From positions 1-28,630 of the IMG/VR virus record IMGVR_UViG_3300033067_000303: a stretch of DNA of 28,630 nt; one strand, 5' to 3'. Made by a program: the position numbers and the translations under genes. The stretch comes from a virus (taxonomy: Duplodnaviria > Caudoviricetes). The notes beneath the pieces are model-generated. The model had not been told where the DNA came from and searched no databases. It saw nothing but the letters and a program-made list of their open reading frames with translations. Positions 1-28,630 of this stretch are shown piece after piece (the stretch's first letter is position 1; each line of letters begins with the position of its first letter).

Positions 1-24
1 GGTTGAACAGAGAAAGGACGAAAA

Positions 25-264
25 ATGCACATTGAACCGCTGGTGAAGATTGACCAGATCGAAACAGGCGACCTGCTGCTGATTGACGATGGGATCGGCA
101 TTACGCACGCCAAGGCGCAACGGGTGAAGGTTTCTGAACACGATGGCACCGAGGTGATTTTCAACCTGCGCAAGAACAAGTTTTTCAACGTCGGGATGTA
201 CCTCAACGGGAAGTCGTGGGCGAAGGACGTTCGCATTGTGCGAAGGGTGCCTTCTAACGCCTGA
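25..264 (+). CDS. Hypothetical protein, cassette gene 1 (ends PSNA* inside attC1)
   Basis: 79-aa ORF with an AAAGGA RBS; the TGA stop lies inside the attC-like site. Confidence 0.8.
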   Translation: MHIEPLVKIDQIETGDLLLIDDGIGITHAKAQRVKVSEHDGTEVIFNLRKNKFFNVGMYLNGKSWAKDVRIVRRVPSNA

Positions 265-314
265 GATAACCGGAGCGCCGATTGCGGCGCGTCCGGTTGA
301 TTGAATAGTTAGGT
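252..314 (-). mobile_element. attC: Integron attC-like site 1 (63 bp)
   Basis: Minus strand reads ACCTAAC TATTC AATCAACC GGA C GCGCCG CAAT CGGCGC TCC GGTTATC TCAGGC GTTAGAA. This gives R'', an 8-nt L'', a stem with an extrahelical base, a 7-nt L' and R'. Confidence 0.9.
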
Positions 315-328
315 TGCGGAGGTTGAAT

Positions 329-751
329 ATGCGATTTGAACCACAGTTGCCGAAGTTGATTGCCGCCAGATTCCCCGGCGTGTGCGACTTTGAAATAGAC
401 CACCTTGCGGAGCGAGTGCAGCCGGTGGAGTACGAAGACTGCAAAGGACGCATGGCGAACGAGTGGCCGCCTGTGGCGTGTTGGCGCGTTGGGGTGCAGC
501 GGTTCAGGTATGTACTGAAGCCGACTTTCCGCGCCGAGCGGTGGGGCGTGCTGTGCTTTGGTGGGACGACTGTACGCGCCAACTACAGCGACGAAGATGG
601 CAAATTGTGGCAACTGCTGCAATGGTCATCCGAAGGAAAGACTGCGGATGAGATGAACCGACTGCTCGGCAACGAGCAACCTAACGCACTAGCTCAGGCG
701 GACGCCGCTTGCGGCGTGTCGCCTGGAGCGATGGGTTCGGCGGCGGATTGA
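329..751 (+). CDS. Hypothetical protein, cassette gene 2 (reads through attC2)
   Basis: GGAGG RBS and ATG at 329 (ORF track starts at 314); QPNA is followed by an attC-encoded tail LAQADAACGVSPGAMGSAAD. Confidence 0.75.
   Translation: MRFEPQLPKLIAARFPGVCDFEIDHLAERVQPVEYEDCKGRMANEWPPVACWRVGVQRFRYVLKPTFRAERWGVLCFGGTTVRANYSDEDGKLWQLLQWSSEGKTADEMNRLLGNEQPNALAQADAACGVSPGAMGSAAD
679..741 (-). mobile_element. attC: Integron attC-like site 2 (63 bp)
   Basis: Minus strand reads GCCGAAC CCATC GCTCCAGG CGA C ACGCCGC AA GCGGCGT CCG CCTGAGC TAGTGC GTTAGGT. Confidence 0.9.
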
Positions 752-772
752 AACGATGAAAGGAAACGGACG

Positions 773-979
773 ATGAATGAAGTAGTGATTAAGCGGGAAC
801 TGGCAGAAGCAACGCAGCGCATTGTGAAGTCCCGCGACCCGAACATGCCCGCCGTTGCCAACGTGCTAAACGCACTCGGTGATCTGCTCTCGGCATGGAC
901 CGGCGAGACGGTGCGTGTGCAAGTGACTGCCGAAGGCCAGACCGAGGCGGTGGATATGGTTAAGCCGAGAACGCAATGA
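773..979 (+). CDS. Hypothetical protein, cassette gene 3
   Basis: 68-aa ORF with an AAAGGA RBS directly after attC2. Confidence 0.75.
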   Translation: MNEVVIKRELAEATQRIVKSRDPNMPAVANVLNALGDLLSAWTGETVRVQVTAEGQTEAVDMVKPRTQ

Positions 980-1008
980 GTAGCGCCGGCCTGACGCCGA
1001 ACGCTTAG
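976..1008 (+). CDS. Mini-ORF MSSAGLTPNA* coupled to gene 3
   Basis: ATGA overlap with the gene 3 stop; it enters attC3 in the same frame as the other cassette genes. Confidence 0.35.
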   Translation: MSSAGLTPNA

Positions 1009-1078
1009 GTGATGGGCCGAGGCAACGCCAGTTGCCGAAGGTCCAGCGCGAAGCGTGACATCGACCGCTGTGTTATGC
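996..1078 (-). mobile_element. attC: Integron attC-like site 3 (83 bp)
   Basis: Plus strand GCCGAAC..GGTGATG...CATCGACC..GTTATGC, with the extra base in the right L box and an internal GGCAAC/GTTGCC hairpin. Confidence 0.85.
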
Positions 1079-1098
1079 GGGTTTTGAAAGGAATTTAG

Positions 1099-1314
1099 AT
1101 GGACAAAGAAGAACAGCAGGAAGAACTACAAGAAGCGTTCGCTGCATTTGCAGCCGAGTACCCGCAAAGCGCCCTTGCCCTGATAATCGGCCTGTTTGTT
1201 GGCCTGCTTGAATACAGCGTGAAAGAGCAAGGTGGCGACGAGACGCTGGCGATCAAGATTGACGGATGCGGGAAGCGGGACATCACTGTTTCGGCGATGC
1301 CTCATAACGCTTAG
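1099..1314 (+). CDS. Hypothetical protein with a hydrophobic segment, cassette gene 4 (ends PHNA*)
   Basis: 71-aa ORF with an AAAGGA RBS; the TAG stop lies inside attC4. Confidence 0.8.
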   Translation: MDKEEQQEELQEAFAAFAAEYPQSALALIIGLFVGLLEYSVKEQGGDETLAIKIDGCGKRDITVSAMPHNA

Positions 1315-1391
1315 GTAACAAGTCGCCGCGACTGGTGGCAATTTTACGAATAACGCTCATTGCGGCGGTCTTGTTGACCGTTGAGTTGGGC
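1302..1391 (-). mobile_element. attC: Integron attC-like site 4 (90 bp)
   Basis: Plus strand TCATAAC..GGTAACAAG TCGCCGCGA...TTGCGGCGG T CTTGTTGACC..GTTGGGC. Confidence 0.85.
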
Positions 1392-1411
1392 CGGTTTTTG
1401 GAGATTGAACG

Positions 1412-1714
1412 ATGAATGGAAGAATACTCACCTGTGTTTATTGCGGGCACGAATACCCCCAGGACACACCGGCAGCAGGAAGCCATGTGCTGACGCAGCA
1501 CATCAAGGTTTGCGAGCGGCACCCAATGCGGAAGGCCGAAGGCGACATTGCTCTGCTGCGCGGCGCGCTTGTTGGCCTGATCGGCGCAGACGGCGAGGAC
1601 GATTTGCGGCAGATGGAAGCGACGATGCGACTTTTGCCGGCACCGGACGCCGATAAGGCGGTTTCGATCAACGCGATTCACGCGCTGCTGGCGACCATGA
1701 CGCCCAACGCCTGA
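1412..1714 (+). CDS. Zn-finger-like phage protein, cassette gene 5 (ends TPNA*)
   Basis: CVYC...HIKVC..H motif; GGAG RBS; stop inside attC5. Confidence 0.8.
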   Translation: MNGRILTCVYCGHEYPQDTPAAGSHVLTQHIKVCERHPMRKAEGDIALLRGALVGLIGADGEDDLRQMEATMRLLPAPDADKAVSINAIHALLATMTPNA

Positions 1715-1762
1715 GATAACCCGACGGCCGTCAGGTCGGTCGGGTTGATTGAATAGTTGGGC
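1702..1762 (-). mobile_element. attC: Integron attC-like site 5 (61 bp)
   Basis: Plus strand GCCCAAC GCCTGA GATAACCCGA...TCGGGTTGATT GAATA GTTGGGC; the outer arms are nearly identical to attC1. Confidence 0.9.
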
Positions 1763-1786
1763 GGATGACGCCCGGAGAGGACTGAG

Positions 1787-2029
1787 ATGGCCTGCCCTAG
1801 ATGCGGATGCAAGGAAACATACCACTACGACGACGAAGACGCGCCAGACGATAACTGGGAACGGTGTGCGGCGTGCGGTGTGATTTTTGACATTGAAGAT
1901 CACGCCGACGAAGAGGATGACGACATTCACCCGGCCATTTCGCTGCTTGATGCGATTCAAGACCGGCCAATTGAGACTGGAGCGGCGATTACCGACAAGT
2001 GCGTGAAGATGCCGCCTAACGCTAAGTAG
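1787..2029 (+). CDS. Acidic Zn-ribbon protein, cassette gene 6 (ends PPNAK*)
   Basis: CPRC...CAAC motif; GAGG RBS. Confidence 0.8.
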   Translation: MACPRCGCKETYHYDDEDAPDDNWERCAACGVIFDIEDHADEEDDDIHPAISLLDAIQDRPIETGAAITDKCVKMPPNAK

Positions 2030-2070
2030 ACGGCAAAACCGCCGTATACGCTGGCCCTTGCCGCCTATTC
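2010..2070 (-). mobile_element. Putative attI-like primary recombination site closing the array
   Basis: R box GTTAGGC on the minus strand (2014-2020) with no long attC hairpin; inverted repeat GTAGACGGC/GCCGTATAC; direct repeat TGCCGCCTA at 2010 and 2059. Confidence 0.5.
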
Positions 2071-2150
2071 TACGAAACACGGCACCGGAAAACATTGCAG
2101 CGCAAGCAACAACAGATTTGTGTTGCATATTTGAACAAAGGAAAAACAGC

Positions 2151-2468
2151 ATGAATACGATAGATGAAATCGCGCTGCGAGTTGCAGAGAAACTAGAGCC
2201 GCGAGGCCGGACGTATTCGCCGGATCATTACATTGAATTCGCCAGCGCCCTACTCGCAGAACTGAGCAAGGAGAGTAAGCCTCATTGCTGGAAGTGCGAA
2301 GCCACCATCGCAGAGCAGGCTGCCGAAATCAGCAAGCTAATCGCCGCTGTTGCAGATCACGTTACGGTTCGCTCCGAGCAGCGCCAGACGATTATGGATC
2401 AGGCGGCGGAGATTGAGCGGCTGAAAGAGCGGCAGGATTTTGCGCCAGATCAGTGGTGGGTTAAATAA
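2151..2468 (+). CDS. Phage hypothetical coiled-coil protein (Ea22/ead-like QAAEIERLK motif)
   Basis: AAAGGA RBS and ATG at 2151 within ORF 2058..2468; two QAAEI repeats; no tyrosine-recombinase motifs. Confidence 0.65.
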   Translation: MNTIDEIALRVAEKLEPRGRTYSPDHYIEFASALLAELSKESKPHCWKCEATIAEQAAEISKLIAAVADHVTVRSEQRQTIMDQAAEIERLKERQDFAPDQWWVK

Positions 2469-2668
2469 TTGGAAAGTGTCGATACAGCACTGACTATGAT
2501 TGTGCTGCAATGGTTTCCGTAAATTGCGTCGTAAATTTATCGGAACAGCAAAGTTATCCACAACTTTTGCCACGCCAGAGCACAAGCTAACCCATGATTC
2601 CAGCAGATCAGTGCGGGAGGATGCGCTGCTTTCCATTGCGCGAAATTAACGACTTGAGCAGGCATGAT

Positions 2669-2992
2669 TTACCCCTTGAAATAGGCAAACGCTAATGCTT
2701 CAGCACGGCTATCGAATCGGCGAACCTCTTCGACTCGCAAACGCCACACGCGATATTTACCAGCAAACAGAATCAGGATGTTTCGGCGCGTCCATAGGTC
2801 GTGCTTTGGCGGTATGTACTCAATGACAGCCAGCGATTTCCAGCCGATTGCTTGGGCTACGCCAGCATGAGGAACGCGGCCTTTAAAGCTGTACGACTTG
2901 CGCGACCAGATGTAACGACGATCCGGAGTAAATAGCGTAGGGACCCAAAGCCAGAGCGCGACTATCCAGCAATTGAGCATTCGACGGCTCAT
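2669..2992 (-). CDS. Hypothetical cationic/aromatic protein at the end of the lysis cluster
   Basis: 107-aa ORF with an ATGA overlap to the lysozyme gene. Confidence 0.7.
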   Translation of the reverse strand: MSRRMLNCWIVALWLWVPTLFTPDRRYIWSRKSYSFKGRVPHAGVAQAIGWKSLAVIEYIPPKHDLWTRRNILILFAGKYRVWRLRVEEVRRFDSRAEALAFAYFKG

Positions 2993-3438
2993 ATCAGCGC
3001 AGCCTCTGCTTCGCGCCGAATAGCCAGGCCGCGTAGTACCTTGCCTCCTCCCTTATTCCATTTTCGCAATTCCTTCGGTACGTCCGCCCAGCGCCCGGCG
3101 TTGATGCGCTTGCGTAAGGTCGATGCCTTGAGCCGGCCGGTGCCCAGGTTGAACGTAAAGTCGATGATGGACGCCAAGCGCGCGGGCGTATCGATGGCGG
3201 GACAGAGCTTCAGGACGGCCGGCAGATAGATCGTGCGAACCTGCCAGATCAAAAGGTTTTCAGCGTGCTGTCGTGTGATTGGCGGATCAGCAAGCGCAAC
3301 ACGCAGGCCTCCTTGATAGTAGGTTGCCCCGAATCCAATAGTCGGCACGCCAGCAGGGCATAGGTATGGCCTAAGTCGGCACCCCTCAAAGCGGCGCGCC
3401 AGTGCTGCAGCCACCTGAACGGCTCGATCATTTGCCAC
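2989..3438 (-). CDS. Endolysin, GH24 phage lysozyme
   Basis: FEG-x-RLRPYLCPAGVPTIGFG and FNLG motifs, C-terminal GL..RREAEAAL; likely GTG start at 3438 (ORF track extends to 3486). Confidence 0.93.
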   Translation of the reverse strand: MANDRAVQVAAALARRFEGCRLRPYLCPAGVPTIGFGATYYQGGLRVALADPPITRQHAENLLIWQVRTIYLPAVLKLCPAIDTPARLASIIDFTFNLGTGRLKASTLRKRINAGRWADVPKELRKWNKGGGKVLRGLAIRREAEAALI

Positions 3439-3895
3439 GATGCGCCAGGCTGCGGTCAGCCACATAGATACCGAGGATAGCGCCAAACAGTTCGCGGTCC
3501 CAATCCGTCAGGGTGAAACCGTGGTCCATGATCTCGAAACAGACAAACAGGATGGCTAAAGTAGCCAGTAGCGGTCGAACCGACTGGTTCCATACGTCGA
3601 TAAACGCGATGCCGGTCATCTTGCCCACAGCATCAACGGTGCGATCCCATGCGCTCGCGTCGATTCGGTCTAGATCAGCGTCGCGCTGCACCTCGATCAC
3701 CTTGATGCCCATGTCTGACTGCACCTTTAGCGCTTCCAGATTGCGCTTGTGCGCAGCCTCGTCAAGCTCGCCCTGTAGGCGCATGCGGTCGAGTTCCTGA
3801 GCATGCTCCTGACGGGCCGTGATGAAGGCGGAAACCTCGCCCCAAATAGTTCTAAAAATTGAACCGCCGAAGAAAGAAATCAGTGCGGAAATCAT
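3428..3895 (-). CDS. Holin-like membrane protein (3TM holin type)
   Basis: GGAGG RBS; hydrophobic N-terminus, coiled coil, then W...VRP plus two hydrophobic segments; adjacent to the lysozyme. Confidence 0.6.
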   Translation of the reverse strand: MISALISFFGGSIFRTIWGEVSAFITARQEHAQELDRMRLQGELDEAAHKRNLEALKVQSDMGIKVIEVQRDADLDRIDASAWDRTVDAVGKMTGIAFIDVWNQSVRPLLATLAILFVCFEIMDHGFTLTDWDRELFGAILGIYVADRSLAHRGK

Positions 3896-4101
3896 ACTTC
3901 CTCCATTATTTTCTGAAACGGCATATTGACCCTGGCCTCGATAATCTTCAGGTGCTGCCGCTTGTAATACCAATTGACGGCAAATGTCAGGACGGCGCAG
4001 GCCATACCGACATACGCTGCTAATTCATTTGCGGCCAGTCCGAATATGACTGCTGCGGCAGAGGTTGAATATGATGCAATGCTTGTTTTTGGATCGCTCA
4101 T
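3892..4101 (-). CDS. HP1-family-like holin
   Basis: MSDPK start at 4101; motif G..CAVLTFAVNWYYKR. Confidence 0.75.
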   Translation of the reverse strand: MSDPKTSIASYSTSAAAVIFGLAANELAAYVGMACAVLTFAVNWYYKRQHLKIIEARVNMPFQKIMEEV

Positions 4102-4523
4102 GGCTTGGTCTTTATGCGGATTGTGAAAACGTACTTGCGGCGCCCTTGCTTCGGGCCTTCCGGCGACCAGCCGAAACGCAGATCGATGAATCGGCCAGCG
4201 ATTAACGGGATGGCTGTTTTTGACCAGAACGTCCACGCAGGCGCATTTGCATCTGAAACGCCTATCCACCAATAGTTAAAGCAGTTTCCGCCGTTACGCC
4301 ACAGCCAGCGGACTTGGTTGATGTAGCTGGTCGGGTTGCTTCCCCATAAATGCTCGTCTTTCCACCCTTGATCTCCATCTAAATTATTGTCGATGGTATC
4401 TAGCCAGCGGAAAGGCCATTGCAGTTGCTTATTCTTTTGCAACAGCACTGCTATAAACGCCAAAGGATACCGGAAAATGATTAATAGTATCCATATCGGA
4501 AAACGAATAATGTAATGGATCAT
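4098..4523 (-). CDS. Conserved phage hypothetical protein
   Basis: 141 aa; W.DT.DN.LDGD..W and WLWRN motifs typical of genes between tail and lysis modules. Confidence 0.75.
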   Translation of the reverse strand: MIHYIIRFPIWILLIIFRYPLAFIAVLLQKNKQLQWPFRWLDTIDNNLDGDQGWKDEHLWGSNPTSYINQVRWLWRNGGNCFNYWWIGVSDANAPAWTFWSKTAIPLIAGRFIDLRFGWSPEGPKQGRRKYVFTIRIKTKP

Positions 4524-4527
4524 TGCA

Positions 4528-5289
4528 TTATGGCTTGAATAGAGTAAATGTTACTCGTCCGTTATCTCCAAGAGCAGGAGCGGTCGTATATGTTTTAATA
4601 GTTGCTTTTAATGTAGTGCATCCAGGATATAAAACACCGCAAATAATCGCCGAATACGATGGGTCTGCGTTTGAATTTACGACATAGTTATTATCAGCGA
4701 AAGCATTAGTGAAATTTACTTCATAAACCCCAGTTGATACTCTAGTAACTGAAGTTACGTTAAATGACGTCCCGGCTAATGGTGCATTTGTTCCTGCAAG
4801 CGTTCCATCGAAAACACATGCGGCCTTTACGCTAATGCTCGGAATGGCAGCATTCACAAATGCTGTGGTGGCAATCTTTGTACTGTTATCGCCAACAGTT
4901 TGGGTCGTTGCCGTAGTTCCATTTGGCAGCGCAGGCGCCCCGGAAAGATTGGCGGAAGTTCCGCTTGTATTCTGGTTAAGCGTTGGGAATGTGCAATTTG
5001 TAAGATTCCCTGACGAGGGCGTTCCAAGTGCGCCGCCCACTGTCACAAAATCTGCATCGCTAACTGCCGAATTAAATTGAGCAGCCGTTCCAGACACAGA
5101 ATTGTTTGCAAGACTGATTGTCTTATTGGCTAGCGTTTCTGATTTTGCTGCTGAAGCGTCATATACTTGACGAATAATTGCAGCTTGCGCCCTTATATGA
5201 TCGTCAATGACGTTAGGGGAATCTCCGCCGGAAGGAGAATTGCTACTTGCAGTCGCCGACAAATCGGTTATGCTGGATGGTATTGGCAT
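4528..5289 (-). CDS. Short tail fibre protein
   Basis: N-terminal anchor-like segment (DDHIRAQAAII), fibre motif TQTVGDNSTKIATTAFV, C-terminal VTRVSTGVYEVNF domain. Confidence 0.8.
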   Translation of the reverse strand: MPIPSSITDLSATASSNSPSGGDSPNVIDDHIRAQAAIIRQVYDASAAKSETLANKTISLANNSVSGTAAQFNSAVSDADFVTVGGALGTPSSGNLTNCTFPTLNQNTSGTSANLSGAPALPNGTTATTQTVGDNSTKIATTAFVNAAIPSISVKAACVFDGTLAGTNAPLAGTSFNVTSVTRVSTGVYEVNFTNAFADNNYVVNSNADPSYSAIICGVLYPGCTTLKATIKTYTTAPALGDNGRVTFTLFKP

Positions 5290-5320
5290 TTTTTCTCCAG
5301 TGCCTCACGGCATTAAGAGG
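5290..5320 (-). promoter_or_regulatory. Repeated hairpin-RBS element (copy before the tail fibre)
   Basis: CCTCTTAA TGCC GTGA GGCA CTGGAG AAAAA ATG. Confidence 0.7.
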
Positions 5321-5326
5321 TGATTA

Positions 5327-5527
5327 ATGAATCAATTATGGGCGTCTGCCATTGTTCCTTTTGGCTTGTTTGTCCTTCTATGTATCGAGAAGGGAACAAT
5401 CATTGCCATAAAACGTTATTGCTCAAAACGTGTTGCTTACTACTGGACTACCGATGTTCGGACAATAATCCGAGAGAAACGCCAGGAATGGCGTAATTCT
5501 CGACAGGCCCGAGCAAACTGCCGATAG
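5327..5527 (+). CDS. Small antisense membrane protein (moron-like)
   Basis: GAGGTG RBS, N-terminal hydrophobic helix, basic tail; overlaps the 3' end of the neighbouring gene. Confidence 0.5.
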   Translation: MNQLWASAIVPFGLFVLLCIEKGTIIAIKRYCSKRVAYYWTTDVRTIIREKRQEWRNSRQARANCR

Positions 5528-7325
5528 ACGATTGAACCTGTTTTCTCCTGATTAGATCAGCAGCAAATTTCGGGTCTTGCATGGCCTTGATAAGCGTCTT
5601 TTCGATATTTGGCTCTTGCGCCTTCATTGCCCAATTAACCGGGCGTAGCAAAGTCGGCCATATGTTCGCTTCAGCAAATCCAGCCGGTGCACCAAGCGGC
5701 CCCGCTATCTGGCGAAGCAGGTTTTGTGCGCCAAGATTCTGAGCTGTTGGAGATCCAGCAGCGCGGCCCAAGTTATCCGCTGCGGCTTTACGTGCAAGGT
5801 CTTTACGAACGTCTGCTATGGTCTGATAAGCAACAGGATCAAGCGTATCTTTAAGCGTTGCACGATTGAATCCGGTCACTTGTTGCGCGAGTGCGTTTCC
5901 ATCACGAACAACACGCGATAGCGACTCATTTCGCAAAGTTGGATTACCCATCGCATCTTCTGCGGCAGATGAAGATTTCCGTAGTATCTCGTTGCCAACC
6001 TTCATGCTATTGATTGGCTTGGACATATCAGCGAATACTTGACGAGCATTTCCGTATAACGGAGATACGGTTTCTAACTCTGAAAGCAGCTTTGTTTTAA
6101 TGCTATTCAGCGCCTTGTCTCCGTGTGCAGCCAATGAAGAACTAGGCGTCTTTCCGTTCAATGCTTGATCTAGCGCGAGCTTTATATAATGCAACCCTTG
6201 AACAGAGGTAAGCGGGTCTTTAATTGGCTCGCCCATGTTTGCGGACAGCGTTTTTGCTGCATCAATCGCATCTTTAAATGCTGGACGACCTGCCAATTCC
6301 CTAAGTCCTTCGGTTGCCAAATCATCAGGTTTTGCGCGGCCACCCTCTGTCATCCACGCTCTGTCTGCAACCTCCTTAGTTGCCAACTCTCTACGCATTG
6401 CATCAGATGCGTATGCGCGTCCATATAGAGCATTTGCCGCACCCTCTCGCAAAGCATCTGCTTCAGATATGGCAACATCACTACCGCCAGCCGAGCGCAT
6501 TGCCTTAACCCGCGCCGCATTGTTCGCTAGTTGCTGCTCTGCCGTGCCGACTGCGAATTGACGCTGAAGGTTAGAAATACCAGGATCGAGCGCCGCTTCT
6601 GCCAAAGTCGGATTTACGCCGGGAACTTTTGACGAATACGCCGCAGCACGTTCTACGCGAGAAGGATCAACAGCGAATTGGCGCAAAGTACGCCCGACGA
6701 TATTTTCCTGCCCCTTCTGCGTGAATGGTTCGACAATGCCTTTCAATCCACTGTAAGCAGCAGGAATAGCGCGGCCTGCAAAAGTCCCTACGGCACCGCC
6801 AATAGCGCCTAATGTTCCATCTGTAGCACGTTGCTCAAGGTCGCCATATTTCAGGCCACCAAGCGCCGCACCAGTTGCCGCATTAGCTGCGTAAGGATTC
6901 GCCAAAACTGGCACTTTTGACGTGATAGCTCCAACTGGCAGAGCCTTTGCGCCGAGATAGGTTAATCCGACTTGTGCGCCAATATCACCAACCGGGCCAG
7001 CAATCGGAAATTGCTTATTGATCTCTCTCGCTAGTGCATCCTGATTAGCGCCTTCTTTCGTATCGCCACCACCAACCATCTGGCGAAGGCCGCGAACATA
7101 CTGCATCGCTGTGTTGCCACCTTGTGCGATTGCCGCAGTAATCGGGTTTTGCTCAGATACGACAGAAGCCAAAGAGTCAGCAAATGCGTCTTTGCCAATC
7201 TTCTTTGGCTCTTCTTTCTTTCCGTAACTTAGTGCATTTTTCTTGATTGCAGAAACAATCTGCGAATCAGTCATATCATCAGGAAATTGAACTTCACCAT
7301 GCCCAGGAACTTCAACAATCGGCAT
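5448..7325 (-). CDS. Internal virion / DNA ejection protein (large)
   Basis: 625 aa, Ala/Gly-rich with GALGG/GAIGG membrane-like segments; sits before the tail fibre. Confidence 0.75.
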   Translation of the reverse strand: MPIVEVPGHGEVQFPDDMTDSQIVSAIKKNALSYGKKEEPKKIGKDAFADSLASVVSEQNPITAAIAQGGNTAMQYVRGLRQMVGGGDTKEGANQDALAREINKQFPIAGPVGDIGAQVGLTYLGAKALPVGAITSKVPVLANPYAANAATGAALGGLKYGDLEQRATDGTLGAIGGAVGTFAGRAIPAAYSGLKGIVEPFTQKGQENIVGRTLRQFAVDPSRVERAAAYSSKVPGVNPTLAEAALDPGISNLQRQFAVGTAEQQLANNAARVKAMRSAGGSDVAISEADALREGAANALYGRAYASDAMRRELATKEVADRAWMTEGGRAKPDDLATEGLRELAGRPAFKDAIDAAKTLSANMGEPIKDPLTSVQGLHYIKLALDQALNGKTPSSSLAAHGDKALNSIKTKLLSELETVSPLYGNARQVFADMSKPINSMKVGNEILRKSSSAAEDAMGNPTLRNESLSRVVRDGNALAQQVTGFNRATLKDTLDPVAYQTIADVRKDLARKAAADNLGRAAGSPTAQNLGAQNLLRQIAGPLGAPAGFAEANIWPTLLRPVNWAMKAQEPNIEKTLIKAMQDPKFAADLIRRKQVQSSIGSLLGPVENYAIPGVSLGLLSEHR

Positions 7326-8728
7326 TATTCAATCCTCCCCGTAGATGGATTGTATCGTTTTACTCCTGACTTCTTACCGGTTGATAGAACGTCACGCGCA
7401 TCGTCTGATTGCTTCAGATACGTTCCGGCGATTTCGCGCATGGTCTTGACCGCATCAACCATGTCGTCGTATGACTTAGGATCAGCGAAACGACCTGCCG
7501 CAGCGTCGTAGCGCACCGCATCAGCCGATGACACCCCAGCCCCGAGAGAGCCGCGAGCAAGCACCAAGTTTTGGCCTAGTTCTCTAATGCGCTGCGTGTT
7601 GATAGACGCCCTGGATTGCATTCCGTACTCATGCGCCAACATCTTCCCGCGATCAGCAGGAGAGTTGCCAAGCACAAGAGACTTGTCTTTTAGGCGACTG
7701 TCAATTTGATCAATCGTATTCAGGATATTCTGCTGCCCTGCCGCTTGCGAAGATGCGTCTTGAGCCGCTTTCTTATCCACCTCAACAACTCCACCTTGAC
7801 GAGCCTTTTCAGCGTCGGACTGGAGAACAATCCCAAGGCTTTGCGCTTCCTTGCGGAGAGCAGGATCATTCGGGTATTGCTGAAACTCCTGGCGAACAAT
7901 CTCTTTCCTGTCGCCATCTCTAGCCATTTGTTGCTGCGGTGAAACCCGCATCGCCGGATCATTGATCTGCTTCACAATCTTGGCGCGGGTCGTTAATGTC
8001 GGATTTCCACCTTGCGGCGTAATCGTCTGCGTATCCCATCCAGCCCTAGCCCCTTCGTCTAGCATTTTGTATGCGCCGTAGGTGTCCAGTGCTCCAGCCG
8101 GGGCGGAAACAACGGGAAGTCCATCAGGACCGATTTGAGTTAGTGAGGATTGGCCGTTTTGCGAAACGCTCATTCCGGGAAGGTATCCAGGCTTCAGATT
8201 TCGTTTGTCGTAGGCGTAACCATTTGAAACCTGCATATCAGGCTTTGACGCATCGTTCAGCCAAGCTCCGATGTTCTTTCCACCGTTGAAAGCGTAATCA
8301 GCAGCCACGGCACGGCCATTGATTGACGGAGGAATTCCCGCTTGCTGTCCTGCTTGATCTGTAGCAGCCTGACCACCTGACGACTGACCAGAGAGCGAGT
8401 CAATGAACGCTTGTTGGCGCTGTTGCTGCTCCTGATCCTTCTTCATCTTAGCCAACGACATGGCCATCTGCAACGACTGGCCCTGGTCTTTCTGTGCATC
8501 GTTGATCGTGTTCTGATAGCTCTGCAAACCAGCCGCACCGCCAGCCCCGAGCGCATTAAACAGCGCCTGCGACTGTGATCGCCCTTGGTTATTCGCCATC
8601 ATTCCGAAGCCAGCATTCATCAGCGCATAGTTCCGTGCCGTCCGTCGTTCTTCTTCGGATGGCTGGTTCAGCGACTTAACTTTCGCCAGAATTTCCGGGT
8701 CTATCCCCAAATCGAGTAGAGATGCCAT
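7325..8728 (-). CDS. Internal virion / DNA ejection protein
   Basis: 467 aa, Gln/Ala-rich helical N-terminus; synteny. Confidence 0.7.
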   Translation of the reverse strand: MASLLDLGIDPEILAKVKSLNQPSEEERRTARNYALMNAGFGMMANNQGRSQSQALFNALGAGGAAGLQSYQNTINDAQKDQGQSLQMAMSLAKMKKDQEQQQRQQAFIDSLSGQSSGGQAATDQAGQQAGIPPSINGRAVAADYAFNGGKNIGAWLNDASKPDMQVSNGYAYDKRNLKPGYLPGMSVSQNGQSSLTQIGPDGLPVVSAPAGALDTYGAYKMLDEGARAGWDTQTITPQGGNPTLTTRAKIVKQINDPAMRVSPQQQMARDGDRKEIVRQEFQQYPNDPALRKEAQSLGIVLQSDAEKARQGGVVEVDKKAAQDASSQAAGQQNILNTIDQIDSRLKDKSLVLGNSPADRGKMLAHEYGMQSRASINTQRIRELGQNLVLARGSLGAGVSSADAVRYDAAAGRFADPKSYDDMVDAVKTMREIAGTYLKQSDDARDVLSTGKKSGVKRYNPSTGRIE

Positions 8729-8731
8729 TAT

Positions 8732-9643
8732 TTACCCCAAGATTCCTCGCTGACGGACGTTAGCCCCGTAGCGTTTTGGATTGAATCCGCCATTGAATTG
8801 TGCGTAAGGCGATGTTGCCTGTAGCGACATGGCCGGACGAGATTGGTTCGGTTCCATCGCAATGCCGTTCATAGCCCCCTGCGCTCTAGCCTGTTGCAAC
8901 ATGGCGCGTTGCTTGGCCTGCTGTTCAGCGCCCTGCGTCTGCTTCAGGTACAACTCGCCGCCCTTCATGCCTAGCTTCGTCCAGTCCGTACCCTTGGCAT
9001 AAGTACCCGCACCAACAGATGCAGACGTACCTTCAAGACCAGGACCAACACCGCCCACGCCTGCCGCCGAACTGAATTGAGAATTTGGCATGGTCATGAA
9101 TTGCGTATTCGTTGCAGACGAACTAGGCGAACTCAACCCCTGATAACCAAGCTCATTAACCGGCTGGCCAAAATTACTTGGCTGGCTTAATAGCCCGGTA
9201 GCACTCGCGCTATCCGCAGCCTGTAGCGCATTGGCCGTATCTGCTGCATTGGCAATTTCTGCTCCGCTGGATACCGTTCCTGCGGCTTGTCCGCCCGTTG
9301 AGGCAAGACCTGACCCGGTTGATTCAGTTGCTGCCAATCCACCATTAGCGCCTTCTGCTGCCGTTGATCCAAGGCTTCCCATCTGAGCATAAGAGCCGAG
9401 CGCAGAGAGCGCAGCGCCGCTCCAATTACCTGTTGATGCTTTATCGGCTGCGCCAACCGCCGATCCAACCCCAGGAAGGAACGCATCGACAATCAACGGC
9501 GCGATAGTCTCAAAATACGGTCGCTGTCCTTTTGTTTCACTAGACCCAGTTGTCCATGTCTGCACCTTGTTGTGCATCGGATCAACGTCGTCAAGAATAG
9601 GATCGAGGAAGTTAAATACTGATCCGAGTAGTCCGTATCCCAT
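8732..9643 (-). CDS. Internal virion / ejection protein (Ala/Gly/Ser-rich)
   Basis: 303-aa low-complexity protein; synteny. Confidence 0.65.
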   Translation of the reverse strand: MGYGLLGSVFNFLDPILDDVDPMHNKVQTWTTGSSETKGQRPYFETIAPLIVDAFLPGVGSAVGAADKASTGNWSGAALSALGSYAQMGSLGSTAAEGANGGLAATESTGSGLASTGGQAAGTVSSGAEIANAADTANALQAADSASATGLLSQPSNFGQPVNELGYQGLSSPSSSATNTQFMTMPNSQFSSAAGVGGVGPGLEGTSASVGAGTYAKGTDWTKLGMKGGELYLKQTQGAEQQAKQRAMLQQARAQGAMNGIAMEPNQSRPAMSLQATSPYAQFNGGFNPKRYGANVRQRGILG

Positions 9644-10548
9644 TATGAGCTCCAGATGCTCTTGAGTGCGCCGCTTATGTCTCCATTCGTCGCTTCGTTC
9701 AGCAAGCCATAACCAGCCAAGCCGGAAGCGACTGCGTTTCCATAGCGGTTCGCTGTGTAAGGATTAGAGGCATAGCCAGCCGCCTGCACAGAACCCTGAC
9801 CATTCACCGCCGCTCCCAATGAGTTAGCCAGAACGTCAATCTGACGATATGGCTGATTCTGTTGTGCCAGCCAGTCAGAGTATTGGTTGTTGAGTTGATC
9901 CTGCGATTCCTGGCGCTGAATGTCGCCAACCCCAATTAGCTGTTGCGCGTTGTTGTAGTCGATATTTCCGTACTGATTCGACAGGGAAGCGTCTTTAAGC
10001 TGGTTATTTCGTTCTGTGGTATAGGCCTGACCGTAAGCATTTGTTGCCGCGTCCGAAAGGCCTCGTTGCAAAGTCTCTTGATGCGCCGTGGTGCCGTAGT
10101 TGTTACCGCCAAACTGACTATTTATACGCCCCTGTACGTCGTTCATGGCGGTATTGACCATGCCTTTCAGGTAGGGGTTTGAATCCGGCGTAAGATACTT
10201 TCCGGACATCGTATCGGTGTAGTTCTGCCGCGCCGCAGCTTCTTCAGGAGACCCATTGAGCGCACGACCACGAACCTGATTCAACCCTGCCGTCTGATCG
10301 CCAGTCATGTCGGCAATGCGCTGGCCTTGGTATGTCTGGTAAGGCGTGTTAGAGAGAGCCTCGCCGCGAGCAAGAATATTCTGCGCTGCCGGTTGCGCCC
10401 AAGCCGGGATTTCTTTTGTTTGCACGGACGTGGTATTGGCCGGCGGGCCAGAAGGGTCGCCGCCTCCGCCTTCCAGTGTCTCCAGCCGCCCGAACCGCGA
10501 CCGGAACGCACGCTGCGGAAGAAGTCCGTCGATAGTGTATTTACTCAT
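9643..10548 (-). CDS. Internal virion / ejection protein
   Basis: 301 aa, Gln/Asn-rich, N-terminal leader followed by GGGG; follows the GNAT-like gene as in other podoviruses. Confidence 0.7.
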   Translation of the reverse strand: MSKYTIDGLLPQRAFRSRFGRLETLEGGGGDPSGPPANTTSVQTKEIPAWAQPAAQNILARGEALSNTPYQTYQGQRIADMTGDQTAGLNQVRGRALNGSPEEAAARQNYTDTMSGKYLTPDSNPYLKGMVNTAMNDVQGRINSQFGGNNYGTTAHQETLQRGLSDAATNAYGQAYTTERNNQLKDASLSNQYGNIDYNNAQQLIGVGDIQRQESQDQLNNQYSDWLAQQNQPYRQIDVLANSLGAAVNGQGSVQAAGYASNPYTANRYGNAVASGLAGYGLLNEATNGDISGALKSIWSS

Positions 10549-10570
10549 TGCTGCGCCTCCCGGCGTTTAG
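10549..10570 (-). promoter_or_regulatory. Repeated hairpin element (copy before the first ejection gene)
   Basis: CTAAA CGCC GGGA GGCG CAGCA ATG. Confidence 0.55.
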
Positions 10571-10573
10571 TAA

Positions 10574-10981
10574 CTAGAGCAGCTTTTCAACGATTCGATA
10601 ACGCTCTTCAAAATTAAACTTCTGCCGCCAGAGTCGTTCAACTGATTCTCTCGCTGCGCCTTGAATCTTTGTACAACCTTGAGCTTTAGCCCACCCCTGC
10701 AACTGGTCGAACATATCCGCAGAAGTGATTAACCGACCGCCGATAGCCATAATGAAACAGATATTATCGTTAGGCCATTTATCGAGGCTTATCGCCGCAG
10801 CGCCTTTAATAGTGCCGTTATCATCAGCAACCAAAAGAGTCTTTGCGCCACTCGATAACATCGCTTTAAGCTGGTCAATATTGTATTCGCCACCGGAATA
10901 TTTCAACGCATTAGCCAACATTTCACCTACCATCGGCCATATCTGGCACACATAGGATGGATTGACTTGCTGGATTATCAT
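10574..10981 (-). CDS. GNAT-like (acetyltransferase fold) virion assembly protein
   Basis: WAKAQGCTKIQG..R...RLW pattern; usual podoviral position between tail and ejection genes. Confidence 0.7.
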   Translation of the reverse strand: MIIQQVNPSYVCQIWPMVGEMLANALKYSGGEYNIDQLKAMLSSGAKTLLVADDNGTIKGAAAISLDKWPNDNICFIMAIGGRLITSADMFDQLQGWAKAQGCTKIQGAARESVERLWRQKFNFEERYRIVEKLL

Positions 10982-11286
10982 TAGTTACCTGTCAGCGATC
11001 TTATTTGAAGCCATGTTCCAGGCGATCCACTTACTGTGCAGCACCAACCTAAAACCAGATACTTATTGCCTGCTCCGCCTAATTCACTCGGCGCTGTGTT
11101 CTTGCATTTGTCACCCTGCGACCATGTTCCAGATGTTGGTGCAGATGTTCCAGACGTTTCCCACATATACGAATCATTATGGGCAATTGATATTGCGCGG
11201 AATACCTCATATAAGCGAGTATTCAATGCCATTATTTTAGCATCATTTGAATCTGGTAATCTTGGATTAGATTGGAGTTTATTCAT
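10981..11286 (-). CDS. Small tail-associated protein
   Basis: Start MNKLQ at 11286; APTSGTWSQGD...GW.C.VSGSPGTW motif seen in phage tail proteins. Confidence 0.65.
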   Translation of the reverse strand: MNKLQSNPRLPDSNDAKIMALNTRLYEVFRAISIAHNDSYMWETSGTSAPTSGTWSQGDKCKNTAPSELGGAGNKYLVLGWCCTVSGSPGTWLQIRSLTGN

Positions 11287-12112
11287 TTTTATATGCCATA
11301 TATCCACCAAGGCCAAATAAACCTCCAGCTCCAATAGACCCTAACAAATATGGGTCTGCGTAACCTAGCAAATCAGCTTCATGGCGGCGCATTGGGTCGA
11401 ATGCGGCGAAGCGTGAGCGAACGGCAGAAGGATCACGAACAACATATTCAGGAGAAATATGGGTCCAGTCTTTAAACTCACCATTTTTTAACAATACAGG
11501 CATCACATTAGGGCCAGCATCACCAGCGTTCTTTGCTTTCCACGCTTTAACTTTGTCTGTGTTTCCAGCTATGGAAGCATCAACGTCTGCATATTGGCTT
11601 GCGTAACTTGCATCTGGAGAAAAGAAAAACCTATCTCCATACGGCGTTTTTGTTGTCTTTTTAAACTTATCTACATCTGCTTGCGTTGCGTGATAAGCAG
11701 GAGTGTTATAGCCAAGCGCATCTGCACGTTGCATCGCCGTGTTATCTGCAGGCAATCCCAATCCACCCTGCTCAACTGGTAATGCTGCGTTCTTCTGTGC
11801 GGTAAGGTGGCGCTGCTCGAATTCGGTTAGCTTCTTACCTGATAGCGCATCAGCCGCTTTGCCAACGCCTTTCACCGTTCCAGCTGTAACGAACGGCAGC
11901 ACGCCTAGAGCATTCATCGCAGCACTTGGATAGTCACCCTTGGCAGCGTCGTAAATCGCCATCCCGCCAGATAGCGCATCACCGACTACGGGAATATTCG
12001 TCGCCGCATCCAGCAAGCCGCGAATGTTCATTTCCTGGCCGGGAATCTGACGATCAGATTTACGCGGTTTTGCACCGTTGACCGTGTAATACGAGGAATC
12101 TAATAGCCCCAT
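11279..12112 (-). CDS. Pre-toxin TG-like plus ADP-ribosyltransferase-like (ART-PolyVal type) protein
   Basis: IPVVGD...GDY..A..NALGVLPFV; YHAT...FFFS....ASQYA...VMPVLL...EYVVRDPSAVRSRFAAFDP. Confidence 0.65.
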   Translation of the reverse strand: MGLLDSSYYTVNGAKPRKSDRQIPGQEMNIRGLLDAATNIPVVGDALSGGMAIYDAAKGDYPSAAMNALGVLPFVTAGTVKGVGKAADALSGKKLTEFEQRHLTAQKNAALPVEQGGLGLPADNTAMQRADALGYNTPAYHATQADVDKFKKTTKTPYGDRFFFSPDASYASQYADVDASIAGNTDKVKAWKAKNAGDAGPNVMPVLLKNGEFKDWTHISPEYVVRDPSAVRSRFAAFDPMRRHEADLLGYADPYLLGSIGAGGLFGLGGYMAYKNE

Positions 12113-13560
12113 TATTCAATCCCATCCGGCGACATATTCAGATCAAATCCGCTAATCGCCATATCACCATTATAGATGAATTCCATCTTATGCCATCTAG
12201 CCGACCATATTAAGTCGTACCATTGATTTAAATAAGTTGATGTATTACCAGCAATAAACGTACTCGCATCAGTATTTGAATACGAGTAATTAACTGTTGA
12301 AGAATTTGGGGACTTAATAAACCTTGGCTTAATGCGGGATAGAGTTGAATAACTCATATTATCACCGTAGTGCCCTGAGATAATACTAGACTCAACAGGA
12401 GTACCGCTTATCTGATATGCCTTATGATCCGTTCCGAATACAGCAACAACAGATGATCCCGACGTCCAGAACGGAGAATCAAGGCCGACAGACGGCAATC
12501 CATCTATTGTTGAATATATAGAGCCAAGGCCATCAATGGTTAATCCTGACGCGACGTAATCAGCAACGTATTCAATCTCTTGATCCATCCTTCCCCATTG
12601 GCCCGTCTTGATGTTATAGACGATGCACTTATCCAGTGCGCCATTTCCTGACTTTGATACAAACCACCAATACGCTCGCTGATTTATGCGGTCGAATGTG
12701 CCACAAGTGCGATAGGCGTATTTCTGATCAAGATTGGTAAAGAACCAGTTTCTACACGGTGGATTCAATGCTTGCGGGCGAGAACCATCGAACATGTAAA
12801 AATCATCTGGCCCGATGAAGAAGTGCGCTGTCCCGGTGTTGACGACCGCTTCCTGACAGGGCGTGCCAATGTCGCCAGGGATACGCTGGAAGTTCCACAC
12901 AGCAGGAACGCCAACATACTGCCCTATGTACATGGCCTTGTCTTTGTAAGCGATAATAACGTCGCCAAGCCGCTTGCCTGCGGTAATTGGCCCTGCGCTA
13001 TCCAGTAGCTGACCGGAAACGCACTGTGTAGCCACAGAAGGAGTCCAATCGGTATAGGAACCAACCGCAGAACATGCCCAACGGGTTACATCGTTTCCGA
13101 ACCCCATCCCGTCGATATTGAAGGCGAATACCTGATTATTAATTGCCTCGATAATGTCGGACTTAGGGGCCGTTCCTGCATCAGCGAAAGATGCTCCGCT
13201 GGCGATGTATTGAATAGTGGCTGACTTGGCAGAAGCTAGCGTGACATCACCAAATTGCGCAAATCGCCATCTGTCATCGACCCCTAAGGTATAGCCGCCA
13301 ACCTTTGAAATGTCCGACCACGCTCCCCCCGATTGGAGATAGAGCTTTGACGTATCGCCACAGAGAACCCGAGCAGAGTTATCCAGCCGTCTAGCAACAG
13401 AAAACCCCTTGGCCGCTGTACCAATCGCACCAAGTCCGCAATCGACGCGGGAAGGCGCTGCAACGAACGAACCAATAGCTGGCAGAATGTTCTTGCAGTC
13501 CAAGAAAATCCCCGGAGTTTCAGGCGCAACATCAGGAGAGAAGCCAACGAACGGGATCAT
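12112..13560 (-). CDS. Tail tubular / nozzle (head-stabilisation) protein
   Basis: 482 aa, beta-rich propeller-like sequence; follows the adaptor. Confidence 0.75.
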   Translation of the reverse strand: MIPFVGFSPDVAPETPGIFLDCKNILPAIGSFVAAPSRVDCGLGAIGTAAKGFSVARRLDNSARVLCGDTSKLYLQSGGAWSDISKVGGYTLGVDDRWRFAQFGDVTLASAKSATIQYIASGASFADAGTAPKSDIIEAINNQVFAFNIDGMGFGNDVTRWACSAVGSYTDWTPSVATQCVSGQLLDSAGPITAGKRLGDVIIAYKDKAMYIGQYVGVPAVWNFQRIPGDIGTPCQEAVVNTGTAHFFIGPDDFYMFDGSRPQALNPPCRNWFFTNLDQKYAYRTCGTFDRINQRAYWWFVSKSGNGALDKCIVYNIKTGQWGRMDQEIEYVADYVASGLTIDGLGSIYSTIDGLPSVGLDSPFWTSGSSVVAVFGTDHKAYQISGTPVESSIISGHYGDNMSYSTLSRIKPRFIKSPNSSTVNYSYSNTDASTFIAGNTSTYLNQWYDLIWSARWHKMEFIYNGDMAISGFDLNMSPDGIE

Positions 13561-14171
13561 GCCCTTACATCCGAGCGAACAATCATGGTCGAACCGGAAT
13601 ACCAGTCCTGAGCATTGACGGTATCAATAGACTCACGGTACTTCGCGTCCCACACCTGAATCCGATTGTCATCCTTCAGGTAAGGTGCGGCCTCGCACAA
13701 TGTGGCGTACAGATAGACATGCGGGTACGTCGCCAAAAGCCAATTGGTTGTATTGGAATTCGACAGCGACGGAACACGCGCCTTATAGACCAGATCAACC
13801 GGATACACCGCATCCGGAACAGGAGCGAAGTTGATATTTCCACCGATGATCGTATAAATCAGCGGCACGCCTGTGTAACCGCTTGGGTATTGCGTCTCAA
13901 ACGTGTCAGGAGAGGTGTATTTCAACGTCTTGACCGGATTTGTCGAGATTGAAACGTGACGAATGTTGATTAGATCATTCGGCAGCGCCAATGATTCGTT
14001 ATTCGCTACAGTGGAAAGTGACGTTTTCGTGTCCTGCAATCGTGCATCAAGGTCGCCATTGATACGTTGCTCTGCCAACATGATGAAGTCAGGTACGGCA
14101 GATGCAAGGTCGCCACGGTGCAGCCAGCTTTGGACGCTGGCTTGCAACTCGGAATAGGTCGAGATACTCAT
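13557..14171 (-). CDS. Head-tail adaptor protein
   Basis: TYSELQ..V..WL.R.DL...PDFI.LAE and NWLL..YP..YLYA.L.EA.PYLK.D.RI..W motifs. Confidence 0.85.
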   Translation of the reverse strand: MSISTYSELQASVQSWLHRGDLASAVPDFIMLAEQRINGDLDARLQDTKTSLSTVANNESLALPNDLINIRHVSISTNPVKTLKYTSPDTFETQYPSGYTGVPLIYTIIGGNINFAPVPDAVYPVDLVYKARVPSLSNSNTTNWLLATYPHVYLYATLCEAAPYLKDDNRIQVWDAKYRESIDTVNAQDWYSGSTMIVRSDVRA

Positions 14172-14461
14172 ACTCTGCCCTCCCACACGCGAAACCCAGA
14201 AAGAGCAGGATCATTGAGCATGCGTTTAATATGGACAGGGTTCTGGATAACCTCGCTGAACTCCAGGTCATGTTGATTGCAGTAATTCTCAACAATCACA
14301 TACGGCAATTTGGCCGCTAGCTTCATTTCGCTAGAGCCAGTCCGCCCTTCTCGCTGCTGCTTCTTGCACTGCTCAAGAATGGCCGTGCAATCTTGTGTGC
14401 GCTGGACGACCATCTGATCGCCGTCAATGTGAAAGCGCGTCTGAAGGTCGAGCGCAGACAT
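14168..14461 (-). CDS. Conserved phage hypothetical protein
   Basis: 97 aa ending LNDP....FR...G, typical of genes downstream of this capsid type. Confidence 0.8.
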   Translation of the reverse strand: MSALDLQTRFHIDGDQMVVQRTQDCTAILEQCKKQQREGRTGSSEMKLAAKLPYVIVENYCNQHDLEFSEVIQNPVHIKRMLNDPALSGFRVWEGRV

Positions 14462-14766
14462 CAGACAAATTCCAGAGGAACGATGGACACTTTGCCGGCC
14501 GCAGAATCCTGAATCGCCGCGATGTGCGTTACGCCACGAGGAACAGACAGCACCGCCGAGTCGGCAGGCTGAATCAGCAGGTCATTGGCGGATGCCGTAG
14601 CAGAACCAACGCCCATCTTGACGTAGCAAGCATTAGTGGATGCGACGCGAATAAACTTCGGAATCTCCCCGCTAGAACACGCAGGGATAGCGATAGAGGT
14701 GGATGCAGCCCCCGTCGTGATGTTTGCACCAGACGTGGTTACAGTAAGGAAATCGTGATTTGCCAT
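14461..14766 (-). CDS. Small beta-rich protein, possible capsid decoration
   Basis: 101 aa directly after the major capsid gene; strong RBS. Confidence 0.7.
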   Translation of the reverse strand: MANHDFLTVTTSGANITTGAASTSIAIPACSSGEIPKFIRVASTNACYVKMGVGSATASANDLLIQPADSAVLSVPRGVTHIAAIQDSAAGKVSIVPLEFV

Positions 14767-14797
14767 TGTTGCTCCTGCGCTTCACAGCGTTAATGGG
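14767..14797 (-). promoter_or_regulatory. Repeated hairpin-RBS element
   Basis: CCCATTAA CGCT GTGA AGCG CAGGAG CAACA ATG. Confidence 0.7.
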
Positions 14798-14799
14798 AT

Positions 14800-14828
14800 A
14801 ACCCGCTAGCCTTGTGAGCCAGCGGGTT
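14800..14828 (-). terminator. Stem-loop after the major capsid gene (weak terminator or mRNA stabiliser)
   Basis: AACCCGCTGGC...GCTAGCGGGTT with only a short U tract. Confidence 0.5.
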
Positions 14829-14839
14829 TAGTCTGACGT

Positions 14840-15763
14840 TTAGGTCAAGTCAAAAATCGCACCACCACTTTTCGGAGCGCGCATTTCCAGGCAGTATTCA
14901 ACGGAAAGCATGCGCTTTTCGCTGTCGCCAGTCTTGGCGAGTTCCGTAGTCTGGAACGGGCGCAGGTAGGCAATTGCCACCTTGTCGGATTGCAGGACGA
15001 ATACATCACGCGACAACTGGAAGCGCGACGGGATCGCCTTCAGTTCTCCGAAGTCGGAGACATACACGTCGATGGCGGCGTACAGTTTCTGATCTTCGCC
15101 CTTGTCGAAACGGGTAGAGTTACCCGAGAACGCAGAGAAGGTTTGCTTCTGCGCCGGCCCCATCAGAATCACATCTGGCTCGCCGCCAGCGGTGAAAATC
15201 TTCTGAAGGACAGACTTCAGTTGCGTTTCAGTAAAAGCACGCGGAGTGCCTAGAGTCCGTGCGGTGTTGGCGGTGTAAGAAGCCAGCGTACCCGCATTGT
15301 GGTCTTCGTTATCAACCAGCCAACCAGGAAGACCACGAGACTGACGCGGAGAAGTTGCCAGAACGTCATTCTGCGTCAAGCCGAGCTCCATATCGCGCTT
15401 AATTTCAAGCGCAGCCAGTGAGACTTGATAACCGATTTCATCTTTGCGGCCAGCCGGATTCATGCCGGATTGTTGCGTGCCGGACACGATGACAGTCTTG
15501 GTCGAAATTTGAGTACGGTTGTTCAGGCGAACAGTCGGCGTAACGGTTTTAGCAGTTGCGTCATCGCCTTCAGCCTGGGCATTCGCAGCAGCGGCCGCCA
15601 GGTCTTGAACTTGCCATTCGTGCAGCGTGTTCGTCGCCTTTGCTTTGGCAGCAAGGTTCAGAACCGGCGTTGCGGTCGGGCTGATTCGATAGATTACATC
15701 GGACAGGTCTTCACGATTGCCGATTGCGGCAGTCGTCAAGAAGGTATTACTCGGTGCGGCCAT
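14840..15763 (-). CDS. Major capsid protein (DUF5309/SU10-like)
   Basis: GNREDLSDVI..ISP..TP, HEW..D.L, N.TQI..K...VSGT, KRDME and LAKTGD motifs. Confidence 0.93.
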   Translation of the reverse strand: MAAPSNTFLTTAAIGNREDLSDVIYRISPTATPVLNLAAKAKATNTLHEWQVQDLAAAAANAQAEGDDATAKTVTPTVRLNNRTQISTKTVIVSGTQQSGMNPAGRKDEIGYQVSLAALEIKRDMELGLTQNDVLATSPRQSRGLPGWLVDNEDHNAGTLASYTANTARTLGTPRAFTETQLKSVLQKIFTAGGEPDVILMGPAQKQTFSAFSGNSTRFDKGEDQKLYAAIDVYVSDFGELKAIPSRFQLSRDVFVLQSDKVAIAYLRPFQTTELAKTGDSEKRMLSVEYCLEMRAPKSGGAIFDLT

Positions 15764-15796
15764 TTCGTTTCTCCAGTGCCATCTCGGCGTTAAGAG
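15764..15796 (-). promoter_or_regulatory. Repeated hairpin-RBS element (before the major capsid gene)
   Basis: CTCTTAA CGCC GAGAT GGCA CTGGAG AAACGAA ATG. Confidence 0.7.
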
Positions 15797-16741
15797 TTAA
15801 AGAAGTGATGCGAACACTGCCGCGGCGTCTTCAACACGACCAGATTTAGTAAGTCGCTGAAAGGCCTGGCCTCGTTTATCGAGCGACTGCGACTGTCCGG
15901 TGCTGCTGCGTTCGACCCTTTGCGGGACGTTCTGCACCTTCTTCGCTGCGGCTTTAGCCTTGCCAATCATCTGGTCGTACAGCATCGCCTTTCGAGCGAC
16001 AAGAACGCTGCGGTGATCGCTGAGTGAATCAATTTCTTCAGCGGAAAACCCTGTTTCTGACAGGTAGTTTTTGATCGCTGACTTTTCGGCTTTGGCCTTC
16101 GTTTCATCCTTCCAGTCGGGCAGCTTGGCAAGGAGTTCTTGCTGCTGTTGTGCGAGGAAGTTATGAACGTACTTGGCTTGTTCCTGTTGCTGCAACTGAT
16201 AGACGTTCTGTTGCTCTCGTTGCACGTTCTGGAGCGCAGCTTGTCTCTGTTGATAAAGATGCTGCTGCTTCAGGTATTCAACGGGATCAGAGTCAAGGAG
16301 TTGCTGCCAATCAATCTGCGTTTGTTCCTGCATGAGAGCGGAAAGCAATGCGCCCTGCTCTTGGAGCTTGGTGGCGTATTGGGTTCGTTCCTCTCGCGCC
16401 TTGTTGGCTTCGGCTTCGGCGGCTTTTCGTTCCGCTGAAACTTCCATCGTCTTGCGCGTGTAATCGGCTTGGCGCTGATAGCCCTTCTTCAGTTCATCGA
16501 GCGTAACCTCAACATCCTTGCCATCAATCTTGATGGTGACAGTCGTCGGCTGCTCTGTGTCTGCGTCGTCTTCAGGTTCCGATTCTTCGGCCTCGGCTTC
16601 TACTTCTGCCTCGGGTTCTTCTGCCTCCGCTTCGACGGGATCTTTCTCCTCGCGTTCAGGGTCAAGCATTTCGGCGAATAGGGAAGCTGCCTGATTAGTA
16701 TCAAGCGGTGAGTTGGATTCCGATTGGTTCGGTGTGTCCAT
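15797..16741 (-). CDS. Scaffolding protein
   Basis: Acidic N-terminus, KIDG..VEVTLDELKKGYQRQADYTRKT motif, coiled coil; start MDTP at 16741. Confidence 0.88.
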   Translation of the reverse strand: MDTPNQSESNSPLDTNQAASLFAEMLDPEREEKDPVEAEAEEPEAEVEAEAEESEPEDDADTEQPTTVTIKIDGKDVEVTLDELKKGYQRQADYTRKTMEVSAERKAAEAEANKAREERTQYATKLQEQGALLSALMQEQTQIDWQQLLDSDPVEYLKQQHLYQQRQAALQNVQREQQNVYQLQQQEQAKYVHNFLAQQQQELLAKLPDWKDETKAKAEKSAIKNYLSETGFSAEEIDSLSDHRSVLVARKAMLYDQMIGKAKAAAKKVQNVPQRVERSSTGQSQSLDKRGQAFQRLTKSGRVEDAAAVFASLL

Positions 16742-16774
16742 TGTTTTCTCCAGCGCCATCTCGGCGTTAAGAGG
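16742..16774 (-). promoter_or_regulatory. Repeated hairpin-RBS element (before the scaffold gene)
   Basis: CCTCTTAA CGCC GAGAT GGCG CTGGAG AAAACA ATG. Confidence 0.7.
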
Positions 16775-16806
16775 AAATCAGCTATTTATCGCGGCTGATT
16801 ATCGCT

Positions 16807-16971
16807 TTACATCCTTATAATCTCTCCGGTATTCAATTGAATAGCAGATAAACCTTTTTCAGTTCTAATATTACCCATATTATCAGTAATAATCAAACCA
16901 TCTGCGTCAGGATGAATAACAAGCGATATTCTTTTATCTGCCGAGTTATTATCTTTGACGTATTGAATCAT
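16807..16971 (-). CDS. Small hypothetical protein (frame is open upstream to 17151)
   Basis: ATGA coupling with the upstream gene stop at 16968-16971. Confidence 0.45.
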   Translation of the reverse strand: MIQYVKDNNSADKRISLVIHPDADGLIITDNMGNIRTEKGLSAIQLNTGEIIRM

Positions 16972-17261
16972 TCCATTCCAATCCAGCCCTTTGTTCGCTC
17001 CAGTAGCGACTGGCTGTGTTGAATGTCCAATTGTGCCAGCTTCCCGGTCTCCATTGTCGATACCAGATGCGTCTTCACCTTCTGCAACATTGACTGATAC
17101 TGGTGGATTCTTTCGCGGCCTTCCTGGTCGCGCGCTGGGGATTGTTTCCATGCGTCGAATAACTCCTGTTCAATATCTGCAAATACTTGGATAAATACTT
17201 CGTTATCCAATATCTCCTTGGCGCGATTTCCGTCGTAGATTCGCTGTTCAATAGCTGCCAT
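16968..17261 (-). CDS. Conserved phage protein upstream of the scaffold gene
   Basis: 97 aa; G.RA..IL....F and W..SP..D.EGRE..G..A motifs. Confidence 0.8.
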   Translation of the reverse strand: MAAIEQRIYDGNRAKEILDNEVFIQVFADIEQELFDAWKQSPARDQEGRERIHQYQSMLQKVKTHLVSTMETGKLAQLDIQHSQSLLERTKGWIGME

Positions 17262-17293
17262 TTTTTAATGTCCGTGAAGAGGGGATTAGAAAA

Positions 17294-19153
17294 TCACCAC
17301 ATCTGTACCGCGATGTCGTCGAGGTACAACGTGCCTGTCATCGCGGATGTGTCGATTTCGACCGTGAACACTTCGCAATTCATCCGAGCAGATGGCTGCG
17401 CTGCCGTGTTGCAGTCTTTCCACGAAACTCGACGCCATTCATTCGTGCCGCCTGTAATTGATACAGTAGTCGGCGAATACGAGGCACGCGCATCAGCCTG
17501 CTGGACAACCGTCGTCCCATTCCACACCGGGACAGTCGTGCTCATGCGCTCTTTGACTGTGATCGTTCCAGTGGCAGACCCGGCATTGAGAAACAATGCC
17601 CAGGCACGGCGGCGCATCGCTTCATTGACTGGAAATGAGATCATCACCTTCCCAGCGCCAGCGATTGACATCATCGCACCGACCGAATTTCGAGCGTTGA
17701 TTGCACCCTGCGGGCTGGCTGCTGATGCAATTGCCGCCGTACCTGTTACTGCGATTCGATGGACAAGTTCGGTGTGTGGAGCTGATACGCCGGAAATAGT
17801 CTCATTTGAGCGAAGGTGATAGCTTCCGACAGAGGGCATGTCATTTGGAGCATTGCCTACGGAAATTGGGTTAATGATTTTAACGCTTGCGCCGTCGCCT
17901 GTATTGTCAGCGGTAGCAGACCCCACCAGAGCATCATCACTCAGTTGATCCGATACCCGGCCCATGTTAGCAAACACCACGTTTTCGAGTAGCGCGGTCT
18001 GCGTCAGGTTGTCGGATGACACAAAGTTCTTCCAGTAGGGAGTGCTGGCGTTACGTGTGCCGGTATAAATGAGCTTCCCGCCGATCATCGTGAATGAACT
18101 GTTGGCACCAGTAATGCGGATTGGTGCGCGAGTCTGCCCTGCCGTCTTTCCATAATCCCATTCGAGGTGGCAACCGTACAACTCGACAGAAGACCCTGCC
18201 TCTAGGTCAATCATCTGGTCATCAGCGGTAATTCTCTCGCCGAAGTAGTCCAGCGACATGCCATATAGCCGCAGGCGCTGCGAAGACAACATCTTTATAA
18301 AGCAGTCGGACGAGAAAAACGAACCACCGAAAAACGCAATGTTTTCCACGAAATCGGTTGCACCAGATTCTTGGTAAACACAATGCTTTGTTGATCCGAT
18401 TTCGACGCCATATCCACGCAGAAAGTAGGCGCGGGAGCCAATCGAAATTCCGCGATTTAGCCAGCGGGCGCGGACGTTGTTAAGTGTTGCGCGAACCGAC
18501 GACCCTGCTACATCGCTATGGGCGCGAATGCCGTACTGCGTTGCATCTCTCCCATCAGCCTCGGCTCCTTGTATCGTGATGTCACGGATAGCCATCGGTA
18601 GCGGGTATTTGTTCGTCGCGCCCGTACCTTGGGATGCAGTGAGCAGGATACCGGGCGCCCCTGCGCTAAGTGCGGATACGTCAATGATCGCGCCCTGCCC
18701 ATCGATGCCGACAAAACTTGTATCGATAGTCAGGGTGTTGTCGATTGCGTAATTTCCACCCGGCGCCAGCGAGATATAACCACTGCGACCGCTCGCAACA
18801 ATATCGGCAGCGGCTTGATTGATAAGCGTAGCGACATTGCCGGCGTTCGGGGAAACGTACCGCTTAAATCCCGCGACCCCAGGAATTTCAATCCCCCCGG
18901 TGACAGGGTTGGTTGTTGCAAGAACATGGTCTCCGGCTATTACATTTGTGGAATATGATCCAGCCGTATCTGCTGTGAATACAATAGCCGCAGGCTTACC
19001 AAATGCGCCAACGGTTTGATTTCCAGTCAATCGAGAAGTGTATTTGCGGCCATCCGATAAAGTAACCGACATTGACCCTTCGCCAGACCATGAAACGGTA
19101 TCGTCTGCGTCAATATTTACGGTGAAACTTTCTCCGGGTAAAAATGTAGCCAT
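17294..19153 (-). CDS. Beta-helix spike / polysaccharide depolymerase-like protein
   Basis: INQAA...G.ISL..G.NY.I..TL.I....V.IDGQGA start of a pectate-lyase-like beta-helix; C-terminal CBM-like end (LYLDDI). Confidence 0.65.
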   Translation of the reverse strand: MATFLPGESFTVNIDADDTVSWSGEGSMSVTLSDGRKYTSRLTGNQTVGAFGKPAAIVFTADTAGSYSTNVIAGDHVLATTNPVTGGIEIPGVAGFKRYVSPNAGNVATLINQAAADIVASGRSGYISLAPGGNYAIDNTLTIDTSFVGIDGQGAIIDVSALSAGAPGILLTASQGTGATNKYPLPMAIRDITIQGAEADGRDATQYGIRAHSDVAGSSVRATLNNVRARWLNRGISIGSRAYFLRGYGVEIGSTKHCVYQESGATDFVENIAFFGGSFFSSDCFIKMLSSQRLRLYGMSLDYFGERITADDQMIDLEAGSSVELYGCHLEWDYGKTAGQTRAPIRITGANSSFTMIGGKLIYTGTRNASTPYWKNFVSSDNLTQTALLENVVFANMGRVSDQLSDDALVGSATADNTGDGASVKIINPISVGNAPNDMPSVGSYHLRSNETISGVSAPHTELVHRIAVTGTAAIASAASPQGAINARNSVGAMMSIAGAGKVMISFPVNEAMRRRAWALFLNAGSATGTITVKERMSTTVPVWNGTTVVQQADARASYSPTTVSITGGTNEWRRVSWKDCNTAAQPSARMNCEVFTVEIDTSAMTGTLYLDDIAVQMW

Positions 19154-19196
19154 TATTTATCCTTACAGTAATAGAAGAATGGACTATTCTTCTTAT

Positions 19197-21539
19197 TCAT
19201 GCGACGGGCCCATCAGTCCCGCGAATGATTTGATTTTGTTGCCCGATGCGATCCAGTGCCGCAGCGAATCCCTGCATAGCCATTGCCATTACATCGCTTT
19301 GATTAGTGGCTTCCCGATCCTTCTGAGCGCCCATTCCGGCAACGATTATTGAGGTTTCTGCCGCGAGTTGCGCTTTCCATTGCTCAAGCTGCATACGCTG
19401 CTGCTCTAGCGCCTGCTCATGCTCAAACTTCATCGCCTCAATCTGTAGATGCTGCTGAGATTCAATAGACTTCTTTTCAGCCTCAACCTGTGCGGCAAAA
19501 CGCGCTTGCTCCTGCTCAAGTTGCGTCTTGCGCTCCTCAAGCTGCATGGTCGCCTGAAACTTCTGAATGTCTGCCTGTTGGTTTGCCTGCGCTTGCTGTT
19601 GATTCGCTTGCAACTTGGCCTGCTCTAGCTGAACCTTCGGATCAACCTGCGGCTGCTTTGGCGGCTGCTTAGATGGATCGCTAAAGAACTTGTCGCCATT
19701 CTTGAAGCCAATGGCCTTGGCAAGTTCTTTTGTAGCCTCATAGACGCCCTGAGCATCCGCAACGCCTATCTGCAATGCCTCTCTTTGCACTTGGAGTACT
19801 TGCATCAGGTTATTAACCATCTGCGTCTTGTCGCCAGTGCCAAGTCCGACGTTGATCGAGATGTCAAAGCCATTCGACCACTCACGCGGATCAATATCTA
19901 CCCAATTGCCGTTTAGCCTAACGACCGAGCCTTTATCCTGATTCTGCAAGACGAGTTTAAGCATCATCTTGAACAGCTCGGTAAATCCTTCTGCGAAGTT
20001 TCGCGCAATCAAATCCACGCGCATATCAGAGCGATTCGTGACGGTCAGAACGCCCGTTGCTGTCTTGTTCAGCGAGTCCGAATCAGTTCCCTGCGAATAG
20101 CGCGTCCATCCAGTGCTATTCTCCAGGAAATCGTTCATCTGCTCGTTCATCGCCATTGCTGCGTTACCGTCAGCAGAAGCCTGATCCAATCTGCCAACAG
20201 CGCCAGGCTGCTTGATGCGAACCACTCCACCGGGGCGAGACGTGAGCAGGTCGTCTAGGTTGCACTGGCCTTCGACTGCGTAGTACCGGCCATTAACCTG
20301 CAAGTACAGGTTATCCAGTGCCGCCCGCATGATGTTCGTCTTGACGCGCTGCGATTCCATAGCCAGGTCAGCAATGGACAGGCCAAAGAAGCGATGCGGC
20401 AACTTCAGGCAGTCAATATCAACGAACGGGGCGCAATCCACGACTTCTTCGTCGAGTATTTTATTGCCAGCGCGGACTACCTTGATTAGCTCGGAAATAC
20501 CATCGCCGTCACGGTCGCAGCGGATATAGCACTCTGTCACCCATATGGAACGCTGCGACTCGTCCATTGATTGAACTGTTTCTGAGCTATAGGCATTCTC
20601 GTTATCAAACGATAGGCGCTCTATCCGCTCGGCGTTGTAATTCGCCGCGGTATCGTCGCCGGACAGGTCATCTACGTTTTTATATCCCATGGAGCGAAGC
20701 TCTGACAGCGTGCGCGGGACACGGTGCGCAACCATACGTGCGTCGGCAATCGTCTTTGCATCACGGCAAATCAGGAATTCTTCTGGAGGAACGTTATCAA
20801 CAGTCAGCTTGCCATCAGTCTTGACGCGCTTCACGGCAATGTCGTACAGCATCTTAGGCGGAGTCTGCTCGATCTGCTGCAACTGAGCTTGAGCCTGTTG
20901 AGCATCCATCATGGCGCGTTGATCGCCTTGTTGCGCGGCCTGCGTTGCCATCTGGATGTGCTGCGTCAGTTGCTCTATGGCTTGCTGACGTTGTTCTGCG
21001 TCTTCTTCGTCTGGATACGTGTTCTGCTCGATTGGCTCTACTTCCTCGTCGTCGAGGATTTCAGCCAGTTCGATTTCGTTAAGCCCTTTGTACTCTTCGC
21101 GCTTTTCTTCGTGGCGAGTATCCCAATAGACTTTAAGAATCCCCTTCTTCTGCAATAGCGCATCACGGAACCAAGTTTCAATGATCGTAAAGCCGCGATT
21201 CTTCTTGAAGAACAGGTAATTTATATAGTCAGTGGCTGATTGCGCCTTGTCTTCGTCGCCTGGCTTGGTGGCGACAAAATCAACCACTACATCCGACCCG
21301 ACGAATTTAGCCATCAGGCCCGGCAGCATCCACTCGATTACGTTGCGAACATCGGTAGATACTACAGTGGATCGCCCTTCAATATCGGGCGGTGATAAAT
21401 CGCCCTTGGGCAATCCGAGATAATAAAACTCAGCCTTTCGCCGCATCTCTGACAGTTTCCCGCCATGATAAGCAACGGCATTACGGATTTCATTATCCGT
21501 TAATGCAATAAGCTCGCTGTCAGATAGTGCTTTAGCCAT
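19197..21539 (-). CDS. Portal protein
   Basis: About 780 aa after TerL; GRS.VVS.DV, DALLQK.G..KV.W and VPPEEF motifs; Gln-rich C-terminal barrel; start MAKAL at 21539. Confidence 0.92.
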   Translation of the reverse strand: MAKALSDSELIALTDNEIRNAVAYHGGKLSEMRRKAEFYYLGLPKGDLSPPDIEGRSTVVSTDVRNVIEWMLPGLMAKFVGSDVVVDFVATKPGDEDKAQSATDYINYLFFKKNRGFTIIETWFRDALLQKKGILKVYWDTRHEEKREEYKGLNEIELAEILDDEEVEPIEQNTYPDEEDAEQRQQAIEQLTQHIQMATQAAQQGDQRAMMDAQQAQAQLQQIEQTPPKMLYDIAVKRVKTDGKLTVDNVPPEEFLICRDAKTIADARMVAHRVPRTLSELRSMGYKNVDDLSGDDTAANYNAERIERLSFDNENAYSSETVQSMDESQRSIWVTECYIRCDRDGDGISELIKVVRAGNKILDEEVVDCAPFVDIDCLKLPHRFFGLSIADLAMESQRVKTNIMRAALDNLYLQVNGRYYAVEGQCNLDDLLTSRPGGVVRIKQPGAVGRLDQASADGNAAMAMNEQMNDFLENSTGWTRYSQGTDSDSLNKTATGVLTVTNRSDMRVDLIARNFAEGFTELFKMMLKLVLQNQDKGSVVRLNGNWVDIDPREWSNGFDISINVGLGTGDKTQMVNNLMQVLQVQREALQIGVADAQGVYEATKELAKAIGFKNGDKFFSDPSKQPPKQPQVDPKVQLEQAKLQANQQQAQANQQADIQKFQATMQLEERKTQLEQEQARFAAQVEAEKKSIESQQHLQIEAMKFEHEQALEQQRMQLEQWKAQLAAETSIIVAGMGAQKDREATNQSDVMAMAMQGFAAALDRIGQQNQIIRGTDGPVA

Positions 21540-21570
21540 TAAAACCCCAGTGCCTCCCGGCATTAAGAGT
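21540..21570 (-). promoter_or_regulatory. Repeated hairpin-RBS element (before the portal gene)
   Basis: ACTCTTAA TGCC GGGA GGCA CTGGGG TTTTA ATG. Confidence 0.7.
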
Positions 21571-21608
21571 GATTCGATTTTATCGCATTATACGTTAATA
21601 GATAAATA

Positions 21609-22868
21609 TTATGCGGTAGATAATCTAGGATATACCAACGCTCCACCCCATTCTTCGTTAGTCATTGAATCAATGTTAATGCACATATATCTAAATGCGT
21701 CTGATCCGTGCGAATATTCATCATGCAATGGCGCGCCCGGTTCAAGTGTTTGCTGGTTAATAGCGCGACGATAACGCTTCAAGCAGTTTATAAGCCGCTC
21801 GCATTTGGTCTTATCGAAATAGATTCGAGAGAATGATTGGCGCGCAACTCGAATGCCGTCTTCGATAGAGTGATTAGGCGTAATCTGCACAGTGCGACCC
21901 ATAGCAATAAGCATTTCTTCAGCGGATTTGCCATACTTGAAGTCCTTATGCCGACCATCGTGCGGAATATAATCAGTTCCCCAGTTGTATTTACGATCAT
22001 TTAGCATCTGAACATACTGGTCTAGTGTCTTGTGGCTGTCTTCGATGTAATCAATCGCATACAGTGCGCTGCCATGCTTCTGGCACATGATTAAAACCAT
22101 GCTGTCATTCCATCCGAGGTCGTAGATGGTATGCACCTTTAGCTCAGGGTTATACGGAACCATCGTGAATCGCTGATCTTTCTGAGCCTGTTCTACCTCG
22201 CCAGCGTAGATAGCGCCATCCACAGAGGCTTTACACTTGCCTTCCCATATCCAGTGATAGTCCTCTTGATTCGTTAGCTCACAGTGCTTGCGCTCTGCTT
22301 CTAGCGTAGAAGGAAACCACGGATTGTCAGAGTAATTTACCTGGACAGTGATGCAATTCGGCGGCGTGTTTTCAACGTAGCGTTTCCACACCTCATCCGT
22401 ATCAAGCTCTGGATTGAAAGATACCCAAATTTCTGAGCCTTCTTTACGGATAGTAGGGATAAGAATATCGAGCGACTTCTTGCTGACAGTTTGTGCTTCT
22501 TCAATCCAAACAATATCAATCCCTTCGTAAGACTTGATGGATTCAACCGTGTGATTAGCCAGGCCAGCAAATACGATAAGCGATCCATTCTTACCGCGTA
22601 TCTCTGTCTCTGTTGAGTCAAAGAACGAACCGAGTCCCATCGCTTGAATCTGATCGTCGAGCAGGCGCTTGACAGACTCCTTGATAGACTTCTGCACTTC
22701 CCGAGTACAGAGAACGCGAGTCGTCTTGCTAAACGATTGCAGGATTATTGCTTTAGCGAATGTCCATGACTTACCTGAACCTCGACCACCATGCGCGACG
22801 AAGTATCGCTTAGGTTTGAAGATCCCTAGTAGTTTCTCAGGGACTTCAACTGTAAGCGTGTCGCTCAC
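21609..22868 (-). CDS. terL: Terminase large subunit (PBSX-family-like)
   Basis: Walker A GGRGSGKS, Walker B WIEEA, FNP motif, nuclease DLG..D and H..DA.RY. Confidence 0.96.
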   Translation of the reverse strand: MSDTLTVEVPEKLLGIFKPKRYFVAHGGRGSGKSWTFAKAIILQSFSKTTRVLCTREVQKSIKESVKRLLDDQIQAMGLGSFFDSTETEIRGKNGSLIVFAGLANHTVESIKSYEGIDIVWIEEAQTVSKKSLDILIPTIRKEGSEIWVSFNPELDTDEVWKRYVENTPPNCITVQVNYSDNPWFPSTLEAERKHCELTNQEDYHWIWEGKCKASVDGAIYAGEVEQAQKDQRFTMVPYNPELKVHTIYDLGWNDSMVLIMCQKHGSALYAIDYIEDSHKTLDQYVQMLNDRKYNWGTDYIPHDGRHKDFKYGKSAEEMLIAMGRTVQITPNHSIEDGIRVARQSFSRIYFDKTKCERLINCLKRYRRAINQQTLEPGAPLHDEYSHGSDAFRYMCINIDSMTNEEWGGALVYPRLSTA

Positions 22869-23167
22869 TTTTGTTTAACCGATACGCCATTAACCATGAT
22901 GCTTCTAAACTCTAGCGCGCCAGATACAGCCAAATCTCCATTCACTTGGAGCGGCAATAGCTTCGGGTAGATGGATGACCAGAACGCTTTCTCATTCGCC
23001 GGGTCTTCCTGCGCCCATTCCAGTAAGCGAGATGCGCCGCCTAATCCTTCTGCGGCTTTGGCAATAACATCCTTTGCAGCAGCGGTTACTTTATTAACTG
23101 CGCCTTTTGGACGGCCAGGGCCAGCCTTCTGCTTGCCTTTTTCATCAGTTATTAAATTACTTGGCAT
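22865..23167 (-). CDS. terS: Terminase small subunit
   Basis: GPGRPKG..NK.T motif; overlaps the terL start. Confidence 0.75.
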   Translation of the reverse strand: MPSNLITDEKGKQKAGPGRPKGAVNKVTAAAKDVIAKAAEGLGGASRLLEWAQEDPANEKAFWSSIYPKLLPLQVNGDLAVSGALEFRSIMVNGVSVKQK

Positions 23168-23483
23168 TGCTATCAATGTAGATTTGCAGCATGGAACAAC
23201 ACTCTTTCAGCTCATCAAGCATCTTAACTGAGTGTTCATGGTCAATAGACCCAATAGAGTCTTCAACAATTTTTTTTATTGACGTCTTTGCTGACCTATA
23301 CGTAAAGTCATTGTTTGCATATTCGACGTAATACTCTGTGTCATTACAGCCAATCCATACGTCTCCAGACATTGATTCTTTTATTGCTCCATTAACTACG
23401 CTATCAAGATATTTAGCAAGTCGATCTGAAAACTCTAATTCAGATGCTATATCTTCAACATTGAAATATTTTGATTGTTTCAT
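23157..23483 (-). CDS. Hypothetical protein (AT-rich)
   Basis: 108-aa ORF with an AAGGAG RBS. Confidence 0.7.
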   Translation of the reverse strand: MKQSKYFNVEDIASELEFSDRLAKYLDSVVNGAIKESMSGDVWIGCNDTEYYVEYANNDFTYRSAKTSIKKIVEDSIGSIDHEHSVKMLDELKECCSMLQIYIDSNAK

Positions 23484-23522
23484 AACTACTCCTTGCGGGT
23501 TCTTTCGATTATCCGCGTTTGA

Positions 23523-23723
23523 TTAAATCAATGCCGCCGCTGCCTTGAGTGCTTGCCTAGCTGCGACGACGATAGGATTCTGCGTTGTGATCTGATCGTT
23601 AACCAATGCGAGTTCAGATTGAATCTCTGACTTGCGCGACTTTAATGTTTCTAGCTTTAGCTCTTCAATACTCTGAATATTAGCAAGCCGAATTACTTCT
23701 TGAATGGTTGCTGGAATAGCCAT
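23523..23723 (-). CDS. Small coiled-coil hypothetical protein
   Basis: 66-aa ORF with an AAGGG RBS. Confidence 0.65.
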   Translation of the reverse strand: MAIPATIQEVIRLANIQSIEELKLETLKSRKSEIQSELALVNDQITTQNPIVVAARQALKAAAALI

Positions 23724-23760
23724 ATTTATATCCCTTAATGTTATCTAATAATACCATTTA

Positions 23761-24009
23761 TTATTTTCCTCGGCGCTTTTCTGCCTTTATCCTATCCCAA
23801 TGATCTGACCTGCACGGCTCATCGCAATATGGACGCGCATCGTCCATGTGTTCTCCACAGTTCTTGCAGCGCCCTATTCCATATGGCCAGTTATCTTTGG
23901 CGATGCTGAGTTGATAGCGTTGTTCTGCTATTTGATCGGCGATCCATTCTTCTGCTCTGGCGCATCCGGCGTCGATTGGATCGGCGTAGCGTTCTTGATC
24001 TTCGATCAT
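23761..24009 (-). CDS. TraR/DksA-like C4 zinc-finger protein
   Basis: ADPID...AEE helix plus CKNC...YCDEPC; start MIEDQ at 24009. Confidence 0.7.
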   Translation of the reverse strand: MIEDQERYADPIDAGCARAEEWIADQIAEQRYQLSIAKDNWPYGIGRCKNCGEHMDDARPYCDEPCRSDHWDRIKAEKRRGK

Positions 24010-24149
24010 TTGTTCGCCCCATAAACTTCTCCCCAAACGGCCCAAAATATTCCTATGGTTTGCAGCGTGATGATCAAAGGCGACACAGCTAGGCGCGTAG
24101 CCTGGGCAATGCGGAGTGGGATTTGAATGGATGTCATTGGGGTGATCAC
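24006..24149 (-). CDS. Small hydrophobic protein (47 aa)
   Basis: GTGA and ATGA overlaps at both ends exactly fill the gap after ninG. Confidence 0.5.
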   Translation of the reverse strand: MITPMTSIQIPLRIAQATRLAVSPLIITLQTIGIFWAVWGEVYGANK

Positions 24150-24733
24150 TGAATTCCCTTTCGTTTCTTGAGGATGCGGGTTTTTCTGCGGAATATCTTG
24201 GCGCCACGAATCAAGTAGTCGTCTTCGTAGCGCCGTGAGCGCGGTGCGTGTTTCAAGGACTCAAGACGCTCGGGCCCGTAGCGAAGCGCAATGCCACGTT
24301 CATGCTCGGCAACCATTCCGCCGTTATGCTTGTTGCACTGACTGCACTGCTTATTCAAATTCCAGAGGTGGAAGCGAAGGAATGAACTTCTTCCCCTTGG
24401 GATCAGATGGCCGGCGTGCCACTGCCCATTCCAATATCGATCCTTGTCGCAGCTAATGCAGCCCTCTTCAAAGTCACGGATGCGGACGTACTCATTTACC
24501 GCGTCTTGCATCTTGCCTTCTAGGTATCCAGGCTTCAGCCTTGCCAGCTTGTCGGCGTCGGCCCGCTTCTCTGCGCGCTGAGTCTTTACGCGCTCCATCT
24601 GCCGGCGCTTGCGCGTTGCCTCAGCGTGGCGAATGGCGAACTGCTCTCGGCACTTGTCGCTGTCACAGCAGGGCTGCATCTGGCGCGATGGCTGGAACTT
24701 GTTGCCACACTCGGGGCATTTTTTCGGCCTCAT
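24146..24733 (-). CDS. ninG: NinG/Rap-family recombination endonuclease
   Basis: N-terminal CPEC; N.YVR.RD...CISC...HAGH...LRF...N...QC..CN HNH-type motif. Confidence 0.9.
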   Translation of the reverse strand: MRPKKCPECGNKFQPSRQMQPCCDSDKCREQFAIRHAEATRKRRQMERVKTQRAEKRADADKLARLKPGYLEGKMQDAVNEYVRIRDFEEGCISCDKDRYWNGQWHAGHLIPRGRSSFLRFHLWNLNKQCSQCNKHNGGMVAEHERGIALRYGPERLESLKHAPRSRRYEDDYLIRGAKIFRRKTRILKKRKGIQ

Positions 24734-25137
24734 GCCGTCCGCCTTTCGTTTTCCGGATAGACATCAACGCCGCTCGTCACTGACATGGCAATCAGGAATT
24801 CCAGCCATGTGCTGAATGCTCCCTTGCCCATCTTGCTAGTACGCTGCTGGAGCATGATTACCTTTCCGTCAAATGCAGCCATGCGCATTTCGCCATTCCA
24901 GCATCCAGTCAAAACGTCTTTCCAGTCGTCGGCTGTTACCCACTGCATTTCGCCATTGATGCATAGTTGCTTTTGTTTGGCGAATGCTTCTAGGTACGGC
25001 CATTGCGCAGCGTTCTGGTCTAGTGTGCGAGTCGGTTCAGCAATCGTCACCACATGTCCTTCCTGCGCTTCCATGATGCGATTGCAGGCGGCGCGGCGGG
25101 CTATTTCTCCGGTCAGTTTCAGGATGATCTTAGTCAT
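24730..25137 (-). CDS. ninB: NinB/Orf-family recombination protein
   Basis: RTLDQNA..W, WKDV.T and RTSKM....F motifs. Confidence 0.9.
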   Translation of the reverse strand: MTKIILKLTGEIARRAACNRIMEAQEGHVVTIAEPTRTLDQNAAQWPYLEAFAKQKQLCINGEMQWVTADDWKDVLTGCWNGEMRMAAFDGKVIMLQQRTSKMGKGAFSTWLEFLIAMSVTSGVDVYPENERRTA

Positions 25138-25340
25138 TTGATGCGCTCACACTTAGCCGCAGCACAGGCCGGGTCAATCTGCCTGCGGTCGTACTTACAA
25201 TCCGTGGATGAATGGTCTGGTATCCAATTAACGACCACCTGCGGATACCCGTCGATAAACTCAACGCCACGGTGCAAGTAGCCGTCTTTACGCTGCTTGT
25301 TGGCGCAGGCGGTTAGGTCGGTGAAGTCAAGGACGCTCAT
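25134..25340 (-). CDS. Hypothetical Cys-containing protein
   Basis: MSVLD start at 25340; coupled overlaps at both ends. Confidence 0.65.
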   Translation of the reverse strand: MSVLDFTDLTACANKQRKDGYLHRGVEFIDGYPQVVVNWIPDHSSTDCKYDRRQIDPACAAAKCERIK

Positions 25341-25489
25341 TTCTTCACCCCGCCAGCCGCCTTGACCTCTGCCCATGCCTGCTCTTCGGCTTCTTCGCGC
25401 GTCTGCTGTCCGTCAAATTCGCGGATAGCTGCGCGTTCTTCGAATAGCTCTTTGAATGCTTCGTCTAGGTATTCGGATATGTGTTTCAT
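25337..25489 (-). CDS. Small protein with an FEERAAIREFDG motif (50 aa)
   Basis: MKHISEYLDEAFKELFEERAAIREFDGQQTREEAEEQAW...; ATGA overlaps on both sides; below the ORF-track cutoff. Confidence 0.7.
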   Translation of the reverse strand: MKHISEYLDEAFKELFEERAAIREFDGQQTREEAEEQAWAEVKAAGGVKK

Positions 25490-25764
25490 GCGGACAACCT
25501 CGCTTTCCAGAATGTACGTGCGCCTTGGCGGGCTTCATCTGACGTGGCGTATGCGCCTTCATGGAACAGAGCTAATGCTGCGGAGTCGTCGTTTCCCATC
25601 AGAACCTTTATTCGGTTCGTATAGTCGGCAACGTCATCGTCTGACCACTGGCCGTACTCCTTCATGTCATCAATGAAGCGTTTGAAGTTGCGGCGGTCTT
25701 GGTCTTCTGCGTCGGCCTTTGCATTGACTTCTGCAAGCCGAGCCATCGGGTTACGCGCATTCAT
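25486..25764 (-). CDS. Hypothetical protein
   Basis: MNARN start overlapping the dnaB stop. Confidence 0.65.
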   Translation of the reverse strand: MNARNPMARLAEVNAKADAEDQDRRNFKRFIDDMKEYGQWSDDDVADYTNRIKVLMGNDDSAALALFHEGAYATSDEARQGARTFWKARLSA

Positions 25765-27125
25765 CGTCCAAACCCCTTTTTGCTTGTTCTTTCTTCTGAT
25801 CCTGGCTGCGTCCATTCACGCGCTAGAACTTCAAAGCGGGTCTGGTCGCCAATGAATGCAAGAGGAACAACGCCGGTTTTTCCTTGGCGGTTCTTGCGGA
25901 TCAGGACTTCGCAAATGCCCTTGTCGTTGCTGTTCGGGTAGTAGTACTCATCCCGATAAAGCATCACAACAACGTCGGCGTCTTGCTCGATGTTCCCTGA
26001 GTCGCGCAGGTCAGATAGAACCGGGCGCTTATCCTGTCGGTCTTCGCACTTACGCGAAAGCTGGCAAAGGAGAACAACCGGTATGCACATTTCCTTTGCG
26101 AATGCCTTGAACGTCTTTGTGATCTGTCCTAGCTCGGAAACGGCCTTGGCTGAGTCGTAATCCATCAGGCCCAGCGCATCAACGATCAGCAGCTTTAGAC
26201 CATGACGGCGCTTTACCTGGCGCGCCTTGGACATGACTTCGTGAATGGATAAACCGCCTTCTTCGTCAATGAAGATAGGAAGCTCATTCAGACGACCGAC
26301 GCCAGCATTGATGCGCTGACCACTTTCGCCGCCCATCTTCGCGTCAAGAACGTCTTGCAAAGACACGCGGCCAAGCGTAGCAACCATCCGGTCAATCTGG
26401 TCTGTCTCGGACATCTCCATCGACATGATGGCGGTTTGATGTCCGTCCTTTGCTGCGTTGATGGCGAAGCAGTTCGTGAATGCCGATTTGCCCATTGAAG
26501 GACGACCGGCCACGATCACAAGGCTTCCATCCTGCAAACCGCCACCCATCTTTTCGTCCAACGAAGATAGGCCGGTCGATAACCCTCTGTTCTCGCCAGC
26601 ATGTCGGCGGGTCAGCGTTTCAACGTAATCGCTTAGTGCATCCGATACCTTGCGCGGCTGCTTTTGCTGGCGAGTCTCGGAGATAGCCATAACCAGCGAT
26701 TGCGCCTTGTTCAGCTTTTCCTTCGTCGGGCCATTCGCCATTACTGCCGAGCGGATTTCATCAACTGCGGCGAGTAACTGGCGTTCGATTGCCTTCGACT
26801 GGACTATCTCGGCATAGCGTTTGACGTTCGCGGCGCTTGGCGTGTTCTGCGCGATCTGTCCGAGATAAGGAAGACCGCCCGTCACATCATCAAGGCCGCG
26901 CTCTGAAATCGTTACGGCCAGCGTTACAACATCAATCTGCTTACCACTGGCTGACATCTCCACCATGACGCGGTAAATCTCACGGTGCGCTGCGACGTAG
27001 AAGTGTTCAGGCTTGAGCGTTGATATTTCATCAATCGCCGAGTGACGAATCAGGACTGCGCCGATAACGCTGAATTCTGCGTCAGTCGAGTGCGGGATGA
27101 AGTCGAGCATGTCTAGCGCGCTCAT
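25761..27125 (-). CDS. dnaB: DnaB-like replicative helicase
   Basis: GRPSMGKS, SMEM, QLSR..E.R.DKRP.LSDLRDSG.IEQDAD and KNRQG motifs. Confidence 0.96.
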   Translation of the reverse strand: MSALDMLDFIPHSTDAEFSVIGAVLIRHSAIDEISTLKPEHFYVAAHREIYRVMVEMSASGKQIDVVTLAVTISERGLDDVTGGLPYLGQIAQNTPSAANVKRYAEIVQSKAIERQLLAAVDEIRSAVMANGPTKEKLNKAQSLVMAISETRQQKQPRKVSDALSDYVETLTRRHAGENRGLSTGLSSLDEKMGGGLQDGSLVIVAGRPSMGKSAFTNCFAINAAKDGHQTAIMSMEMSETDQIDRMVATLGRVSLQDVLDAKMGGESGQRINAGVGRLNELPIFIDEEGGLSIHEVMSKARQVKRRHGLKLLIVDALGLMDYDSAKAVSELGQITKTFKAFAKEMCIPVVLLCQLSRKCEDRQDKRPVLSDLRDSGNIEQDADVVVMLYRDEYYYPNSNDKGICEVLIRKNRQGKTGVVPLAFIGDQTRFEVLAREWTQPGSEERTSKKGFGR

Positions 27126-28057
27126 GCTGCATCCCGGTGATACTTGTTCTCGAGGCACTTGGCGAACCCGGACGGCGACATCAGAAAATCAATGTCAGCA
27201 ATGAACGGTGGCTTCCCTGGCTGCGCTTGAGCCTTGCCGGTCAGGAAGTCTGATTCGGCGCATATCTCGAAGAACTGACGCCATGCAGCGATACCGCCTT
27301 CACGGTCAGAGTAGCCAAAGGGAGCGCAATCAAGCTCTGCCGCTTCTTTCCATCTGGCTCGGATGGTTTTACGCCTTGCTTCGTTCAGAACCTTGACCGC
27401 AGGGTTAAGCGGCATGAGTTCGTGGTACAGAGCAATGATCGTGTCAGCAGGACATGGAGGCTTGCCGATCTGCTGCACCGTTGCCGACTTGTCGGCGACA
27501 TGGGGTTGTTCTTCTTCTTTTGGAGACGGAGACGGAGACGGAGACGGAGACGGAGACGGAGACGGAGACGGAGACGGAGACGGAGACGGAGACGGAGACG
27601 GAGCAGTGCTAGTTTCTGCAACGTGCATGCTACTAGCAGAATTATTCTTTGCTACGTTCCTAGTAGCAGCATAATCAGGCATGCGCCTAGCAGCTTCTTC
27701 GCGTCCATGATGCTTGCACAGAGCATTGAATTTAGCCTTCTCGCTGCGCTGCTCGGAACCTGCTGCCCAAGGATTGTGTTCTTCCCAATCGTGGATTGAA
27801 TAACCTTTTTCGTCGTTCACATCAAGGAAGCCTACAGAGATGAGCGCATCAACAAATGCGCCGTCTTCTCCTGACCAATCAACGGCCAGTTCAATGTCTT
27901 CAGAAAGCATTCCTGTAAGCTCTCCATCCGGCTTGTTTTGAGCCGCCCACAGGATAAGGCAAACAAGCCTCCAGGCAGACTCTGCGCCAGCCTTCTTAAT
28001 CAGCTTCTTTGTCTTTGGATGCGATGGCAACGCCACGCAAATACGGGCGTCAATCAT
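27122..28057 (-). CDS. Phage replication initiator (O-like)
   Basis: HPKT N-terminal wHTH, IHDW.EHN motif, Ser-Pro linker, DFL......K..E..Y C-terminus; directly upstream of the helicase. Confidence 0.85.
   Translation of the reverse strand: MIDARICVALPSHPKTKKLIKKAGAESAWRLVCLILWAAQNKPDGELTGMLSEDIELAVDWSGEDGAFVDALISVGFLDVNDEKGYSIHDWEEHNPWAAGSEQRSEKAKFNALCKHHGREEAARRMPDYAATRNVAKNNSASSMHVAETSTAPSPSPSPSPSPSPSPSPSPSPSPSPSPKEEEQPHVADKSATVQQIGKPPCPADTIIALYHELMPLNPAVKVLNEARRKTIRARWKEAAELDCAPFGYSDREGGIAAWRQFFEICAESDFLTGKAQAQPGKPPFIADIDFLMSPSGFAKCLENKYHRDAA
27522..27603. repeat. Perfect hexamer microsatellite (GGAGAC)13
   Basis: 13 exact copies plus GGAG; encodes (Pro-Ser)n on the minus strand. Confidence 0.97.
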
Positions 28058-28257
28058 TTTGCAGATACCGTATTGATCTGTTGGATGATGCTTGCGAACT
28101 GCCCAAGCATTTCCTTAGTCACCCATGTCTTCTCTGACATGTGGCGAATCCATTCTGCGATCCAGTATTGGCTACTCAAATCACGAACTGGAATTTCGTA
28201 ATCGCATTCAGTGAAAACAACGAAATCACCATCATTGACTACGCTGATTTTTGACAT
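28054..28257 (-). CDS. Hypothetical protein
   Basis: MSKIS start at 28257 with a GGAG RBS; W..H..EK.WV motif. Confidence 0.65.
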   Translation of the reverse strand: MSKISVVNDGDFVVFTECDYEIPVRDLSSQYWIAEWIRHMSEKTWVTKEMLGQFASIIQQINTVSAK

Positions 28258-28280
28258 TACTATTTGCTCCATCAGATTAC

Positions 28281-28324
28281 GAACCCGAGCGGCTGGCAGG
28301 CCATCAAAGCTCGGGTTTTTCTTT
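28281..28324 (+). promoter_or_regulatory. Intergenic stem-loop, terminator-like on the antisense (+) strand
   Basis: AACCCGAGC...GCTCGGGTT followed by TTTCTTT. Confidence 0.45.
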
Positions 28325-28346
28325 GCCGTTTGACGCGACATGGTTT

Positions 28347-28565
28347 TCATTTGTCGAGGCTGTACTGCGCAACGCGGCAGCTTTCGCCGAATCGGTTTGT
28401 CACCTCGACGGTGCTCTTGATGACTTTGTGGCCGGATTCCTTCAAATCGAAGCATCGAGCGGCCAAGCGAAAAATCCCGAGCTCATTGAGCGCCACCATC
28501 GGATCAACCGGGCCACGTTCTAGGCGGGATAGAAGGCGATCACATTGGCTGCGCATTACGCCCAT
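28347..28565 (-). CDS. Winged helix-turn-helix protein
   Basis: Q..RLL..L..G....AL..LGIFRLAAR..DL...G..RVAQY.L pattern. Confidence 0.85.
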   Translation of the reverse strand: MGVMRSQCDRLLSRLERGPVDPMVALNELGIFRLAARCFDLKESGHKVIKSTVEVTNRFGESCRVAQYSLDK

Positions 28566-28630
28566 TCCTTGCAGCGTTCGTATGGATCAACGTGCTTGCC
28601 TTGGATGGGGCAGGCCAGCATTGGATACGA

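What the first reader, a model, noticed from the sequence alone, without database searches (positions are those of the whole stretch)
258..2019. Cassette ends are mutually complementary, a footprint of real excision and integration
Seen: the right box of each site matches the left box of the next site at least as well as its own left box, and usually better. The pairs are GTTAGGTTGC/GCAACCTAAC (10/10), GTTCGGCG/CGCCGAAC (8/8), GTTATGC/TCATAAC (6/7), GTTGGGC/GCCCAAC (7/7) and GTTGGGCGG/CCGCCTAAC (8/9). Known: this is the pattern left when circular cassettes integrate with crossover at G|TT. It defines units 258-684, 685-1001, 1002-1307, 1308-1707 and 1708-2019 (306-427 bp, small for cassettes). 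It also predicts a site ending GTTAGAA just left of the window.
Basis: partly seen in the sequence, partly recalled or inferred. Interest (0 to 1): 0.85.

Follow-up and report, generated by a model that had tools for sequence, protein, structure and literature searches.

The report
Phage integron array with flipped genes
This phage carries a row of small genes bounded by the DNA hairpins that bacterial integrons use to swap genes, but every gene faces the opposite way to the usual one, so they are likely read from the phage's own early promoter and likely shuffled by an integron enzyme borrowed from the host or from related phages that encode one.

Summary
The box complementarity is real (2 of 720 re-pairings score as well). 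It is the ordinary footprint of integron cassettes and does not show which strand is cut. The unusual part is polarity. All five attC sites have their canonical top strand on the minus strand, while every gene is on plus. Unit 1708-2019 occurs with its left hairpin between other neighbours elsewhere. The predicted GTTAGAA box is present in 4 of the 5 homologues of the first gene that end in an R box. The sixth site (2020) is laid out like attI, not attC. No integron integrase lies on this 73%-complete phage contig, but 51 viral loci encode a relative of one. Next to those, the gene after a site is flipped 67 times and normal once, against 10 and 26 in host chromosomal integrons. Phage attC clusters are published; I found no paper on flipped cargo. 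This scan noted the same layout before on other DNA.

The parts
1..257 (+). Truncated first cassette: leader and 79-aa ORF (25-264); its attC and GTTAGAA box lie just off the contig end
   Evidence: homologues L009, L010, L103, L142 carry GTTAGAA upstream; run X7 shows it before position 23 (table 5c)
252..314 (-). attC site A; canonical top strand is minus; extrahelical G at 299 on +
258..684 (+). Cassette 1 (427 bp): hairpin A plus ORF 329-751, which reads through site B and gains about 22 residues
679..741 (-). attC site B; extrahelical G at 726
685..1001 (+). Cassette 2 (317 bp): hairpin B plus 68-aa ORF 773-979
   Evidence: assembled as a separate contig 682-1004 in run X6
996..1078 (-). 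attC site C; extrahelical G at 1063
   Evidence: missed by the stricter detector
1002..1307 (+). Cassette 3 (306 bp): hairpin C plus 71-aa ORF 1099-1314 (phrog_18086, unknown function)
   Evidence: whole unit matches L032 and L037 from AAC to AAC at 88-89%; a homologue is the attI-adjacent cassette of phage integron L212
1302..1391 (-). attC site D; extrahelical G at 1376
1308..1707 (+). Cassette 4 (400 bp): hairpin D plus 100-aa ORF 1412-1714
   Evidence: 96% identical protein is the attI-adjacent cassette of the complete phage integron L152, there with another left hairpin
1702..1762 (-). attC site E, same family as A; extrahelical G at 1747
1708..2019 (+). Cassette 5 (312 bp): hairpin E plus 80-aa CxxC ORF 1787-2029 (weak, below-cutoff Lar-like and zinc-binding hits)
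   Evidence: same unit between other neighbours in L102/L103 (94.6%) and run X7 (0 mismatches)
2014..2049 (-). attI-like terminal site F: R box (AAC at 2018-2020), 5 nt, 9-nt box at 2026-2034, 6 nt, inverted box at 2041-2049; no intI follows
   Evidence: not hit by a profile of the phage-type attI
2151..2468 (+). 105-aa ORF of unknown function standing where relatives have intI

Best explanation
The left 2 kb of this phage contig is an array of five attC-bounded gene cassettes plus a truncated sixth, ending in a likely attI site, in which every gene lies on the strand opposite to the one bacterial cassettes normally use. Shown: site anatomy and polarity, unit boundaries at AA|C, the same units between different neighbours in other arrays, and no intI on the contig. 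Inferred: an integron integrase supplied in trans (the host's, or that of a co-resident phage of the intI-carrying kind) binds the folded + strand, cuts at AA|C, excises hairpin-plus-gene circles and inserts them at attI or another attC. Inferred: because genes point towards attI, they are read from a phage early promoter left of the array, so the newest cassette is the last gene of the message, not the first. Most genes lack a stop codon inside their own unit and end in the next hairpin, so a gene's neighbour sets its C-terminal tail. Inferred and weaker: occasional top-strand crossover swaps hairpins among genes.
For: Polarity: 5 of 5 sites have top strand = minus, none on plus (4 of 5 with an untrained anatomy detector); extrahelical G on the right arm of + in 5 of 5; + folds more stably in 5 of 5 and the same strand in 89% of 270 bodies, as for bottom strands in PMC5027507. 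Controls come out canonical: TJE1 and Shewanella phage M16-3. Mobility: unit 1708-2019 with its left hairpin in L102/L103 and run X7 with other DNA on both sides; X7 joint 255 to 1000 skips 744 nt = 427 + 317; among 8 pairs of inverted units at least 90% alike, 5 share the left body only, 1 the right only, 2 neither. Enzyme: 51 viral loci with IntI relatives, 4 of 4 tested pass TIGR02249 (453-480 bits, cut-off 265), beside tail, lysis, terminase or phage integrase genes in the 6 loci annotated; L152 holds a 96% homologue of cassette 4 next to attI and intI. Orientation per site: 67 flipped, 1 normal, 21 undecided of 89 near phage intI; 10 flipped, 26 normal, 51 undecided of 87 in host chromosomal integrons. 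Stop codon in the next unit: 115 of 202; tails of 0-35 residues in 61 of 89 scorable homologues.
Against: No intI on the contig (73% complete), so activity here depends on an enzyme not shown. No circle junction in 4 runs, all contigs; the 744-nt joint is one contig, 25 nt on the short side, 'between: not known'. Site F is not hit by a profile of 31 phage attI sites, and its best local match to a host attI (score 30) only equals the maximum of 3000 random pieces. Cassette 4 matches L151/L152 only from GTT to AAC, with a different left hairpin, which simple bottom-strand excision does not explain. Circle junctions fold better than the integrated site in 3 of 5 units only. Orientation was called with a crude ORF and ribosome-site rule, with many undecided. 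Transcription and strand were not observed; no promoter-like site in 1-2750. Most fetched loci were selected by a site or protein of this system.
Confidence: 0.78

Rival explanations
1. The array is a frozen piece of a host chromosomal integron picked up once by the phage and no longer moved by an integrase.
For: No intI on the contig. Site F resembles host-type attI more than the phage type. The same attC family occurs in host integrons of Simplicispira, Comamonas and Accumulibacter.
Against: Host arrays are mostly canonical (46 canonical, 8 flipped, 14 undecided of 68 units), the window is 4 of 4 flipped. Cargo homologues are also ordinary phage genes without attC. Related phage DNA differs by whole units at AAC.
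Confidence: 0.08
2. The units are shuffled by the phage's own homologous recombination at short shared sequences, as recalled for early stem-loop cassettes of T4-type phages (recalled, no call), and the hairpins act mainly on RNA.
For: RecT and an exonuclease lie just upstream of the array in L004 (read by eye). Sites A and E share 23-25 nt arms. Similarity often ends in the leader, with one hairpin family preceding different genes.
Against: Bodies are diverse (median identity 0.54), yet borders fall at AAC with only 3-5 shared letters. The extrahelical G, spacer lengths and fold asymmetry that IntI needs are kept, and relatives carry intI with attI in place.
Confidence: 0.07
3. These are normal cassettes (gene followed by its hairpin) recombined at G|TT on the plus strand, by an integrase with reversed strand choice.
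For: Cassette 4 shares only GTT-to-AAC with L151/L152; 1 of 8 close pairs shares only the right body; some loose contig ends fall just after GTT. PMC5027507 reports low-level top-strand recombination for some sites.
Against: attI lies right of the array and joins it at AA|C in 25 arrays with intI within 500 nt. Units travel with the left hairpin in most informative cases. In L102 a site that matches the published aadA7 bottom strand in both arms lies on the gene strand (compared by eye).
Confidence: 0.07

Closest known systems
Canonical integrons (IntI, attI, attC cassettes; class 1 and chromosomal integrons of Betaproteobacteria)
   Same: [quoted passage not shown]
   Different: Genes are antisense to attC and point towards attI and intI; most stop in the next unit; cargo is small phage accessory genes; this copy has no intI. 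PMC4889954 says cassettes are most frequently transcribed opposite to intI.
Phage CALINs and phage integrons of Qi et al. 2023 (PMC9892861)
   Same: attC clusters without integrase in phage genomes; 5 of 6 tested phage attC sites worked with IntI1.
   Different: TJE1 and M16-3 are canonical. The text does not describe flipped cargo, an attI-like end without intI, or phage-linked IntI lineages. One of its phages, MW202573, is itself flipped (3 of 3 detected sites); I could not see its figure.
Inverted-integrase (Treponema-type) integrons
   Same: intI and cassette genes run in the same direction.
   Different: There intI is turned relative to attC (PMC4889954, PMC13323075). Here intI-attI-attC geometry is regular and the genes are turned.
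SALINs and attC x attG insertion (bioRxiv 10.1101/2022.09.11.507474)
   Same: IntI can insert cassettes at GWT sites outside integrons, which could seed arrays at TAA-C stop codons of phage genes (16 of 25 distal array ends read TAAC; no background computed).
   Different: Here there is an ordered multi-cassette array with a terminal attI-like site and uniform flipped cargo.

Membership tests
Integron cassette array (attC sites) | R''/R' boxes with AAC and GTT, L boxes in a hairpin with extrahelical G, 5 and 5-6 nt spacers | tested here: met
   5 of 5 sites, on the minus strand; 0-0.2 hits per shuffled window
Integron cassette array (attC sites) | R boxes flanking one cassette are complementary | tested here: met
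   2 of 720; 310 units
Integron cassette array (attC sites) | Bottom strand folds more stably than top strand | tested here: met
   + strand lower in 5 of 5 sites; 89% of 270 bodies, mean 1.4 kcal/mol
Integron cassette array (attC sites) | Units move as discrete cassettes | tested here: met
   same units between other neighbours; circles not seen
Integron cassette array (attC sites) | Sites are recombined by IntI on the folded bottom strand | not testable with these tools
   needs a recombination assay
Complete integron | intI gene next to the array | tested here: not met
   none on the contig; met in relatives such as L152, L212, L219, L228
Complete integron | attI site at the array end | tested here: inconclusive
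   position and layout match host attI; phage-attI profile misses it; local score not beyond null
Canonical cassette architecture | Gene on the attC top strand, upstream of its attC, read from a promoter near attI | tested here: not met
   4 of 4 inter-site units flipped; all six ORFs on +
CALIN | At least two attC sites, no neighbouring intI | tested here: met
   5 sites, no IntI; contig 73% complete
Inverted-integrase integron | intI on the same strand as attC | tested here: not met
   upstream of 31 phage intI genes checked, detected attC sites are on the opposite strand with only 4 stray same-strand hits

The most novel reading that the evidence does not exclude
Temperate phages of Betaproteobacteria run their own integron economy and are a place where cassettes are born: ordinary phage accessory genes are captured between R boxes behind a borrowed attC hairpin, hairpins and genes re-assort by alternating strand use, neighbours supply variable protein tails, and the products leak into host chromosomal integrons.
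Probability: 0.3. Interest if true: 0.85.

Novelty: new variant of a known kind. Interest (0 to 1): 0.62.

Why it matters
Integrons are taken to work because strand selectivity puts each promoterless gene in front of a promoter at attI. These phage arrays keep the chemistry and reverse the expression logic. They give phages a site-specific way to swap early genes (DNA methyltransferases, Mom-like and PAPS-reductase-like proteins, nucleases in relatives). The same genes exist with and without cassette ends, and with different hairpins, so the system offers paired natural examples for the open question of how cassettes form. It also means annotation that assigns each attC to the gene before it mis-draws these cassettes.

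Tried and rejected
Left flank of the contig: not available, the genome is the window; no terminal overlap. Rfam: no hit. BLAST of site A against named phages and of site B against plasmids: no match. Pfam, NCBIfam and PHROGs gave no function for the cassette proteins beyond two unknown-function PHROGs and below-cutoff zinc-finger hits. Site F as a long attC: no L-box partner or R' box detected. A profile of phage attI sites did not find F. Close relatives of the backbone: ORF 2151-2468 gave 1 weak locus; of 80 loci picked by the endolysin, 1 had attC sites and none had intI, so such arrays are not general in that sample, though these loci may not reach the early region. A single phage IntI clade is not shown: 31 of 32 host rows and one viral row share a branch (SH-aLRT 89) while the phage rows sit on an open fork; 6 long-branch rows were left out. 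No promoter-like site in 1-2750.

Full report
Setting. The window is a whole 28.6-kb virus record, linear and 73% complete. It encodes terminase, portal, capsid, DnaB, NinB, NinG and endolysin on the minus strand. The first 2.5 kb holds small + strand ORFs that converge on the lysis genes, the place of accessory early genes in lambdoid phages (established knowledge). Sequencing runs holding it are from river, wastewater, sludge and digester samples. Bacterial genomes with the same attC family include Azonexus, Accumulibacter, Comamonas and Simplicispira, so a betaproteobacterial host is likely (inference).

Observation. The five quoted pairs are present. Next-site pairing scores 33 of 35 over 7 nt against 26 for own-site pairing, and 2 of 720 assignments do as well. 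The fifth site is the exception: its own left box wins at 7 nt and ties at 10. Across 310 distinct units from fetched loci the flanking boxes match at 3.5 of 4 variable positions, against 2.02 for own-site boxes and 1.96 shuffled. This is the expected footprint of cassettes. It cannot give polarity, since both boxes stay with the gene whichever strand is cut.

Polarity. A detector built only on attC anatomy found sites A, B, D and E, all with the top strand on minus, with 0-0.2 hits per shuffled window. A matrix trained on 230 half-site pairs from the fetched loci, the window's included, added site C and found nothing on plus. The extra G is on the right arm of the + strand in all five, and + folds more stably in all five. 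PMC5027507 (passages) places the cut in AAC of the bottom strand, the extrahelical bases on the opposite arm, and finds bottom strands more stable. So the gene-coding strand is the bottom strand and the cut is AA|C on +. Controls behaved: the two tested TJE1 sites and the M16-3 sites lie on the strand of their annotated genes; two further TJE1 hits far from the array are probably false.

Mobility. Unit 1708-2019 with its left hairpin is found in L102/L103 (94.6% over 317 nt) and in run X7 (no mismatch), with different DNA on both sides. Unit 1002-1307 matches L032 and L037 from AAC to AAC. Run X7 has a joint from 255 to 1000 that skips 744 nt, the sum of the first two units; it rests on one contig with 25 nt on the short side. 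Run X6 has no cover over 1801-1980, which on its own proves nothing. Among 8 pairs of flipped units at least 90% alike, 5 share only the left body, 1 only the right, 2 neither. Against a simple picture, cassette 4 matches L151/L152 only between its R boxes and its gene family has many left bodies. Rare top-strand crossover would produce this (inference). No circle junction was seen in the 4 runs laid.

Left prediction. Of 9 distinct homologues of ORF 25-264, 5 end in the R box and 4 of these have GTTAGAA upstream; 4 have neither box and are ordinary phage genes. Run X7 shows the box just before the start of this gene.

Right end. Site F has an R box, 5 nt, a 9-nt box, 6 nt and an inverted copy. 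A loose pattern for R box plus L box occurs upstream of intI in 26 of 37 host-genome regions, two of them the same genome. At array ends I found 25 distinct such sites with intI within 500 nt and 21 without, the window among them; some of the latter may be chance. A profile of phage attI sites misses F and local similarity alone is marginal, so attI is likely, not shown. No IntI is on the contig.

Relatives with the enzyme. L152 is a phage locus with flipped cassettes, attI, intI, then excisionase-like and integrase genes and lysis genes; its attI-adjacent cassette is 96% identical in protein to window cassette 4. Its IntI finds 51 viral loci; 4 tested pass TIGR02249; 6 annotated have phage neighbours, one between terminase and portal. 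Of 60 units there, 43 are flipped, 6 normal, 11 undecided; per site 67, 1 and 21 of 89. In 16 host chromosomal regions the units are 8 flipped, 46 normal, 14 undecided. In the family of an Azonexus genome, 170 of 301 genomes have an IntI match and 4 reach 67% identity or more; 3 of these 4 have a phage-type integrase right after intI, and the 8 units scored beside 3 of them are all flipped. Host IntIs mostly group apart, but one phage clade is not shown. Host supply of IntI in trans is therefore plausible (inference).

Consequences. Of 202 flipped units, 115 stop in the next unit and 40 at the TAA of the R box. Four of the six window ORFs end 4-9 nt into the next site, ORF 329-751 reads through site B, and ORF 773-979 stops inside its own unit. 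Among 120 listed of 678 homologues of ORF 1412-1714, 89 could be scored and 61 show the junction followed by 0-35 residues; one tail is the same read-through as in ORF 329-751.

Literature. PMC9892861 (main text to the conclusion, supplement part 1 of 2; figures not seen) reports 17 phage CALINs, 3 complete integrons and working phage attC sites, and does not describe flipped cargo. Its phage MW202573 is flipped by my scan. PMC4889954, PMC8876359, PMC13323075 and bioRxiv 10.1101/2022.09.11.507474 were seen as passages. Eight searches (listings and abstract starts) found no paper on phage arrays with antisense cargo. Subscription papers and bioRxiv supplements are outside the library and may bear on this.

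Earlier scan notes. I formed this reading. One search then showed that the scan had noted flipped phage cassettes on other genomes, some with IntI and some with Xer-like enzymes; none matched this sequence. They are unchecked notes, not support.

Verdict. Real feature; ordinary as a complementarity pattern; a new variant of the integron in its phage setting and reversed gene layout. Mechanism confidence 0.78, interest 0.62.

Noticed in passing
L379 (MW202573) 2069-3738: A phage CALIN published by Qi et al. 2023 has 3 of 3 detected attC sites antisense to its annotated genes; the paper's text does not say so.
   Followed up: partly
L102, site after the homologue of ORF 25-264 (near 6092): An attC matching the published aadA7 bottom strand in both arms, differing at the apex, sits on the gene strand of a flipped array (by eye). 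It links these arrays to the attC family of class 1 cassettes.
   Followed up: partly
window 2018-2025 and ends of arrays in L001, L002, L016, L017, L035, L039, L048, L071, L157: Terminal sites without intI mostly start their 5-nt spacer with GC, like attC, whereas sites next to intI do not. They may be attC/attI hybrids.
   Followed up: no
window 2086-2108 and 2497-2519: A 23-nt inverted repeat (87%) flanks ORF 2151-2468, the gene standing where relatives have intI.
   Followed up: no
window 2554-2562: A single 9-mer matching the DnaA-box consensus (label recalled) in the non-coding stretch between the array side and the lysis genes; runs X2 and X6 diverge from the window after 2647.
   Followed up: no
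window 27122-28057: The replication initiator carries a long Ser-Pro repeat.
   Followed up: no
L004 3960-4060: An array begins exactly at the TAA-C stop codon of a core phage gene downstream of recT, as attG-type insertion would give.
   Followed up: partly
L205 632-9888: A phage integron with flipped cassettes and DNA methyltransferases lies between terminase and portal, in the late region.
   Followed up: no
L029, L058, L021, L026: Host chromosomal integrons carry a few flipped, phage-like cassettes among normal ones, which suggests flow from phage to host.
   Followed up: partly

Follow-up and report, generated by a model that had tools for sequence, protein, structure and literature searches.

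The six small genes at the start of this phage contig are best explained as integron-type cassettes in inverted orientation, in which many genes would borrow their end and their stop codon from the DNA past the AAC of a recombination site, and genes and sites are likely co-adapted to a single reading frame, leaving any order of cassettes workable; we put the probability of this reading at roughly two in three. The phenomenon itself is real, to judge from the natural variants described below, and the mechanism proposed for it is drawn from sequence statistics. The recombination site would then be under a second, translational constraint, with mobile module and junction having converged on a standard interface.

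The window, by which we mean the whole stretch of DNA analysed, is the entire 28.6-kb virus record, a 73%-complete contig whose start falls inside the array. Its minus strand carries the terminase, portal, capsid, DnaB, replication-initiator and Nin genes; the plus strand from 25 to 2029 holds the six small genes, with five attC-type hairpins between them and then one half site (Table 1). All six genes are inverted relative to the attC orientation. Minus-strand ORFs were considered as the real cargo of the array and rejected, the plus-strand genes having SD motifs, homologues and PHROG matches. No sigma-70-like site was found in a promoter scan of positions 1-2800, and the array promoter probably lies upstream of the contig start. 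Nothing was matched by an Rfam scan of the window or by blastn of positions 240-2150 against 50,697 GenBank phages, and a search of viral contigs for relatives of gene 3 confirmed none.

Table 1. Genes and attC-type sites of the plus-strand array in the window.
Feature	Position	Strand	Description
Cassette gene 1	25..264	+	79 aa, no family match; AAC read as Asn across site 1; ends PSNA*; TGA past crossover
attC-type site 1	252..314	+	AAC 256-258, predicted crossover 257|258, GTT 308
Cassette gene 2	329..751	+	140 aa; conserved up to QPN, then 22 codons through site 2
attC-type site 2	679..741	+	AAC 683, GTT 735; Asn frame without early stop
Cassette gene 3	773..979	+	68 aa; own TGA 20 nt before AAC
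Mini-ORF MSSAGLTPNA*	976..1008	+	10 codons, predicted; ATG overlaps gene 3 TGA; Asn frame into site 3
attC-type site 3	996..1078	+	5-nt spacer type, AAC 1000, GTT 1072; recognised by eye, not by detector
Cassette gene 4	1099..1314	+	71 aa, phrog_18086; ends PHNA*
attC-type site 4	1302..1391	+	5-nt spacer type, AAC 1306, GTT 1385
Cassette gene 5	1412..1714	+	100 aa, no family match; ends TPNA*
attC-type site 5	1702..1762	+	AAC 1706, GTT 1756; site 1 type
Cassette gene 6	1787..2029	+	80 aa, phrog_10675; weak Lar-like zinc ribbon under cut-off; ends PPNAK*
Terminal half site (site 6)	2014..2105	+	AAC 2018, short hairpin, without closing GTT box

In each hairpin, AAC is followed by a spacer of 5-6 nt and an L box; past the stem, a second L box, with one additional G, is separated by 5 nt from GTT. 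The AAC and GTT of the attC core boxes (RYYYAAC...GTTRRRY, in which AAC and GTT alone are invariant) are present in sites 1-5, with some flanking letters deviating. At site 1, the 6-nt spacer contains a TGA, the right L box has the extra G, and it is the plus strand that corresponds to the bottom (recombining-type) one. A rule-based detector (paired L boxes set 5-6 nt inward of the R boxes, one extrahelical G) returned sites 1, 2, 4 and 5 only in the 28.6 kb, and no site in three shuffles of the window; sites near-identical to site 3 were found again in other phages. The plus-strand fold is more stable than the minus at all five sites, by a small margin at two (plus/minus kcal/mol for sites 1-5: -17.4/-16.7, -19.4/-17.6, -22.4/-15.3, -13.9/-13.7 and -17.3/-14.0). 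As AAC in R' marks the attC bottom strand in the account of PMC5027507, and the plus strand has both the more stable fold and AAC in R', the genes are inverted compared with classical cassettes. Within the window, the right end of a site and the left end of the following one agree at 7-10 of 11 positions in the five bounded cassettes; across 197 surveyed cassettes, agreement between the ends of a single cassette amounts to 5.6 of 8 positions, as compared with 3.6 for random pairs or for the arms of a single linear site. Ends that match across a cassette are the mark of cassettes predicted to be excisable. We regard the window sites as attC-type; IntI would recombine them at AA|C, the only sign of this, an indirect one, being that natural variants switch at AAC.

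Five clustered sites in 1.5 kb, with no integrase on the contig, correspond to the definition of a CALIN. A PF00589 profile search of the 73%-complete contig revealed no tyrosine recombinase, and the layout of a complete integron is absent, no intI following site 6 within the window. That layout (intI beside attI at the array head) was present in three of 50 related phage records: IntI scored above the TIGR02249 cut-off in 3/50 array-bearing phage records, adjoining the arrays, and the phage intI comes after an AT-rich AAC site in the same orientation as the cassette genes. Recombination would be the work of an IntI-type integrase acting in trans, from the host or from those few of these phages that encode their own. 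The half-site sequence also lies 3' of a different cassette gene in locus L369, and for this reason the terminal half site appears to act as a shared acceptor, either attI-like or a decayed attC; a half-site pattern scan of viral contigs gave no matches.

The likeness to integron attC/IntI arrays as described in PMC5027507 extends to the R and L boxes, the 5-6 nt spacers, the extrahelical G, the hairpin, the complementary cassette ends and the AAC at the crossover in the bottom-strand R'. Unlike the classical integrons of that account, here the gene lies on the bottom strand, downstream of its own site, and its 3' end meets the crossover; none of the six window genes has the classical arrangement of a top-strand gene with its own attC after it. 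A gene in a classical array stops at the R'' box belonging to it, so shuffling leaves its tail unchanged (PMC5027507). With an inverted gene, the 3' end lies against the gene's own R' half, and whatever DNA follows AA|C is part of the next unit. Integrase-less attC clusters with methyltransferase cargo have been described in phages (Qi et al. 2023, PMC9892861), where the sites of phage CALINs recombine with IntI1; the part of that paper at hand describes a typical or divergent site arrangement and makes no mention there of inverted genes, frame or borrowed stops. In the TJE1 array one site was detected, and it is canonical.

The six AAC triplets and six peptide endings of the earlier note are all present, with AAC at 256, 683, 1000, 1306, 1706 and 2018. 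Its further statement, that the six sites are entered in one frame with AAC read as Asn, is true of the five main genes that cross, but gene 3 stops before its AAC. The upstream frame is open for 83, 126, 69, 99 and 83 codons before AAC in the five crossing genes, and the frame into the AAC at 1000 is open for just 12; the gene 3 homologues (13 among the matches listed, three of them window-encoded) have the same stop position as gene 3. A stop lies within 2-3 codons of AAC at five sites, and at 683, 22 codons read through the whole hairpin; four of the five crossing main genes, out of six, stop within three codons. For each window gene that crosses, the stop does lie beyond the predicted AA|C crossover, in the DNA of the next unit, as had been proposed. 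Taken alone, the five of five crossing genes in one frame have a probability of ~0.01 under equal frames and of ~0.2 under a codon-aware null of 74%, weak figures by themselves; significance is reached only with the larger set of phage sites below.

Evidence for borrowing comes from single genes found in several contexts. Gene 4 was located in 23 other loci, and its copies at 93-97% identity have the tails NA*, NAALTGAAQGD*, NAPHEGRT... and NAK*, with the switch at AAC; a copy at 90% identity ends NVKVRG*, again with the switch at AAC. A second gene 4 lineage ends NALGEG..., NAEVTGA* and NLNSTTPDVA*, and further relatives have neither the N nor a site, and a stop of their own at roughly the same position. 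An N occupies the matching position in 37 of 64 gene 4 protein homologues, with varied tails and an N-[AVT] end in nine, and the homologues of gene 2 show many different tails after QPN. Contigs from four public runs stop or diverge at AAC boxes of the array: past 2022 they continue in either of two other sequences, and different genes precede 683, 1706 and 2016. This comparison used assembled contigs only, and their joints are not proven. One gene with differing tails that switch at AAC indicates that stop borrowing from the neighbouring cassette is real. The variable tails that follow P/H/S/A-N in many "hypothetical" phage proteins would then derive from attC DNA and are best removed ahead of family building.

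To set the window in context, viral loci (at least 217, of which 46 from one of the scans are short) were collected by four pattern scans; the patterns were derived from this window's own site types, and the sites share ancestry among themselves. In 789 kb of these loci the detector picked up 474 sites, versus four in 262 kb of shuffles. Once 89 duplicates among the viral sites had been dropped (474 to 385), together with the four of the window, 46 lacking an upstream gene call and 15 of canonical type, 320 remained (unfiltered counts of the end classes: 140/92/79/6/3), and exclusion of 44 sites with a detector score <15 reduced these to 276. Reading frames came from a simple purpose-made gene caller, and clustering at 75% is a rough kinship correction only. 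By orientation, 320 viral sites are inverted, with a same-strand gene upstream, versus 15 of canonical type; in a scan of bacterial genomes (3 of 64 parts), 213 of 277 chromosomal sites are canonical, a control dominated by Lysobacterales and comprising 36 clusters only. The site-3 type, which carries the early stop, escapes the detector (10 visible cases in a held-out set), so the early-stop shares given below are somewhat low. The held-out check of 40 further phage stretches yielded 14 new sites only, some of them false.

The 320 cassette genes fall into 278 protein families, a number that speaks for an extensive pool of integron cassettes on the phage side. About half of 100 cassette genes scanned have PHROG matches, with typical phage accessory functions; the cargo includes DNA methyltransferases, RecT, an exonuclease, an excisionase, and Lar-like and Mom-like proteins. 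At the 276 sites with the better scores, AAC is crossed as Asn by 117 genes, 71 end on the TAA at the box, 82 stop earlier, five cross in other frames, and one gene, set aside from the "other-frame" class, has a stop that ends on the first A of AAC. Borrowing is thus used by 42%, and the proposal that cassettes are stop-less modules stands for those that take tail and stop from the neighbour but is not general, 153 of the 276 stopping on their own side.

The earlier note had named random entry frames over a larger set as the outcome that would overturn its reading. The frames are far from random: 117 of 122 read-through genes (96%) enter in the Asn frame (p=3e-10 against 0.74). Most of this bias is passive. 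One motif occupies the eight bases before AAC throughout the three end classes, and canonical sites share it, on a strand that is non-coding there; this cassette-end motif, TG-N-N-G-C-C/A-T-AAC, is independent of frame and also borders canonical chromosomal sites. It frequently spells TGA 5 nt before AAC in one frame and, in another, a TAA at the box; hence the peaks of self-stopping genes at 5 and 8 nt. Owing to codon usage, the Asn frame is open more often than either of the others: the Asn share expected from codon usage and motif is 53-69% analytically, 70-80% from gene interiors, and 71-74% when two motifs are looked up in genes remote from arrays. A further null from "natural gene ends" was discarded, being dominated by a few high-weight matches that are possibly undetected sites. 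Canonical genes that read through the R'' box also favour the Asn frame (18/23), and much of the bias therefore needs no special selection.

Such figures raise the possibility of a pure by-product, in which the integrase target motif, GC-rich codon usage and the ancestral attC spacer together produce the pattern with no translational selection, an account we consider rather unlikely. It is favoured by the motif shared among all end classes and canonical sites, which fits the CRGM found at hotspot positions 6-9 of attG secondary sites (10.1101/2022.09.11.507474), by passive models that reach 80%, and by the early stops and read-throughs of canonical sites. The observed 96% nevertheless exceeds 0.80 (p=6e-7) and 0.85 (p=2e-4), and is marginal against 0.90 (p=0.03). 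A by-product would also leave unexplained the Asn-frame stops found within the hairpin, in phage sites only, where the early stop is missing.

The early stop itself does not distinguish the phage arrays. The unit AAC-GCN-stop, which had been thought selected, is also carried by the non-coding strand of 164 of 213 canonical chromosomal sites, and it does not match the genes that would need it, occurring beside 42 of 117 stop-less genes, whose tails end after two codons at the foot of the stem, and beside 75 of 153 self-stopping ones. By cluster, an early N-x-stop is found in 14/36 canonical versus 36/135 phage types, an early Asn-frame stop being present in ~4 of 10 chromosomal site types. The early stop is inherited and is not special to phage. 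That 153 of 276 genes do not use borrowing, and that the early stop is equally common in canonical sites, are observations that count against our preferred explanation.

A different pattern is seen within the hairpin. In 164 phage sites with no early stop, inner-hairpin stops number 71 in the Asn frame against 22 and 25 in the other frames (53/17/22 of 106 by cluster); where the early stop is present they number 2/8/21 of 109 sites (1.5/6/7 of 43 clusters). At cluster level, the Asn-frame difference between sites without and with an early stop has p=2e-8, and the other two frames show no difference. Canonical sites lack this compensatory pattern (4.4/3.0/4.1 of 25 clusters; p=0.003 versus phage). 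The bias persists beside self-stopping neighbours (34/8/10 of 73 sites), and the backup stop is therefore a property of the site. The held-out counts are 4/3/1 of 11 sites, a tiny sample in which some sites are false. Running on past the next start, or fusion with it, would occur in the Asn frame at 9 of 229 sites, against 46 and 46 in the other frames. The TAA of the L box closes the +1 frame in 75/95 sites with a 5-nt spacer and the -1 frame in 130/181 with a 6-nt spacer; as this closure depends on spacer length, neither frame is safe with every neighbour.

Selection on the sites thus survives in altered form: the feature that looks selected is closure of the Asn frame somewhere in the site, not an immediate N-A-stop. 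In the co-adaptation that we favour, selection would have sharpened a passive head start into a frame convention; sites without an early stop would have acquired one further on in that frame, while genes that crossed in either of the others would have been purged through run-on or fusion with the next gene at ~1 in 5 sites. A single closed exit frame was likely selected so that cassettes can be reshuffled safely.

Small non-polar C-termini such as -AA are protease signals, and C-termini given by the neighbour might tune the stability or activity of a protein, for example as protease tags, with shuffling retuning expression. Tails of 2 to 93 residues (median 9) and the same protein with many tails would suit this idea, which we nonetheless hold to be very unlikely: the hairpin sequence dictates the tails, no tail motif is seen beyond N-A, and a single family can show all three end types, as in one of 11 members with four Asn-frame, four TAA and three early-stop ends, the same family also occurring tail-less with its own stop. 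The tails are probably tolerated rather than functional. A broader proposal, that phages run their own inverted-cassette pool under a shared translation protocol (genes leaving in a single frame, sites ensuring a stop), in which each shuffle rewrites the upstream C-terminus, could tune stability or activity and makes cassette order a regulatory code, is distinctly doubtful.

The earlier note also held that translation into the hairpin may keep the operon expressed; such translation might melt the RNA stem or pass ribosomes to the next gene. In class 1 integrons, attC stems block ribosomes and short ORFs in attC relieve the block, according to PMC8876359 (citing Jacquier et al.), and here, of 16 cassettes ending 12-70 nt early, 6 have an Asn-frame mini-ORF that starts at the upstream stop, a raw count with no null beside it; window site 3 shows a similar mini-ORF. 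Neither stop positions nor downstream SD motifs give a coupling signal, and coupling seems highly improbable. Asn-frame stops near the next start (30 of 229 sites) are not enriched over the other frames (23 and 24), and 42 of 117 tails end at the stem foot after two codons. An SD-like motif of their own precedes 218 of 232 downstream genes versus 750 of 995 genes elsewhere, after stop-less genes (76/81) and self-stopping ones (103/111) alike, and the arrangement of an ORF-11-type coupler, a stop near a start without its own SD, was not found.

ORF-11 of attI1 in class 1 integrons is a close likeness in a known system: it too spans the crossover and takes an in-phase stop from the inserted cassette, its length varying with the neighbour (ORF-18; PMC8876359). 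ORF-11 is described there as a single platform leader peptide that promotes coupling; here, unlike ORF-11, cargo genes borrow stops, at attC, on the opposite strand and without a coupling signal. The attG sites are plain double-stranded targets with no hairpin, unlike the window sites (10.1101/2022.09.11.507474), and their CRGM agrees with the G-4 and G/T-7 conserved before AAC at cassette ends, the fit holding for 175 of 270 phage ends and 117 of 209 canonical ones. Cassette ends may have arisen from attG-like insertions near gene ends, and gene ends apparently cut at an integrase-type motif bear on how cassettes are made. Judged from the sources at hand, attC sites, phage CALINs (PMC9892861) and the stop-borrowing crossover ORF-11 (PMC8876359) are already published. 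A search by title and start of abstract, largely confined to journals outside subscription, found no literature on inverted phage arrays or a frame rule; what is new are the controls that separate an inherited early stop, a passive bias and a selected-looking residue of reliable one-frame termination.

The x-N-A C-terminus, put forward as a search signature, proved insensitive, x-N-[AVT]* occurring in 41 of 276 cassettes (15%). Among 1,036 genes of 21 array-bearing phages, 16 of the 22 such endings lie at a detected or visible site and six elsewhere, and a run of two or more of them is an insensitive but useful flag.

A frame that takes AAC as Asn is also preferred in canonical cassettes, in which the gene lies on the top strand and is followed by its own attC: among the canonical cassette genes of the bacterial control loci (L218-L364) that cross their own R'' box, 18 of 23 do so in the Asn frame, with tails such as NNSFKPKPLRGSA followed by a stop, and orf1 and orf2 of phage TJE1 (L394, 77-1046) likewise cross their own R'' box in this frame. 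Where the cassette gene ends 12-70 nt early, an Asn-frame short ORF starting at or near its stop was found in 6 of 16 cassettes. In the viral loci (L001-L217), an SD-like motif accompanies 218 of 232 genes located 3' of a site versus 750 of 995 other genes: in translation, the cassettes are self-sufficient.

The viral locus L082 carries, from ~556, a tail of 93 residues off a site resembling site 2 of the window; the tail appears to continue in frame into the next gene, as a rare cassette fusion would.

The array-bearing phages with a true integron integrase, intI (L150, L389 and L390), are near-complete at 39-43 kb. A tail of the read-through type, ..PPNDEVSGRAA and a stop, is also present 3' of intI in L389, and the array of a further locus, L383, terminates in a half site resembling the AT-rich AAC type. 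Virus Rctr41k (GenBank) encodes an IntI-like protein, annotated xerD (L395:4680-5678; 47.5% to the L389 integrase), and our own detector found 0 attC-type sites within the 11.6 kb fetched.

Features located in the window and in other loci
Feature	Location	Remark
Site-entering Asn-frame short ORFs	window 976-1008; viral loci L011, L108, L188, L197, L010, L082	start at or near stop of upstream gene
intI and AT-rich AAC half site	L150:3507-4421; L389; L390 (G021, G048, G049)	intI immediately 3' of half site, co-directional with cassette genes
Repeated element ending CGGCRTTAAGAG	window 15768-15796, 16745-16773, 5278-5319, 21528-21569	on the minus strand, closely precedes the genes for capsid, scaffold, tail fibre and portal

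Inverted-type sites, with the gene on the bottom strand, occur in a few bacterial genome loci (L221, L240, L309 and L312; Cellvibrio, Sphingomonas, Pseudothauera and Sulfuritalea), which are possibly prophages and possible leads to hosts.

Elsewhere in the window, a 23-nt inverted repeat (87%; 2086-2108 / 2497-2519) located just beyond the terminal half site encloses a gene at 2151-2468, and a similar gene comes after the same half site in L369. The element ending CGGCRTTAAGAG may be a late promoter or regulatory motif. GGAGAC hexamers form a perfect run at 27522-27597, within the replication-initiator gene (minus strand).
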